DNA of 64,000 nt from Candidatus Eiseniibacteriota bacterium (GTDB lineage Bacteria; Eisenbacteria; RBG-16-71-46). Of the stretch, positions 1 to 64,000 are shown piece after piece (within the stretch, counting starts at the first letter, position 1; each line of letters starts with the position of its first letter). The DNA is taken from NCBI GenBank assembly GCA_963707915.1, contig OY970178.1:768001-832000 (forward strand). The letters are read 5' to 3'. The position numbers and the translations under genes are program-made. The notes under the pieces were generated by a model. That model had not been told where the DNA came from. It ran no database searches and worked only from the letters and a program-made list of their open reading frames with translations.

Positions 1-95
1 GTCCTCGGGGAAGCCCCCGAGCGGCCGCGCCACCGCTGCGCGCCGGGGGATGTGGCCTCCGAATCGGCATTGTCTGCCATGGAGTTCACCCAGAC

Positions 96-1863
96 ATGAG
101 CAAGACCCAAGTTGCGAGCCAGAACCGCTCGCTCCCGAAGGCCGCGACCGGCATCGCGGGACTCGACGAAATCACCGGCGGCGGCCTGCCGCGCGGCCGG
201 CCGACGCTCGTCAGCGGCAGGGCCGGCTGCGGCAAGACCCTCTTCGCGATGGAGTTCCTGGTCCGCGGCGCGACCGCAATTCGGCGAGCCCGGCGTGTTC
301 ATGGCCTTCGAGGAGACCGCCGAGGAACTGACCCAGAACGTCCGCTCCCTCGGCTTCGATCTCGACGAGCTCGTCGCACGGAAGAAGCTGCTGATCGACT
401 ACGTCCGCGTCGAGCGCAGCGAGATCGAGGAGACCGGCGAGTACGATCTCGGAAGGCCTGTTCGTCCGCCTGGGTCACGCCATCGACATCGATCGGCGCC
501 AAGCGCGTCGTGCTCGACACCATCGAGGCGCTCTTCGCCGGACTGTCCAACTCCGGCGCGTCCTGCGCGCCGAGCTGCGCCGGCTGTTCCGCTGGCTCAA
601 GGACAAGGGCGTCACGGCGGTCATCACCGGCGAGCGCGGCGACGGCACGCTCACCCGCCACGGTCTCGAGGAGTACGTCTCCGACTGCGTCATCGTGCTC
701 GACCACCGGGTCACCGAGCAGCTCTCGACCCGCCGGCTGCGCATCGTCAAGTACCGCGGCTCGGTCCACGGCACGAACGAGTACCCGTTCCTGATCGACG
801 AGGACGGCATCTCCGTCCTGCCCATCACCTCGCTCGGCCTCAAGCACGAGGCCTCGACGGAACGGATCTCCACCGGGGTTCCCCGCCTCGACGCCATGCT
901 CGGCGGCAAGGGCTTCTACCGCGGCAGCAGCGTGCTGGTCTCCGGAACCGCGGGCACGCGGCAAGACGAGCCTCGCGGCGCACTTCGCCGACGCGGCCTG
1001 CCGGCGGGGCGAGCGCTGCCTCTACTTCGCCTTCGAGGAGTCCGAGAGCCAGATCGTCCGCAACATGCGCTCGATCGGCCTCGACCTGATGCCCTGGCTG
1101 AAGAAGCGGCGTGCTTCGCCTCCACGCCACGCGGCCCACGGCCTACGGTCTCGAGACGCACCTCGCCGCGCTCCACAAGCTGGTGGGCGAGTTCGAGCCC
1201 AGGGTGGTGATCGTGGACCCCATCACCAACTTCCTGAAGGCGGGCACCCACGTGGAGGCCGAAGCGATGCTCATGCGTCTCATCGACTTCCTCAAGGCCC
1301 GGCAGGTCACCGCGGTCTTCACGAGCCTGACGCTCGGCGGCGGCATCCAGGAGCAGACCGACATCGGCATATCGTCGCTCACCGACACCTGGCTGCTGCT
1401 GCGCGACATCGAGCTGGGCGGCGAGCGCAACCGCGCCATGTACGTCCTCAAGTCCCGCGGCATGGCCCACTCCAACCAGATCCGGGAGTTCCTCCTGACG
1501 GATCACGGCGTCGAGCTCAAGGACGTGTACGTCGGTCCGGAGGGAGTGCTCACCGGATCCATGCGCATGGCACAGGAGGCGCGCGAGAAGGCCGCGGCGC
1601 TCGGCCGGCTGGAGGAGATCGGCCGGCGCCAGCGCGACCTGGATCACAAGCGCCAGGCCCTCGAGGCCGGGATCACGGCGCAGCGCGCCCGGTTCGCGGC
1701 GGAGGCGGAAGATCTCGAGTTGCTCATCTCCCAGGACCAGGCCGCCGCCGGCCGCGCGGCCGAGGGACGCGAGAAGCTGGCGCACAGCCGCAAGGCCGAC
1801 GAGCCGGTCCATGGAGCAGGCAACGGTTCCCGAAAGACCCCCAGATCGGGAGGACGCAAGTAA
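96..1863 (+). CDS. kaiC: Circadian clock ATPase KaiC (KaiC2-like), broken by about 6 frameshifts in this sequence
   Basis: Pieces in alternating frames: [31 protein letters not shown] (Walker A), [20 protein letters not shown], second P-loop SGTAGT(G)[25 protein letters not shown]. Apparent extra bases near 276, 451, 487, 558, 959 and 1107. Confidence 0.92.
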
Positions 1864-2222
1864 TGCACGACCAAAGCAAGCCGCAGGCCCTGGAGACGTT
1901 GGACGACTCCGCGCAGGTGGACCCGAATATCTGGGAGCTCCGACTGTACGTCGCGGGCAAGACGGCGCGATCCGTCGCCGCGCTGGAGAACCTCACCAGG
2001 CTCTGCGAGGAGCACCTCCCCGGCAAGTACCGGATCGAAGTGGTCGACCTGCTGGTCCACCCGAAGCTGGCCGAAGGCGACCAGATCATCGCGATCCCCA
2101 CATTGGTCCGCAAGCTGCCGCAGCCGATCCGCAAGGTGATCGGCGACCTGTCGAATACCGAGCGCACGCTGGTCGGACTTGCAGCTGCGTCCGTCCAAAT
2201 CGTAGTCACGCCGGTGCGATGA
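1863..2222 (+). CDS. kaiB: Circadian clock protein KaiB
   Basis: ATG overlaps the kaiC stop (TAATG). Motifs [19 protein letters not shown] and [23 protein letters not shown]. Removing one base near 2178 gives the end [11 protein letters not shown] at 2205. Confidence 0.93.
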
Positions 2223-2317
2223 ATCGACCGCAGCCCGGGTGCCGGCAGCCCGTCCAGGGTCTGCGAATGCAACGACAGGCAATGAGGCGATCGTCCGACA
2301 CCGTCCGAGACTCCGCC

Positions 2318-3975
2318 ATGAACGCCCACACCATCGAGGAGTTGCAGCTGGAGAACCAGCGACTGCGTCACCGGCTGGCGGAGGCCGAGGACGCGCTCCG
2401 TGCGCTCCGCGCGGGGGAAGTGGACGCGGTCGTCGTGGGCACCGATGGCCCGCAGGTCTACACGCTGGATGCCGCCGGCAAGCCCTATCAACTGTTGGTC
2501 GAGCAGATGCCCCAGGCCGCCGCTTCGTTCACGATGGACGGGGTCATCCTGCACGGCAACAGCCGCTTCGCCAGCCTCCTCGGACGACCTCTCGAGATGC
2601 TGGTCGGCAAGCCGATCTACGACTTCCTGGCCGACGAGAGCCGTGCCCCCTTCGCGTCCCTGCTGCGAGATGTCCAGGCCGCCGAGGTTCAGGCAGAAGT
2701 GATCCTGCGACGGGCGGACGGCACGCTGATACCCGCATACCTCGGCATCAACGCGTTGCGTGAAGGCCCGCTCGGCGTATGCCTGGTGGTCACTGATCTG
2801 ACCGAGCAGAAGCATTATGCCGAGTTGAAGCTCGCGCAGGAGGCCTTGCGAGAGGCCGACCGTCGCAAGAACGAGTTCGTCGCCATTCTCGCCCACGAGC
2901 TGCGCAATCCCCTGGGCCCGATTCGCAATGCGGCGCGCATCCTGAAGCTCAAGGGGGCCCTGGCCCCGGAGTTCAGGGTTCCGATCGAGATGATCGAACG
3001 GCAAACGGAACAACTGGCCCGGCTGCTTGATGACCTTCTCGATGTGTCCCGCATCACGCGCGGTGCGCTGGAGATGCGTCGAGACCGCGTCGTGATCTCG
3101 GGCATCGTCGAGGCATCGGTGGATGCCTGCCGTGAAGAACTGCTGCAGCGAGGAGTCGACCTGCGCGTGAGCCTTCCCGCCGAACACACCGAGCTTGTGG
3201 CGGACCGCGCCCGTCTCATTCAACTGCTCTGCAACCTGATCACGAACGCGGCAAAGTACACCCCATCGGGCGGGCATATCGAACTCACGGTAACAGCAAG
3301 CGACGGGATCCTGAGGACTTCCGTGAAGGACAACGGCCTGGGCATCCCCCCCGAGAGGTTGACGGATATCTTCGAACTCTTCGCGCAAGTGGACCGCTCG
3401 TCTGAACGGTCAGGAGGCCTCGGCATCGGACTCACGCTGGTTCGTCAGATCGCCACGCTCCACAATGGCAGCATCGAGGCGCGAAGCGGGGGGATTGGCC
3501 ACGGCAGCGAGTTCATCCTGACATTGCCCATTGCGGCCGCTACGGCGGCGGCGCCGGCAATGGCTCCCGTTCGGGCCCCGCGGCTGCGCCGAGACGCGTT
3601 CTGGTCGTGGACGACAACCGTGACGCGGTCGAGAGCCTGGCAATGCTGCTTGAAGTCGCCGGGCACGAGGTCCACTCTGCACTCGACGGGGATGCAGCCA
3701 TTGCCCTGGCCCAGGAATGCCGGCCAGACGTCGTACTTCTCGACCTCGGGATGCCCAAGGTCAGCGGCTACGAAGTGGCCCGGCGCATTCGCGAGCATCC
3801 TTGGGGCAAGAAGATCTATCTGGTGGCACTGTCGGGCTGGGGCCAGGCGGACGACAGGATGCATACGCAGGAAGCGGGCTTCGATGCCCATCTCGTCAAG
3901 CCAGTTGCTCCAGAAGCTCTCGAGCAACTTCTCAAGACGATGAACGCCCGACCGACTAGTCCCGCCTCAGCCTGA
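2318..3975 (+). CDS. PAS-domain hybrid histidine kinase with C-terminal receiver domain (frameshift near 3580-3600)
   Basis: Coiled coil, PAS, H-box EFVAILAHELRNPL, N-box NLITNAAKYT, G-boxes DNGLGI and GGLGIGL. Receiver VLVVDDNRD...LLDLGMP...KPV lies in another frame (ORF 3607-3975). Confidence 0.88.
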
Positions 3976-4204
3976 GCCTTGATCACAGCACCTCCCATTG
4001 GAGATCTGCTCCGCGATGCGCTGGTTGGTCTCGAGGCCGACCCCGAATCCCTGATCGCCGCTCCAGCCGGTGGAAGGGGTGAGGGCAACATGTAGCACCC
4101 ACATCGGCCTTAGTTCGTGAGGCTAGACATGTGCGCACCGTCTACCCGACCGCGTGCCTGATTACTTCCGCGCGCGATGAAGTCGTGCTAGCGTGTTGCC
4201 GCAC

Positions 4205-4241
4205 GGCCCCGCAGCTCAGACGGATAGAGCAGCGGTTTCCT
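4205..4241 (+). repeat. 5'-half copy of tRNA-Arg(CCT), putative att site, interrupted by an IS at the anticodon loop
   Basis: GGCCCCGCAGCTCAGACGGATAGAGCAGCGGTTTCCT matches 9712-9748 at 36/37 nt. The match continues with AA at 5672-5673 once the IS is removed. Confidence 0.9.
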
Positions 4242-4261
4242 TCTGTGAAGCGGCCGCCCCT

Positions 4262-4532
4262 GTCAAGCGCGATGTGCGGGTACGTCGTTCTTGAGTGGAT
4301 GGTTCCAGTGGCCTCCTCCTGCTGTGGAGCCAGCCCGGCGTTGTCCTCGGCGAGGTTCCTCACCCTTCTGTCCGCGCTCTTCAGTGGCGGCCCGCAGGCT
4401 GCCGGCGCAAGAGGATCGTGCGATGGGGCGGAGGCGCCATCTAATGAACGGCCTCGACTGCAGCCATAGGAAACTACGCGCTCATCCGCCCCTTGTTCGT
4501 GAACGTCGCCCAGGGATGGAGATGATTCGCCG
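4262..4532 (-). ncRNA. Candidate bridge/seek RNA in the IS1111 right end
   Basis: Stem 4425-4432/4485-4492 closes an internal loop with GUUUCCUA (4474-4467) and UUAG (4444-4441), which match the insertion target. ACAGAAG (4371-4365) matches the donor junction. Boundaries are approximate. Confidence 0.7.
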
Positions 4533-5570
4533 TCACGCGACGTCGGCCTGCAGGCGTGACCGTCGCTCTGCCTTGCCGAACTCGGTCTCATCGCGCCACA
4601 TCGCGAACAGGATCCCGGCCAGCTTTCGAGCTAGAGCCACGATGGCGATGCGCTGACCACGACGCAGTGCGATGCGCTGTGCCCACAACCTCAACTCCTC
4701 CGTGCGCGAGTGCCGCGATCGGAGGATCGACCAGGCTGCCTCGACCAGCAGCCAGCGCAGACGGGTGTTGCCGGTCTTGGTGATAGCTCCGCGTTGCTGA
4801 CGTTCGCCGGAACTGAACTCGCTCGGGACCAGCCCGAGGTAGGCCTGGACCTGGTGTGCGCCTTCGAACCGCTGGACTAGATCGAGCGTCGAGACGAACG
4901 CCACCGCGGTCACCGGCCCGATGCCGGGCGCCGTGCACAAACGTTGCACGACCGGGTCCCCATCGACGATCTGTTCGATCGCCCGCTCGACGACCAGCAT
5001 CTCTCGGTTCACGCTATCCATCACGGCCCGCAGAGGCGCGATGATGTCGTGCAACCACTGCGGCGTTTCGATCTCGTCCATGCGCTTGCCGAAGCTCGAA
5101 GCCTGGCCGCTGCGCACGCGCAGGCCCTCGCGGCGGAGCAGCGCGCGCACGACCTGGATCTGCCGCACCCGTGTGCGGACCAGGTTGTCGCGCACGGTCA
5201 GCAGGGTTCGCACGCGTCGCTGGGGCTCTGAGGTGCGGTGCGCCCCGCGGTAGGCGCCGAGCCGGCAAGCATCCATCAGCGCTTGAGCGTCCCGGCGGTC
5301 CGTCTTCACCCGGCGGCTGCGAGTGGCGTACATCGGCGCGAAGTTGGGATCCGCCACGATCACCTCGTGCCCCAGCTCCTCGAGGCAGCGGGCGACCCAT
5401 TCGCTCTCGGTCGAGGCCTCGATCAGGATGCGGGCCCGTGGGCGCTTGCCCAACGCCTCAGCGAACCGGTCGTGACGTGTCAGGATGCGCCGCTCGACAA
5501 TCTCGCCGTCATTGCTGAGCCGACAGATTTGACTTTCATTCTTGTGGACGTCGATGCCAATATACTCCAT
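4533..5570 (-). CDS. IS110-family DEDD recombinase/transposase
   Basis: MEYIGIDVHK start, IEAS, KTDRRDA, APGIGPVTA, AYLGLVPSEFSSG (catalytic Ser region), ITKTGNTRLRWLLVEAAW, VALARKLA. Confidence 0.96.
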   Translation of the reverse strand: MEYIGIDVHKNESQICRLSNDGEIVERRILTRHDRFAEALGKRPRARILIEASTESEWVARCLEELGHEVIVADPNFAPMYATRSRRVKTDRRDAQALMDACRLGAYRGAHRTSEPQRRVRTLLTVRDNLVRTRVRQIQVVRALLRREGLRVRSGQASSFGKRMDEIETPQWLHDIIAPLRAVMDSVNREMLVVERAIEQIVDGDPVVQRLCTAPGIGPVTAVAFVSTLDLVQRFEGAHQVQAYLGLVPSEFSSGERQQRGAITKTGNTRLRWLLVEAAWSILRSRHSRTEELRLWAQRIALRRGQRIAIVALARKLAGILFAMWRDETEFGKAERRSRLQADVA

Positions 5571-5927
5571 GGCTGACCTCCCAGTTCTTGCGGCTCTGAC
5601 CGCGTTGAACATCCTGTGGACCCGGCAACGGGTACCACGTCAGGCTGGGGGTCAGCCGCTTCATCTCATCTAACGCGGGACCGCATGAATACAGGGTGAA
5701 ATGGGCCTTGCGGCCTAGCAGGCGACGCGCGTACTACTTAGCATGAGCCCCAACGGTCTAGATTCCGTTGGGGCTCGTGCTGTCTCGAGACTGGAAGAGA
5801 CGGCTCGGGACCTGAAAGGACGCTGAGACCGGGACCACACCGGGACCAGACAAGTGCTGACACGGACGGCGGGCGGGCTGGCGCTCCGTGAGAGCATGGA
5901 CGTAGGTGGACGGCTCAATCTTGGCGC

Positions 5928-6581
5928 ATGGGCATGAAGACCGGAGGACACGTGGCGGGCGCATCGCGAGGACGGTACTCATTGGGGGCTCTCAGGGGCC
6001 ACACGGAGCACATTCGCATCAAGTCTCGGCGAAAGCTCCGGGGAACCAGTCCTGAGCTAGATGAGGCGTTTGCCGTCCTCGCGCGGTTCATTGGGGAGCT
6101 TGAGGGGCTGCCCCGCTGCCTAGCTCCGAACGTCCACTTGCTCTTGTCGTGCCGCTTCATGAATCAAGTTTACGCTGCGCTCCTTCTGGCGGAATCGGGC
6201 CTCTTCGCAGAAGCAGCGATCTGCGAACGGGCGGCGATCGAAACGCTCTCGGCGGCGAAGCTCCTGCAGGTCAATCCGTCGATTGAGCAGCAGTACGAGA
6301 GTGGGCGGTTCCTGAAACCAGTTGAAGTGCGCAAAGAGCTGGAACGGCTCGGCTACCCTGAAGAAGTGGAGTGCCTACGAGGGCTCTACGGCGTCACGAG
6401 TGATGTGATGCACGTATCACGTGCGGCTGAGAGGTGGAGCACGAAGTGGCTCTCAGCCGATGAAGGGACGCTTCTGCTCGGCGGGAAGTACTCGCATACA
6501 GACCTGGAGAGCTTCACAGGGGTGCTGGTGACACTGACGCGTTGGTTCGCATCTGATCTGGAGAGCAATGCGAAGCAGTAA
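5928..6581 (+). CDS. Hypothetical protein, DUF5677-like helical family (tentative)
   Basis: 217-aa ORF with R-x3-E (ERAAIE) and Y-x3-S-x3-H (LYGVTSDVMH) patterns. Start uncertain. Confidence 0.6.
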   Translation: MGMKTGGHVAGASRGRYSLGALRGHTEHIRIKSRRKLRGTSPELDEAFAVLARFIGELEGLPRCLAPNVHLLLSCRFMNQVYAALLLAESGLFAEAAICERAAIETLSAAKLLQVNPSIEQQYESGRFLKPVEVRKELERLGYPEEVECLRGLYGVTSDVMHVSRAAERWSTKWLSADEGTLLLGGKYSHTDLESFTGVLVTLTRWFASDLESNAKQ

Positions 6582-6748
6582 CATGGGGCAGCACCCGCTG
6601 CCTGGACGGGGGAGTCCGAGGCCTCTACGCGGCCTGGTGTCTCACTTGGCAACGCGCCCAGGCTGCACGAGCTTCGTGAGAATGGGCCAGAATGGGCGGT
6701 CTCGGGCATCGGAGCACATTCGAAGGGAGGGTGACAGCCGTGGCCCCC

Positions 6749-7195
6749 ATGTGGACTGACATCGTGCAGGCTTTGGGAGCTATCGGCACGCTACTGGTTG
6801 CGGTCGTCGGGTTCTGCTTCGTTGTTCGGCAACTGACGCAACTGGAGCGTCAGATCAGAGGCACGACGCATAGCGCGCTTTACGGCCAGGGCTTCGATCT
6901 GATGCAGTCGTTGGCCGCGACGCCGGAGTTGAGGTCGTACTTCTTCGACAATGAGGCCCTACCTGATGACCCTCATCTCAAGGCGAAGGTGTTGATCGCT
7001 GCCGAGACGGTTCTCGACTTTCACGAGCACGTCGCGGTTCAACGGTCCAACCTCCCTCGGGAGGTGTTCGCTCGATGGGAGGTATACATCCGGTCGATGC
7101 ACAAGAGCAGCATCGTGCTGCGCAACTACTTGAAGCTCCATCGTGAATGGTATGCGGAGGAGTTGTCCACGTTGCTGGCACATGGAGGTGATTAG
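6749..7195 (+). CDS. Hypothetical protein with N-terminal transmembrane helix
   Basis: MWTDIVQALGAIGTLLVAVVGFCFVVRQL hydrophobic start followed by a helical domain. Confidence 0.7.
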   Translation: MWTDIVQALGAIGTLLVAVVGFCFVVRQLTQLERQIRGTTHSALYGQGFDLMQSLAATPELRSYFFDNEALPDDPHLKAKVLIAAETVLDFHEHVAVQRSNLPREVFARWEVYIRSMHKSSIVLRNYLKLHREWYAEELSTLLAHGGD

Positions 7196-7430
7196 CCCGA
7201 CCGTCCCGGGATGGGCCTAGCGAGGTGGAGGGGAGAGGCGTCGCCGAGGGCGCGGATAGCACTTGCTCGACCGCGCGTCGAGATGCGACCCCCTTGGCCT
7301 GAGTGCGCAGAACTCGAAGTCAGGGGACGGTGGCGGACGAGCACGACAGGGGCAGAGTGGACTCTGAGCGACGGATGGGAGGGGTTGGCGGCAGTAGGTG
7401 AACGGTACGGGACCGGAGGGGGGCGAGACC

Positions 7431-8003
7431 ATGAGACTGACGGGGGCAACGGCGGTCGTGGTGGCGACGCTGCTGGGGGCGGTCGTTACGGGCGACGCGC
7501 GGGCCACTGAGGAGTCCCCGCTAGAGGTCGCGCAACCGATCTGGTGCGAGAACGGCGTCGTCGTCTCGACCGTCACGGTCATTGTGATGAGAGGATCGGC
7601 GTGGCCAGGACTTGCGGTTGCGTGGACGGCAAAGCCGAACTTCGTACAGCGAGAAGGGAACGATGCGCCGCTCAGTCGAAACGCGGCAGCGATGTACGGG
7701 ATCGAGGTGAAGGTGTTGGAGGGGCGAGGTTGGCCGAGCCAGGCCTTCTCCTATGCCGACACGCTGGACACGCTGAATGTAGTCCTGGATCTTCGGAGGC
7801 TGAATCCAGGCGCCTCCTACTTGGCTGATTCGCTGGTGGTGGAGGCCACGGTGGAGTGCATCCTGACGAACGCAGGGCATGATCAACCATCGGCCCGCCA
7901 CGTGAATCTGACCGTCGAGGGGTCGCAGCGTTATGCCTACCTCCAACGGGTGTACCCGCTGGGCGACTATCGGACGCTTCCTCGACGTCGGGCCTTTGAC
8001 TAG
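7431..8003 (+). CDS. Secreted hypothetical protein
   Basis: GGAGG upstream of ATG. Signal peptide MRLTGATAVVVATLLGAVVTGDARA. Confidence 0.7.
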   Translation: MRLTGATAVVVATLLGAVVTGDARATEESPLEVAQPIWCENGVVVSTVTVIVMRGSAWPGLAVAWTAKPNFVQREGNDAPLSRNAAAMYGIEVKVLEGRGWPSQAFSYADTLDTLNVVLDLRRLNPGASYLADSLVVEATVECILTNAGHDQPSARHVNLTVEGSQRYAYLQRVYPLGDYRTLPRRRAFD

Positions 8004-8491
8004 GCGGGCCGTGGCCCGCCGGAGGATGTGACGGCGGGGTGGCTCGCACGATGCCGCGCAGGTCGAGACGCGATTCCCTTGGGAGACTCGAAGCGTTGAT
8101 TCGAGAGCACGAGCCCGCGTTAGTCCTGCTGGATGTGGATGAGGCGCCAAGCGAGGCGGGGCAGATGAAGGCGAATGCCTTGTGCAGGCGGCTGAACGTG
8201 GCGTTGCTGTTCTTCGTGGGGCAACGCGGGCCGGATGGGCGGGTCGTGGACCCCGGGAAGGGCCCCGCGTCGCGCGGCCGACTCTGCTTGGCTTACTCTG
8301 CCGGCCGGGCGAACTTCCGTTTCACGCGAACGTCCACCATCCGCCGGATGGCCGGGCAAGCTATGCGACCCCACTCCATTCTCCGAAACATGATCGCACG
8401 GAATTCCTGCCGCCATGATAGGCTTGAGTCGTTTCGCGTTCAGGGGAACGCCTGAGTCCCCGTCACTTTGCGGTTAGAGGAGGCCGCCGCC

Positions 8492-9067
8492 ATGCGAACC
8501 AGCCCTGCTCTGATTGCAGCCCTGCTCCTTCTGCTGTCGGCGCCCGCGGGTGCGGACGTGTTCGAGATTCCGCTTCCCGAATTGGCGTGGACCTACGGAC
8601 CACAAAGTCCCGACCCGCGGACTGTCACGTTCCACCTTCCTGGCATTCCAGCCGTCATTCACGGCGCGTCCTTGCGTGTTCGAGGCACGACCGAAGTAGG
8701 CATCGTCCGCTGTGACCCCCCGCGTGGGGATTACCCCTGGGTGCCCTCTACCCTGGGCGAGATGTTCGCCGGGCCGGAGCAGTATTGGACCAGCCAAGCC
8801 ACGAATCCGCCGGTGGCCGGAGCGTTCGAGATGGTCACCCCGTTCGTGTTCCTTTCGTTCGACCACACCCCCGCGAATTGGACCTTCCTGGCCGACGGAG
8901 AGGGCACGATCTGGTTTTACGGGGCCATGGTGAGCGAAGTTCTCGATTGCATCTACTTGAATCCTCCATCGGTCACCGTGACGGAGGCCACGCTGATCTT
9001 CGACGCGGACTTTCTCGTGCCGACCCAAGCCCAGTCCTGGGGACGAATCAAGGCCGCGTACCGCTGA
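8492..9067 (+). CDS. Secreted protein with C-terminal SWGRIKAAYR motif
   Basis: GAGGAGG RBS, signal peptide ending AGA, C-terminus VPTQAQSWGRIKAAYR. Confidence 0.85.
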   Translation: MRTSPALIAALLLLLSAPAGADVFEIPLPELAWTYGPQSPDPRTVTFHLPGIPAVIHGASLRVRGTTEVGIVRCDPPRGDYPWVPSTLGEMFAGPEQYWTSQATNPPVAGAFEMVTPFVFLSFDHTPANWTFLADGEGTIWFYGAMVSEVLDCIYLNPPSVTVTEATLIFDADFLVPTQAQSWGRIKAAYR

Positions 9068-9225
9068 TTGTTCGTCGCGCCTGGAAGCACATCGCGTCGG
9101 CCGTGACGGGCGTGGCGCCCATCCTCCCTTGGCTAAAGTAAGGAAAACCAAAAATGAAGGGACTGGAAGGGATAACCGGGTAGGGTGGTTCAGTTTCCCC
9201 TTGACAAGTCGGGCAGTGGACGCCC

Positions 9226-9651
9226 GTGAAGAGCAAGCTGTACGCGGGTGAGACGCTCCTAGGCACGCTGACGCCATCGGGGCCACCTGCCGCGGGGTTC
9301 TGGGCCTCATACACATTCGACCCTGAATCGGCGTTTGAAGCCTACCGGGCGACACTGGCGGGGGTGAGTCGGTCGGAGCTTGATTGGGTCCAGGCCAGTG
9401 AGGATCCTGCCGCCATGTTCGCGGAGGTGGCTGCCGCTGCCGACAGGCGTTGGGCAGCAGCGGAGAAGCTGAACCTCCGGATGGTCACAGAGGGGTGGCC
9501 GGACAGTTTGCTCACGTGGATTCTCATCGATGGTAACCGCGCAACCGTGCGGGGCGCGCACCTGCGTTTCGAAGCAAAGGGGAATCCGGGCAGCGGCGAG
9601 GTCTCTGAGACCGGCACCAAGACCGGCACCAGACCCGGAGAGAGAGGTTGA
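9226..9651 (+). CDS. Hypothetical protein
   Basis: 141-aa GTG ORF with protein-like composition. Its tail runs into the tandem repeat. Confidence 0.5.
   Translation: MKSKLYAGETLLGTLTPSGPPAAGFWASYTFDPESAFEAYRATLAGVSRSELDWVQASEDPAAMFAEVAAAADRRWAAAEKLNLRMVTEGWPDSLLTWILIDGNRATVRGAHLRFEAKGNPGSGEVSETGTKTGTRPGERG
9608..9631 (+). repeat. Perfect 12-bp tandem repeat AGACCGGCACCA x2, possible integrase arm-type sites
   Basis: Units at 9608-9619 and 9620-9631, then a partial GACC, about 80 bp upstream of the tRNA. Confidence 0.6.
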
Positions 9652-9711
9652 GGGGATGCCGTTGGCGAGTTGCGTAAGTCGAAGCGTGCAAGCGATAGTG
9701 GCCCGCGTTGT

Positions 9712-9788
9712 GGCCCCGTAGCTCAGACGGATAGAGCAGCGGTTTCCTAAACCGCGTGCCGCAGGTTCGACTCCTGCCGGGGCCACCA
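9712..9788 (+). tRNA. tRNA-Arg (anticodon CCT)
   Basis: Acceptor GGCCCCG/CGGGGCC, anticodon arm GCGGT-TTCCTAA-ACCGC, T-loop GGTTCGACTCC, encoded CCA. Confidence 0.97.
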
Positions 9789-9914
9789 CGCTGCAGCGGC
9801 TTCGCCTTCACGCGACGCCCGATTGAGTGCGCCGCCCAACGCATCGGCGAGGATGGATCGCGCTCGCGACCAGCGGGGAAGGCTTGGCGCGGCCCGCGGC
9901 ACCGCGCGCGTCGG

Positions 9915-11030
9915 CTACTTCGTCGCGCCCGGCAGGCCCCGGCCGGTGACCAGGTAGGTGGCGAAGCTGCCCAGCCAGTGGCCACCCTCGTAGTGCTCAC
10001 CGGTCACGCGCGGGAGCGAGGCCTCGCGGTGGCGCCGGGCAAGCGCCAGCAGCCCCGGCCGTCGTGGGTCCGCCTCGGGCAGCCGCGCCGCGATCCCTTC
10101 CGCCATCCACGCCCTCGACAGGTTCAGGCCATCGAGGTGCGCGAGCTTGGGGTCGCTCGGGTCGGTCACGACGCCCGGCTCGAGCCAGTCGCTGCGGCCA
10201 TCGCGCGGCAACTGCGGCAGGAACGCGTCCAGCCAGCGGGCGAACTCCTTCGGCGGCAGGACACGGCCGACGACGTCCGCCTCCGCCAGGCACGGGGAGA
10301 GGAAGTCCTCGCCCGAGGGCTCGTAGTCGAGCGGGCAGCCGCGGTCGCCGACGTAGAAGCGCTTCACCGCGGCATCGAACACCTCGCCGCTCGCGCTGTC
10401 GCCGACCACTCGTGCCCAGTCGAGCGCCAAGCCGAGCGCGAAGGCGGTCTGGTTGTGCTCGCCGATGCGGATCGGCTCGGTGAGCTTCGGCAGCCACGTC
10501 GTCATCCGCTGCGCGCAGACCCGCGCCAGGGGCGCGACCGCGGCGGCCCACTCGCGCGCCTGCGGGTCGTTCCACTGGACCAGCTCCGCATGCAGTTGCA
10601 GCAGCCAGGCGAGCCCGTAGGGCCGCTCGAACGACGCGCGGCCGGGCGTCTCGAGGTAGCGCAGCTCGACCGCGATCCGCTCCGGCGTCAGGCTCGCGGC
10701 CAGCGCGGCGCGCGCCCGCGGCGCGAAGGGAGCGTCCGGATACCAGCGGGCGAGACGCGCCAGCAACCAGTGGCCGTGCACCGCCGAGTGCCAGTCGAAA
10801 CACCCGTAGAACGCCGGCGTCAGCGTGCGCGGAGGCAGGACGTCCGCGTCGCTGGCGAGCACGTGGGCGAGCTTGTTGGGGTACTCCTGGTGCACGCAGG
10901 CCAGCGCGAGGTCGGCGAACCGCTCGACCGCCGAGGCGGGCAGGGTCTCGGCAGCGCACGCGGGACCGGCGGGCCGGGCCAGCGCCAGCAGGGCGAGGGC
11001 AGTCGCGAGCAAGCGTGCGAGGCGGCGCAT
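9915..11030 (-). CDS. DUF2891 family secreted protein
   Basis: Signal peptide, EYPNK, PAFYGCFDWHSAVHGHW, FERPYGLAW, HLDGLNLSRAW, YEGGHWLGSFA. Confidence 0.9.
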   Translation of the reverse strand: MRRLARLLATALALLALARPAGPACAAETLPASAVERFADLALACVHQEYPNKLAHVLASDADVLPPRTLTPAFYGCFDWHSAVHGHWLLARLARWYPDAPFAPRARAALAASLTPERIAVELRYLETPGRASFERPYGLAWLLQLHAELVQWNDPQAREWAAAVAPLARVCAQRMTTWLPKLTEPIRIGEHNQTAFALGLALDWARVVGDSASGEVFDAAVKRFYVGDRGCPLDYEPSGEDFLSPCLAEADVVGRVLPPKEFARWLDAFLPQLPRDGRSDWLEPGVVTDPSDPKLAHLDGLNLSRAWMAEGIAARLPEADPRRPGLLALARRHREASLPRVTGEHYEGGHWLGSFATYLVTGRGLPGATK

Positions 11031-11277
11031 GCGGGCATCATACCCGCGGAACGGCCCCGGGCAAGTCGGTGCGACCCCGGTCCCGGCAGGCCCGCTCGAC
11101 CGTGCCGGGGCCCCCTCGCGTGGTAGCCGTTGGTACCGTTGAGCGGGCCCGCCGGGTGGCGCACAGTCTGAGGCGAAGTCCGTGCGTTCGTCCGGGTTCC
11201 CGCCGAGGAGCCCGTTTCGCGCCCAGCCGCGTGGCCGCGTCCTCTGGGTACCACCTCCACGTTGGAGATGCGACCGA

Positions 11278-12636
11278 ATGACCGTCCCCGCCACGCACAC
11301 CACCGAAGGCGCCGCGCCGGCGCGCCCGAAACCGTCCGCCGGCCTGTTCTCCGAGCGCACCCACCAGCTCGGCACCGAGAACGCCTTCAAGGTCGGTCCG
11401 TACATCAAGGCGATCGAGGACGCCGGCCACCGGGTCATCAAGTGCAATCTCGGCGAGCCCGATTTCCCGCTGCCCCGGCACATCGCCGACGAAGTGAAGC
11501 GCTGCATCGACCTCGACATGACCCACTACGTCGATCCCCAGGGCATCCTGCCGCTGCGCGAGGCGATCGCGGCGCACATGACCCGCACTCGCGGCATCGC
11601 CGTGACGGCCGACCGGGTCGTGGTGTTCCCGGGCGCCAAGCTGCCGATCGGCTTCTGCCAGCAGACCTACTGCAACCCGGGCGACGAAGTGATCTACCCC
11701 AGCCCGGGCTTCCCGATCTACGAGTCGTTCACGTCGTACATGAACACCCGGCCGGTGCCGCTGCACCTGCGCGAGGAAGCGGGCTTCAGCTTCGGGGGTC
11801 GCGAGCTCGAGGCGCTGATCACCCCGCGCACCCGCCTGATCATCCTGAACTTCCCGTCGAATCCCACCGGCGGCGTCGCGACGCGCGACCAGCTCGAGGA
11901 GATCGCCGCGGTCATCCGTCGCAAGGCCCCGCCGCAGACGCGCGTCTACTCGGACGAGGTCTACGAGGACATCCTCTTCGACGGCAACCGGCACCTGAGC
12001 ATCGCCGCGCTGCACGGCATGGCCGGGCGCACCATCATCGTGGGCGGGGTGTCGAAGTCGTACGCCTGGACCGGCGGGCGGCTCGGCTGGGCCGTGATGC
12101 CGACGGCCGAGGAGGCGGCGATCCAGAAGAACCTCAACATCAACTACTTCTCGTGCGTGCCCGCCTACAACCAGATGGGCGCCCGGATCGCGCTCGAATC
12201 GCCCGCGAGCGTGGCGGAGATCGCCCGGATGGGCGCGGCATTCCAGCAGCGGCGCGACGTGATGGTCGCCGGCCTGAACGCCATCCCGGGGATCCGCTGC
12301 AAGACCCCCGGCGGCGCGTTCTACCTGTTCCCCAACATCGGAGCCCTGTGCGAGTCGATCGGCGCGATCGAGGCCCACGCCGGGCTCGCGCCCGCCGTGC
12401 GCGCGCGCACCAGCCCCGCGGGACTGTTCCAGATGTTCCTGTTGTGGCAGCATCACGTCGCGACCCTGGACCGCGGCTCGTTCGGCCGGGTCGGGTCCGA
12501 CGGCCAGCACTACCTCCGTCTGTCCATCGCCACCGGCCTCGAGGACCTCGAGAAGGCGCTCGCGATCATCCGCCGGGCGTCGCTGGACAAGGACGGCTTC
12601 GGCAAATTCGTCCAGGAAGGCAGGCACCTGTGGTAA
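11278..12636 (+). CDS. PLP-dependent aminotransferase class I/II
   Basis: NLGEPDF, GILPLREAIA, NFPSNPTGG, SDEVYE, SKSYAWTGGRLG (PLP lysine), GGAFYLFP. Confidence 0.93.
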   Translation: MTVPATHTTEGAAPARPKPSAGLFSERTHQLGTENAFKVGPYIKAIEDAGHRVIKCNLGEPDFPLPRHIADEVKRCIDLDMTHYVDPQGILPLREAIAAHMTRTRGIAVTADRVVVFPGAKLPIGFCQQTYCNPGDEVIYPSPGFPIYESFTSYMNTRPVPLHLREEAGFSFGGRELEALITPRTRLIILNFPSNPTGGVATRDQLEEIAAVIRRKAPPQTRVYSDEVYEDILFDGNRHLSIAALHGMAGRTIIVGGVSKSYAWTGGRLGWAVMPTAEEAAIQKNLNINYFSCVPAYNQMGARIALESPASVAEIARMGAAFQQRRDVMVAGLNAIPGIRCKTPGGAFYLFPNIGALCESIGAIEAHAGLAPAVRARTSPAGLFQMFLLWQHHVATLDRGSFGRVGSDGQHYLRLSIATGLEDLEKALAIIRRASLDKDGFGKFVQEGRHLW

Positions 12637-12665
12637 CCACCGACGCCACCCGGAGTGCGCGGCCC

Positions 12666-15017
12666 ATGACGTTCGGTCCGCGCCGCGGCGTTCACCTCGA
12701 CATCCGCGACGCGATCGCGCGCGACGGCGCGCCGCTCGACGCCGCCACGCTCGGGCACTTCGAGGCGTTCGACCAGGTGTACCGCGCTCTGGTCGCGGCG
12801 ATGTTCAACTACGTGCCGCTCTCGGGGCATCCCGGTGGCTCCATCTCGTCGGGCCGTTTCGTGCAGGCGCTGCTGTTCGGCACGCTCGACTACGACCTTT
12901 CCCGCCCCGACCGCGACGATGCCGACCTGGTGTCGTACGCCGCCGGCCACAAGGCGCTGGGGCTGTACGCGCTGTGGGCGCTGCGCAACGAGGTCGCGCG
13001 CCTGGCGGCGCCCGAACTGCTCCCGAAGGACGGCGCGCATCAACTGCGGATCGAGGACCTGCTCGGGTTCCGCCGCAACCCGATCACGCCGACGCCGCTG
13101 TTCACGAAGTTCGAGTCCAAGGCGCTCGACGGTCACCCGACCCCCGGCACGCCGTTCGTCCGGCTCGCGACCGGGGCGTCGGGCGTCGGGCTGCCCGCGT
13201 CGATCGGCCTCGCCTGGGGCGCCGCCGACACCTACGGCGCCGACGCGCCCCGCGTGCACATCGTCGAGGGCGAGGGCGGAATGACGCCCGGCCGCGTGGC
13301 CGAGGCGCTCGCCGCCGCCGGCACCGCCTCGCTGGGCAACGTCATCCTGCACGTGGACTGGAACCAGGCCTCCATCGACTCCAACCGCGTCTGCCGCGAC
13401 GGCGACCAGCCTGGCGACTACGTCCAGTGGACCCCGGCCGAATTGGCGTACCTGCACGACTGGAACGTGATCGAAGTCGCCGACGGCTTCGACTACCAGC
13501 AGGTCTTCGCCGCGCAGCGCGCCGCCCTGGCGCTGGACAACGGGCAGCCCACCGCGATCGTGTACCGCACCGTGAAGGGCTGGAAGTACGGCATCGAGGG
13601 CCGCGCCTCGCACGGCGGCGGGCACCCGTTGTGCTCCGAGGGCTTCTACACCGCCGTGGCGGGACTGGGCGAGACCCGGCCCGACTCGTTCCCGCGTTGC
13701 GACCACGGCCCGCAGCGCTGCGGTGCCGGCGCCGATCCCGCCGTGGTCGAGGCCTGCTTCTGGGAGGCGCTCGGCGTGGTGCGTGACGCGCTGGCCCGGC
13801 GGGGTCCGGCGGTCCAGGCGCTGGCGGGGCGCCTGCGGGACGCGCGCGAGCGACTCGAGCAGCGGGCGCTCGCGCCCCGCCCCGGCGCGCCGGACCTCGC
13901 CGCCGCCTACGCCGCCGCCGTGCAGGTGACGGAGGTGGTGCCGGCCGGGCTGGCGCTCAAGCCCGGGGCCAGGGCCACGCTGCGTGACGCGCTCGGCATG
14001 ACGCTCGGCCACTACAACCAGCTGACCGGCGGCGCGTTCGTGGTGGCGGCCGCCGACCTGCTCGGTTCGACCAGCGTGAACAAGGCCGCCGAAGGCTTCC
14101 CGGCCGGCTTCTACAACCGCCGCACGAACCCGCTCGCGCGGACGCTCTCGATCGGCGGCATCTGCGAGGACGCGATGACCGCGATGCTGGCGGGCATCGC
14201 CGCGTTCGGCCGCCACAGCGGCGCGGGCTCGTCGTACGGCGCGTTCCTGGCGCCGCTGGGCCACATCGCCGCGCGGCTGCACGCCATCGGCAACCAGGCC
14301 CGCAACGCCGTGGACGGCGGTCCGTACCGGCCGTTCTTCCTGGTGTGCGCGCATGCCGGGCTCAAGACCGGCGAAGACGGTCCGACCCACGCCGACCCGC
14401 AGCCGTTGCAGCTGCTGCAGGGGAACTTCCCGCCCGGGACCATGATCACGCTGACGCCCTGGGACCCGCAGGAGATCTTCTTCCTGGTCTCGGCGGCGCT
14501 CGCGAAGCGCCCGGCTGTGATCGCGCCGTTCGTGACCCGCCCCCCGGAGACGGTCATCGACCGCGCGGCGCTCGGACTCGCCCCGGCGTCCGCGGCCGCG
14601 CAGGGCGTCTACCAGCTGCGTGCCGCGCAAGGCGCGGCCGCCGGCGTCGTGGTCCTGCAGGGCAGCGCGGTGACGTATGCGTTCATCGAGCAGGCGCTGC
14701 CGCTGATCGAGGCGGCGAAGCTCGCTCTCGACGTGTACGTGGTCACGTCCGCCGAGTTGTTCGACCTGCTCCCCGAGGCCGAGCGCGAGCGGGTCTTCCC
14801 CGAGGCGCAGCGCAAGCTGGCGATGGGGATCACGGACTTCACGCTGCCGACCATGGACCGCTGGCTGCTGTCGGAGCGCGGGCGCAAGGCGACGCTGCAC
14901 CCGTTCATGCACGGCCACTTCCTCGGCAGCGGCCAGGGCAGCGTGGTGATCGCCGAGGCGGGGCTCGACGGGAAGAGCCAGTTCGAGGCGATCCGGCGGT
15001 ACCTGCAGGGCGTGTAG
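12666..15017 (+). CDS. Transketolase-like ThDP enzyme (divergent)
   Basis: SGHPGGSIS, AAGHKA, LDGHPT, ATGASGVG, ADLLGST, GICEDAM, HAGLKTGEDGPTHA. Alternative GTG start at 12630. Confidence 0.88.
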   Translation: MTFGPRRGVHLDIRDAIARDGAPLDAATLGHFEAFDQVYRALVAAMFNYVPLSGHPGGSISSGRFVQALLFGTLDYDLSRPDRDDADLVSYAAGHKALGLYALWALRNEVARLAAPELLPKDGAHQLRIEDLLGFRRNPITPTPLFTKFESKALDGHPTPGTPFVRLATGASGVGLPASIGLAWGAADTYGADAPRVHIVEGEGGMTPGRVAEALAAAGTASLGNVILHVDWNQASIDSNRVCRDGDQPGDYVQWTPAELAYLHDWNVIEVADGFDYQQVFAAQRAALALDNGQPTAIVYRTVKGWKYGIEGRASHGGGHPLCSEGFYTAVAGLGETRPDSFPRCDHGPQRCGAGADPAVVEACFWEALGVVRDALARRGPAVQALAGRLRDARERLEQRALAPRPGAPDLAAAYAAAVQVTEVVPAGLALKPGARATLRDALGMTLGHYNQLTGGAFVVAAADLLGSTSVNKAAEGFPAGFYNRRTNPLARTLSIGGICEDAMTAMLAGIAAFGRHSGAGSSYGAFLAPLGHIAARLHAIGNQARNAVDGGPYRPFFLVCAHAGLKTGEDGPTHADPQPLQLLQGNFPPGTMITLTPWDPQEIFFLVSAALAKRPAVIAPFVTRPPETVIDRAALGLAPASAAAQGVYQLRAAQGAAAGVVVLQGSAVTYAFIEQALPLIEAAKLALDVYVVTSAELFDLLPEAERERVFPEAQRKLAMGITDFTLPTMDRWLLSERGRKATLHPFMHGHFLGSGQGSVVIAEAGLDGKSQFEAIRRYLQGV

Positions 15018-15184
15018 CCGTCGCCCGCGATCGCCGACGTCGTGGCGGGCGCTCCCCCGGGGCGCGCCACGCTGGCTCTCGCGCGTCCGGCCCGGCGGGC
15101 CCGTTGAGCGGGGCCCGGATCGGCACTACACTGCGGCCTCTCAGTCGAGGTACCCGGTCCGGCTCCAACCTCGGGAGGTACGCC

Positions 15185-15739
15185 GTGAAGGTCCGCTGCG
15201 CATCATGGCTGCTGGTGTGTATCGCGCTTGTGACGCTCGGCTGCGCCAAGGGCGATCGGGGGCCCACGGGTCCGGCCGGGCCCCGCGGCCCCGTCGGGAC
15301 GACGAATGTGATCTACTCGGAATGGTACAGTCCTGCCACCTGGGTCCTGGAGACGCAATTCGGCATCGTCTTCCGCACGTTCACCATGACGACGACCTCT
15401 CTGACGCAGGCCGTGATCGATAACGGCGTCGTGCTGGTCTACATCAGGCCCATCGGGCTCAATCCGGCCATCCTGCAGTTGCCCCAGGTAATCGGGGAGT
15501 ACTCCTTCCAACACCAGTCGCAGGCGGGATCCATCAAGGTCCTCTACTGCCTCACCGCCACTCCCGCGAGCGACCCGGGCGTCATTCCACCGGGCAACCA
15601 GGTCCGCTACGTCCTGATTCCCGGGGGCGTGCTCGATGCGGTGGCCTCCGCCGATGGCGGCACGCGCGACCAGTTGACCACCAGCCTGAAGTCCCTGTCC
15701 TACGCGGACGTCTGCCGGAAGTTCGCCGTCCAGCCCTAG
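15185..15739 (+). CDS. Lipoprotein with short collagen-like segment
   Basis: GGGAGG RBS plus GTG, lipobox TLGC, then GDRGPTGPAGPRGPVG. Confidence 0.82.
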   Translation: MKVRCASWLLVCIALVTLGCAKGDRGPTGPAGPRGPVGTTNVIYSEWYSPATWVLETQFGIVFRTFTMTTTSLTQAVIDNGVVLVYIRPIGLNPAILQLPQVIGEYSFQHQSQAGSIKVLYCLTATPASDPGVIPPGNQVRYVLIPGGVLDAVASADGGTRDQLTTSLKSLSYADVCRKFAVQP

Positions 15740-15775
15740 GCGCCGCTCGGACAGACCGCAAGAGGGATCGAACGA

Positions 15776-15813
15776 GCACGGGGCCCGGGCGATGCACCGC
15801 CCGGGCCCCGTGC
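15776..15813. terminator. Hairpin between convergent genes, likely terminator
   Basis: Perfect 16-bp stem GCACGGGGCCCGGGCG/CGCCCGGGCCCCGTGC, 6-nt loop, followed by GTTT. Confidence 0.7.
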
Positions 15814-15826
15814 GTTTCGTCGCGGG

Positions 15827-16303
15827 TCAGCGCCCGGGGCGCTCCGCCACGCGGGCGCGCGCCGCGTTGAGCGCGCCGGGCGGCAGGTCGAGCAGGCCGC
15901 CCATCCGGCGGATGAGCGACGCCTCGTGCTGGGAGAGCACGCCGTCGGCGTCCACGACCCGCCACAGCAGCTCCGCGAGCTCGCCGCGCTCCGCCAGCGT
16001 GTAGCGCGCGTTGATGATCGCCGCGAACTGGTGCAGGTCCACGGCCTCGCGCAGCGACTCGTCGGCCGCCGTCATCAGCTCCCGCGCGCCCAGCTCGGTG
16101 AGTTGGAACTCGCTCACCAGGATGTCCGCGATGTGGGCGCGCTCGACCTCGCTGAATTCGCCGTCGGCCCGTGCCAGTTCCACCAGCAGCGCGCAGGCGG
16201 CGAGGCGCAGCGGGTCCTCGGCCGGGGACGCAGGCAGCGCGTCGTCGGCCGCGGGCTCCACCACGGGCGGGGGAGCGAGGTAGCGACGGATCAGGTCGAA
16301 CAT
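15827..16303 (-). CDS. TerB family tellurite-resistance-like protein
   Basis: LAACALLVELARADGEFSEVER, DLHQFA, LWRVVDADGVLSQHE. Confidence 0.88.
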   Translation of the reverse strand: MFDLIRRYLAPPPVVEPAADDALPASPAEDPLRLAACALLVELARADGEFSEVERAHIADILVSEFQLTELGARELMTAADESLREAVDLHQFAAIINARYTLAERGELAELLWRVVDADGVLSQHEASLIRRMGGLLDLPPGALNAARARVAERPGR

Positions 16304-16312
16304 GGCGGCACT

Positions 16313-18766
16313 CTAGCGCATGCGCACGAGGCGCGTCGCGGCGGTCCGCCCACCCGCGCTCACGCGCGCCAGGTAGACGCCGGGCGCGGCCGCTGCGCCG
16401 TCCATCCCGCGGCCGTCCCAGGGGAGCGCGTGGCGCCCGGCGGACAGCTGCCCGTGCGGCATCGACGCGATGCGGCGGCCGGACAGGTCGAACACCTCGA
16501 CCGCGACATCCCCCGCCACCGGCAGCTCGAGCGTGAACGACATCGCGCCGCGGGACGGATTGGGCGACGACGCCAGGCGCAGCTCGCGCGGCGGCAGCGC
16601 GGGCCCGGGCGGCACGTCGACCGCGGCGTTGGTGTCGGCCACGAACCCGAGGGCCGCCAGCGTCGGGGCGATCTCCGGGTTGGCCATGAAGTGGTCCCAC
16701 AGCAGCGCGGTGCGCGCGTTCTCGATCATCAGCACGATCGGGCCCTGGTCGATCGCGATGTAGTCGCTCGCGGTCCACCCGAGCCCGGGATGGAAGGCGT
16801 CGCGGAACCCGTCGTACCCCCACAGCGTGGCGCCGTAGGTCTCGTAGAAATGCCGCGCCGCGGCCAGCGACTGCTGCGGCACGTAGGGCATCGAGGACAG
16901 CGCCGCGCTGGGCGTGATCGTGCCGTTGTCGTTCGAGTAGGCGGCGTGCGCGCTGTAGCCGTACGGGTCGTCGCTGGCGGTGAGCCCCCAGGCCAGCGCG
17001 CTGTAGCCCGCGAACCCGAGCGGGTTCGCGGCGCCGTAGGCCACCTGGACCAGCGAATGGTTGCGGTTGTGCGTGTAGTAGTTCGCGTAGGCGTCGTGCT
17101 TGGAGCGCGGGTCGAAGCCCACGAACGAGTAATGGGCGAAGAACATCGGCCCGCCGTAGGCATAGCCGACGTTGAGGGGATATCCGTAGTAGCTCTGCCC
17201 GAGCAGCATCGCGCCGCTGCGGGCCCAGCCGGCGTGGTAGAACGCCGTCGCGACCGGGTGCGTGGGCGAGGCCACGGCGAGCAGGTAGGTGATCATGCAC
17301 TCGTTCCAGCCGGTGACGTTGTGGTCCGACAGCCCGGTGGTCGGGGAGCGGTGCCAGCGCAGCACGGTCTCGCCGGCGGGGACGAAGGCGTCCCACTCGA
17401 TCGCCTCCCAGAGCTGCGTGGCGAGCGCGCGGATCTCGACCTCGTCCGCGTCCGCGCCGTCGAAGTAGCGGCGCACCGTGAGCAGGCCCTGCGCGAGGTA
17501 CGCCGTCTCGACCAGATCCACGGTGTCGTCGGTCGGGCCGAGGAAGCCGACGTACTGCCCGGTGACGCCGTGGATCCAGTGCGGGAACGCGCCCCAGTGC
17601 CGCTCGGCCGTGTTGGCGAGGAAGTGGAGGACCTGCCGCACCCGCGCCGCGCCCGCGGCGCGGGTGACGAAACCGCGCTCGATGCCCACCGGCACGGCCA
17701 TGATGCCGAAGCCGGTGCCGCCGGCGGCACACACGTCGCCCGAGGACGAGCGCTCGCGGATTAGGCCCGACACCGGGTGGGCGCTCTGCCAGAAGTAGCG
17801 GAAAGTCGAGCGCTGGACCATGTCGAGGAAGGCCGCGTCGTCGAGCGACTGGGTGGTGGCGGTGAACGCCTCGGTCGGCGCCGACTCGCGGAAGCTCCAG
17901 TCCTCGGTGACCGCGCGCAGCGTGCAGGTCACCGCCGCCGCGCCGGTCCACAGCGCCCGGCCACCGTCCTCGGCGCTGGCCCATACCCACGGCGACCAGG
18001 CGCCGTTGGTCAACCGCTCGATCCGGTACGACTCCACGTCGGCCGGGGTGGGCAGGTCCCAGCCGAGGTCGACGTGGCGCTCGCCGGCGGTGGCCAGCAC
18101 GCCGGTGGGCGTGAGCGGCAGCGTGGGATCGGAACGCACCCAGCGCAACTCGTCGAGGTACACCGTGCGCTGCACGTTGAGCGTGCCGCCCGGGGTCTGC
18201 GCGAAGAACGTCTTATTCATCACCGAGAGGTCCGCGCTGCCGGGACCGGCCTTGAGCGGCGCCAGGGCCATCACGAGGCGGGTCCAGGTGGCCGCCGGCA
18301 GGCCGGCCGGGTTGTAGGGCGCCATCGGGTAGCGCGGCGTGCGCGTGTTGTTCCGGTCCTCGATGAACACGGTGGGCAGGTCGCTCGCCGCCAGCGCCGT
18401 GCTCGAGTAGGCCCAGAACACCAGCGAGTCGAGTTGCGCGCCGTCCACCGCGGTCCAGCCGGTGTTGGCCACGCCGAGCAACCAGTCGCCCCCCGACCTC
18501 GCGGTGGTGCGCATGCGCAGGCTGCTGGTCCCGCGCCAGCGCGTGGCGTACTCGAGCGGGGCCTTGCTGCCGTTGATGACCTCGACCGCGCTGCCCCCCG
18601 AGGCGTACCCGTAGGAGAGGTCCCAGTAGGTGCCGGTGCCGTCGCGGAACAGGCGCACGCCCTGGGCGCGGACGGTGGCGGGGGCGAGGCCGGCGGCGAG
18701 CAGGGCCGAGCCCAGGACGACGGCGAAGAGCAGGCGGATGCGAAGGGCAGGAGGAGTGGGTTCCAT
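16313..18766 (-). CDS. Secreted GH144-like/glucoamylase-family glycoside hydrolase with FlgD-Ig/T9SS-like C-terminal domain
   Basis: TFRYFW..AHPVSGL..ER, GGTGFG, GAFPHW, DLVETAYL, GWNECMITY, GGPMFFAHYSF, WGLTASD, AIDQGP. Tail PNPS...WDGR...PGVYLAR. Confidence 0.88.
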   Translation of the reverse strand: MEPTPPALRIRLLFAVVLGSALLAAGLAPATVRAQGVRLFRDGTGTYWDLSYGYASGGSAVEVINGSKAPLEYATRWRGTSSLRMRTTARSGGDWLLGVANTGWTAVDGAQLDSLVFWAYSSTALAASDLPTVFIEDRNNTRTPRYPMAPYNPAGLPAATWTRLVMALAPLKAGPGSADLSVMNKTFFAQTPGGTLNVQRTVYLDELRWVRSDPTLPLTPTGVLATAGERHVDLGWDLPTPADVESYRIERLTNGAWSPWVWASAEDGGRALWTGAAAVTCTLRAVTEDWSFRESAPTEAFTATTQSLDDAAFLDMVQRSTFRYFWQSAHPVSGLIRERSSSGDVCAAGGTGFGIMAVPVGIERGFVTRAAGAARVRQVLHFLANTAERHWGAFPHWIHGVTGQYVGFLGPTDDTVDLVETAYLAQGLLTVRRYFDGADADEVEIRALATQLWEAIEWDAFVPAGETVLRWHRSPTTGLSDHNVTGWNECMITYLLAVASPTHPVATAFYHAGWARSGAMLLGQSYYGYPLNVGYAYGGPMFFAHYSFVGFDPRSKHDAYANYYTHNRNHSLVQVAYGAANPLGFAGYSALAWGLTASDDPYGYSAHAAYSNDNGTITPSAALSSMPYVPQQSLAAARHFYETYGATLWGYDGFRDAFHPGLGWTASDYIAIDQGPIVLMIENARTALLWDHFMANPEIAPTLAALGFVADTNAAVDVPPGPALPPRELRLASSPNPSRGAMSFTLELPVAGDVAVEVFDLSGRRIASMPHGQLSAGRHALPWDGRGMDGAAAAPGVYLARVSAGGRTAATRLVRMR

Positions 18767-19103
18767 GCCGTAAGAGTATCAGGCGGGCGAGCGCCGGGCG
18801 AGCGGCCCGGGACCGGGTCCGGGGCGCAAGAGAAGCGGCGGTCGTGGCCCGGCTGCCCGGCGCACCGGCGATCGATCGGCGAGGCCACGGGTCGGGCGCC
18901 GCCGCTCCCCGGCGGGGTGGCCCGGATTCGGCCCGGGGCCGACGCTTTCCCGTTGCCTGCGCCGCGGGGGCGTGCCAGTATGCCACCATTCGGATAGGGT
19001 GAAATGGGATTCGTCGTAGTGTCCGCGGCGCCCCGCGGCGCGCGGGTGGACCTGGCCATCGTCACGGGCGTTTCGACCTGACCTCGACAGACTTGAGGCG
19101 ACC

Positions 19104-20438
19104 ATGAACGAATGCCGCACGGTTCGAACGCCGTCGAGCGCTCACCGTCGACTCGCGTCTCCCTCCCGGTCGGGCATCGCCCTGCTGACCCTCGCCTGCC
19201 TGGCGTTCTTCCCTCACGGGACCGACGGCGCGCGCGCGGCGAAGCCGGTCGTGCTCCAGAAGCAGGTCGACGCCCTCGTCGGCCAGCTCTTCTCCGGCCC
19301 CCTGGCCCGCTCCGGCGCGATTCGCGGCACGATCCGCTTCGACGGCGTCGCCTGGGACACCGGCGAGGGCGTCGCGGCCGGGACCAGCCGGCTCGGCCTG
19401 GATCTCGACGACGCGCTCAAGGGGGCACTGGCGGAGCGCCGCATGGACGTCGCCACGGGCTCGCTCGCCGGCAGCAAGGGCATCGGCAGCACGCTGCTGC
19501 GCGGGGGCTTCAAGGTGCTCAAGTCCGGCGTGCAGCTCTCGCTGGCGCTGGTGGACGCCAACACCGGGCGGGTGATCTCCAAGGCGCAGCGCGTCATGAG
19601 CGCGAACAGCCTGGCGGGGGTCGCGCAGGAGGAACTGCTGCCCCCCGACGCGACCAACGCGCGACTGCTCGCCCGGCTGGTCACCGGGAGCCTGGGCGGC
19701 GCGACGGCGGCCGGCGGGCTGCGGCTGAGCACGGATCGCGGGACCCAGGCCGCGTACGCGGAGGGGGACACGTTGCACGTCCTGGTCGAGTCGGACCGCG
19801 ACTGCTACGTGCGCCTCTACCACATCTCGTGGAGCGACCGCGCCCTCACCCTGGTGTTCCCCAACCGCAGCGACCGGGACTCCTACCTGCCGGCGGGGAC
19901 GCTCAAGTCCATCCCCGCGGAGGGCACCGGCGTCGTCTTCGAGGTCTCCAAGCCCTACGGCGTGGACGCCCTGGTCGCCATCTCGAGCGCGACGCCCTTC
20001 GATGACGATGCGGCGGTGACCGCCGGCCTGGCCGGAGCCGCCGCCCTGCCGTTGAGCGGCGCGGCGAAGGGGGTCTCCCGCGTGGGCGACTACCTCGCGC
20101 GGCAGGGGGTCAGCGCAGCGCAGGCCAGGGGCGTGCTCGCCAAGGGGCTCTTCGTCCGCCTGCCCGAGAGTGGCTCGAGCGCGGAGGCGGTCGCGGAGCC
20201 GGCCTACGTGCCCGAACCGGCCGCACCGCCGGCGGGCGCCGAGACGATCACGCCCGAGGCGGCCCCGCAGCCGGCCGACCCGGAAGCCCCAGCCGTGCAG
20301 ACCAGCCCGCAGGAAGCTCCACGCGACCCCCCACCGACCAGCCTGTCCCCGCCGCCCCCGGTTGCCCCCGGGAACTCCCCACTCGCGAGGGCCGTATGCT
20401 ACTTCACGACGCTACCCCGGCTTCGACTCCTCCGTTGA
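19104..20438 (+). CDS. Secreted DUF4384-domain protein
   Basis: Signal-like segment, STDRG...YAEGDTL.V.VESDRDCYVRLY...LVFPN...FEVSKPYGVD, Pro/Ala-rich tail. Confidence 0.8.
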   Translation: MNECRTVRTPSSAHRRLASPSRSGIALLTLACLAFFPHGTDGARAAKPVVLQKQVDALVGQLFSGPLARSGAIRGTIRFDGVAWDTGEGVAAGTSRLGLDLDDALKGALAERRMDVATGSLAGSKGIGSTLLRGGFKVLKSGVQLSLALVDANTGRVISKAQRVMSANSLAGVAQEELLPPDATNARLLARLVTGSLGGATAAGGLRLSTDRGTQAAYAEGDTLHVLVESDRDCYVRLYHISWSDRALTLVFPNRSDRDSYLPAGTLKSIPAEGTGVVFEVSKPYGVDALVAISSATPFDDDAAVTAGLAGAAALPLSGAAKGVSRVGDYLARQGVSAAQARGVLAKGLFVRLPESGSSAEAVAEPAYVPEPAAPPAGAETITPEAAPQPADPEAPAVQTSPQEAPRDPPPTSLSPPPPVAPGNSPLARAVCYFTTLPRLRLLR

Positions 20439-21799
20439 ACCTCCTGCGACTGGCGAGCGTGCTCCTGCTCGTCGCCGCGCTCGCACCCGCGCCCGCGGCC
20501 GCGCAGGCCGACGGCCAGAAGGGCCTGCAGCTCATCCTCGCCGATTCCACCCAGAAGCAGCTCACCGGCTTCACCTCGCTGGCCAAGTACGCGCTGGTGA
20601 TCGGCATCAACCAGTACCAGAACCAGTCCCAGGGCATCACCCCGCTGCGCTACGCGGTGGGAGACGCGCGGGCGGTCTACCAGGCGCTGGTGGACCCTCG
20701 ACGCGGGGGATTCCGGCCCGAGAACGTCACGCTGCTGACCGACGACACTCCGGAGAAGCCCACCAACACCGCCATTGGCAAGGCCCTCAACCGGCTGATC
20801 ACCTCGACCGGCCAGGGCGACCTGGTGCTGGTGTTCTTCTCGGGCCACGGTTTCGAGGACCAAGGCCGCGCCTACCTGTTGCCGGCCAACGCCGATCTGG
20901 AGGCGCTCGACTACAGCGCCATCGAGCGCGACGCCTTCGTGCGGCAGATCGACCGGATCACCGCCAAGAAGGTGATCGTGGTGCTCGACGCCTGCCACTC
21001 GGGCGGGGTGAACCGCGGCGGCAAGAGCGTCGGCAAGGACGCGGCGCTGAGCACGAAGTACTACGAGAACTTCGCCGGCTCGCAGGGCCGGGCCTTCATC
21101 GCCTCCAGCGGCGGGGGAGAGCTGTCCTGGGAGGACGAGGACAAGGGCCACGGCGTGTTCACCTCGGCGCTGGTGGACGCGCTCTCGGGCAAGGCGGACA
21201 CCCAGCCGCGCGACGGCGTGATCTCGCTCAACGAGCTGCGTGGCTACGTCGAGACCCAGGTCAGCGACTGGGCCGGGCGGCGGGGCAAGTCGCAGCACCC
21301 GCAGGTGAGCCTCGAGTCGGCGTTCGGCGACATCCCGCTGGCGCTCGACTACGGCTACCTCGAGAGCCAGTCGCAGGACCTGGCCGGGCGGCGCGACCTG
21401 GTGGCGCGGCTGAAGCCGGGGCTGACGACGCTGGAGGGCCTCAAGCCGGAGGAGTTGGCCCAGGCGGTGGCGGTGCTCGACCGCTACGCCCGGGGCGAGA
21501 AGCTCAGCGACGCCGAGAGCCAGCACTTCGAGTTCGTGCGCAAGCTGGCGGACGGCGCCATCGACCTGAAGCTGTACCGGGCCGGGACCGCCAAGGTGCC
21601 CTCGCTCGCGACCGCGGCGCAGATCACGCCGCAGAAGAAGAAGTCGCCGGCGATGTGGATCCTGGGCGGCGTGGTCGCCGCGGGCGCCGGCGTGGCGCTC
21701 GGCATGGCCGGCGGCGGCAGTGCCGGCAGCCCCGGTGGCGGCGCCACCCCGATCACACCGACCACGCTGCCGGCGCCCCCGTCGCCGCCGGCGCCTTGA
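20396..21799 (+). CDS. Exported caspase-family (peptidase C14) protein
   Basis: KYALVIGINQY, LRYAVGDA, FFSGHG (His), LDACHSG (Cys), HGVFTSAL. Signal peptide and C-terminal hydrophobic segment. Exact start uncertain. Confidence 0.92.
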   Translation: MLLHDATPASTPPLNLLRLASVLLLVAALAPAPAAAQADGQKGLQLILADSTQKQLTGFTSLAKYALVIGINQYQNQSQGITPLRYAVGDARAVYQALVDPRRGGFRPENVTLLTDDTPEKPTNTAIGKALNRLITSTGQGDLVLVFFSGHGFEDQGRAYLLPANADLEALDYSAIERDAFVRQIDRITAKKVIVVLDACHSGGVNRGGKSVGKDAALSTKYYENFAGSQGRAFIASSGGGELSWEDEDKGHGVFTSALVDALSGKADTQPRDGVISLNELRGYVETQVSDWAGRRGKSQHPQVSLESAFGDIPLALDYGYLESQSQDLAGRRDLVARLKPGLTTLEGLKPEELAQAVAVLDRYARGEKLSDAESQHFEFVRKLADGAIDLKLYRAGTAKVPSLATAAQITPQKKKSPAMWILGGVVAAGAGVALGMAGGGSAGSPGGGATPITPTTLPAPPSPPAP

Positions 21800-21807
21800 G
21801 GCCCGCC

Positions 21808-24798
21808 ATGAGAGCTCCCTGCACCCATCCGAGCATGGGAAGCGCCCGGCGGCGGGATGCCGGCCCCGGGGCGCCAGTTCGCTGGCGCGCACGGGCGGTC
21901 CGGTTCGCGGCCGCGCTCGCCTTCGTCGTGTGCGTCACCGGCCTGGCGCCGGTCGCGCCCGCACGGGCGGAGTGGCAACTGGACGGCACCCCGGCCTGCG
22001 CCGGGACGGACCAGCAGTTCGTGCCGCGCATCGTCTCCGACGGCGCCGGGGGCGTCATCTTCGCCTGGGAGGACTCCCGGGGCGGGACGAGCGATCTCTA
22101 CATGCAGCGCATGGACGCATCGGGCGAGGTCCAGTGGACCTCCACCGGCCGGGCCGTCTGCACCGCGGCGGGCGCCCAGACGCCCTACGGGCTCATCGCC
22201 TCGCCCGCGGGCGGGGCGGTGGCCTGCTGGCTGGACACGCGCGGGGGAAGCTGGTTCGACCTCTACGCGCAGCGGGTCGACGCCAGCGGCGCCGCGCTGT
22301 GGACGGATGACGGAGTCGCCGTCTGCACCGGCGCCGGCCCCGAGGCGCCGACCCTGGCATCGGACGGCTCGACCGGTGCCCTCGTGACGTGGCAGGACTC
22401 GCGCAACGGCAACCGCGACATCTTCGTGCAGCGGGTCGACTCCGCGGGCGCGACCCGTTGGACCGCCAACGGCGTGCCGGTGTGCACCGCCGCGGGCGAC
22501 CAGTACGGCGCCGTCGTCGTCAGCGATGGGGCCGGCGGGGCGATCGTCGCCTGGGTGGACATGCGGTCGGGAATGAACGACGTCTACGCCCAACGCGTGA
22601 ACGCCGCGGGCACGCCGTTGTGGCCGGCGAACGGGATCGCGCTCGGCAGCCACTCGCTCGGCACGTGCAGTATCGTGCCCGACGGCTCCGGTGGGGCGAT
22701 CGTCGCGTGGGTCGATGACGGCGGGGGCCGCGCCAGCCGCGTCACGGCGGGGGGCGGGCTGTACTGGGGTTCGGGCGGCGTGCTCATCCACGCCGGCGCG
22801 GGTGACCTGCGGACCGCCCCGGCCGGCGGCGGCGGCGTGTTCATCGCCTTCAGCCGCTATCTCGCCGCCGACAACTCGGACGTCTTCGTGCAGAAACTCG
22901 ACGGCGCGGGCGTCGCGTACTGGCCCAGCAGCGGGTTCCCCGTCATCACGCGAGCGGGGAACCAATGGCCCTACGCACTCCAGGTGGACGCGAGCGGGAA
23001 CGCGCTCATCTACTGCGCGTCCTCCGACTCCGCGAGCTATCTCCAACGGGTGGCGGCTGACGGCGTACTGTCATGGCCGCTCTGGGGCGTGCGCGTCATC
23101 CCCAAGGTCGTGGGCACCGACCCGAGCGATTATGGCGTCGTCACGGATGGGAGCGGAGGCGCGATCGTGGGCTGGTCCGCCAACACCGCCTCGTACGGGC
23201 AGAGCTCTTCCATCCACGCGTACGCCCGCCGGGTTCCCGCGGCCGGCCTGCGCACCATTCGCGCGGCCTGGAGCGCCGGCGGCCACGTGTCCCTGCTCGA
23301 CTCGCGCTTCACCTTCCGGGATTCCGTCACCGCGAGCGCCCTGGAGGCCGCGCGCTTCCAACTGCTCCCGGACCCGGGCTACTACGTCAACTCCGTGAAC
23401 CTCGACGGGGTCTCGCAGGGGACGGTCCCCAACCTCGACCTCGGCCACCCGACAGCCGGCCACACCATCTACGCCGGCTTCTCCAACGCCACCTGGTTCG
23501 AACCAGCCGTCACCACGCCGCGGAGCGCCTACACCACCGTGGCGTTCCCGCTCGCGTTCGCGAACGACAGCGTGCGCTCGGTGCTGGGCGAACTGGGGCC
23601 GTACGACGACACGGCGTGGCGCATGGCGCGCTGGAGCCCGGAAGCCGGCGCCTACCAGTACGCCGGGCAGGGCTTCCACACCCTGCAGGCGGGCGCCGGC
23701 TACTGGCTCATCACCGCGAACGGCGCCCAGGTGCAGGCGGACGGCGCGCCACTGACCGCCGACACCGTGGGGGTCGAGCTGCTCGGCACCGATGCCAGCG
23801 GCTGGAACCAGGTCGCCAATCCCTACCGCTTCCCGGTCGCCGATACGGCGCTCCGGGTGCTCGGCCCGGACGGGCTGGCCGGATTCACTTCCGGTTCGAA
23901 CACGTCCACCGATCCGTTCCTCTGGGAGTGGAAGGGCGGCAGCAACTACGACTCGGTGCGGACGGTCGAGCCGCGCAAGGTGTACTGGGTGCGCAAGGCG
24001 GTCTCGGCACCCGTGCACCTCGTCTTCCCCAACTGGTCGAGCACCGTCACCAGCCCGGGCCCGGCCGCTGCGCCGGCCGGCGCCGAGTGGTCGGTGGCGA
24101 TGACGGCACGCCAGGGTGAAGCCACCAGCATGCGCGTGCTGGCGGGGCGCTGGGCGCGTTCCGCCGGGATGGCCGCGCTGCGGCTGGAAGCGCCGCCCGG
24201 ATCGCCGGACGGCGGACTGAGCCTGCGCATCCGCGAGGCCGGCGGCGCGGGGGCGGGCCGGATCGCGGACTTCACGCGCGAGGACGGCCCGTGGCGCTGG
24301 GAGGTCGAGTTGAGCGGGGCGGAGGCGCCCGGCGAGGTGCGGCTCGAGATCGTGGGCACGGACCTCCCCGCGGGGCTGCGGCTGTGGCTGTCGGATGACG
24401 CGCGCGATTGGCGCCAGGAGGTCCGCGCGGGCGAGACGGTGACCCTGGCAGCGACCACCGGCGTGCGACGCCTGACGTTCCACGCCGCCATCGGCGGGGA
24501 CCTCCCGGCCGGGGCGGAGGCGGGAGCGAGCATCGCCACGGCCTACCCGAACCCGTTCCGCGACCGGGTCGGGTTCGTGCTCCAGCTCGCGCGGGCATCG
24601 GCGGCGCTGCTGTCGGTCTTCGACGTGCAGGGCCGGCAGGTGCGCTCGCTGGCGACGGGCACGATGGCCCCGGGCGAGCACGTGCTGGTGTGGGACGGGC
24701 GCGACGCCGCGGGCCAGGCCGTGCCCAGCGGCGTCTACCTGGCGAGAGTGCGGACGGGCGGAACGGAGCTCGTGCGACGCATCCTGAGGATCGAGTAG
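21808..24798 (+). CDS. Large secreted repeat protein with FlgD-Ig/T9SS-like C-terminal domain
   Basis: Signal ending ARA. Repeats of SDGAGGAIVAW.D.R....D.YAQRVDA.G...W...G. Tail AYPNPF...FDVQGRQVR...WDGRD..G..VPSGVYLAR. Confidence 0.88.
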   Translation: MRAPCTHPSMGSARRRDAGPGAPVRWRARAVRFAAALAFVVCVTGLAPVAPARAEWQLDGTPACAGTDQQFVPRIVSDGAGGVIFAWEDSRGGTSDLYMQRMDASGEVQWTSTGRAVCTAAGAQTPYGLIASPAGGAVACWLDTRGGSWFDLYAQRVDASGAALWTDDGVAVCTGAGPEAPTLASDGSTGALVTWQDSRNGNRDIFVQRVDSAGATRWTANGVPVCTAAGDQYGAVVVSDGAGGAIVAWVDMRSGMNDVYAQRVNAAGTPLWPANGIALGSHSLGTCSIVPDGSGGAIVAWVDDGGGRASRVTAGGGLYWGSGGVLIHAGAGDLRTAPAGGGGVFIAFSRYLAADNSDVFVQKLDGAGVAYWPSSGFPVITRAGNQWPYALQVDASGNALIYCASSDSASYLQRVAADGVLSWPLWGVRVIPKVVGTDPSDYGVVTDGSGGAIVGWSANTASYGQSSSIHAYARRVPAAGLRTIRAAWSAGGHVSLLDSRFTFRDSVTASALEAARFQLLPDPGYYVNSVNLDGVSQGTVPNLDLGHPTAGHTIYAGFSNATWFEPAVTTPRSAYTTVAFPLAFANDSVRSVLGELGPYDDTAWRMARWSPEAGAYQYAGQGFHTLQAGAGYWLITANGAQVQADGAPLTADTVGVELLGTDASGWNQVANPYRFPVADTALRVLGPDGLAGFTSGSNTSTDPFLWEWKGGSNYDSVRTVEPRKVYWVRKAVSAPVHLVFPNWSSTVTSPGPAAAPAGAEWSVAMTARQGEATSMRVLAGRWARSAGMAALRLEAPPGSPDGGLSLRIREAGGAGAGRIADFTREDGPWRWEVELSGAEAPGEVRLEIVGTDLPAGLRLWLSDDARDWRQEVRAGETVTLAATTGVRRLTFHAAIGGDLPAGAEAGASIATAYPNPFRDRVGFVLQLARASAALLSVFDVQGRQVRSLATGTMAPGEHVLVWDGRDAAGQAVPSGVYLARVRTGGTELVRRILRIE

Positions 24799-24908
24799 CG
24801 GGACGCGACGGCCCGTCCCGGTCAGCCCCACCCAACATCCCGTCGACGGCGAGGTGCCGCGCGTGGCAGCGCCTCGCCCATCATCCCGCACCCAGCGGAG
24901 GTAGAACC

Positions 24909-26786
24909 ATGTGCCGCGAACCCAGGTGCATCCTGGTCCTGCTCGTGATGGCGACGCTCTCCACGGCGCTCACCGGTCCGGCGCACGCCTGGAAGGGCGC
25001 GACCCACGTCTACCTGGCCGAGGAGGCGCTGAAGGACGCACTCGACGACGGGAAGGTGACGTTCTACATCACCGACTTCTGCACCGGGCAACTCCGGCGC
25101 GACGCGGCCGGGCAACCGATCAAGGCCGGCGACTACACGGTGAACCCCGCGATGCTCGACGCCATCCGGGCGAACCGGGCGCAGTTCCGCGCCGGGACCA
25201 TCGGGCCGGACGCCTACCCGGACATCATGGTCGGCCAGATGGTGATCCATCCCGCGGGCGCGGATGGCCCCGGCCAGCCGGCAGGGAAGGACATCAACGT
25301 CGGCGGTCCCGGGGCCGGCCCGTGGCTGACCTACCTGTGGCGCATGTCCTACACGCCGCTCGTGCCGCTGCCGATGTCGCCGGGCCCGGGTCGCGTCCAG
25401 CTCTACGCGGACGGCCGCGTGCCGGCGGACACCGCGCCCGCCGTCCGTGCGTTCGTGGCCGGCTTCCTCGCCCACGCGGCCGCTGACCTGCACGGGCACA
25501 CGCTCATCAACTACTACACCGGCGCCCCCTTCAACTTCGTCCCCGGCCCGCAGAACGCGATCAAGCACATGGTGCTCGAGGCCTATATCGAGAAGCACAC
25601 ACCCGCCGTGGCATCGCAGGAGATCAGCCTCGCGGGCGGCGTGGACGCGTTCGTCGCCCGGCAGATGATCGAGGCCCGCCCGGGCTCGATCCTCAAGAAC
25701 GTCCTGCTCAAGGGCTCCGGCGCGACCTACACGGTCCCGAACGTCTATTCGAAGATGCGGAACCGGCTGGACGGCGACGTCAAGCATTATGATGCGAAGA
25801 AGGCCGAGTACGATCGGCGCTACGACGCGAAGGTCAAGGCCGCGAACGACTGCAAGCCGCTGGACATGAGCTGCAGCCGCGCCGTGCTGCTGGCCGAGGC
25901 GGCGGCCATCCAGGTGGAGAAGGCCGCCTACGTCGCCGCGAACTTCGCGCCGGTGACCTACGAGGAGCGCTGGCGCGACGACATCGACCGGGGGCTCCGG
26001 GCCTGGCCGGGCGTCAGCCACGAGCTGGTCAAGGCGCTCGTCTACACCCCGGGCGGCATCAACAAGGCACGGGCCCGCGAGGTCTGCAAGGCGTACGTGC
26101 TCGGCCACCTGCTCTCGATGTCGGGTCTGCCGGACGCGGTCGGCTCCTCGATGGCCTTCCTCGACAGGATCTTCCAGGCCCTGGAGATCCCCGGCGTCAA
26201 GCAGGCGATCGACGAGATGGAGTCCGACCTGGCCAACTTCATGATGAAGAAGTGGACCGGCATCTCGCTGGACCAGGTGGAATCGTGGATGACGAACCCC
26301 GAATCGCACTTCGACGAGGTGATGAACGCCCCGGCCTACCGGACCGAGCCGGGCGCCCACCTCGTGTCGCTGGCGGACTTCTCCACCAACCAGCTCCACC
26401 TCGCCGGCCTCGCGGCGCCGTTCGACTACCGACTCGTGCCGGCGGCCTACAACTCCGTGGTGATGACCAAGCTCGCGCTGCTCCCGCAGGGCGAGCTGGC
26501 GCGCCTGGCGCGGGACCTCCGCAGCCGCGACCTGGCGGGGCAGGTGGGCTCCTCGCCGCCCGCCCCGGTCGAGAACGTCATGGTGGGGTTCGTGCGCACC
26601 CTGGACGGCAGCTACCAGTGGAACGTGAACCCCGAGCGGATGGCGATCGACGGCCCGAACTACAAGCGGATCTTCCTGTGGCAGGTCGCCGACGCGGCCT
26701 GCGTCGGGGACGTCCGGCCGCCGCTGCAGCCGGTCCGCGGACCGGCGCCCGCGTCCACGCCCGGGCTGCCGACCATCCGTCGCTAG
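24909..26786 (+). CDS. Secreted zinc-dependent phospholipase C / S1-P1-like protein
   Basis: Mature N-terminus AHA|WKGATH, AGTIGPD, GFLAHAAADLHGH, HMVLE. Confidence 0.8.
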   Translation: MCREPRCILVLLVMATLSTALTGPAHAWKGATHVYLAEEALKDALDDGKVTFYITDFCTGQLRRDAAGQPIKAGDYTVNPAMLDAIRANRAQFRAGTIGPDAYPDIMVGQMVIHPAGADGPGQPAGKDINVGGPGAGPWLTYLWRMSYTPLVPLPMSPGPGRVQLYADGRVPADTAPAVRAFVAGFLAHAAADLHGHTLINYYTGAPFNFVPGPQNAIKHMVLEAYIEKHTPAVASQEISLAGGVDAFVARQMIEARPGSILKNVLLKGSGATYTVPNVYSKMRNRLDGDVKHYDAKKAEYDRRYDAKVKAANDCKPLDMSCSRAVLLAEAAAIQVEKAAYVAANFAPVTYEERWRDDIDRGLRAWPGVSHELVKALVYTPGGINKARAREVCKAYVLGHLLSMSGLPDAVGSSMAFLDRIFQALEIPGVKQAIDEMESDLANFMMKKWTGISLDQVESWMTNPESHFDEVMNAPAYRTEPGAHLVSLADFSTNQLHLAGLAAPFDYRLVPAAYNSVVMTKLALLPQGELARLARDLRSRDLAGQVGSSPPAPVENVMVGFVRTLDGSYQWNVNPERMAIDGPNYKRIFLWQVADAACVGDVRPPLQPVRGPAPASTPGLPTIRR

Positions 26787-26886
26787 GGGGGGATCCACGG
26801 TCGCCCGGGGCCCGGCGGGAAGCACACCGCCGGGCCCCGTCGCGTTCCCGCCGGAGGGTCGGACCGGCCGGCCCGAAGCGGCGCCG

Positions 26887-29076
26887 CTACGGCCCCACGA
26901 CTTCGAGCCCCGCCCCGGGCTTCGTATCCGCGAGCAGCGTGACCTTGTAGCGGCGCCCGACCGGCACGGCCCACGCGCCTTCGCTGGCCGCGATCCGCAC
27001 CTCCACGCGGCCGCCTGCGAGCCGCGCGGCGAACCGCGTGAGCCGGTACTCGCCCGCGCGGTAGCCGTACCCGTCGCCGGCGTCCTCGTAGAGCGTGCCC
27101 GCGGCGTTGCCCCGCGCGTCGAGGCACACCAGCAGCTCGACCTCGTCGAGCGGCCGCTCGTCCACGTACTGGACCACGGGGCCGAGCGGCACGATGCCGC
27201 CGCCGCGCACCAGCAGCCGCGGCAGGTCGGGGTCGCGTGCGCCGCCGGCGATCTCCGCCGATCGCCAGATGCCCTTGGGAAGCATCGGCAGGTGGGATCG
27301 GTCGTCGGTGAGGTCGGGCACCACCAGCAGGTCGGCGCCCAGCAGGAACGCGTGGTCCTCGGCGCGCAGCCGGTCGTCCTTCGGGTCGGCGAAGAACACC
27401 GGGCGCGCCACCGGCAGCCCGTCCATCGAGGCCTCGCGAAACAGCGTGTAGAGATAGGGCATCAGCCGGTAGCGGGTCTCGAGCGCGCGCCGGCAGGTCG
27501 CCTCGACCCCGGGGCCGAACGACCAGGGCTCGCGCCGCGGCGAGCCCTTCTCGCTGTGCCCGCGGGCGAAGGGCAGCAGCGAGCCCACACCCATCCAGCG
27601 CGCGAACAGCGTCCCGTCGGGGGCGCCGCCGAAGCCGCCGATGTCGGGACCGCACATCGGCTGCCCCGAGAGCCCCAGGTTCAGCGCCATCGGCACCGAG
27701 GCCGCGAGGTGCCGCCAGGTGGCGCGGTTGTCGCCGGTCCAGCAGGCCGCGTAGCGCTGGGTGCCGATGAAACCGGCGCGCGTCAGCACGAACGGCCGCC
27801 GGTCCGGGCGCGCGGCCTCGAGCCCCTCGCGGGTCGCCCGCGCCATCAGCGAACCGTAGACGTTGTGGTAGCGCAGGTGCGGCCCGGGGCCGCCCAGCTC
27901 GGCGTCGGCACGGTGGCGGCTGTTCTCGGGCATGGTCTTCGAGCGCACGTCGAAGATGGCGGGCTCGTTCATGTCGTTCCAGATGCCGTCGGCGCCGGTG
28001 GCGGCGAAGCCGCCGACCAGCGCGCCCCACCAGGCGCGGGTCGCGGAGCGGGTGAAGTCGGGGAACACGCACGGGCCGGGCCACACCTTGCCGACGTAGT
28101 CCGCGCCGTCGGCGGCCTTGACCCAGTGGTCGCCGGCGCTGCCCTGCCGGTAGACCGGGTAGCCCGCGTCGACCTTCACGCCGGGGTCCACGATCCAGAC
28201 CGAGCGGAACCCGGCGGCGTGCAGCGAGTCGTTCAGCGCGCGCGGGTCGGCGAAGCCCCGCGGGTCGAAGGTGAACAGGCGGTAGCCGTCCATGTAGTCG
28301 ATGTCCATCCACATCACGTCGCAGGGGACGCGCCGGCGGCGGAACTCCCGCGCGACCTCGAGCACCTGGGCCGCCGGGTAGTAGGAGTAGCGGCACTGCT
28401 GGTAGCCGAGCGCCCACTTCGGCGGCAGCGGCATGTGCCCGGTGAGGTCGGCCAGCGCGCCCAGCACGGCCTGCGGGCTCTCTCGCTCGATCACGATGAC
28501 GTCGAACGGCGGGCCCTGGGCGCGGAAGGTGATGCCGTCCGCCAGGTCCATGGCGGTCCGCCCCGGCGTGTCCGCGAGCACGCCGTAGGCCGTGCCGTCC
28601 GCGCGAACGGCGAGCACCCAGGGGTGCGACTGGTAGAGCGAAGGCGTGTCCGCGTCGTAGCCGTAGGCGTCGGAGTTCCAGCAGGTGGTCGTGCGGCCGT
28701 TGCGCAGCAGCGGGCCCATCACCTCGCCGGTGCCGTAGAGCGAGGTGCCGCGCTCGACCTTGAGCCGCGCGGTGCGCATGCCCTGTTGCGAGGAGAACTC
28801 GGGCCGTGGCGCGAACGACGCGGGGGCGGGGCCGAGCACGCGCGGCGGCGCGGCCAGCGCCAGCGAGGGCAGGGCCTCGGCCCGCGCGGCGGAGTCGGCC
28901 CAGAAACGCACCACGCCCGCGCCGATGGACTCCGCCAGCCGCGCGGGCGTGAGGGCCGGCCGGCCGGGAGCGAAGAGGACGCGCGCGCCGGGGGCCGGCC
29001 ACCCGGCGCGCGCGACCGGAGGGGACGCGAAGCAGGCCAGGACGAGCAGGGCGGCCGGCAGCAGGCGGGGCTTCAT
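26887..29076 (-). CDS. Glycoside hydrolase family 31 (alpha-glucosidase-like)
   Basis: PPKWALGYQQCRYSY, WMDIDYMDG, GIWNDMNEP (nucleophile), WTGDN, GPDIGGF, LYEDAGDG. Confidence 0.95.
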   Translation of the reverse strand: MKPRLLPAALLVLACFASPPVARAGWPAPGARVLFAPGRPALTPARLAESIGAGVVRFWADSAARAEALPSLALAAPPRVLGPAPASFAPRPEFSSQQGMRTARLKVERGTSLYGTGEVMGPLLRNGRTTTCWNSDAYGYDADTPSLYQSHPWVLAVRADGTAYGVLADTPGRTAMDLADGITFRAQGPPFDVIVIERESPQAVLGALADLTGHMPLPPKWALGYQQCRYSYYPAAQVLEVAREFRRRRVPCDVMWMDIDYMDGYRLFTFDPRGFADPRALNDSLHAAGFRSVWIVDPGVKVDAGYPVYRQGSAGDHWVKAADGADYVGKVWPGPCVFPDFTRSATRAWWGALVGGFAATGADGIWNDMNEPAIFDVRSKTMPENSRHRADAELGGPGPHLRYHNVYGSLMARATREGLEAARPDRRPFVLTRAGFIGTQRYAACWTGDNRATWRHLAASVPMALNLGLSGQPMCGPDIGGFGGAPDGTLFARWMGVGSLLPFARGHSEKGSPRREPWSFGPGVEATCRRALETRYRLMPYLYTLFREASMDGLPVARPVFFADPKDDRLRAEDHAFLLGADLLVVPDLTDDRSHLPMLPKGIWRSAEIAGGARDPDLPRLLVRGGGIVPLGPVVQYVDERPLDEVELLVCLDARGNAAGTLYEDAGDGYGYRAGEYRLTRFAARLAGGRVEVRIAASEGAWAVPVGRRYKVTLLADTKPGAGLEVVGP

Positions 29077-29179
29077 GCCCTCATGGTATCGGAGCGCCGG
29101 GCACACGGCGAGCCGGGGCGCGGCGGACGGCGACGACGCGGCGCGCGGCCGGCGCGCCCACCCGCCCGCGGATCCCGGC

Positions 29180-31456
29180 TCAGCCGGTGCCGTGCGGCCG
29201 CGGCGGCAGCGGGTCGAGCAGCGGGATCGCGCCCGGGCCGGGCCGATCGGAGACCGTCACCCCGCCGTCGCGCACCAGGAAACGCGTGAAGACCGGCGCC
29301 ACCGGGGCGAAACCGGCGGCCGGGAAGCGACCGGTCCAGCTGTGGCTCGGGTGGAACAGGCCGACCAGGTCGTTGAGCAGCGCCGTCGCCACCGGCAACT
29401 GCCCGCCGCCGCGGCCCAGGTGCACCACCTCGCCGGTCTCCTCGCCGGCCAGGACAATGACGTTGTCCGCGCCCCGCACGCCGCCGAGGTGCCCCTCCGC
29501 CGGGACCGCCGCGGGCAGCACGGCCGCCTCCGGCGGCCCGTCCTCGAGGCGCCGGAACAGACCGACCAGCTTGACCTGCAGCCCGAGCCGCGGCGCCCCG
29601 CGCACCAGCGCCGGGTCCACGTCGGCGATGCCGCGCACCGTGAGTTGCTCGATGCCGAAGCGCGCCCCCAGCGTGCGCGTGACCAGGATCAGCAGCTTCT
29701 GCGCCGTGTCCCAGCCGTTGACGTCCAGCCGCGGGTCGGGCTCGGTCAGCTCGAGCGCGGCGGCGTGCGCGAGCGCGGCGTCGAAGGACTCGCCGGCCTC
29801 GATGCGCTCGAGCACCACGTTGCAGGTCGAGGAGAGCACCGACTCGATGCTCCGGAACTGCCCCCGCACCAGCGGGCGCTCGACGGCGTAGAGGACCGGC
29901 CAGCCCGCGGCGATCGCGTTGTGGTAGGCCAGGCGCACGCCGTGCTCGAGCGCCAGGCGCTCGAGCGCCGGCCCGTGGCGCTCGACCAGCAGCTTGTTGA
30001 CCGTGACCACCGGGCGGCGGCGGCGCAGCGCCGCCTCGACCAGCGCGCAGGTGTCGCCGCCCCGCGTGACCTCGACGATCACGTCCACGTCGTCGCGCGC
30101 CACCAGGGCCGCGGGGTCGGTCCCGGTGTCCACGCCGGCGAAGTCGGCGGCCGCCAGCTTCTCCGCGTCCAGGTCCGCCACCGCCTTCAGCTCGAAGCGC
30201 AGGCCGTAGTCGAGCGCGACCTGGGCCTCGCGCTCCGCCAGCAGCTTGAGGAAGAGCCGCGCCACGCGACCGGCGCCGAGCACGCCCAGCCGCACGGTGC
30301 GCAGCTCCCGCTGCGCCGGGCTCGGCACGGCGCGGGGCCGGCGGATGTCGCTCTCGCGCAGCAGCGCCCCCAGCTGCCCGGTCTCGAGCAGGAAGGCGTC
30401 GTGCCCGTGCGGGGAGCGGAGCTCGGCGTACTCCACCGGCTTGCCGAGGTGGTTGAGGATGTCGGCGCCGAGGTGCACCTCCGCGGCGGGGTAGAGGTGG
30501 TCGGAGCTGATGCCCACCACCAGCGTGCGGCAGCGGACGCGCTCGAGCGCGCTGACCAGCGTCCCGCGGCCCTCGCTGACGTCGAACAGGTCCATCGCCC
30601 GGCTCAACAGGATGTAGGAGTACGGGTCGAAGCGCCCGGCCATCTTCCTGCCCTGGTGGCGCAGCCACGACTCGACCGTGAACATCCCGCGCTCGCCCAG
30701 CGTCGCGCCCGGCGGCTTTGCCCACTCGCGGCCGAAGCGCTCGTCCAGCCCGACCGGCGAGCGATAGCTCAGCATGCCCACTCCCCGGGAGACCATCTGG
30801 CCCCAGGCCGCTCCGGGCTCGCTGCCGGTGAGGTCCAGCTCGACGCCGCGGCGCTGCAGCCAGTTCAGCCCGATCTGGTACGGCGTGGTGCGCAACGGGG
30901 CCGCGACCACCACGACCTGCCGGGCCGCGTCGCCGCCTTCCACGGCCCATTCCCAGGCGATCATCCCGCCGAGGCTCGGGCCGATGACCATCTGCAGGCG
31001 GTCGATGCCGAGCTGGCGCACGAACCGGCGCTGCACCCGCATCAGGTCGAGCGGCGTCAGGAGCGGGAAGCGCTCGCGGTACGGCTCGCCATCGGGCGCG
31101 GGGAAGCGCGGCCCGGTGGTCCCGTAGCAGGAGCCCAGCAGGTTCGGGCAGACCACGAAGCAGCGGTCGGTGTCGATCGCGCGGCCCGGACCGATCAGCG
31201 CTTCCCACCAGCCGACCGGCTCGTCGCGGAAGTCGCCGGTCGCGTGGCAGTCGCTCGTCAGCGTGTGGGAGACGAGCACCGCGTTGTCGCGGGCGGCGTT
31301 GAGTTCGCCCCAGCACTCGTAGCTGACCTGGATCGCCTCGAGCCGGCCGCCGTGCACGGCCGTGAAGCCCTCCGGCAGGTCGAGGTGAAGCACGCGGGCG
31401 AGCGCGACGGTCGGTGACTCCGCCCAGAGCTCGCGGTGATCCCCCGGCGGCTTCAT
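29180..31456 (-). CDS. metX: Homoserine O-acetyltransferase fused to homoserine dehydrogenase
   Basis: N-half: HTLTSD, GWWEALIGPG, GPSLGG, SDHLYP, HGHDAFL. C-half: LGVLGAGRVA, VVTVNK, EPDPRLDVNGWDTAQKL. Confidence 0.9.
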   Translation of the reverse strand: MKPPGDHRELWAESPTVALARVLHLDLPEGFTAVHGGRLEAIQVSYECWGELNAARDNAVLVSHTLTSDCHATGDFRDEPVGWWEALIGPGRAIDTDRCFVVCPNLLGSCYGTTGPRFPAPDGEPYRERFPLLTPLDLMRVQRRFVRQLGIDRLQMVIGPSLGGMIAWEWAVEGGDAARQVVVVAAPLRTTPYQIGLNWLQRRGVELDLTGSEPGAAWGQMVSRGVGMLSYRSPVGLDERFGREWAKPPGATLGERGMFTVESWLRHQGRKMAGRFDPYSYILLSRAMDLFDVSEGRGTLVSALERVRCRTLVVGISSDHLYPAAEVHLGADILNHLGKPVEYAELRSPHGHDAFLLETGQLGALLRESDIRRPRAVPSPAQRELRTVRLGVLGAGRVARLFLKLLAEREAQVALDYGLRFELKAVADLDAEKLAAADFAGVDTGTDPAALVARDDVDVIVEVTRGGDTCALVEAALRRRRPVVTVNKLLVERHGPALERLALEHGVRLAYHNAIAAGWPVLYAVERPLVRGQFRSIESVLSSTCNVVLERIEAGESFDAALAHAAALELTEPDPRLDVNGWDTAQKLLILVTRTLGARFGIEQLTVRGIADVDPALVRGAPRLGLQVKLVGLFRRLEDGPPEAAVLPAAVPAEGHLGGVRGADNVIVLAGEETGEVVHLGRGGGQLPVATALLNDLVGLFHPSHSWTGRFPAAGFAPVAPVFTRFLVRDGGVTVSDRPGPGAIPLLDPLPPRPHGTG

Positions 31457-31797
31457 CGGTCCGGCGACGCGGGGCAGGGGTGCGGCGGGCGGAGCATCCG
31501 GTGACCTCCGTTCAGGGCCTGCCGCGGCCCGCCCTGGCGGGCGGCGCGCGGGCGCGCGAGACGCGGACCGGACACCGCAATCCCGTCCGGGCCCCGTCGA
31601 TCTCCCCGGAGAGCGCGTGCGAGCCTCCCCGGTTCGCGGCCCGGTCCGCAGCTTCCCATACCCGGGCCCGCCCTGCTAGCGTCCCGGGGTCGCAGCCGCC
31701 CGACCGCCCTTCCTCGGAGGAGCCCGATGCGCAAGCCCACGCACGCCGACGCCGAGCCGCTGTCACGGCGCTCCGACCCGCGCCGGGAGCGCTGACC

Positions 31798-32859
31798 ATG
31801 TCCTCCTCCTTCGGCACGCTGTTCCGCGTCGTCACCTTCGGGGAGTCCCATGGCCCGGCCGTGGGGGTCGTGGTGGACGGCATGCCGCCCGCCATCCACG
31901 TGGATGTCGCCGACCTGCAGCGCGAGCTCGACCGCCGCCGGCCGGGGCAGAGCGCGCTCACCACGGCGCGCGACGAGGCCGACCGTGTCGAGGTCCTCTC
32001 GGGCATCTTCGAGGGGGTGACGCTCGGCACGCCCATCGCGTTGATGGTGCGCAACACCGATGCCCGCTCGCAGGACTACGAGGCCCTGCGCGATGTGTTC
32101 CGCCCGGGTCACGCGGACTTCGCCTGGCAGCAGAAGTACGGGGTGCGCGACCACCGCGGCGGCGGGCGCTCCTCGGGGCGCGAGACCGTGGGCCGGGTGG
32201 CCGCCGGGGCGCTGGCCCGGCTCGCGCTGGCCACGATCGGGGTGAGCATCGTCGGCGGGACCGTCCAGGTCGGCGACGTGGTGGCGGCCTGGCGCGACTG
32301 GGACGAGGCCGGGCGCAACCCGGTGCGCTGCCCCGACCCCGCGGCCGCCGGCGACATGGCCCAGCTCATCGCCGCCGCCCGCGATGCGAAGGACTCGGTG
32401 GGCGGCGTGGTCGAGGTCGTCGCCCGCGGCGTGCCCGCCGGCTGGGGCGACCCCACCATGGACCGCCTCGACGCCCTGCTCGGCGCCGCCATGCTCTCGA
32501 TCCCGTCGATCCGCGGCGTGGAGATCGGCGACGGGTTCGCCCTCGCCGGGCGCCGGGGCTCCGAGAGCAACGACGTGCTCGAAGGCGGCCGCTACCTCTC
32601 CAACCACGCCGGCGGGGTCTCGGGCGGCATCTCGAACGGCGCCGAGCTGGTGGTGCGCCTCGCGGTGCGGCCGGCCAGTTCGATCGGCCTGGAGCAGGTC
32701 GCCGCCACCCAGGACGGATCGTCCACGCGGCTCGCCATCGAGGGCCGCCACGATCCCTGCATCTGCCCCCGCGTCGTGCCGGTGGCCGAGGCCATGCTCG
32801 CCATGACCCTGATGGATGCGTGGCTGCGCCAGCGCGCGCTGCGCGGGCGCGAGCGCTGA
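31798..32859 (+). CDS. aroC: Chorismate synthase
   Basis: TFGESHG, RRRPGQS, RPGHAD, RSSGRET, SNHAGG..GGISNG, GRHDPC. Confidence 0.96.
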   Translation: MSSSFGTLFRVVTFGESHGPAVGVVVDGMPPAIHVDVADLQRELDRRRPGQSALTTARDEADRVEVLSGIFEGVTLGTPIALMVRNTDARSQDYEALRDVFRPGHADFAWQQKYGVRDHRGGGRSSGRETVGRVAAGALARLALATIGVSIVGGTVQVGDVVAAWRDWDEAGRNPVRCPDPAAAGDMAQLIAAARDAKDSVGGVVEVVARGVPAGWGDPTMDRLDALLGAAMLSIPSIRGVEIGDGFALAGRRGSESNDVLEGGRYLSNHAGGVSGGISNGAELVVRLAVRPASSIGLEQVAATQDGSSTRLAIEGRHDPCICPRVVPVAEAMLAMTLMDAWLRQRALRGRER

Positions 32860-33872
32860 TGCTGCTCGCCATCCGCAGCGGCACCAGCGAGCCGGCGCTG
32901 ACCGAGGTCGCGGCGCGCCTGCGGCTCGCCGGGCTCGCGCTGCACCGCACCGACCACGACGGCCGCGTGCGGCTCGCCGCGGTGGGCGACGACGCCGGGG
33001 TGGACTGGGACGCGGTGCGGCGCTGGCCCGCGGTCGAGAGCGTCGAGCCGGTCGCGGTGCCGTTCGAGCTCGCCTCGCGCGCGTTCCATCCGGCCGACAC
33101 GGTGTTCTCGGTCGGGGGTTGCGTCATCGGCGGCGAACGACTCGTCCTGATGGCGGGCCCGTGCTCGATCGAGGGGGAGGAGCAGGCCTTCACCATCGCC
33201 GCGGCGGTCGCGAAGGCCGGCGCGACGGTGATGCGCGGCGGGGCCTACAAGCCGCGCACCTCGCCCTACTCGTTCCAGGGACTGGGGGAGGAGGGCCTGA
33301 AGATCCTGCGGCGCGCCGCCGACGCGCACGGACTGGCGGTGGTCAGCGAGGTGATGGATCCCGCGCAGGTCGGGCAGGTCGCCCGCTACGCCGACATCGT
33401 GCAGGTCGGCGCGCGCAACATGCAGAACCTCTCGCTGCTGCGCGAGGTCGCGCGGGCGCAGAAGCCGGTGCTGCTCAAGCGCGGCATGGCCGCGACCATC
33501 GAGGAATGGCTGATGAGCGCCGAGCACGTGCTCTCGAACGGCAACCAGCAGGTCATCCTGTGCGAGCGCGGCATCCGCACGTTCGAGAGCTACACCCGCA
33601 ACACGCTGGACCTGAACGCCATCCCGGTGGTCAAGGAGCTCTCGCACCTGCCGGTCATCGTGGACCCGTCGCACGGCACCGGCATGCGCGACAAGGTCGG
33701 CCCGATGGCGCGCGCCGCCATCGCCGCCGGCGCGGACGGGCTCCTCGTCGAGGTCCACCACGACCCGGACCACGCGCTCTCCGACGGGCCCCAGTCGCTC
33801 CACCCCGCGCAGTTCGCGCGACTGGTGGAGCAGGTCCGCGCCATCGCCGGCGTGGTGGGGCGCAGCGTGTAG
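32859..33872 (+). CDS. aroF: DAHP synthase (type I-beta)
   Basis: AGPCSIE, RGGAYKPRTSPYSFQG, QVGARNMQN, LKRG, CERGIRTF, DPSHGTG. Overlaps the aroC stop. Confidence 0.95.
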   Translation: MLLAIRSGTSEPALTEVAARLRLAGLALHRTDHDGRVRLAAVGDDAGVDWDAVRRWPAVESVEPVAVPFELASRAFHPADTVFSVGGCVIGGERLVLMAGPCSIEGEEQAFTIAAAVAKAGATVMRGGAYKPRTSPYSFQGLGEEGLKILRRAADAHGLAVVSEVMDPAQVGQVARYADIVQVGARNMQNLSLLREVARAQKPVLLKRGMAATIEEWLMSAEHVLSNGNQQVILCERGIRTFESYTRNTLDLNAIPVVKELSHLPVIVDPSHGTGMRDKVGPMARAAIAAGADGLLVEVHHDPDHALSDGPQSLHPAQFARLVEQVRAIAGVVGRSV

Positions 33873-34028
33873 GACGAAGGGGCGCGCACGCGCCTCCGCC
33901 GACGATGACGGAAGCTGCGGGGCGGTGGCCGTGAATGGCCGTGGCCGAGCGCACCGCGCCGCTGCCCGTCCGTGGCCATTCCCGCCCCCCCTCCGCACAC
34001 CACGCTTCGGCGCCGGGGCCGCGCCGCC

Positions 34029-34057
34029 TTGACAGCCTGCGCGCCTTCCGCTGTAAT
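34029..34057 (+). promoter_or_regulatory. Sigma70-type promoter for tRNA-Val/thrS
   Basis: TTGACA, 17-bp spacer, TGTAAT, 12 nt before the tRNA. Confidence 0.75.
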
Positions 34058-34069
34058 CATCCGCTCCGT

Positions 34070-34146
34070 GGGCGATTAGCTCAGTTGGCTAGAGCACTTG
34101 CTCGACAAGCAAGGGGTCACTGGTTCAAGTCCAGTATCGCCCACCA
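34070..34146 (+). tRNA. tRNA-Val (anticodon GAC)
   Basis: Acceptor GGGCGAT/ATCGCCC, anticodon arm CTTGC-TCGACAA-GCAAG, GGTTCAAGTCC, CCA. Confidence 0.95.
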
Positions 34147-34255
34147 TCTCCACCTGCGGCTGCCTGACCGGACTCCCGCCCGGTGAAGTCCCCGAAGGCG
34201 GCCCTGCGCCGGGCCCGGGCCCCGTATGCCCGTGCCGGCTCGAGGAACCCCAGCC

Positions 34256-36031
34256 ATGTCCAGCACCCAGGCCCCCGAGGATCGCCCCGACGTCTCCGGC
34301 TACCCCGGGGGCGAAGAGCTCTACCGGCTGCGACACTCCGCCGCGCACGTGCTGGCCAGCGCCGTGACCGAGCTGTACCCCGAGACCAAGGTCGCCGGCG
34401 GGCCGCCGGTCGAGAACGGCTTCTACTACGACTTCGCCCGGCCCACGCCGTTCACGCCCGAGGACCTCGAGCGCATCGAGGCCCGCATGCGCGAGATCGT
34501 CGCCGAGGACCGGCCCTTCGAGTACCTCGAGGCCACGCTGGAGGAGGCCCGCGCCCGCTTCGCCGCGGCGGGGGAGAAGTACAAGCTGCACTTCCTCACC
34601 CAGATCCCCGCGGGCGGCAAGGTCAGCTACTACCGCAGCGGCGCGTTCCTCGACCTGTGCCGCGGGCCGCACCTGGCGAGCACCGGGCAGATCAAGGCCT
34701 TCAAGGTCACCCACGTGGCCGGCGCCTACTGGCTGGGGAGCGAGCGCAACGAGATGCTCCAGCGCATCTACGGCACCGCCTTCGCGAGCCCGCAGGACCT
34801 CGACGAGCACCTGAAGCGCGTCGAGGAGGCGCTCAAGCGCGACCACCGGCGGCTGGGACGCGAGCTGGACCTGTTCTCGATCCACGAGGAGGTCGGCGCC
34901 GGGCTGGTCCACTGGCACCCCCGCGGCGGCATGCTGCGCCACCTGATCGAGGAGTTCTGGAAGGAAGAGCACCTGCGCCGCGGCTACCAGTTCGTCTACA
35001 CGCCGCACATCGCCAGCGAGCGCATCTACGAGATCTCCGGGCACCTCGAGAACTACGGCGACATCATGTACTCGCCGATGGACATCGACGGGCAGGCGTA
35101 CCGCGTGAAGCCGATGAACTGCCCGGGTCACATCATGATCTACCAGACCAAGAAGCACTCGTACCGCGACCTGCCGTTGCGCTACGCCGAGCTGGGCACG
35201 GTCTACCGCTACGAGCGCTCGGGCGTGCTGCACGGCATGGAGCGCGTGCGCGGCTTCACGCAGGACGATTCGCACATCTTCTGCACCCCCGAGCAGCTCC
35301 AGGACGAGGTGCTGGGCCTGCTCGACCTGATGGACCACCTGCTCAAGGCGTTCCACTACGAGTACGTCGCCTACCTCGCCACCCGCCCGGCGGAGAAGTT
35401 CCTCGGCACCGAGAAGGAGTGGGACTTCGCCACCGACGCGCTCAAGCAGGCGCTCGAGAAGCGCGGGCTGCCCTACCAGATCGACGAGGGGGGAGGGGCC
35501 TTCTACGCGCCCAAGATCGACGTCAAGCTGCGCGACGCGCTGGGGCGCGAGTGGCAGTGCCCGACCATCCAGGTGGACCTCAACCTGCCCAAGCGCTTCG
35601 GCGTCGAGTACACCGGGCCGGACGGCAAGGAGCACGAAGTCATCATGCTGCACCGGGCGCTGCTCGGCTCGATGGAGCGCTTCGTCGGCATCCTCATCGA
35701 GCACACCGGCGGTGAGTTCCCGGTCTGGTGCTCGCCCGAGCAGGCGGTCGTCATCCCGGCGAACTCGAAGGCCTTCGACTACGCCGCCGACACGGCGCGG
35801 ATGTTCAAGGCCGGCGGGTTGCGCGTCGAGGCCGACCTGCGCGACGAGAAGATGAACGCCAAGATCCGCGACGCCGAGATGATGAAGGTGCCCTACATGG
35901 TGATCGTGGGGCCGCGCGAGGCCGAGGCGGGCACGGTGGCCCCGCGGCGCAAGGGCCAGGGCCAGATCGAGGCGATGACCCGCGAGGCGTTCCTCGAGCG
36001 GGTGAAGAAGGAGACCCGGGAGCGCAGCTGA
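34256..36031 (+). CDS. thrS: Threonine--tRNA ligase (short form lacking the TGS domain)
   Basis: RHSAAHVLA, DLCRGPH, MLQRIYGTAF, RDHRRLG, KPMNCPGH, RVRGFTQDD, HRALLGSMERF. Confidence 0.98.
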   Translation: MSSTQAPEDRPDVSGYPGGEELYRLRHSAAHVLASAVTELYPETKVAGGPPVENGFYYDFARPTPFTPEDLERIEARMREIVAEDRPFEYLEATLEEARARFAAAGEKYKLHFLTQIPAGGKVSYYRSGAFLDLCRGPHLASTGQIKAFKVTHVAGAYWLGSERNEMLQRIYGTAFASPQDLDEHLKRVEEALKRDHRRLGRELDLFSIHEEVGAGLVHWHPRGGMLRHLIEEFWKEEHLRRGYQFVYTPHIASERIYEISGHLENYGDIMYSPMDIDGQAYRVKPMNCPGHIMIYQTKKHSYRDLPLRYAELGTVYRYERSGVLHGMERVRGFTQDDSHIFCTPEQLQDEVLGLLDLMDHLLKAFHYEYVAYLATRPAEKFLGTEKEWDFATDALKQALEKRGLPYQIDEGGGAFYAPKIDVKLRDALGREWQCPTIQVDLNLPKRFGVEYTGPDGKEHEVIMLHRALLGSMERFVGILIEHTGGEFPVWCSPEQAVVIPANSKAFDYAADTARMFKAGGLRVEADLRDEKMNAKIRDAEMMKVPYMVIVGPREAEAGTVAPRRKGQGQIEAMTREAFLERVKKETRERS

Positions 36032-36103
36032 TGCGCAGTCACCGGTAGGACGACGGTCCCGTGACCGACGGTCGCGGGACCGTTCGCATGGGCGCGGGCA
36101 GCG

Positions 36104-36925
36104 CTATCGATACAGTGCCTTGATCTGCCCCCAGGTGCGGTTGCGGGCCGGCGTCGCGCAGCCGGTGCCGCTGAGGCAGGCCCACCGGAAGCCGGGCCAG
36201 TACGGCGAAGGCACCTGCCCCTGGTAGCCGCAGTTCCACGTCGCCGTGCTGGTGGGACCGTACTCGCCTTCCCATTCCGCCTGGCACGACTCCATCAGCG
36301 AGCCGGAGGTATAGGCGTTTACCTCCAACATCGCGATGCACATGGGGCGCCTGCATCCATTGCACGCGTCCTCGCCGCTGGTGTGCGAGTTGTCGATCAC
36401 CAGGCGGCACGCCTCGTACTGCCGGTGCGCAACCAGGGTCTCGGGCGCGGCGGGGAGGAACCCGAAGATCAGGCGCGCGCGCCCGGGCTGCGGAAAGTTG
36501 TAGGCTCCGATCGCTCCCCAGGAGCCCGCGGTGTACGCGCTCCGGCACGTCCCCGGTGGGATGGCGGAGAAGTCGGCGTCAACCGTCAGGGCCGATTGCC
36601 GACAGGCGCCTACGTTGTAGAGCTGCCACCAGTCCGGGAGTTGCGGATCGGAGGAGTCCTCGGGCGTCCGAACCTCGATCAGTCCGTCCAGGGCACTGAA
36701 GCCGGGCAGCGCTGCGTCGAGTTGGAACGAGACGACGAGAACCAGCGGGGCGGCGTCATTCGCATCGCAGGAGAAGATCTTGGAGTCGGCCCCGCCGTCG
36801 GCGGCGCACCGGTCCCAGGCGATTCGGGAGGTGCCGGCGAACGCGGGGGCGGAGGGCGTGAGCAGGGCGAAGCCCACGACCAGGAGCGAAACGGCTGATG
36901 CGCGTCTGGCGGTCTCAGGACGCAT
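36104..36925 (-). CDS. Secreted Cys-rich protein with C-terminal TWGQIKALYR motif
   Basis: Signal peptide ending AFA, many Cys, end ATPARNRTWGQIKALYR. Confidence 0.85.
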   Translation of the reverse strand: MRPETARRASAVSLLVVGFALLTPSAPAFAGTSRIAWDRCAADGGADSKIFSCDANDAAPLVLVVSFQLDAALPGFSALDGLIEVRTPEDSSDPQLPDWWQLYNVGACRQSALTVDADFSAIPPGTCRSAYTAGSWGAIGAYNFPQPGRARLIFGFLPAAPETLVAHRQYEACRLVIDNSHTSGEDACNGCRRPMCIAMLEVNAYTSGSLMESCQAEWEGEYGPTSTATWNCGYQGQVPSPYWPGFRWACLSGTGCATPARNRTWGQIKALYR

Positions 36926-37042
36926 GCGGGTCTCCTCGCGAGGGGTCGGGTGGGTTCCCTGCGATCACGATAGCACCCGACCCGCATCCGAGATACCCGA
37001 AAAGGGGGCGGGAGCCCCGGGAAGCTGTCCCCCCGGGCCGAC

Positions 37043-37071
37043 TTGCGCCCGGCCCGGGCCCCCTGTAACAT
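37043..37071 (+). promoter_or_regulatory. Promoter of the infC-rpmI-rplT operon
   Basis: TTGCGC, 17-bp spacer, TAACAT. Confidence 0.6.
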
Positions 37072-37089
37072 GCCGCGTCACATAGCCTC

Positions 37090-37259
37090 CAAGCAGAAGC
37101 CCCGCGCTTCTCACCCCCGCAGGCCCAGGTGGCCTCGCTCAAGGGTCCATGGCGTCGCCCCGGCCGGGGCGCCCGCGCATCGCGCGGCTCCGGCGGTGGA
37201 CATGCAGTTCGACGCCGGGCGGGTCTTCCGACACGGAGGACCCGCCCGGCGTCTTCGTT
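37090..37259 (+). promoter_or_regulatory. L20-leader-like RNA with attenuator-type hairpin
   Basis: AAGCAGAAGCCCCGCGCTTCTCACC resembles the Firmicute L20 leader start. A 20-bp stem at 37211-37253 is followed by TTCGTT. Confidence 0.65.
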
Positions 37260-37315
37260 CCGGGGCAGCGCCGGCGGGACGTGGACCACTGCCCATCGGA
37301 ACGGAGGTGACCGCC

Positions 37316-37957
37316 ATTTCTGCTGTGAAACAACCTGAAGTCCGCGTCAACGAGCGCATCCGGGTACCGCAGGTCCGCGTGATCGGCGAGGACGGTTCCC
37401 AGATCGGCGTGCTGGCCACCCGCGAGGCGCTGGCGCTCGCGCAGTCCAAGGCCCTCGACCTGGTGGAAGTCGCCGCCACGTCCCGGCCCCCTGTCTGCCG
37501 CATCATGGATTACGGGAAGTTCAAGTACGAGCAGAACCGGCGCGCGCGCAAGGCCAAGAAGAAGCAGCACCAGATGCAGCTCAAGGAAGTGAAGATGCGC
37601 CCGAAGGTCGAGAAGCACGACTACGACTTCAAGATCGTGCACGCCCGCGAATTTCTCGCGGACCGCGACAAGGTGAAGCTCACGGTCACTTTCCGCGGAC
37701 GCGAGATCGCGCACCAGGACCTGGGCTACAAGCTCATCCAGCGCGCGATCGCCGACCTGGCGGAATTCGCGACCGTCGAATCGGCGCCGCGCTCGGAGGG
37801 CCGCACGCTGACCGCGGTCCTGATGCCGCGGCCCTCGAAGACCGGAGGCAAGGCCGACGACGCGGACGTCGCGGCCCCGCCGGCGAAGACCAGCACCCCG
37901 AAGGCTGCGGCCCCCAAGGCCGCGGCCCTGGCAGACACCATCACCCGCACACCCTAG
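37316..37957 (+). CDS. infC: Translation initiation factor IF-3 (ATT start)
   Basis: GGAGGT RBS then in-frame ATT. RVNERIRVPQVRVI, PPVCRIMDYGKFKYE, FRGRE. Confidence 0.97.
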   Translation: MSAVKQPEVRVNERIRVPQVRVIGEDGSQIGVLATREALALAQSKALDLVEVAATSRPPVCRIMDYGKFKYEQNRRARKAKKKQHQMQLKEVKMRPKVEKHDYDFKIVHAREFLADRDKVKLTVTFRGREIAHQDLGYKLIQRAIADLAEFATVESAPRSEGRTLTAVLMPRPSKTGGKADDADVAAPPAKTSTPKAAAPKAAALADTITRTP

Positions 37958-37966
37958 GAGTCCTGG

Positions 37967-38164
37967 ATGCCCAAGCAGAAGACCAACCGTGCGGCGGCCA
38001 AGCGCTTCAGCCTGACCGGAACCGGCAAGGCCAAGCGCGGCCACGCCAACCTCCGGCACGGCATGATCGCGAAGAACCGCACCGGCAAGCGGCGCCTGGT
38101 AGGCGTCGTCGTCGTCGCGGCCGTCGACCAGCCCCGCGTGCAGCGCATGCTCGGCAAGCGCTAG
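37967..38164 (+). CDS. rpmI: 50S ribosomal protein L35
   Basis: MPKQKTNRAAAKRFSLTGTGK, located between infC and rplT. Confidence 0.97.
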   Translation: MPKQKTNRAAAKRFSLTGTGKAKRGHANLRHGMIAKNRTGKRRLVGVVVVAAVDQPRVQRMLGKR

Positions 38165-38242
38165 CCGTCACCGTCCTTCCGGTTCCACCAGTCCCGGCTG
38201 CGGGCGTCTCGGATGCCGCAGCGGGAGAGGAGATAGAACGCC

Positions 38243-38599
38243 ATGCCACGCGCAAAGACCGTCGTCCCCGGACGTGCCCGCCGCCGCAAGACCCTCAAGG
38301 CGGCCAAGGGCAATTTCGGCGGACGGCGCAAACTCATCAAGACCGCGATCCAGACCGTGCAGCGCGCGGGTCAGTTCGCCTACGAGCACCGGCGTACCCG
38401 CAAGCGCGAGTTCCGCCGGCTCTGGATCGTGCGCATCAACGCCGCGGCCCGCATCAACGGCCTCTCGTACAGCACGCTCATCGCGGGGCTCAAGCGCGCG
38501 AACGTGGACGTGAACCGCAAGCTCCTCGCCGACCTCGCGGTCCGCGACGCGGCGGCGTTCGCCAAGCTCGCGGAGGTCGCGAAGTCGGTGGCGGCCTAG
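38243..38599 (+). CDS. rplT: 50S ribosomal protein L20
   Basis: [28 protein letters not shown]. Confidence 0.98.
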
Positions 38600-38603
38600 C
38601 GCC

Positions 38604-39746
38604 GTGGAGCCGCGGCCACTGAACGCACCCGATCCGGGCTGGGGCACGGGCGATCCCTCCGCCCTGGTCCCGGAGCACGCCGCGCGGCGGGCCGAGCTCG
38701 AAGCGCTCGACCCCGCGCTGGCCGGGCTGTACGTGCGCGGCGCCGAGGGGCTGGCCGGAGCGGCCGACCTTGCCGCGCTCAAGGAGCGCGTCGTGGCCCT
38801 GCTCGGCCGCGAGCGCGGCGTCGTCACGCTCGCGCTCGCCGAGATCCCCGCCCTCGCCCCCGAGCAGAAGAAGGTCCGGGGCCGCGGGCTCAACCTGGCG
38901 AAGCGCTGGCTCGAGGAACTCGAGAAGGCGCAGCGCGCCCGGCTCGAGCTGGCCGCCGAGTCGCGCGAGGCGCTCGACGTCACGCTGCCCGGGCGGCGGC
39001 CGTGGGTCGGGCACGCGCACGTGCTGGCCCAGATCCGCGACGAGCTGCTCGACCTGTTCCACGGGCTCGGCTACTCGGTCTACACCAGTCCGGAGGTCGA
39101 GCACGACGAGTACAACTTCGCCAAGCTCAACTTCGGCCCCGACCACCCGGCGCGGGACGCGCACGACACCTACTTCGTCGGCCCCGACGTGGTGATGCGC
39201 ACGCACACCTCGCCGGGCTGGGTGCGCGCGATGGAGCAGCGCAAGCCGCCCCTGCGGCTGGTCTTCCCCGGGCGCGTCTACCGGGCCGAGCAGGTCGACG
39301 CCAGCCACATGGACCAGTTCCACCAGATGGACGGCCTGTTCGTCGATCGCGACGTCAGCCTGGCGGACCTGAAGAGCACGCTGAACACCTTCGCGCGCTC
39401 GATCTACGGGCCGAAGGTGCGCACGCGCATCATCCCGATCTACTTCCCGTTCGTCGAGCCGGGCGCCCAGCTCGACGTGGCCTGCGCGATCTGCGACGGC
39501 AGCGGGCGCACCAACCTGGGAGCGGGCGAACAGCGCTGCCCGGTATGCAAGGGCTCGGGCTGGAGCGAGCTGCTGGGCGCCGGCATGGTGCACCCGAACG
39601 TCTTCCGCGCGGTCGGCTACGACCCCGAGGAGGTCACCGGCTTCGCCTTCGGCATGGGCCTCGAGCGCATCGCGATGGCGCGCTACGGCATCCCCGAGAT
39701 CCGGCTGTTCCTGGAGAACGACCTGCGCTTCCTGCACCAGTTCTGA
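38604..39746 (+). CDS. pheS: Phenylalanine--tRNA ligase alpha subunit
   Basis: DVTLPG, HPARDAHDT, RTHTS, FHQMDGL, YFPFVEP, GFAFGMGLER. Confidence 0.97.
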   Translation: MEPRPLNAPDPGWGTGDPSALVPEHAARRAELEALDPALAGLYVRGAEGLAGAADLAALKERVVALLGRERGVVTLALAEIPALAPEQKKVRGRGLNLAKRWLEELEKAQRARLELAAESREALDVTLPGRRPWVGHAHVLAQIRDELLDLFHGLGYSVYTSPEVEHDEYNFAKLNFGPDHPARDAHDTYFVGPDVVMRTHTSPGWVRAMEQRKPPLRLVFPGRVYRAEQVDASHMDQFHQMDGLFVDRDVSLADLKSTLNTFARSIYGPKVRTRIIPIYFPFVEPGAQLDVACAICDGSGRTNLGAGEQRCPVCKGSGWSELLGAGMVHPNVFRAVGYDPEEVTGFAFGMGLERIAMARYGIPEIRLFLENDLRFLHQF

Positions 39747-39797
39747 CCCGCGGGCCCGCCCCGGGCGGCTTCGCCCACGGGCCGTGAGAAGGATCCG

Positions 39798-42311
39798 ATG
39801 AAGCTTCCGCTGTCCTGGCTGCGCGACTGGATCGAGCTGGATGCCACCCCCGAGGCGCTGGCCGACGCGCTCACCCGCCGCGGCTTCTACGTCGAGGGCA
39901 TCGAGGCGCGCGGGCACTCCTACCCGGGCGTCGTCGTGGCCCGGGTGCTCGAGGTCGCGAAGCACCCCAACGCCGACAAGCTCTCGCTCTGCCGCGTGGA
40001 CGCGGGCGCGGGCGAGCTCGCCATCGTGTGTGGCGCGCCGAACGTCCACGCCGGCATGGTGGCGCCGCTGGCCACCATCGGGGCGAAGCTGCCCGGCGGG
40101 CTGGTCATCAAGAAGAGCAAGATCCGCGGCATCGAGAGCCAGGGCATGCTCTGCTCGGCGGACGAACTCGGCTTCTCCGACGACCACTCCGGCATCGTGG
40201 ACCTGCCGGCCTACCTCGGCGCCGCCGAGGGGCTCGTGCCGGGCCGGGCGCTCGACGAGCTGCTGCCCCCGCCCGACGCGGTGCTCGAGGTCGAGGTGCC
40301 GTTCAACCGCCCCGACGGGCTCGGCGTGGCCGGCCTGGCGCGCGAGGTGAAGGCCGCCTTCGGCCTGCCCTGGACCCCCGCGGCCGAGGAGCGTCTCAGC
40401 GCGCTGTGGCGTGGCGACGGTGAGTTCGACCTCGAGATCGGGGACCGCGAGGGCTGCCCGCGCTACATCGCGCAGGTGGTCGAGAACGTGCGGATCGGAC
40501 CGTCGCCGGGCTGGCTGCAGCGCCGGCTCGAGGCGATCGGCCAGCGGCCCATCAACAACGTCGTGGATCTCACCAACCTGGTGCTCTTCGAGTTCGGCCA
40601 GCCGCTGCACGCCTTCGACCTCGACCGGCTGGCGGGTCCCGCCATCCGCGTGCGCCGCGCCCTCGCCGGCGAGCGTTTCACCACGCTCGACGGCAAGGAG
40701 CGCACGCTCGACCCCGAGGTGCTGCTGATCTGCGACCGCGACCGGCCGGTGGCGATCGCGGGGGTGATGGGCGGCGCCGACAGCGAGGTCCGCAGCGGCT
40801 TCGCGGAGCCCGGCGCCACCGGCGCGCCGGCCCTCGGCGCCACCACGCGGCTGCTGCTGGAGTGTGCGTGGTTCCAGCCGCGCCGCATCCGCCGCGGCTC
40901 GCGCGTGCTCGGGCTCTCCACCGAGGCCTCGAAGCGCTTCGAGCGCGGGGTGGACCCGCGTGGCGGCGCTGCCGCGACGTCGCGCTTCCTGGCCCTGCTC
41001 GCCGAGGTCTCGCCGGGCATGACGCTGGGGCCGGCGGGCGAGCGCGCCCACGGCACGGCCGTGCCCGCTTCGCTCGTGCTGCGCGGCTCGCGGTGCCGGC
41101 GCGTCGTCGGCGTCGACTTCCTGCTCGAGGAGGCCACGCGCCACCTCGAGGGGCTGGAGTTCGAGGTCGAGCCGCGCGTCACCCCGGGCGCGTCCGGGTG
41201 GGAGCTCGCCGTCGCGGTGCCGAGCTGGCGCGCCGACGTCACGGTCGAGGACGATCTCATCGAAGAGGTGGCGCGCTCCCACGGTTACGACCGCATCCCC
41301 GAGACGCCGCTCGAGACCCGCGGCGCCTACGCCACTCGCAGCCCGCGCGAGCGCGGCATCGAGCGCGCCCGGCGCGCCATGCTGGCCCGCGGCTTCACCG
41401 AGGCCTGGACCGGCACGCTGGTCTCCGAGCGCGAGGCGATCGAGACCGCGGCCCTGCTGGGAGCCGCGCCCGACTCGCTGGTGCGCCTGCAGAACCCGAT
41501 GAGCCGCGAGGGGGAGGTGCTGAGGCCCAGCCCGGTCGCGGGGCTGCTGCGCGCCTGCGCGCACAACCTGCGCCAGGGCCTGCCCGCGGTACGGCTCTTC
41601 GAGGTCGGCACGGGCTTCGCCGCCGCCGCGCCCGCGACGGACCGCGCGGCGCTGCCGGTGGAGTCGCTGATGCTCGCCGCGATCGTGACCGGCCCCCGCT
41701 ACGCGCACGCCCACGATGCCGCGCAGCAGGCGGTGGACTTCGACGAGGCGAAGGGCCTGTGGGAGGCCTGGCTGGAGGAGATGAGCGTTGACACCCCCGG
41801 ATGGCGGGCCTATGCTGCGCCCGGCTGGAAACTCGGTGCCAGTGCGGAAGTTGCAGCACGGACTTCGCGCATTGGATGGGGTGGATGCCTGGGGCAGCCG
41901 CTGCTGCGCGGGGTGGACATCGAGGTCCCGGTGTACCTCTTCGTGGTGCATCTCGACCCGTTGTTCGAGGACCTTCCGGCGGCGCGCCGGGTGACGCTGC
42001 CGGGCCGGTTCCCGCCGGCGAATCGCGACCTCGCCTTCTTCGTGCCGTCGTCCCGGTCGCACCAGGAGGTCGAGCAGGTCCTGGCCCGCGCGGCGCAGCC
42101 GCCCGACGGGGAAGGGTCGCGACTCGCCTCGATCGAGTTGTTCGACGTCTACACCGGCCCCGGCACCCCCGAGGGCATGAAGAGCCTGGCGTACGCGCTC
42201 CGCTTCGAACACGCGGAACGCACGCTGCACGAGGCCGAGGTCCAGGCCATCCAGGACCGCATGGTCGAAGCCGTCACCCGCGAATGCCACGGGAGACTGA
42301 GAGAGAAATGA
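39798..42311 (+). CDS. pheT: Phenylalanine--tRNA ligase beta subunit
   Basis: HPNADKL, IVCGAPN, SQGMLCS, GQPLHAFD, KRFERGVD, EEVARSHGYD, RDLAF, KSLAY. Confidence 0.97.
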   Translation: MKLPLSWLRDWIELDATPEALADALTRRGFYVEGIEARGHSYPGVVVARVLEVAKHPNADKLSLCRVDAGAGELAIVCGAPNVHAGMVAPLATIGAKLPGGLVIKKSKIRGIESQGMLCSADELGFSDDHSGIVDLPAYLGAAEGLVPGRALDELLPPPDAVLEVEVPFNRPDGLGVAGLAREVKAAFGLPWTPAAEERLSALWRGDGEFDLEIGDREGCPRYIAQVVENVRIGPSPGWLQRRLEAIGQRPINNVVDLTNLVLFEFGQPLHAFDLDRLAGPAIRVRRALAGERFTTLDGKERTLDPEVLLICDRDRPVAIAGVMGGADSEVRSGFAEPGATGAPALGATTRLLLECAWFQPRRIRRGSRVLGLSTEASKRFERGVDPRGGAAATSRFLALLAEVSPGMTLGPAGERAHGTAVPASLVLRGSRCRRVVGVDFLLEEATRHLEGLEFEVEPRVTPGASGWELAVAVPSWRADVTVEDDLIEEVARSHGYDRIPETPLETRGAYATRSPRERGIERARRAMLARGFTEAWTGTLVSEREAIETAALLGAAPDSLVRLQNPMSREGEVLRPSPVAGLLRACAHNLRQGLPAVRLFEVGTGFAAAAPATDRAALPVESLMLAAIVTGPRYAHAHDAAQQAVDFDEAKGLWEAWLEEMSVDTPGWRAYAAPGWKLGASAEVAARTSRIGWGGCLGQPLLRGVDIEVPVYLFVVHLDPLFEDLPAARRVTLPGRFPPANRDLAFFVPSSRSHQEVEQVLARAAQPPDGEGSRLASIELFDVYTGPGTPEGMKSLAYALRFEHAERTLHEAEVQAIQDRMVEAVTRECHGRLREK

Positions 42312-42604
42312 CCGACACCACGACGATGACGAAGGACCTGGATCGCCTGGCCGAGCGGGTCGAGAAGGCCGCCGCCGTGCTGCAGGCCCAGCGGGCCGAG
42401 CACGCACGCCTGCAGCGCGAGCGCGACCAACTCGCCGCGCGCGCCCAGGAACTCGAGCAGAAGCTGCAGGGGCAGGACCCGGCCGCGCTCCTCGCCGAGC
42501 TGCAGGGGCTGCGCCGGGAGCAGCGCGACTGGCAGGCGGAGCGCCGCGACGTGGCGCTGCGGATCGAAGCGCTGGTGACGAAGCTGGAGCGGATCGAGGG
42601 CTGA
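42308..42604 (+). CDS. Coiled-coil protein, ZapB-like
   Basis: All-helical 98-aa ORF between pheT and zapA; ATG overlaps the pheT stop. Confidence 0.75.
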   Translation: MTDTTTMTKDLDRLAERVEKAAAVLQAQRAEHARLQRERDQLAARAQELEQKLQGQDPAALLAELQGLRREQRDWQAERRDVALRIEALVTKLERIEG

Positions 42605-42624
42605 GCCCGTTCCCCGAGGACGCC

Positions 42625-42936
42625 ATGGAAGCCAAGACCCTGGTTCAGGTGCAGATCTTCGGTCAGAACTACACGATCCGCGGCGAGGCCGACCAGGGCT
42701 ACATCCTGGGGGTCGCGGCCTACGTGGACCGCAAGATGCAGGAGATCACCGAGAAGCTCCCCACGACCTCGATCTCGAGCTCCCTGTCGAAGATCGCGGT
42801 GCTCGCGGGGCTGAACATCGCCGACGAGTTGATGAAGGAGCGCGCGCAGCGCGAGCGGCTCGAGCAGCAGATGAGCACCCGCACCGCGCGGCTGAACGCC
42901 GTCCTGGACGAGATCCTCCAGGACACCACGAAGTGA
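42625..42936 (+). CDS. zapA: Cell division protein ZapA
   Basis: VQIFGQNYTI, VAAYVDRKM, AVLAGLNIADEL. Confidence 0.93.
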   Translation: MEAKTLVQVQIFGQNYTIRGEADQGYILGVAAYVDRKMQEITEKLPTTSISSSLSKIAVLAGLNIADELMKERAQRERLEQQMSTRTARLNAVLDEILQDTTK

Positions 42937-42943
42937 TGAGGGG

Positions 42944-43182
42944 GAGTCCCCGAGAGCCATCCCATTCCCTGCCGTGCTCGTGATGTCGAACAGTTCTTGA
43001 ACCAACTCTCCTTTCAAAGGGGCCCCTGGTGGCCGGTGAAGCCAGGCCACGGCCCCCCGGGCACCACCCCGCGGTGACGCGGGGCGTCCGGGGAACGCGG
43101 TAGGCCGACCCGGTCGAGGGGGACCCACCTGGCTCGCCAGGTCTCAAGAACTCCACCACACACGGCATTTCGGCGGGGATTC
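42944..43182 (+). ncRNA. ssrS: 6S RNA
   Basis: Lies between zapA and rny. Long-range pairings GAGTCCCCG/CGGGGATTC, TGCCGTG/CACGGCA and AGTTCTTGA/TCAAGAACT form a rod with a central bubble. Confidence 0.85.
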
Positions 43183-43364
43183 ATAGGCCCCGGCGCCCGT
43201 CACGCGCCCGGACCGGAGCAGGCGCCGCAGGACCATCGGAAGGCCGGAAGCACCCGGCCCGGGCCTGCGCGAGGGCGGGTCCGAGCGGACCCGCCGCCGC
43301 GCGGACCGCAGGGACGGGACCGCGCGGCCGACCGGGCCCCCTCGACGCCCTGCCGGGAGAGACC

Positions 43365-44927
43365 ATGAACCAGATGACCTGGATCGGCGGCGCCGCGGTC
43401 GGCGCCGTCGTGGCGTTCTACGTCGGATACCTCGTCCGCGCGCGGGCGGGGCGGAACAACCTCCAGAGCGCGGAGCACCGGGCCCGGACTCTGGTCGAGC
43501 AGGCCCAGGGCGAGGCCGAGGCCAGCCGCCGCAACGCCCTGCTCGAGGGCCGCGAGGAGGCCCTGCGCCTCAAGCAGCAGGTCGAGCGCGAGACCCAGGA
43601 GGCGCGCACCGCCCAGCTCGCCGCCGAGCGCGCCTTCCACGAGAAGGAGGCCGCGTTCAGCCGGCGGGTCGAGCTCATCGACAAGAAGGAGCGTGACCTG
43701 AAGCGCTCCGAGACCGAACTGCGGGACCGCGAGGCCACCGTGCAGGAGCGGGACGGCCAGCTCGACAAGCTGATCGCCGAGCAGACGGTGATGCTGGAGC
43801 GCATCGCCCGGATGAGCGCCGACGAGGCCCGCGCCCGCCTGATGGCCGAGGTCGAGAACGAGGCCAAGGCCGAGGCCGCCCGGCACGTCACCGAGATCCG
43901 CGAGAGCGCGCAGCGCAACGCCGAGCGCGAGGCGCGCAAGATCATCGGCCTCGCCATCCAGCGCTACTCCGCCGACCACGTCTCCGAGGTCTCGGTCTCG
44001 GTCGTCCACCTGCCCAGCGACGACATGAAGGGCCGCATCATCGGGCGCGAGGGCCGCAACATCCGCTCGTTCGAGGTCATCACCGGCGTCGACGTCATCA
44101 TCGACGACACTCCCGAGGCCGTCATCCTCTCGGGCTTCGACCCGGTGCGCCGCGAGATCGCCCGGCTCGCCCTGGAGCGCCTGGTCGCCGACGGGCGCAT
44201 CCACCCCGCGCGGATCGAGGAGGTCGTGGCCAAGGTCAAGACCGAGGTCGAGAGCCGCATCCACGAGCTGGGCGAGGTCGCCTGCCTCGAGGTCGGCATC
44301 GCCGGCATCCACGCCGACCTGCAGAACCTGCTCGGCCGGCTGCACTACCGCACGTCCTACGGCCAGAACATCCTGAGCCACTCGATCGAGGTCGCGCACC
44401 TCACCGGCATGATCGCCGTCGAGCTGGGATTCGACCAGAAGATGGCCAAGCGCTGCGGCCTGCTCCACGACATCGGCAAGGCGCTCGACCACGACCACGA
44501 GGGCACGCATCCGCAGCTCGGCATGGAGGTGGTGCAGCGCTACGGCGAACCGCAGCCGGTGATCGACGCCGTCGGCCACCACCACGACGACTACGCCGGC
44601 GGCAGCCTGTGGGCGGTGCTGGTCGCGTCCGCCGACGCCATCTCGGGCGCGCGCCCGGGGGCGCGGCGCGAGAGCCTGGAGGTCTACATCAAGCGGCTCG
44701 AGGCGCTCGAGAAGATCGCCTCCGGCTTCCCGGGCGTGGAGAAGTCCTACGCCATCCAGGCCGGCCGCGAGGTGCGCATCATGGTCGAGCACAACAAGGT
44801 GGACGACGGTCGCGCCCAGGTGCTGGCGACCGAGATCGCGCGCCGCATCGAGAAGGAGCTGCAGTACCCGGGCCAGATCCGCGTGACCGTGATCCGCGAG
44901 ACCCGGGCCGTGGACTACGCCAAGTAG
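43365..44927 (+). CDS. rny: Ribonuclease Y
   Basis: N-terminal TM, coiled coil, KH motif MKGRIIGREGRNIR, HD motif GLLHDIGK, ADAISGARPGAR. Confidence 0.98.
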   Translation: MNQMTWIGGAAVGAVVAFYVGYLVRARAGRNNLQSAEHRARTLVEQAQGEAEASRRNALLEGREEALRLKQQVERETQEARTAQLAAERAFHEKEAAFSRRVELIDKKERDLKRSETELRDREATVQERDGQLDKLIAEQTVMLERIARMSADEARARLMAEVENEAKAEAARHVTEIRESAQRNAEREARKIIGLAIQRYSADHVSEVSVSVVHLPSDDMKGRIIGREGRNIRSFEVITGVDVIIDDTPEAVILSGFDPVRREIARLALERLVADGRIHPARIEEVVAKVKTEVESRIHELGEVACLEVGIAGIHADLQNLLGRLHYRTSYGQNILSHSIEVAHLTGMIAVELGFDQKMAKRCGLLHDIGKALDHDHEGTHPQLGMEVVQRYGEPQPVIDAVGHHHDDYAGGSLWAVLVASADAISGARPGARRESLEVYIKRLEALEKIASGFPGVEKSYAIQAGREVRIMVEHNKVDDGRAQVLATEIARRIEKELQYPGQIRVTVIRETRAVDYAK

Positions 44928-44937
44928 GGGAGGCCAC

Positions 44938-46632
44938 CTGAACATCCTCTTCATCGCCGACGTGATCGGCGCGCCGGGGCGCGAGGTGGTGAAGGCCCTG
45001 CTGCCGGCGCTGCGGGAGCGCTACGACGCGCACCTCGTCGTCTGCAACGTCGAGAACTCGGCGGGCGGCTTCGGCTTCAACCGCGAGTCGGGCGACGGCC
45101 TCGCCGCGGCGGGCGTGGACGTGTTCACCGGCGGCAACCACCTCTGGGACCGCAAGGAGAGCGCGGCCTACGTCGCCGAGGAGCCGCGCCTGGTGCGCCC
45201 GGCGAACCTGCCGCCCGGCACGCCGGGGGAGGGCTGGCGCGTCTTCCGCGCCGCCGACGGCACCACCGTGGGCGTGGTGAGCCTGCTGGGGCGGGTCTTC
45301 ATGAAGGAGGCCGACTGCCCCTTCCGCGCCGCGGACCGGGTGCTCGAAGAGCTCCGGGGCCGCTGCCAGGTGGTGTTCGTGGACTTCCACGCCGAGACCA
45401 CCGCCGAGAAGGTCGCCATGGGCTGGCACCTCGACGGCCGCGCGACCGTGGTGGTCGGCACGCACACCCACGTGCAGACCGCCGACGAGCGCGTGCTGCC
45501 CGGCGGCACCGCCTTCCTGTGCGACGCGGGCATGACCGGCGGATTCGAGTCGGTGATCGGCATGGACCGCCGCGCCGCACTCGCCCGCTTCCTCACGCTG
45601 CTGCCGCAGCGCCTCACGCCGGCGACCGGCGACCTGCGCCTGAACGGGGCGCTCGTCTCGGTGGACCCGGCGAGCGGCCGCGCGCTCGCGATCCGCCGCC
45701 TCGCGATCGCCCTGCCCGCCGCCGAACGGCCGGCGGGCCTGCGCCTGCTGGGCGGCGAGGAGCCCGCCTCGACCACGCGCATGGCGGTGCACGCCGGCGT
45801 GCAGGAGCTGCGCGCGGCCGGCGTGGTCCCCACCCTCGCGCTGGTCTCGGTGGGCGAGGACCCGGCCTCGCGGATCTACCTCCGGCGCAAGCGCGAGGCC
45901 TGCGCCGAGGTCGGCATCGAGACCCTGGCGGTGGCGCTCCCGGCGGGCAGTGACACCGCCGCGGTGGTGGAGCGCGTGCGCCGGCTGGGCGAGGACCCGG
46001 CGGTGCACGCCATCCTGGTCCAGCTCCCGCTCGCGCCGGACCCGGCTGCGCCGGGCGCCCCCGAGCCCCGGGCGGTCTTCGAGGCGATCCCGCCGTCCAA
46101 GGACGTGGACGGCTTCCATCCGGTCAACGCCGGCCGGCTCGCGACCGGCCTGCCCGGCTTCGTGCCCTGCACCCCGCTCGGCATCCTCGAGCTGTTGCGT
46201 TACTACGAGATCCCGCTCGCCGGTCGGCACGTCGTGGTGCTCGGCCGCAGCAACGTCGTCGGGCGCCCGCTCGCGACCCTGCTCTCGCGCAAGGGGGTGG
46301 ACGCCACCGTCACGCTCGGCCACAGCGCGAGCGGCCCGGCGCTGCAGGAGCTGGCCCGGCAGGCCGACGTGCTGGTGTGCGCGATCGGCGCCCCGGAGAT
46401 GGTCACCGCCGAGTGGGTCCGGCCCGGGGCCACCGTCGTGGACGTGGGCGTGCATCGCGTCGCCGATCCGACCCGGCGCACCGGTACCCGGCTCGCCGGC
46501 GACGTCGAGTTCGGCTCGGTCTCCAAGGTCGCGGGCGCGATCACCCCGGTGCCCGGCGGCGTCGGTCCCATGACCGTGGCGATGGTGCTCTCCAACACCC
46601 TGCTCGCCGCCTCGGGGACGCCCGGTCGGTAG
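44938..46632 (+). CDS. folD: YmdB-like metallophosphoesterase fused to FolD (methylene-THF dehydrogenase/cyclohydrolase)
   Basis: GGGAGG RBS plus CTG start (NILFIADVIG). YmdB motifs NVEN, GGNH, DFHAETTAEK, GTHTHV. FolD motifs VGEDPAS..Y, ILVQLPL, KDVDGFH, PCTP, GRSNVVGRP, TPVPGGVGPMT. Confidence 0.92.
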   Translation: MNILFIADVIGAPGREVVKALLPALRERYDAHLVVCNVENSAGGFGFNRESGDGLAAAGVDVFTGGNHLWDRKESAAYVAEEPRLVRPANLPPGTPGEGWRVFRAADGTTVGVVSLLGRVFMKEADCPFRAADRVLEELRGRCQVVFVDFHAETTAEKVAMGWHLDGRATVVVGTHTHVQTADERVLPGGTAFLCDAGMTGGFESVIGMDRRAALARFLTLLPQRLTPATGDLRLNGALVSVDPASGRALAIRRLAIALPAAERPAGLRLLGGEEPASTTRMAVHAGVQELRAAGVVPTLALVSVGEDPASRIYLRRKREACAEVGIETLAVALPAGSDTAAVVERVRRLGEDPAVHAILVQLPLAPDPAAPGAPEPRAVFEAIPPSKDVDGFHPVNAGRLATGLPGFVPCTPLGILELLRYYEIPLAGRHVVVLGRSNVVGRPLATLLSRKGVDATVTLGHSASGPALQELARQADVLVCAIGAPEMVTAEWVRPGATVVDVGVHRVADPTRRTGTRLAGDVEFGSVSKVAGAITPVPGGVGPMTVAMVLSNTLLAASGTPGR

Positions 46633-46636
46633 CCGC

Positions 46637-48002
46637 ATGGGCACGGCACCCGCGCCCGAGGGCATCCTCTCCGTCTCGGCCCTCACCGGCCTGATCAAGG
46701 GGACGCTCGCCGAGGCCTTCCCGGCCCTGTGGGTCAAGGGCGAGCTCACCGGCTTCAAGCGCTACGGGAGCGGGCACCTCTACTTCTCGCTGAAGGACTC
46801 GGGCGCGGTGCTGGCCTGCGTGATGTGGAAGGGCCGCACCGGGCGACTGGCCTTCGAGCCGCAGGACGGTCTCGAGGTCGAGGCCTTCGGCGCCATCTCG
46901 GTCTACGAGCCGCAGGGCCGCTACCAGCTCGTGGTGGACGAGATGCGTCCCGCCGGCGTGGGGGCGCTGCTGCTCGCCCTCGAGGAGCTGAAGAAGCAGC
47001 TCGCCGCCGAAGGGCTGTTCGACACGGCGCGCAAGCGCCCGCTGCCGCGCTTCCCCACGCGCGTCGGGCTGGTCACCTCGCCCTCCGGCGCGGCGGTGCG
47101 CGACCTGGTGACGGTGCTGCGCGCGCGCTGGCCGTCGATCGGGATCGTGCTGGCGCCGGTGCGCGTCCAGGGCGAGGGCGCCGCGCGCGAGATCGCCGAG
47201 GCGATCGAGCGCTTCGACCGCTACGGGCGCGTGGACCTGCTGATCGTCGGCCGCGGCGGCGGCTCGCTCGAGGACCTCTGGGCGTTCAACGAGGAGCCGG
47301 TGGTCCGCGCCATCGCCGCCTGCCGACTGCCCGTCATCTCGGCGGTCGGGCACGAGGTGGACGTCACGCTCGCCGACTTCGCCGCCGACGTGCGCGCGGC
47401 CACGCCCTCGAACGCCGCGGAGCTCGCCGTGCCGAGCCGCGAGGAGATGGCGCAGCAGGTCGCGCAGTGGAACGACCGGCTCGGGCGCGCGGCGCGGCAG
47501 TCGGCGGCCGAGCGCCGTCGCCGGCTCGACGCGCTCACCGCCCGCTACGGGTTCCGGCGGCAGGAGGAGGCCCTCGCGCACCTCCAGCAGCGCGTGGACG
47601 GGATGCTGGAGCGGCTGCACGGCGCCGTCCGGTCCACCGTCGAGCGCGCCCGGGATCGCCTGGCGCACGCCGCCGCCCGCTACGGCCTGCGCGAGTGGCC
47701 GCGCCTGCTCGCGATGCGGCGCGCCGACCTCGACGCGCTGCGCGGGCAGCTGGAGCGCCGCCATCGTCCGGTCGGCGCTGGCGCACCGCACCCGCGCCCT
47801 GGCGCTCGCCGACCGTCTCCGGGCGCTCTCGCCGCGACTGGTGCTCGAGCGCGGCTATTGCCTCGTGCACCGTCCGGACGGTACCTTCGTGCGTGCCGCC
47901 GCGACGCTGGCGGTGGGGGAGCTTCTCACGATCGAGTTCGCGCGCGGGGAGGCCGACGCGCGCGTCGAGCAGACCCGCCCGGGAGGGAAGGATGGCGCGT
48001 GA
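46637..48002 (+). CDS. xseA: Exodeoxyribonuclease VII large subunit (frameshift near 47755)
   Basis: SGHLYFSLKD, GRGGGSLEDLWAFN, SAVGHEVD, ATPSNAAE. The C-terminal LSPRLVLERGY is in another frame ending TGA at 48002. Confidence 0.93.
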
Positions 48003-48361
48003 CAGGAAGCCGGACGTGACCAGCGCTCCGGACGCCGCCTCGCTGAGCTTCGAGGAGGCCATCGAGCGGCTGCAGACGATCGTCGAGGAACTCGAGGGCG
48101 GCAGCCTGTCGCTCGAGGAGTCCATCGCCCGCTACGAGGAGGGCGTGAAGCTCTCGCGGCGGCTGACCCAGACCCTCGACCAGGCCGAGAAGCGCATCGA
48201 GCGCCTGAGCGCCGGCGCGGACGGCGAGCCCGTCACCGACGCCGATGGACCTCGAGGGCGAGCCCGCGGCGGAGCCCCGGCCCGCGGCCCGGCCGGCGCG
48301 CGAGCCCGCCAAACCCCAGCGCCGGGAGCCGGAAGGGTCCGTCGGCGAGCTGCCCTTCTGA
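47992..48361 (+). CDS. xseB: Exodeoxyribonuclease VII small subunit (probable frameshift near 48240)
   Basis: LSFEEAIERLQTIVEELEGGSLSLEESIARYEEG. The corrected tail ends ELPF* overlapping the ispA ATG. Confidence 0.9.
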
Positions 48362-49287
48362 TGGCCGCCCGCGCGCAGCGCCGCCGGCCCGCCCCGGCGA
48401 AGCCCGTGTTCCTCCACCCGGCCCTGGCCGACGCCTTCGAGATCTACTTCAAGGACGCGCTCACCGAGCGCTGCGCCGGACCGCCGAGACTGCGCCAGGC
48501 GATGCGCTACGCGGCGCTGGGGCCCGGCAAGCGGGTGCGCCCGCTGCTCGTGCTGCTGTCCTGCGAGGCCGTCGCGGGCGACTGGTTCCACGCGCTGCCG
48601 GCGGCGGTGGCGGTCGAGTGCGTGCACGCCTTCTCGCTGGTGCACGACGACCTGCCCGCGATGGACGACGACGACTATCGCCGCGGCCGGCTCACCACCC
48701 ACAAGAAGTACGGCGAGGCCCTGGGCCTGCTCGCCGGCGACGCCCTGCTGGCCTTCGCCTTCGAGGAGCTGGCGATGCTCGAGGGCGCCGGCGTCCCGCC
48801 GTCCCGGGTGCTCGAGGCGGTGCGGCGGCTGGCGCGCGCCGCCGGCTCCGACGACCTGGTCGGCGGCCAGGCCCTCGACATGGCGGCCGAGGGACGACGC
48901 AAGGTGAGAGCGGCCGACGTCGAGGCCATCCACACGCGCAAGACCGGCGCGCTGATGGGCGCCTGCCTCGCGCTCGGCGCCATCGCCGGGGGCGCGGACC
49001 CGCGCACGGTCGCCGTGCTCGACGACGCCGGCCGGCTGTTGGGCCTGGTCTTCCAGATCCACGACGACCTGCTGAACGCCGGCTCGTCGCTGCGTAAGCT
49101 GGGCAAGCGCACCGGTACGGACGCGGCCCGCGGCAAGGCCACGTACCATCGCGCGGTCGGGAAGCCGGCGGCGCTGAGGAAGGAACGCGAGCTCCTGCGC
49201 TCCGCCCGGATCATCATCGAGGCGCACTGCGAGCACCCTGCCCGGTTGCTCGCGCTGCTCGACGCCCTCGCGGTGAGGGAGAAGTAG
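48361..49287 (+). CDS. ispA: Polyprenyl (farnesyl/geranyl) diphosphate synthase
   Basis: GKRVRP, SLVHDDLPAMDDDDYRRG, GQALD, KTGAL, FQIHDDLL, GKATY. Confidence 0.94.
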   Translation: MAARAQRRRPAPAKPVFLHPALADAFEIYFKDALTERCAGPPRLRQAMRYAALGPGKRVRPLLVLLSCEAVAGDWFHALPAAVAVECVHAFSLVHDDLPAMDDDDYRRGRLTTHKKYGEALGLLAGDALLAFAFEELAMLEGAGVPPSRVLEAVRRLARAAGSDDLVGGQALDMAAEGRRKVRAADVEAIHTRKTGALMGACLALGAIAGGADPRTVAVLDDAGRLLGLVFQIHDDLLNAGSSLRKLGKRTGTDAARGKATYHRAVGKPAALRKERELLRSARIIIEAHCEHPARLLALLDALAVREK

Positions 49288-49501
49288 GGGCGTTCCGGCC
49301 CGTGCGCGCGGGCCGGTTCCTCCCCGCCCTCGAGTGCGTGCGCCCCGGTCCTCCGACCGGCGGCACCGTGCGATCCGTCTCACCCTCGCGGGCGGCGCGC
49401 CCGCCCGAGCGGGACTCCCCGACGCCGCCGGCCCGCCGCCGGGGCCGTGCGCGGCCCCCTTGCCGCCACCCGCGCTCGCCCTTATCTTCAAGGCCCCCCG
49501 C

Positions 49502-49990
49502 ATGGGGCGCGCTGGCCGACACCTGGCCGGCGTTCGCACGGGACCTCGAACAGGAGCCGACACCACGGGACCGTTCTGGATCGCCCTCATCATCGGGTTC
49601 ATCGTCCAGGGCTACAAGGGCCTGGCCTGGTACGTCAAACACCGCCGCTGGAACCTGCGGCGCTTCGTCGAGACCGGCGGCATGCCCTCGGCGCACGCGG
49701 CCGCGGTCTCGGCGCTCACCACCGCAGTCGGCCTGACCCAGGGGTTCGGCTCCGTCCTCTTCGGGGTCACGCTCTACTTCAGCCTCGTCATCATGTACGA
49801 CGCGGCGGGGCTGCGCCGCGCCGCCGGGAAGCAGGCCGTCATCCTGAACCGGCTGATCGAGGAGCACTTCGTCCACCCGCAGGCGGACACGCAGCGCCTC
49901 ATGGAACTGCTCGGTCACACGCCCTTCGAGGTCGCCGTGGGGGCGGTGCTGGGAGTGGCGAGCGCCCTGCTCTGGAACCTGGTCTTCTGA
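49502..49990 (+). CDS. Divergent PAP2 (DUF212) family membrane protein
   Basis: TGGMPSAH, IMYDAAGLRRAAGKQA, ELLGHTPFEV. Start uncertain. Confidence 0.88.
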   Translation: MGRAGRHLAGVRTGPRTGADTTGPFWIALIIGFIVQGYKGLAWYVKHRRWNLRRFVETGGMPSAHAAAVSALTTAVGLTQGFGSVLFGVTLYFSLVIMYDAAGLRRAAGKQAVILNRLIEEHFVHPQADTQRLMELLGHTPFEVAVGAVLGVASALLWNLVF

Positions 49991-51888
49991 TGGGCCTGCT
50001 CGAGGGCATCCACTCGCCGGCCGACCTGAAGGAGCTCTCGCTCCCGCAATTGACCGCGCTCGCCGCCGAGCTGCGCCACATCATCATCCAGACCGTCGCG
50101 CGGCGCGCGGGACACCTGGCGCCGAATCTCGGCGTGGTCGAGCTGACCGTCGCCCTGCACCGCGTGTTCGACTCGCCCCGGGACCGGATCATCTGGGACG
50201 TCGGGCACCAGTGCTACACGCACAAGCTGCTCACCGGCCGCTACGAGCGCTTCGACACGCTGCGCACCGCGGGCGGCATCGCCGGCTACCCGCGCCGCGC
50301 CGAGAGCGAGCACGACCCCTTCGGGGCCTCGCACGGCAGCACCTCGATCTCCGCGGCGCTGGGCTTCGCCGTGGCGCGCGACCTGCGCGGCGGGAACGAG
50401 CACGTGGTGGCGGTGATCGGGGACGGCGCGCTCACCGGCGGGATGGCCTACGAGGGCCTCAACAACGCGGGCGAGCTGCAGAAGCGGCTCATCGTGGTCC
50501 TCAACGACAACGACATGAGCATCGCCCCCAACGTCGGGGCGATCGCGCAGTACCTGACCCGGCTCACCACCAGCCGCGTCTACCGGCGCTTCGAACGCGA
50601 CGTCTGGGACCTGCTGGGCAAGCTGCCGCCGGCCTGGCGCGCGCGCGAGGGCGCGCGCCGCATCAAGGAGGGCCTGCAGAACCTGGTGGTGCCGACCGTG
50701 CTGTTCGAGGAGCTGGGCTTCAAGTACTTCGGCCCCATCGACGGCCACGACCTCGAAGCACTGCTGGAGACGCTGGGCGACCTCAAGCGCTTCGAGGGCC
50801 CGACCCTGCTCCACGTCGTGACCACCAAGGGCAAGGGCTACGGCCCGGCCGAGGCGCACAAGACGCTGTTCCACGGCGTCGGCGTCTTCGACCCCGAGAC
50901 CGGCGAGGCCCTCAAGGGCGCGCGCCCGACCTACACCAGCGTCTACGGCGAGACCGTGCTCGAGATCGGCAGGCAGGTGCCGGAGACGGTCGCGGTGACC
51001 GCGGCGATGGCCGACAACACCGGCCTCAAGGCCTTCTCGCTCGAGTTCCCGCAGCGCTTCTTCGACGTCGGGATGGCCGAGGAGCACGCGGTCACGTTCT
51101 CGGCCGCGCTCGCCGCGAACGGCCTGATCCCGCTCGCCACGATCTACTCGACCTTCCTGCAGCGCGCCTTCGACCAGATCCTCCACGACGCCGCCGTGCA
51201 GGACCTCGCCATCGTCCTGGTGGTCGACCGCGCCGGGCTCGTGGGGGAGGACGGCGCCCCGCAGCACGGCGCGTTCGACCTCACCTACCTGCGGATGGTC
51301 CCGGGCATGACGCTGATGGCGCCCGCCAACGGCGAGGAGCTGCGCGACATGCTCTGGACGGCGGTGAGGATGCAGCCCGCCGCCACGGGACCGATCGCGG
51401 TGCGCTTCCCGCGCGCCCCGATCCCCGAGGCCAGCCTGCCCCGGCGGGCCCCGGCGCTGATCGCGCCCGGCACCGCGCTGCAGCTCCGCGCCGGGGGCGA
51501 CGTCGCGCTGATCGCCATCGGCACCATGGTGCTGCCCGCGCTGGCGGCCGCCGAGTTGCTCGCCGCGGAGGGCGTCTCGGCCACCGTCGTCAACGCCCGC
51601 TTCGTCTGCCCGCTCGACGAGCGGGTCATCACCGGGCTGGCCCGCTCGGTCGGACGCATCGTCACCGTCGAGGAGAACGTCCCGATGGGCGGCTTCGGCA
51701 GCGCGGTCAGCGAGTGCCTCGACCGCCACGAGCTCTCGGCGACGCCGTTGATGCGCCTGGCGCTGCCCGAGCGGTTCGTCGCGCACGGCAGGCGCGACGA
51801 GCTCCTGCAACAGGTCGGGCTCGACGCCGCGGGCATCGCCCGCCGGACCCGCGAGTGGGTCCGCACCCAGCAGCTGCACTTCTCATGA
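49990..51888 (+). CDS. dxs: 1-deoxy-D-xylulose-5-phosphate synthase
   Basis: GHLAPNLGVVEL, WDVGHQ, IGDGALTGGMA, NDNDMSI, YSTFLQRAFDQ, DRAGLVGEDG. Confidence 0.98.
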   Translation: MGLLEGIHSPADLKELSLPQLTALAAELRHIIIQTVARRAGHLAPNLGVVELTVALHRVFDSPRDRIIWDVGHQCYTHKLLTGRYERFDTLRTAGGIAGYPRRAESEHDPFGASHGSTSISAALGFAVARDLRGGNEHVVAVIGDGALTGGMAYEGLNNAGELQKRLIVVLNDNDMSIAPNVGAIAQYLTRLTTSRVYRRFERDVWDLLGKLPPAWRAREGARRIKEGLQNLVVPTVLFEELGFKYFGPIDGHDLEALLETLGDLKRFEGPTLLHVVTTKGKGYGPAEAHKTLFHGVGVFDPETGEALKGARPTYTSVYGETVLEIGRQVPETVAVTAAMADNTGLKAFSLEFPQRFFDVGMAEEHAVTFSAALAANGLIPLATIYSTFLQRAFDQILHDAAVQDLAIVLVVDRAGLVGEDGAPQHGAFDLTYLRMVPGMTLMAPANGEELRDMLWTAVRMQPAATGPIAVRFPRAPIPEASLPRRAPALIAPGTALQLRAGGDVALIAIGTMVLPALAAAELLAAEGVSATVVNARFVCPLDERVITGLARSVGRIVTVEENVPMGGFGSAVSECLDRHELSATPLMRLALPERFVAHGRRDELLQQVGLDAAGIARRTREWVRTQQLHFS

Positions 51889-52763
51889 GCCCGCGCCTGG
51901 GCCGCGTCGCCATCTCGGGCCACATCGGCCGGCCCGAGGTGCGCCGGGCCACCGCGCTGCTGCGCACGCGGCTCGCCCGGCGCGGCTGCGACGTCCGCGT
52001 CGAGCAGGCCCTGGCCGCCACCCTCGACCGCGAGGGGCAGCCGCTCGCCCGGCTCGCCGCCTGGTGCCAGCTGCTCGTCGCGCTGGGCGGCGACGGCAGC
52101 GTGCTCACCGGCGGCCGCGCGCTCGCCGGGCGCCGCGGGGTCCTGCTCGGGATCAACTTCGGCGGCCTCGGTTTCCTTGCCGCCGCGGAGCAGGGCGAGC
52201 TCGTGCCCGCCGTGGAGGCGGCGCTCGCGCGCGCCTGGCCGGTCGCGCCGCGCCGGCTGCTGCGCGCGCGGGTGCTGCGCCGCGGGCGGCCGGTGGCCCG
52301 GGCCTTCGCCATGAACGACGCGGTCGTCAAGGGCATGGGCGGGTACGCCGCCATCCACCTGCAGATGCGCGCCCTCGGCCAGGACCTCGGCCACCTGGTG
52401 GCCGACGGGCTCATCGCGGCGACCGCGGCGGGCTCGACCGCCTACTCGCTCTCGGCCGGCGGCCCGGTGCTCTCGCCCGAGGTGGAGGCCATCGTGGTCA
52501 CGCCCGTCTGCGCGCACTCGCTGGGCAGCCGCTCGCTCGTGCTGTCGCCGGACGACGAGCTGGCGCTGCGGCTCATCGGCTCGCTCGACCAGACCGTGCT
52601 CATGCTCGACGGGCAGGAGCACGTTCCGCTCGAGCCCGACGACGAGATCCGCATCCGCCTCGACCGCACCGCCGTGCGGGTCGTGCGCAACCCGGGCCGG
52701 CCCTTCGCGCACTCACTCCAGGTCAAGCTCGGCTGGCAGGGGAGTACGCGGCGGAGCATGTGA
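51885..52763 (+). CDS. nadK: NAD kinase
   Basis: LGGDGS, GINFGGLGFL, MNDA, DGLIAAT..GSTAYSLSAGGP. Confidence 0.93.
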   Translation: MSPRLGRVAISGHIGRPEVRRATALLRTRLARRGCDVRVEQALAATLDREGQPLARLAAWCQLLVALGGDGSVLTGGRALAGRRGVLLGINFGGLGFLAAAEQGELVPAVEAALARAWPVAPRRLLRARVLRRGRPVARAFAMNDAVVKGMGGYAAIHLQMRALGQDLGHLVADGLIAATAAGSTAYSLSAGGPVLSPEVEAIVVTPVCAHSLGSRSLVLSPDDELALRLIGSLDQTVLMLDGQEHVPLEPDDEIRIRLDRTAVRVVRNPGRPFAHSLQVKLGWQGSTRRSM

Positions 52764-52765
52764 TC

Positions 52766-54448
52766 GTGCTCGAGCGCCTGGTCATCCGCGACCTCGTGCT
52801 GGTGGAGCGGGCCGAGGTGGAGTTCGGCCCCGGTCTCAACGTGGTGACCGGCGAGACCGGCGCCGGCAAGTCGCTCCTGGTGCAGGCCGTGGACCTGCTG
52901 ACCGGCGGCCGCGCCGACCCCGGCGTGGTGCGCGACGGCGCGAAGGCCGCGGTGGTCGAGGGCGAGTTCCGCCCGTCCGCGCGCGCCAACCTGCGGATCG
53001 GGCCGCTGCTCGCCGCCTGGGGCGTCGAGTACGACGGCGAGAGCCTCATCCTGCGGCGCGAGGTCCAGGCCGGCGGCAAGAGCCGCGCCCTGGTGAACCA
53101 GTCGGCGGTGACGCGCGGCGCGCTGCGCGAGCTCTGCGAGGCGCTCGCCGACCTCCACGGCCAGCACGAGCACCAGAGCCTGCTGCGCCCCGGCGCGGGA
53201 CTCGACACGCTCGACCGGCTCGCCGCGCTCGACGGCGAGAGCGCCCGCTACGCGCAGGCGCTGGCCGCCTGGCGCGCCGCCGCCGCGCAACTCGAGGCGC
53301 TCGAGCGCTCGCTGGCGACCCACGCCGAGCGGCGCGAGGAGATGGAACAGGCGGCGCGCGAGCTGGACGAGGCCCGCCTGCGCGTCGGCGAGGAGGAGGA
53401 GCTGCGGCGCGAGGCGACGCGCCTCGCCCACGCCGACCGCCTGCGCGAGCTGGTGGGGCACGCGCTCGACCGGCTCTCCGACGGCGAGACCCCGGCGGTG
53501 GACGCCATCGCCCAGGCCGCCCGCGCGCTCGAACAGGCCGCCGCCCTCGACCCGGGCCTGGCGGGTTCCCTGCCCGCGCTCGACGAGGCGCGCATCGCCA
53601 CCGCCGAGGTGGCGCGCACGCTCGGCGACTACGCGTCGCGCCTCGAGGCCGACCCGGCCGCGCTCGAGCAGATCGAGTCCCGGCGCGAACGGATCGCCCG
53701 CCTCGAGCGCAAGCACCGCCGCGACGTGCCCGGGCTGATCGCCTGGCGCGAGGAGCTCGCCCGCGAGCTGGCCACCGGCGCGGACGCCGTGGCCGCGCTG
53801 GCGGAGGCGCGCGCCGCCGCGCAGCAGACCCACGCCGGCTGCCTGGCCGCGGCACGGGCGCTGTCGCGCCGGCGCCAGGCGGCAGCGCGGGACTGGGGGA
53901 GGAAGCTCACGGGGGAGATGAAGCCGCTCGGGATGCCGCACGCCACCCTCGGCTTCCAGGTCGAGCCGGACGACCGCCCGGAGCCTGGATTCGGCGCGAA
54001 CGGGCTCGACCAGGTCGAGATCATGTTCGGCGCCAATCCCGGCGAGCCGGTGCGACCGCTCCAGAAGGTCGCCTCCGGCGGGGAGCTCTCCCGGTTGATG
54101 CTGGCTCTGAAGGTAGCGCTGGAAGCCCAAGACCCCGTTGACCTTCTGTTGTTCGATGAAGTGGATTCCGGGGTCGGCGGGGCGGTCGCCCAGGCGGTCG
54201 GTGAACGTCTCAAGCAGCTCGCCCGCCATCGCCAGGTCGTATGCGTGACCCACCTGCCGATGATCGCCGCGCTCGCCGCGCATCACTTGCGGGTCGACAA
54301 GTCCGTGACGGCCGGCCGCACGTTGGCGCGCATCGCCGCCATCGATGGCAGCGAGCGCGTCGAGGAGCTCGCCCGGATGCTGGCCGGCGACCGCGTCACC
54401 GACACGACGCGGCGGCAGGCGCGCGAACTGCTGGGGGCCGGCGCGTGA
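52766..54448 (+). CDS. recN: DNA repair protein RecN
   Basis: TGETGAGKS, HGQHEHQ, ASGGELSRLML, FDEVDSG, CVTHLP. Confidence 0.96.
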   Translation: MLERLVIRDLVLVERAEVEFGPGLNVVTGETGAGKSLLVQAVDLLTGGRADPGVVRDGAKAAVVEGEFRPSARANLRIGPLLAAWGVEYDGESLILRREVQAGGKSRALVNQSAVTRGALRELCEALADLHGQHEHQSLLRPGAGLDTLDRLAALDGESARYAQALAAWRAAAAQLEALERSLATHAERREEMEQAARELDEARLRVGEEEELRREATRLAHADRLRELVGHALDRLSDGETPAVDAIAQAARALEQAAALDPGLAGSLPALDEARIATAEVARTLGDYASRLEADPAALEQIESRRERIARLERKHRRDVPGLIAWREELARELATGADAVAALAEARAAAQQTHAGCLAAARALSRRRQAAARDWGRKLTGEMKPLGMPHATLGFQVEPDDRPEPGFGANGLDQVEIMFGANPGEPVRPLQKVASGGELSRLMLALKVALEAQDPVDLLLFDEVDSGVGGAVAQAVGERLKQLARHRQVVCVTHLPMIAALAAHHLRVDKSVTAGRTLARIAAIDGSERVEELARMLAGDRVTDTTRRQARELLGAGA

Positions 54449-55932
54449 CGGTCCGCGGCGGCCGACCTGCGAGCCCCGGGCGCGAGGAGTTCCGCGCGCT
54501 CGCGGCCGGCGGCCGGCTGGTCCCGGTGTCCCGCGACGTGCCCGCCGACCACGAGACGCCGGTCTCCGCCTTCCGCAAGCTCGACGACGGCGCGCATGCC
54601 TTCCTGCTCGAGAGCCTGGAGGGCGGCGAGAAGTGGGGACGGTTCTCCCTGCTGGGGAGCCGGCCCGCGGCGGTCTTCACCGCCCGCGGGGAGCGCTGCG
54701 AGATCCTCGAGGACGGCGTCACGCGCGCCTGCTCCGGCCGGCCGCTCGACGAGCTGCGCTCGCTGCTCGCGTCCCGGCAAGCCGTCGCCCTGCCGGGATT
54801 GCCGCGCTTCTGCGGCGGCGCGGTGGGCTACCTCGGCTGCGGCGCCGCGCGCTGGTTCGGCCGGGGCCCCGCGCGGGGGACGGCGGAGCCCGCGCCGCCC
54901 GATGCCGTGTTCCTGCTCACCGACGTCGTCACCGTCTTCGACCACGTCGCGCACACCGTCCGGGTCGTGACCCACGCGCGCGGCGGGGACGACCCCGGCA
55001 CGGCATGGGAGCGGGCGGTCGCGCGCCTCGACGCGGAGATCGCGCGGCTCGAGGTCCCGCAGGCGTGGCCGGCGACGGCCGCCGCGACGCCGCTCGCCGA
55101 GCCGGTTTCGTCGTCCACGACCGCGGAGTTCGCGGCCGCGGTCGAGCGCGCCCGGGAGCACGTCCGCGCGGGGGACGTGCTGCAGCTGACCCTGGCGCGG
55201 CGCCTGAGCGCCCCGGTGCAGGTCCCCGCCTTCGAGGCCTACCGGGCCCTGCGCCGGGCCGCTCCGTCCCCCTACGCCCACTTCCTTCGGCTCGGTGAGC
55301 TGTGCATCGCGGGCTCTGCGCCGGGCTCGCTGCTGCGGCGCGTGGAGGACGTGGTCGAGGCGCACGTCCTCACCGGTAGGCGGCCGCGCGGCCGCACGGC
55401 GGAGGAGGACCGCAGGCTGGAGGAGGAACTGCTCGCCGGGGAGCGGGAGCGCGCCGCCCACGCCCTGGGAGTGGACCTGGCGCGCAGCGACGTCGGCGAC
55501 GTCGCCGAGCCCGGCTCGGTCGGCACCTGCGGGTGGCTGGAGGTGGAGCGCCATTCGCCGGCGATGCACCTGGCCTCCAGCGTGCGGGGCCGGCCCCGGC
55601 CGGATGCCGGGCCTCTGGACCTGGTGCGGACCTGCTTCCCCGCAGGGAGCGACTGCGGCGTGCCCCGGGCGCGCGCCCTGGAATTGATCGCGGAGCTGGA
55701 GCCGGCGACACGCGGGATCCACGCCGGGGCGGTGGGATACTTCGACCTGCGCGGCGGCCTGGACCTGTGCAGCTCCGCGCGCGCGCTGGTCTTCACGCGA
55801 GGACGGGCCGAGTGGAGCGCCGGGGCCGTGATCGGCGCGGACACCGATGCCGAGGCGGCGTGGCGGGAGACCGTCGACCAGGCCCGCGCGCCCGGGCTCG
55901 CCCTCCAGCAGGCCGCGGGGACCGTGCGATGA
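54445..55932 (+). CDS. trpE: Anthranilate synthase component I homologue with a degenerate active site
   Basis: FLLES, GGAVGY, PSPY, RPRG and FPAG are recognisable, but the catalytic motifs are altered (see findings). Confidence 0.85.
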   Translation: MTVRGGRPASPGREEFRALAAGGRLVPVSRDVPADHETPVSAFRKLDDGAHAFLLESLEGGEKWGRFSLLGSRPAAVFTARGERCEILEDGVTRACSGRPLDELRSLLASRQAVALPGLPRFCGGAVGYLGCGAARWFGRGPARGTAEPAPPDAVFLLTDVVTVFDHVAHTVRVVTHARGGDDPGTAWERAVARLDAEIARLEVPQAWPATAAATPLAEPVSSSTTAEFAAAVERAREHVRAGDVLQLTLARRLSAPVQVPAFEAYRALRRAAPSPYAHFLRLGELCIAGSAPGSLLRRVEDVVEAHVLTGRRPRGRTAEEDRRLEEELLAGERERAAHALGVDLARSDVGDVAEPGSVGTCGWLEVERHSPAMHLASSVRGRPRPDAGPLDLVRTCFPAGSDCGVPRARALELIAELEPATRGIHAGAVGYFDLRGGLDLCSSARALVFTRGRAEWSAGAVIGADTDAEAAWRETVDQARAPGLALQQAAGTVR

Positions 55933-56519
55933 TCGGGGTCATCGACAACCACGGCGCCTTCACCGGCAGCCTGCTGCAGTGCCTCGCGACGCTCGGCGCC
56001 CGTCTCGAGGTCCACGACAGCGGCACGGTGTCGGCCGACGCGCTGGCCGCCCGCCCGCTCGCGGGCCTGGTCCTGTCCTGCGGGCCGGGGACGCCCTCGG
56101 CCGCGGGGGTCACGCTCGCGGCCATCCGCCGATTCGCCGGCCGCATGCCCATCCTCGGCATCGGCCTCGGCCACCACGCGCTGGCCGAGGCCTACGGCGC
56201 CCGCCTGGTGCCGGCCCCGCACCTCCTGCACGGCGCCAGCTGCCCGGTGCTGCACCGCGGACGCGGGCTCTTCGCCGGGCTCGACAACCCCTTCCCGGCG
56301 GCGCGCTATCATGCGCGGACCGTCGAGCGCGGGTCGCTTCCCGACGCGCTCCAGGTCGCGGCCTGGACCCCGACCGGGGAAGTCATGGGGCTGCGGCATC
56401 GCGATCACGACAGTTGGGGTGTACAGTTCGCGCCCCAGTCCATCCTGACCGGCCCGGGCCCGAGGCTCGTGGAGAACTTCCTCTCGCTGTGCCGACAACC
56501 AAGGGAGGTACCCCAGTGA
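55929..56519 (+). CDS. trpG: Anthranilate synthase component II (GATase) homologue lacking the Cys-His-Glu triad
   Basis: IDN..., GPG.P, PILGIGLGH, ARYH, GVQFAPQS. Confidence 0.85.
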   Translation: MIGVIDNHGAFTGSLLQCLATLGARLEVHDSGTVSADALAARPLAGLVLSCGPGTPSAAGVTLAAIRRFAGRMPILGIGLGHHALAEAYGARLVPAPHLLHGASCPVLHRGRGLFAGLDNPFPAARYHARTVERGSLPDALQVAAWTPTGEVMGLRHRDHDSWGVQFAPQSILTGPGPRLVENFLSLCRQPREVPQ

Positions 56520-57523
56520 TCCGAACGGCCATCGCACGCGCCGTGCTCCGCGAAGACCTGCCGCGGGAGCTGGCGCGCGCCAGCATGGTGCAGATCCTCG
56601 ACGGCGACGCCACCCCGGCGCAGATCGCCGCCCTCGCCGTGGCGCTCCGCATGAAGGGCGAGGCGCCCGAGGAGATCGCCAGCATGGCCGAGGCGATGCG
56701 CGAGCGCGTGCCGCCGCTCCGCACCAAGCGCACGCCGCTGCTCGACACCTGCGGCACCGGCGGCGACAACGCCGGCACGTTCAACATCTCGACCACCTCG
56801 GCCATCGTGGTGGCGTCGTGCGGGGTGGCGGTCGCCAAGCACGGCAACCGCGCGGTGTCGAGCCGCACCGGCAGCGCCGACGTGCTCGAGGCCCTCGGCG
56901 TGGGCCTCGACCTGACGCCCGGGAGCGCGGCGCGCTCGCTCGACCTGCTGGGCATCACCTTCCTGTTCGCCCCCAACTACCACGCCGCGCTGCGCCACGC
57001 CGCCGGCCCGCGCCGCGAGATCGGCGTGCGCACCATCCTCGACCTGCTCGGCCCGCTCACCAACCCGGCCGGCGCGCGACGGCAGTTGATCGGCGTGTTC
57101 TCCGACCGCCTGGTGCGCCGCATCGCCGAGGTCCTGAAGCTGCTGGGCAGCGAGCGCGCCTGGGTCGTGCACGGCCTCGACGGGCTGGACGAGCTGACGG
57201 TGCTGGGCCGCTCACACGTCGCCGAGCTGGACCGCGGCGAGATCCGCGAGTTCGAGGTGGACCCGGTGCCGCTGGGGCTCGCGCACCCCGACCGCAGCGG
57301 GATCGAGGGCGGCGACGCGCTCACCAACGCCGCGCGGATCCGCGCGGTGCTGGCGGGGGAGAAGGGGCCGGCGCGCGACATCGTCGCGCTCAACGCCGGC
57401 GGCGCGCTGGTGGTGGCCGGCGTGGTGGAGAACCTCGCCGCGGGCGTGGCCCAGGCCCAGGAGGCGATCGACAGCGGCCGGGCCGCGCGCAAGCTCGACG
57501 ACCTCCAGGCGTTCCGGGACTGA
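56516..57523 (+). CDS. trpD: Anthranilate phosphoribosyltransferase
   Basis: DTCGTGGD, FNIST, KHGNRAVSSRTGSAD, FLFAPNYH, LGPLTNP, HGLDGLDE. Confidence 0.95.
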   Translation: MIRTAIARAVLREDLPRELARASMVQILDGDATPAQIAALAVALRMKGEAPEEIASMAEAMRERVPPLRTKRTPLLDTCGTGGDNAGTFNISTTSAIVVASCGVAVAKHGNRAVSSRTGSADVLEALGVGLDLTPGSAARSLDLLGITFLFAPNYHAALRHAAGPRREIGVRTILDLLGPLTNPAGARRQLIGVFSDRLVRRIAEVLKLLGSERAWVVHGLDGLDELTVLGRSHVAELDRGEIREFEVDPVPLGLAHPDRSGIEGGDALTNAARIRAVLAGEKGPARDIVALNAGGALVVAGVVENLAAGVAQAQEAIDSGRAARKLDDLQAFRD

Positions 57524-57546
57524 GCCCGGCCGGGGAGGGCACGACC

Positions 57547-58170
57547 ATGTTCTGCATCCGCTGCGGCAACGGCCTGCCCGACGAGGCGGCGTTCTGCCCG
57601 TCCTGCGGCGCTCCGGTCGCGAGCGTCCCGGACGCGGGCGGGTCCGCGGCCCCGCCCGCGGCGATCCCCGGACCGTGGAGCGCGGCGCCGGCCGCACCAG
57701 CCGCCGCCGTCACGACCCCGAGCTACGCGGGCTTCTGGCGCCGGCTCTGGAGCTACCTGATCGACCGCTTCATCCTCGGCGTCCTGTTCACCCCGGTCGC
57801 CTTCCTGGTCATCCTGCCGGTCGCGGCCAGCCAGTCGAGCGACTGGATGGACACCGACCTGCCGGGGGAGGCGATCGCTGCGGTGATGGGCGCGGTGCTC
57901 ACCGTGGTGTTCCTCGCGCTGCTGGCCAGCTGGCTCTACTACGCGCTGATGCAGAGCTCGTCGCGGCAGGCGACGCTCGGCCAGATGGCGCTGGGCCTGC
58001 GGGTCACCGACCTCGAGGGACGCCGCATCTCCCTCGGGCGCGCGAGCGGGCGCCTCTTCGCGACCGTGCTCACCGGAATGACCTTCGGGCTCGGCTACCT
58101 CGCGGTGCTCTTCACGTCGCGCAAGCAGACCCTGCACGACCTGGTCGCCGGCACCGTGGTGGTGCGCTGA
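57547..58170 (+). CDS. Zinc-ribbon plus RDD family membrane protein
   Basis: MFCIRCG...FCPSCG, YAGFWRR...LID, QATLGQMALGLRV, KQTLHDLVAGT. Confidence 0.92.
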   Translation: MFCIRCGNGLPDEAAFCPSCGAPVASVPDAGGSAAPPAAIPGPWSAAPAAPAAAVTTPSYAGFWRRLWSYLIDRFILGVLFTPVAFLVILPVAASQSSDWMDTDLPGEAIAAVMGAVLTVVFLALLASWLYYALMQSSSRQATLGQMALGLRVTDLEGRRISLGRASGRLFATVLTGMTFGLGYLAVLFTSRKQTLHDLVAGTVVVR

Positions 58171-58269
58171 CCGGCGGCCGGGGGCCGGAGGGGCCCGCCG
58201 GCGCGCGAGGGGCCCGCGGCACGGGCGGCCGTCCGCTGCGCACCCCGCGTGACGGGGGTCCGCCCGCTG

Positions 58270-58278
58270 TGCTATAAA
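58270..58278 (+). promoter_or_regulatory. Extended -10 promoter element for tRNA-Arg
   Basis: TGcTATAAA, 11 nt upstream of the tRNA. Confidence 0.6.
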
Positions 58279-58289
58279 TCGCCGGTTGC

Positions 58290-58366
58290 GCGCCCGTAGC
58301 TCAATTGGATAGAGCGTTAGCCTCCGGAGCTAAAGGTTACAGGTTCAAATCCTGTCGGGCGTACCA
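58290..58366 (+). tRNA. tRNA-Arg (anticodon CCG)
   Basis: Acceptor GCGCCCG/CGGGCGT, anticodon arm TTAGC-CTCCGGA-GCTAA, GGTTCAAATCC, CCA. Confidence 0.97.
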
Positions 58367-58381
58367 CCTCCTCCGCCCCCC

Positions 58382-59446
58382 ATGCCGGACATCCCACCCG
58401 TGACCCCCGATCCCGATCCGGAAGCGTCCGGCCTCCGTGGCTTCCCGGCCGCCGGCGACCACGCCGTGCGCGAGATGGCGGGCATGTTCGACCACGTCTC
58501 CGGCCGCTACGACCTGCTCAACTCGATCATGACGCTCGGGCAGGACCGCGCCTGGCGGGCCGCCCTGGCGCGCGCCGTCCCGGACTCCGCGCGCGTCGTG
58601 CTCGACCTGTGCACCGGCAGCGGCGTCTCGCTCGAAGGGCTGCGGCGCCCCGGCCGCGTCCTGCTGGGCGTGGACGCCAGCCTGCGCATGCTCGAGCTCG
58701 CCGCGGACGAGCACGGCCCGTGGGGCTGGGCCCCGCGCCTGGCTTGCGCCGACGCCTTCCGCCTGCCGTTCCGCGACGACGCGCTGGACGCCGTCACCAT
58801 CGCCTTCGGCATGCGCAACCTGCGTCCCCGGCCGGGAGCGCTGGCCGAGCTGGCCCGCGTGCTGGCGCCGGGCGGCACGCTGGTCGTGCTCGAGGCCACC
58901 GCGCCGCGCCCCGGCGTGCTCGCGCCCTTCCACCGGTTCTACGCGCGACGGATCATCCCGCTGCTGGGGCGCCTGTCGTCCGACCCGGTGGCGTACCGCT
59001 ACCTGAGCGGGTCGATCTTCGAGTTCGGCACGGGGGAGGAGTTCGAGCGCGACCTCGCGGCGGCCGGCTTCGGGATCGCCACGCGACGGGCGTACATGTT
59101 CGGTGCGGCCCGCCTGTGGGCCGCACAGAGACTGGCCGGGGCATCGGACGCGGCGTTGCGAATTGCCCGGTTCCCGGGCCCGGGCTCGGGCGATTTCGCG
59201 CAGGCCAGGCGTCTCCGGGCACTCGAGTGGCGCTGGTGGACGGTCACCCGCGCCGCCGTCTCGGCCGCCCTGACCGGGAGCCTGGTGTGGGCCCTGTTCA
59301 CATGGGTCAAGTGGCGCCCGCTGATGAACTTGGAGCCGTGGCAGGACCGCGCGCTCTGGGTCCTGATCCTCGCCGGCCTGGCGGGGTTCGGGATCCGCAC
59401 TCTCGCACTGGTGTTGCGATTGCTCGGCCCGCCCCCGACCGGCTGA
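58382..59446 (+). CDS. UbiE/MenG-family methyltransferase with a C-terminal membrane extension
   Basis: MFDHVSGRYDLLN, VLDLCTGSG, AFGMRN, ARVLAPGG, AYRYL. Two hydrophobic helices at the C-terminus. Confidence 0.88.
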   Translation: MPDIPPVTPDPDPEASGLRGFPAAGDHAVREMAGMFDHVSGRYDLLNSIMTLGQDRAWRAALARAVPDSARVVLDLCTGSGVSLEGLRRPGRVLLGVDASLRMLELAADEHGPWGWAPRLACADAFRLPFRDDALDAVTIAFGMRNLRPRPGALAELARVLAPGGTLVVLEATAPRPGVLAPFHRFYARRIIPLLGRLSSDPVAYRYLSGSIFEFGTGEEFERDLAAAGFGIATRRAYMFGAARLWAAQRLAGASDAALRIARFPGPGSGDFAQARRLRALEWRWWTVTRAAVSAALTGSLVWALFTWVKWRPLMNLEPWQDRALWVLILAGLAGFGIRTLALVLRLLGPPPTG

Positions 59447-59617
59447 CCCGACCGGCGTGGTGGCACACGCGTTGCGTGGTTTCAGCGGATTCTGACCCAA
59501 TCGTGGAGGCCAGGCAGTCCCGGCCTCCGGACCCGTGTGTGGGGAAAACCGCGCGGCAGCGGAGGCGCGGGCACCACGGGCGGGGATCACGAATCGGCCC
59601 ACGGCCCGGGAGCCCCG

Positions 59618-60646
59618 ATGGTGTCGCGAGAGAAAGCCCTCGAAGAACTGCTCGGTCTCACGGGCAGGCCGGGGCCGAGCACGCGCGCCGAACTGCTCCA
59701 GCGCGTCCTCGAGACCACGCTCAGCCTGGTCGAGGCCGACGGTGCGACGCTGGTCGCACCCCACCAGGGCCGTCTCGAGCGCCTGGCGGCCACGCCGGAG
59801 CACTGCGACCTGCCGCCGCAGGAGGCCCCCCGGCGCGGCAGCGAGTTCACCCGCCTGCTGGTGCACGTCAGCCGGCCGCTGTGCATCCCCGACCTGGCCG
59901 CCGACTCGCGCGTCGAGGAGAGCGACGCCTGCCCCGAGGTGGATGCGGGCCCGGCCCTGATGGTGCCGATGCGGCGCCGCGAGCACGCGTCCGGCTACCT
60001 GGCGGCGTTCCGCTCGCGCGGCGCCCCGGTCTTCACCGCCGCCGACGCGCGCCAGCTCTCGCTGCTCGCCGCGTGGACCGCGATGGGGCTCGAGAACCTG
60101 CGGCTCTGCGAGAGCGTCGAGAAGCTGGCCGTCACCGACGACCTGACGCAGGTCTACAACTACCGCTTCCTCAAGATGGCGCTGAAGCGCGAGCTCAAGC
60201 GCTCGATGCGCTTCGGGCAGGAACTCGGGCTCGTCATGCTCGACGTCGACAACCTGAAGGGCTACAACGACCGCAACGGGCACCTGCGGGGGTCCTACCT
60301 GCTGCGCGAGATGGCGGCGTTGCTCGCCCGGCAGGTCCGCTCCTTCGATCTCATCGCCAAGTACGGCGGCGACGAGTTCACGCTCATCCTGCCGCAGACC
60401 GGCATCGACGGGGCGATGGTGGTCGCCGAGCGCATGCGCCGCGCGGTCGAGGAGCACGCCTTCCCGCTGGAGGACGCCGGGGTCATCACCATCAGCCTGG
60501 GGGTCGCGATCGCGCCACACGACGCGGAGGACGGCCAGACTCTCCTGCGGATGGCCGACCAGGCCCTCTACGTGGCGAAGCGGCAGGGCAGGAACCGGGT
60601 GCTGACCTACCGGAACGTGACGGACCAGGCAGGCACGCTTCGTTGA
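59618..60646 (+). CDS. GAF-GGDEF diguanylate cyclase
   Basis: TDDLTQVYN, DVDNLKGYND..GH, I-site RSFD, YGGDEF, ADQALYVAK. Confidence 0.94.
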   Translation: MVSREKALEELLGLTGRPGPSTRAELLQRVLETTLSLVEADGATLVAPHQGRLERLAATPEHCDLPPQEAPRRGSEFTRLLVHVSRPLCIPDLAADSRVEESDACPEVDAGPALMVPMRRREHASGYLAAFRSRGAPVFTAADARQLSLLAAWTAMGLENLRLCESVEKLAVTDDLTQVYNYRFLKMALKRELKRSMRFGQELGLVMLDVDNLKGYNDRNGHLRGSYLLREMAALLARQVRSFDLIAKYGGDEFTLILPQTGIDGAMVVAERMRRAVEEHAFPLEDAGVITISLGVAIAPHDAEDGQTLLRMADQALYVAKRQGRNRVLTYRNVTDQAGTLR

Positions 60647-60824
60647 CCCTCCGGAGCAGGAGTCGGTAGACTGCCACCGGCCATGTCTGGATGGCACGGA
60701 TGCACCCGGGCGCGATGGGCCCGGCTCCAGGATCGAGAGGCAGGAACCCGATGGCGGACAGCGTCGGCATCGCGGCGGCGGACGGCACACCCGTTCGCCC
60801 GGCCCCGGCCGGGCAGGAGGCAAC

Positions 60825-61583
60825 ATGACCAGCGTCGTCCACCCGAGCGCCACGCTCGGCGCCGGCACCACGATGGGAGAGGGCTGCGTCATCGGTGCGA
60901 ACGTGCGGCTGGGGACCGGTTGTCGCCTCGCGCACCACGTCGTGATCCACGAGGGCACGGTGATCGGGAACGACGTGCGCATCGACGACCACGCCTCGCT
61001 CGGCAAGCTGCCGATGAGGGCCGCCAACTCCGCCACCACGACGGAGCAGGAACTGGCCCCGCTCCAGCTCGGCGACACCTGCATCGTCGGCACCGGCGTG
61101 GTGCTCTACCGCGGCGCCACGATCGACGCCCGCGTGCTGATCGCGGACCTGGCGACGGTGCGGGAGAACGTCTCGATCGGGCGCGGCACCATCGTGGGAC
61201 GCGGCGTGACGGTCGAGAACGTCTGCACCATCGGCCGCTACTGCAAGCTCGAGAGCGAGTCCTACATCACCGCCCACTCGACGCTCGAGGACCGCGTGTT
61301 CGTCGCTCCGGGCGTGCTGTGCTCGAACGACAACTTCGTCGGGCGCACCGCCGAGCGTTTCAAGCACTTCAAGGGGCTCATCGCGAAGAAGGGCGCGCGC
61401 CTCGGCGTGGGGACCGTCTACCTGCCCGGCGTGACCATCGGCGAGGACGCGATGGTGGCGGCCGGCTCGGTCGTCTCGCGCGACGTCCCGCCGCGCATGA
61501 TCGTCATGGGCCGTCCGGCCAAGCCGTTGCGGCCGGTGCCGGCCGAGCAGCTGCTCGAGAACCAGGGCTGGGTGGATTCCTAG
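60825..61583 (+). CDS. Hexapeptide-repeat sugar N-acyltransferase
   Basis: AGGAGG RBS, left-handed beta-helix repeats, VAAGSVVSRDVP, GRPAK. Confidence 0.92.
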   Translation: MTSVVHPSATLGAGTTMGEGCVIGANVRLGTGCRLAHHVVIHEGTVIGNDVRIDDHASLGKLPMRAANSATTTEQELAPLQLGDTCIVGTGVVLYRGATIDARVLIADLATVRENVSIGRGTIVGRGVTVENVCTIGRYCKLESESYITAHSTLEDRVFVAPGVLCSNDNFVGRTAERFKHFKGLIAKKGARLGVGTVYLPGVTIGEDAMVAAGSVVSRDVPPRMIVMGRPAKPLRPVPAEQLLENQGWVDS

Positions 61584-61638
61584 TCGGACCGACGTCAGAA
61601 AGGACGATGGCATGGGAGGGGAGTTGTCGAAGACCGCG

Positions 61639-62742
61639 ATGAACGTGCCGCTGCTGGACCTCACCGCGCAGTACGCGACCATCCGTGCGGACGTGGACGC
61701 CGCGGTGCGCGCGGTCATGGAGTCCGCGCGCTTCATCGGCGGCCCCGAGGTGAGCGGCCTCGAGCAGGAGGTGGCGCGCTACTCGCAGTGCGCGCACGGC
61801 GTGGGCTGCGCGTCGGGCACCGACGCGCTGCTGCTCGCTCTCTGGGCGCTCGGCGTCGGCCCGGGCGACGAGGTCATCACCTCCGCGTACACGTTCTTCG
61901 CCAGCGCCGGGGTCATCACCAACAACGGCGCCACCCCGGTGTTCGTGGACATCGACCCGCGCACCTACAACCTGGACCCGCTCAAGCTCGAGGCCGCGTT
62001 CACGCCGCGCACCAAGGCGGTGATCGCGGTGTCGCTCTACGGCCAGTGCTGCGACGTCCCCGCCATCAAGGCGGTCTGCGACCGGCACCAGGCGTTCCTC
62101 ATCGAGGATGCCGCCCAGTCCATCGGCTCGGAGTGGGAGGGGAAGCGTTCCGGCTCGATGAGCGACTTCGGCGGGTTCTCGTTCTTTCCCTCCAAGAACC
62201 TCGGCGGCGTGGGCGACGGCGGCATGGTGGTCACGCAGAGCGAGGAACTCGCCGAGCGGATCCAGCTGCTGCGCGAGCACGGCTCCAAGCCCAAGTACTT
62301 CCACTCGCTGGTCGGCACCAACTCGCGGCTCGACGCGCTGCAGGCGGCGGTCCTGCGGGTCAAGCTGCGGCACCTCGACCGCTGGAGCGAGGGCCGGGCG
62401 CGCAACGCCGCCCTCTACAACAGCCTGTTCGAGGGCTCGCGCGTGGTGCGGCCCTACCACGACCCGCGCACGCGTCACATCTACAACCAGTACGTGGTCC
62501 GCGTCCCGAAGCGGGACGAGCTGAGGGCGTTCCTGACCGAGCGGACCATCGGCAACGAGGTCTACTACCCGGTGCCGCTCCATCTCCAGAAGTGCTTCGC
62601 CTCCCTCGGCTACAAGGAGGGCGACATGCCCGGCGCGGAAGCCGCCGCGCGGGAGACCATCGCCCTGCCGATCTACCCCGAATTGACGGAGGAGCAGATC
62701 CGCTACGTGGCCGCCGCGGTCCGGGAGTTCGTGGACTCGTAG
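61639..62742 (+). CDS. DegT/DnrJ/EryC1/StrS sugar aminotransferase
   Basis: SGTDAL, EDAAQSIG, SFFPSKNLG..GDGG, NSRLDALQAA, LPIYPEL. Confidence 0.95.
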   Translation: MNVPLLDLTAQYATIRADVDAAVRAVMESARFIGGPEVSGLEQEVARYSQCAHGVGCASGTDALLLALWALGVGPGDEVITSAYTFFASAGVITNNGATPVFVDIDPRTYNLDPLKLEAAFTPRTKAVIAVSLYGQCCDVPAIKAVCDRHQAFLIEDAAQSIGSEWEGKRSGSMSDFGGFSFFPSKNLGGVGDGGMVVTQSEELAERIQLLREHGSKPKYFHSLVGTNSRLDALQAAVLRVKLRHLDRWSEGRARNAALYNSLFEGSRVVRPYHDPRTRHIYNQYVVRVPKRDELRAFLTERTIGNEVYYPVPLHLQKCFASLGYKEGDMPGAEAAARETIALPIYPELTEEQIRYVAAAVREFVDS

Positions 62743-62928
62743 CGACCGATCGAGGTTCTCCGGCGCGTTCCGGCTCCCCGCCCTGAGTGGACGCGACCGG
62801 CCGAAGACCATCTGCCGCACCGGCCGAGCCCCGTGGCCGGCGCGGCGCGCCGGAACGACGGACGCGCGTCGACCGCCCCCCCAGGGCGGGCGGTGGAGCG
62901 CCCGGCGGTCCGGCCGGTCCGGTCATCC

Positions 62929-64000
62929 ATGCCTGAAGACCAGCGCGAGTCCCTGCGCGAGCTGATGCGCCGGGTGGACGAGGTCCGCGGCCTCTCGGGA
63001 CACCCCGAGGGCCGGCTCGCCATCGACCCCGGTGACGCCGGCGCCCTGCGTGGGACGCTCGCCGAGCTCGTCGAGGAGCTCGAGACCAGCCATCGCCGCC
63101 TGATCGAGACCAACGTGCAGCTGGTCTCGCTGCGCGAGGTCGCGAGCCGCATGGTGAACACCGTCGACGCGGGGGAGACCACGCGGACGGTGGCGCGCTA
63201 CCTGACCCGCGCGTTCGGCTTCGAGGAGGTCTTCCTGCTGCTGCTCGACCGCGAGAAGGAGCGCCTGGCCGGCACCTGGATGCGGGACGGGCGCGACCGC
63301 GGCGTGACCCTCGAGCTGCCGGTGCTGGGGGAGCAGGGCGCCATCCCGCGCGCGCTGTGGCTCAACCGCACGGTCGCGCTCCACTCCGCGCAACGCCATC
63401 CCGCGGCCCTGCTGCCCGAGGGGCACCCGCTGCAGGAGACGCTCGCGGACCTCGGGGCGATGGTCATCGTGCCGCTGCAGCGCAGCCGCACCCTGGGGAC
63501 GGGCGAGCCGAACCGCGAGCCGTGCGACGGGCGCTGCATCGTCGGCGACGCCGCCCTGCTCGCCCCGCCGCCCGGCGCCGAAGCCGCGACCTGGGCCGCC
63601 GACCGCGAACAGCGCCAGCGCCGCTGTCTCCACTGCGACTCGCTGCCGCTGCTCGGCGTGCTCGGCGTGGCGCGCCCCGGGCACGGGCACGCCGGGGGCC
63701 CCGCCGGGCCGTTCCAGGCGTCCGACGTCACCATGCTCGAGTCCATCGCGCTCTCCATCGCCCCGATGGTCGAGAACGCCAGCCTCACCCACGAGCTGCG
63801 CCGCAGCGAACGCTTCCGCGAGCACGTGCTGGACAGCATGGCCGGCGCGCTGGTCGCGGTGGACCTGCGCGGCGCGGTGCTCACCTTCAACCACGCGGCC
63901 GCGGAGCTGCTCGGCTTTCGCGAGGCCGACGTGCTGGGCCACCCCTTCGGCGAACTGGTGGGGGTGGACGGCGACGCCGCGCTCCAGTCCACGCTGGAGC
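62929..64000 (+). CDS. GAF/PAS sensor protein, probably a histidine kinase, truncated by the window end
   Basis: Open frame from ATG 62929 (MPEDQRESLREL), absent from the ORF track because it has no stop. Coiled coil, GAF ending MVENASL, PAS start HVLDSMAGALVAVD..G.VLTFNHAA. Confidence 0.85.
   Translation, partial: MPEDQRESLRELMRRVDEVRGLSGHPEGRLAIDPGDAGALRGTLAELVEELETSHRRLIETNVQLVSLREVASRMVNTVDAGETTRTVARYLTRAFGFEEVFLLLLDREKERLAGTWMRDGRDRGVTLELPVLGEQGAIPRALWLNRTVALHSAQRHPAALLPEGHPLQETLADLGAMVIVPLQRSRTLGTGEPNREPCDGRCIVGDAALLAPPPGAEAATWAADREQRQRRCLHCDSLPLLGVLGVARPGHGHAGGPAGPFQASDVTMLESIALSIAPMVENASLTHELRRSERFREHVLDSMAGALVAVDLRGAVLTFNHAAAELLGFREADVLGHPFGELVGVDGDAALQSTLE

Follow-up and report, generated by a model that had tools for sequence, protein, structure and literature searches.

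Insertion sequences (IS) that are guided by RNA can land in sites made or used by other mobile elements: IS4321 and IS5075 home to Tn21-family terminal repeats, and the IS1111-attC group to integron attC sites. Islands and prophages with tyrosine integrases use tRNA genes as attB. The locus described here lies in the window, i.e. the whole stretch of 64,000 nucleotides of Candidatus Eiseniibacteriota DNA that was analysed, and is comparable with both. As with the IS just named, a probably RNA-guided IS has landed in a site made by another mobile element, but here the site derives from a tRNA, being an att scar left by integrative islands. As with the tRNA-targeting islands and prophages, the landing pad is the conserved anticodon-loop region of a tRNA, which many hosts possess, but the IS does not bring along a part to replace the tRNA, its insertion would inactivate an intact gene, and it likely finds its site by RNA pairing.

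The closest mechanistic relatives are the seekRNA elements ISEc11, ISKpn4, ISPa11 and ISPst6 (Siddiquee et al. 2024, PMC11187229), which are described as having a DEDD transposase of 330-350 aa with a GL-P----S(t)G motif (the IS1111-group criterion), subterminal inverted repeats, an RNA from the non-coding region downstream of tnp, and top- and bottom-strand matches that overlap at the crossover, with the top-strand match 5' of the bottom-strand match. The window's element has the same organization, but its target is a tRNA anticodon stem-loop or half-site, and its RNA is predicted from sequence. The IS621/IS110-group bridge RNA, as set out by Durrant et al. (2024, PMC11208160), belongs to a homologous recombinase and is likewise bispecific, with separate target and donor guides each spanning the core, and with a CT core on one strand; relative to IS621, the RNA here would be encoded at the 3' end and not at the 5' end, its guides stand in the opposite order, with the 5' segment directed at the transposase-strand top strand, the element has long subterminal repeats, and the predicted donor guides flank a stem rather than lying inside one internal loop. 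The word tRNA does not occur in the available text of PMC11187229, and no tRNA-derived target for an RNA-guided IS was found in the papers searched.

The element and its insertion site

The features of the locus are collected in Table 1. The element is complete, 1430 bp long and present in a single copy in the genome. The Pfam matches of its 345-aa transposase, DEDD_Tnp_IS110 (PF01548, 1.5e-15) and Transposase_20 (PF02371, 9.3e-25), give the IS110-family set of an N-terminal DEDD/RuvC-like domain and a C-terminal Transposase_20 domain, and the protein scores 264.6 bits against NCBIfam NF033542, 'IS110 family RNA-guided transposase' (cutoff 140); its PDB matches, to the IS621 transposase (E = 3e-18; structures 8wt6 and others) and ISCro4, are distant. 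The protein contains the motif GLVPSEFSSG and its length is within the 330-350 aa range. The subterminal inverted repeats are 9 bp, within the 7-17 bp given for the IS1111 group in PMC11208160; the distance to the element end is 8 nt (core + head) for one repeat and 4-6 nt for the other. The non-coding ends have the IS1111-group layout, with 291 nt downstream of tnp versus 101 nt upstream. CT is present at both 4240-4241 and 5670-5671, and most family members also have an identical dinucleotide at both junctions; an equal core dinucleotide at either junction, together with the lack of a long target duplication, is a trait of the IS110 family. Judged by its repeats, layout, motif and guide order, the element is an IS1111-type IS.

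Table 1. Features of the element, its predicted RNA and its surroundings
Feature	Position	Strand	Sequence or description	Basis
5' half-copy of tRNA-Arg(CCT)	4205..4241	+	tRNA positions 1-37; attL-type scar of island integration	alignment
Core dinucleotide, right-end copy	4240..4241	.	CT (AG in transposase orientation)	both junctions compared
IS1111-type insertion sequence	4242..5671	-		ends and genome copy search
Right end	4242..4254	-	4-nt tail CAGA (4245-4242); subterminal inverted repeat GCCGCTTCA (4254-4246)	
-35-like hexamer (putative)	4261..4266	-	TTGACA, 17 nt before GAAGAT	sequence
Donor guide D1 (predicted)	4364..4372	-	GACAGAAGG; ACAGAAG = right-end tail + core, transposase-strand top-strand sense	
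Module-2 stem	4373..4409	-	UGCGCC (4409-4404) with GAGCGCG (4379-4373), around hairpin 4403-4386	
Candidate second donor guide D2	4410..4418	-	CGAUCCUCU; complementary with mismatches to core + left-end head	
Target-binding module (predicted)	4425..4492	-		fold, RNAalifold, covariation
Outer stem	4492-4485 with 4432-4425	-	GGGGCGGA with UCCGCCCC	
Inner closing stem	4483-4477 with 4438-4433	-	GAGCGCG with GGCGCC	
3' target guide G2	4449-4438	-	GUUCAUUAGAUG	
Inner hairpin	4465-4450	-		
5' target guide G1	4476-4466	-	UAGUUUCCUAU	
Transposase gene (P0001)	4533..5570	-	345 aa	Pfam, NCBIfam, PDB, motif
Left end	5655..5671	-	subterminal repeat TGAAGCGGC (5663-5655), head AUGAGA (5669-5664), core copy (5671-5670)	
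Island-side flank	5672..5784	.	AA of CCTAA, then non-tRNA DNA	
Intact tRNA-Arg(CCT)	9712..9788	+		sole uninterrupted GTTTCCTAA in genome

The element splits the tRNA half-copy between CCT and AA. The half-copy differs from positions 1-37 of the intact gene by one mismatch (97% over 37 nt), and in silico removal of 4242-5671 gives GGTTTC-CT-AA, as an earlier note on this DNA had proposed; all the coordinates in that note hold. ARAGORN found no tRNA on the in silico empty site while detecting the control gene, thus the restored site is not a tRNA gene. A 68-112 nt portion of the island-side flank, including a 12-bp hairpin, is homologous (76-80%) to the corresponding flank of one relative, L003.

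One alternative is that the recombinase and its RNA move the adjacent 4-kb island, the whole being a cargo-carrying IS110-type element larger than 4242-5671. We regard this as very unlikely: although no integrase or other recombinase was found in 5672-9711, and cargo-bearing IS110 loci are described in a 2026 preprint (10.64898/2026.08.14.744561), the canonical ends at 4242 and 5671 are kept across the family with unrelated flanks, and there is no second left or right end near the far end of the island by the intact tRNA (~9700-9711). In or beside the island, the only string close to an end is right-end-like, at 6199 with 2 mismatches and on the strand opposite to the element's right end; all other hits, within 2-3 mismatches, are far off. 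Furthermore, the island content is not shared with L003 past ~110-150 nt, and relatives contain 5' half-copy arrays without this IS.

The predicted guide RNA

The non-coding region downstream of tnp is predicted to encode an RNA of two modules. The minimum free energy (MFE) fold of the 3' end includes the outer stem, the internal loop and the inner hairpin that the earlier note had drawn, but the MFE of the whole 291-nt region is no better than that of shuffled sequences (z = -0.12), so that energy alone is uninformative and is not used as evidence; a search of 3500-10500 against Rfam 15 (E <= 1), which may lack a model of the IS1111-type bridge RNA, returned tRNA only. Two metatranscriptome contigs from one study, at 4204-4412 and 4318-4578, are weak evidence of transcription, with DNA carry-over possible; the data of all four runs are contigs, in which strand, ends and the circle junction are not visible.

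The evidence for the RNA comes instead from comparison of 159 homologous loci (160 with the window's element). A first MAFFT alignment of 420-nt downstream regions was made unreadable by gaps and was replaced by parsing on motif anchors, which succeeded for 127 of the 160 loci; the other 33 (contig ends, deviant motifs) are outside all counts. Of two mis-parsed loci, L009 was left out of the alignment and the outer-stem counts, and L036 out of the first loop-flank comparison only. The two-module RNA is conserved across the 127 parsed loci. Because the stem arms are offset by 0-1 nt between clades, a count in fixed register was unusable and per-sequence folds were employed, in which 106 of 108 distinct homologous target-loop segments form the same outer stem, with 77 different arm pairs; compensatory pairs were also seen by RNAalifold.

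The loop segments that the earlier note had named as target guides covary with the flanks across the family. In this element the minus strand has GUUUCCUA at 4474-4467 and UUAG at 4444-4441. G1 has the complement of the transposase-strand top strand at T-AG-GAAAC, a sequence made up of the core and the tRNA-Arg(CCT) anticodon stem-loop, whereas G2 (..UUAGAUG) is the sense of the left-flank TT, the core AG and the first three left-end bases, an order in line with the seekRNA rule. Family-wide, the 5' segment is complementary to the core and right flank, and the 3' segment is identical to the left flank, core and first left-end bases. In 90 non-redundant loci the 5' loop segment was taken as its reverse complement, and its longest match to the right junction averaged 7.1 nt for a locus's own junction and 3.6 nt for non-cognate junctions; matches of at least 7 nt, as in this element, occurred in 94 of 7092 non-cognate pairs (1.3%). 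The corresponding contrast for G2 was 4.6 versus 2.8, over a span that ended one base short of the core and in which this element's value is meaningless. At the level of single columns, 77-91% of sequences have the bases of left-flank positions -4 to -1 in loop columns 66-69, 92% have the first base of the left end in column 73, and columns 34-37 are complementary to the right flank. Relatives at <= 70% identity have other loops, and other flanks that match those loops.

The fit in this element is partial. For the right (3') guide the earlier note gave 4 bp; in the family this guide normally spans 5 nt of flank, the core and 3-4 nt of the left end. In this element the match is limited to UU+AG(+AUG), takes in 2-3 of the 5 flank positions usually matched, and leaves the distal part unmatched. 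An A-C mismatch at +6 of the 5' guide, kept in all six subclade guides, and a core one position off the family majority register were both counted against the RNA-guided reading, as was the single-copy status of the element, whose activity in the source genome is putative. That the likeness of loop and target is coincidental, the protein alone choosing the site or the element being a dead relic, might be argued from the 9-10 contiguous matches, the unmatched distal guide and the single copy, but seems most improbable given the covariation in the family, the pairing of the same loop with the same site in six relatives and of other loops with other sites, and the intact ORF and ends.

The donor module likewise emerges from the alignment. 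The match of ACAGAAG (4371-4365, minus strand) to the circle junction, pointed out in the earlier note, is confirmed as that of a donor guide: 96% and 98% of sequences share the right-end tail base at alignment columns 163 and 165 (MI 0.76 and 0.59), which argues strongly for D1. RNAalifold shows 19-29 sequences with double compensatory changes at the pairs of the module-2 hairpin. A second donor guide had not been clearly found in that note; D2 is now a candidate, whose diagonal in the family shows 83-86% complementarity to the left-end head (positions 3-5) and to the first base of the repeat. Its support is moderate in the family and weak in this element. Taken together, the family-wide covariation supports the prediction that the 3' end encodes a bridge/seekRNA-like RNA with target and donor guides.

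Close relatives and their landing sites

A subclade delimited by identity values (L003 and L092-L096, 79-83% identical to the window's element) has a nearly identical target loop, with G1 reading [U/C]AGUUUCCU[A/G]U. Close homologues with this loop were not seen at unrelated sequences, the finding that the earlier note had named as refuting its reading: all five available right flanks are the tRNA-Arg(CCT) 5' half, positions 37-1, and these are the only ones of 108 in the family to match any tRNA of this genome. A 14-nt match of the L028 flank to tRNA-Ser was taken as chance, with no credible tRNA match in the flanks of other clades. The left flanks (8/8, from seven loci and a 97%-identical contig in run X1) have TT-AG, the AA of CCTAA, and then diverge from the tRNA. 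None of the eight continues as an intact tRNA, and the proposal that the element landed in a dispensable half-copy holds.

The left flanks also diverge from one another, except for the 68-112 nt common to the window and L003, hence not all the insertions are independent. These two loci share DNA only next to the IS, over about 110-150 nt; their other island content differs, and at the protein level no similarity was found between this island and the flanks of relatives beyond that segment in L003. It is conceivable that a single ancestral insertion in the attP/attL identity segment of an island was later spread by islands, in which case the link to tRNA halves would reflect island integration and not repeated RNA-guided choice. 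The flank common to the window and L003 is about as diverged as the IS itself (80%), and a crossover upstream of the IS in the att identity segment would carry the IS into attP. For the left flanks of L093, L094, L095, L096 and the X1 contig no similarity was detectable either with the window's flank or among themselves, the DNA upstream of the tRNA half differs as well, and the guide matches the site, with guides tracking sites family-wide; on balance we judge such hitch-hiking unlikely.

The distal part of the 3' guide is variable, being GGGUU in L094 (flank GGCTT) and UCAUU here, for which the comparison is an unoccupied ...CCTAATGAAG half-site in genome G082. The perfect site GGTTTCCTAATGA occurs in one of 102 genomes of the order, at that same unoccupied half-site, but half-copies are many, so the three extra matching bases may be chance and are given no weight here. 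Within the subclade, the three distal positions that vary match the flank at 1, 0, 0, 1, 2 and 1 of 3, which is near chance, so that in general there is no support for the idea that the guide tells attL and the intact gene apart.

Discussion

Our results make it highly probable that the element is an IS1111-group IS with an IS110-family DEDD recombinase and a two-module bridge/seekRNA in its 3' end, which targets the tRNA-Arg(CCT) site. By analogy with the published family mechanism, the element would excise as a circle, with the donor guides reading the junction CAGA-AG-AUGAGA. That junction would complete TTGACA-17-GAAGAT, a putative promoter formed only across the circle junction; TTGAC is kept at an equal distance in relatives. 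The recombinase-RNA complex would then pair its target guides with both strands of GGTTTC-CT-AA and recombine at the CT core. The target sequence is present in the intact tRNA gene, and also wherever an island integrating in the anticodon loop has left a 5' half-copy; insertion in the gene would destroy the tRNA, so that copies would persist only in half-copies. The reading of the earlier note, that the element parasitizes the att sites of islands, is reasonable, but the pattern is also explained by such survivorship, i.e. by the loss of insertions in the intact tRNA.

A more specific proposal, which we hold only tentatively, is that this IS lineage is a specialist of the att scars left by islands that integrate at tRNA-Arg(CCT), and moves together with these islands. 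Lying inside the att identity segment between CCT and AA, the IS would be moved into attP by an excision crossing over upstream of it, and would be pre-placed for the tRNA locus of the next host. The flank shared by the window and L003, whose divergence equals that of the IS, would then be a trace of co-transfer, and the variable distal 3' guide would represent tuning to island junctions, sparing the intact gene.

For an IS1111 clade of soil and sediment, the family alignment provides a covariation map of target guides, hand-over bases and donor guides, and could seed a covariance model. The locus itself would be a natural, well-replicated case of an RNA-guided IS with its guide aimed at a tRNA-derived sequence, i.e. 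at a universally conserved landing pad, with survival seen only in the non-essential half-copies left by other mobile elements. Given that insertion took place although only about 9-10 central positions matched and the distal guide did not, the system may serve as a ready test of the pairing needs of these recombinases in nature, which bear on the off-target behaviour of bridge recombinases as genome-writing tools.

Insertion site and transposase

The earlier note placed the IS1111-type element within a 5' half-copy of tRNA-Arg(CCT), and its minus-strand coordinates all proved exact on checking against the sequence. The 37 bases of the half-copy match the intact gene with one mismatch and end at CCT; there follow a 1430-base insert, with TCTGTGAAGCGGC at its start and GCCGCTTCATCTCATCT at its end, then AA and DNA unlike any tRNA 3' half, with CT being found at both element junctions. 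Run on the in-silico empty site, ARAGORN called no tRNA, though it detected the control gene. The 5' half of the tRNA occurs three times in this genome: 3.4 kb before the window (G000:C1:764597-764635, with CCC instead of CCT), at 4205 and in the intact gene, which has the sole uninterrupted occurrence of the 9-mer GTTTCCTAA in the genome.

The transposase, P0001, has the Pfam domains DEDD_Tnp_IS110 and Transposase_20, matches the NCBIfam model 'IS110 family RNA-guided transposase' far over its cutoff, and has PDB matches to the IS621 and ISCro4 transposases (~1e-17). A second IS110-family sequence, a distant gene fragment or relative matching at 74% over 115 nt, is at G000:C1:258540-258654. 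The non-coding ends are 101 nt upstream and 291 nt downstream of the transposase gene, the 9-bp subterminal inverted repeats are TGAAGCGGC and GCCGCTTCA, and the protein carries a GLVPSEFSSG motif; a long downstream non-coding end, subterminal repeats and the protein motif are described in PMC11208160 and PMC11187229 as separating the IS1111 group from the IS110 group. The element is single copy in the 3.6-Mb genome, and that a larger cargo-carrying unit is what moves is unlikely, as no second copy of either element end was found anywhere in that genome.

Coordinates of the element's features and the tRNA copies
Feature	Position	Strand	Remark
Transposase P0001, 345 aa	5570-4533	minus	
5' target guide (G1), UAGUUUCCUAU	4476-4466	minus	complementary to T-AG-GAAAC
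3' target guide (G2), GUUCAUUAGAUG	4449-4438	minus	matches TT-AG-ATG of left junction
GGnUGA/CCUCG motif	about 4352-4364 (alignment A1 columns 169-180)	minus	
tRNA-Arg(CCT) half-copy, first 37 bases	4205-4241		
Intact tRNA-Arg(CCT)	9712-9788		

RNA architecture

Scanning of one-genome-per-species contigs yielded 79 homologous loci (L003-L081, 55-80% identity), and a metagenome scan added 80 (L092-L171); both RNA modules were parsed in 127 of the 160 loci including the window, the rest, which end early or deviate, being left out of all counts. In transposase orientation the family-wide conserved ends run from the left flank and core through AUGGGA-UGAAGCGGC ... GCCGCUUCA-CAGA to the second core and the right flank. 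AG (CT on the opposite strand) is the usual core; subgroups have GA (L023, L033, L035, L039, L045, L051, L065) or AA (L005, L030, L072, L073), with G2 and the donor guide D1 varying in step with it, and tails of 2-5 nt.

The target module begins ~90 nt past the stop codon and has the same order of parts in every parsed locus, i.e. outer stem, GAGCGCG, the 11-nt G1, a GC-rich inner hairpin, G2, GGCGCC and the outer stem's second strand. Minimum free energy folding recovered it in 106 of the 108 distinct segments, whose arms form 77 different pairs, and RNAalifold found 9 GC-to-AU double changes in the GCGC:GCGC pairs and 12 in the inner hairpin. The donor module follows after another ~103 nt; there a second GAGCGCG is paired with the preceding UGCGCC over a hairpin, the pairs of which have 19-29 double changes (RNAalifold). 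Directly after the second GAGCGCG comes aACAGAAGG; in nearly all family members, GGnUGA and then a short hairpin with CCUCG at its end immediately follow the donor guide.

Near-identical words of the stretch were detected in 20 runs from 14 metagenome studies of sediment, soil, peat and river, and the run with the best coverage may itself be the source sample. In one study, two metatranscriptome contigs span 4204-4412 and 4318-4578; they are only a weak hint of transcription, because they give no strand and cannot separate DNA carry-over. In one soil study (runs X3 and X19), DNA- and RNA-library contigs of a relative depart from the window sequence at 5658, inside the left subterminal repeat, and continue into unrelated DNA; they could represent a truncated or rearranged copy.

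Guide-site covariation

From the 107 aligned sequences, 93 left and 99 right junctions were used to calculate mutual information between junction positions and columns of A1, the family alignment. In 77-91% of sequences, G2 columns 66-69 carry the bases of left-flank positions -4 to -1; the columns that follow match the core and then the first left-end base (92%), and the right flank is complementary to G1 columns 34-37. In a set of 90 non-redundant loci, the contiguous match of reverse-complemented G1 averages 7.1 bases at its own right junction vs 3.6 at non-cognate ones. A likeness of loop and target arising by chance is excluded by this covariation. At full match, G1 typically covers one right-end base, the core and 6-8 bases of flank, and G2 covers 5 bases of flank, the core and 3-4 left-end bases, a pattern from which the 5' guide is predicted to pair with the top (transposase) strand and the 3' guide with the bottom one. 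The guide order is that reported for IS1111 seekRNAs, whereas it is reversed in IS621.

The window's element departs somewhat from this norm. Beyond T-AG-GAAAC, its G1 has A opposite C, then U opposite G; its G2 matches at 2-3 of five flank positions, no more, and its core lies one position off the family majority register. The tRNA sequence is therefore matched at GTTTC-CT-AA (nine contiguous base pairs) and at two more positions past one mismatch. Of the long left guide and 4-bp right guide originally proposed, UUAG does match TT-AG, but the right guide is longer in the family at large.

The proposed match of ACAGAAG to the element's own junction is borne out family-wide, the columns after the second GAGCGCG equalling the right-end tail in 96% and 98% of sequences (e.g. 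CAUACAAG with AUACAAGG and CAGAGA with ACAGAGAGA; also AUAAAAGG). The segment just before UGCGCC is taken as a candidate second donor guide; its complementarity to the first repeat base and to positions 3-5 of the left-end head is 83-86%. The earlier note had not clearly found one; the family diagonal places it at 4410-4418, where it fits the window's element only with two or three mismatches.

Close relatives and their sites

The six closest relatives are L003 (80%) and L092-L096 (79-83%), the next being L097 (70%). G1 is UAGUUUCCUAU, CAGUUUCCUAU or CAGUUUCCUGU in L003 and L092-L095; L096 is outside this comparison, as its contig stops before the target module. Wherever the right flank is present (window, L003, L093, L094 and L095) it is tRNA-Arg(CCT) positions 37-1, and these five are the only credible tRNA matches among the family's 108 right and 106 left flanks. 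TT-AG is at the left flank in all seven subclade loci with that flank and in a copy from run X1 with 97% identity; none of these eight continues as the tRNA's ACCGC. Hitch-hiking of the IS with islands could account for the window and L003, which have 68-112 nt of flank in common at 76-80% identity; the remaining left flanks are unrelated to one another, contrary to hitch-hiking as a whole account, and it explains no more than part of the pattern. L097, L099, L100 and all remaining relatives whose loops differ occupy different sites, which match their loops. The same loop at unrelated sequences, which the earlier note had held to count against a guide aimed at the tRNA, was thus not observed, because same-loop relatives share the tRNA site (five of five right flanks) and other-loop relatives sit at their own matching sites. 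In the papers searched on bridge RNA, tRNA genes, anticodon loops and insertion sites, neither a tRNA nor an att half-site was described as a natural IS1111/IS110 target; supplementary target logos could contain one.

Half-copies and islands

Between the IS and the intact tRNA, the 4 kb of 5672-9711 has a GC content of 0.60-0.66, vs 0.70-0.78 beyond the tRNA, and small ORFs with no Pfam family except one weak DUF5677 match; no integrase was found there, and the stretch probably represents a decayed island. A 12-bp GC-rich hairpin, GAGCCCCAACGG...CCGTTGGGGCTC, lies beside the IS both here (5739-5784) and in L003 (2291-2360), a MAG of another lineage, with unrelated hairpins at similar distance in L095 and L096; these could be island-gene terminators or an att arm. 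A short GGACGCTGAGACCGG-like repeat occurs at the island edge (5798-5853) and at G000:C1 454977-455009 and 763858-763915, one of these two outside sites being just upstream of the first tRNA half-copy. A PAS/HisKA/HATPase histidine kinase (1811-3943) is encoded upstream of the half-copy and a DUF2891 protein (9915-11519) downstream of the tRNA.

The suggestion that the element landed in the dispensable half-copy extends to its relatives, with none of eight insertions being in an intact gene. Since the guide does not discriminate between gene and half-copy at the pairing positions, we infer, as the simplest reason, that cells in which the tRNA was broken have been lost. Relatives of the same genus and family have arrays of 5' halves ending at CCTAA next to tRNA-Arg(CCT) (tandem in G003:C1, G007:C54, G009:C49, G004:C4 and G008:C9), and one relative, G082, has an unoccupied half-site. 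The half-copies are attL-type products, left where islands bringing their own 5' half have integrated at the anticodon loop, and the arrays point to an island family which uses that loop and supplies the 5' half.
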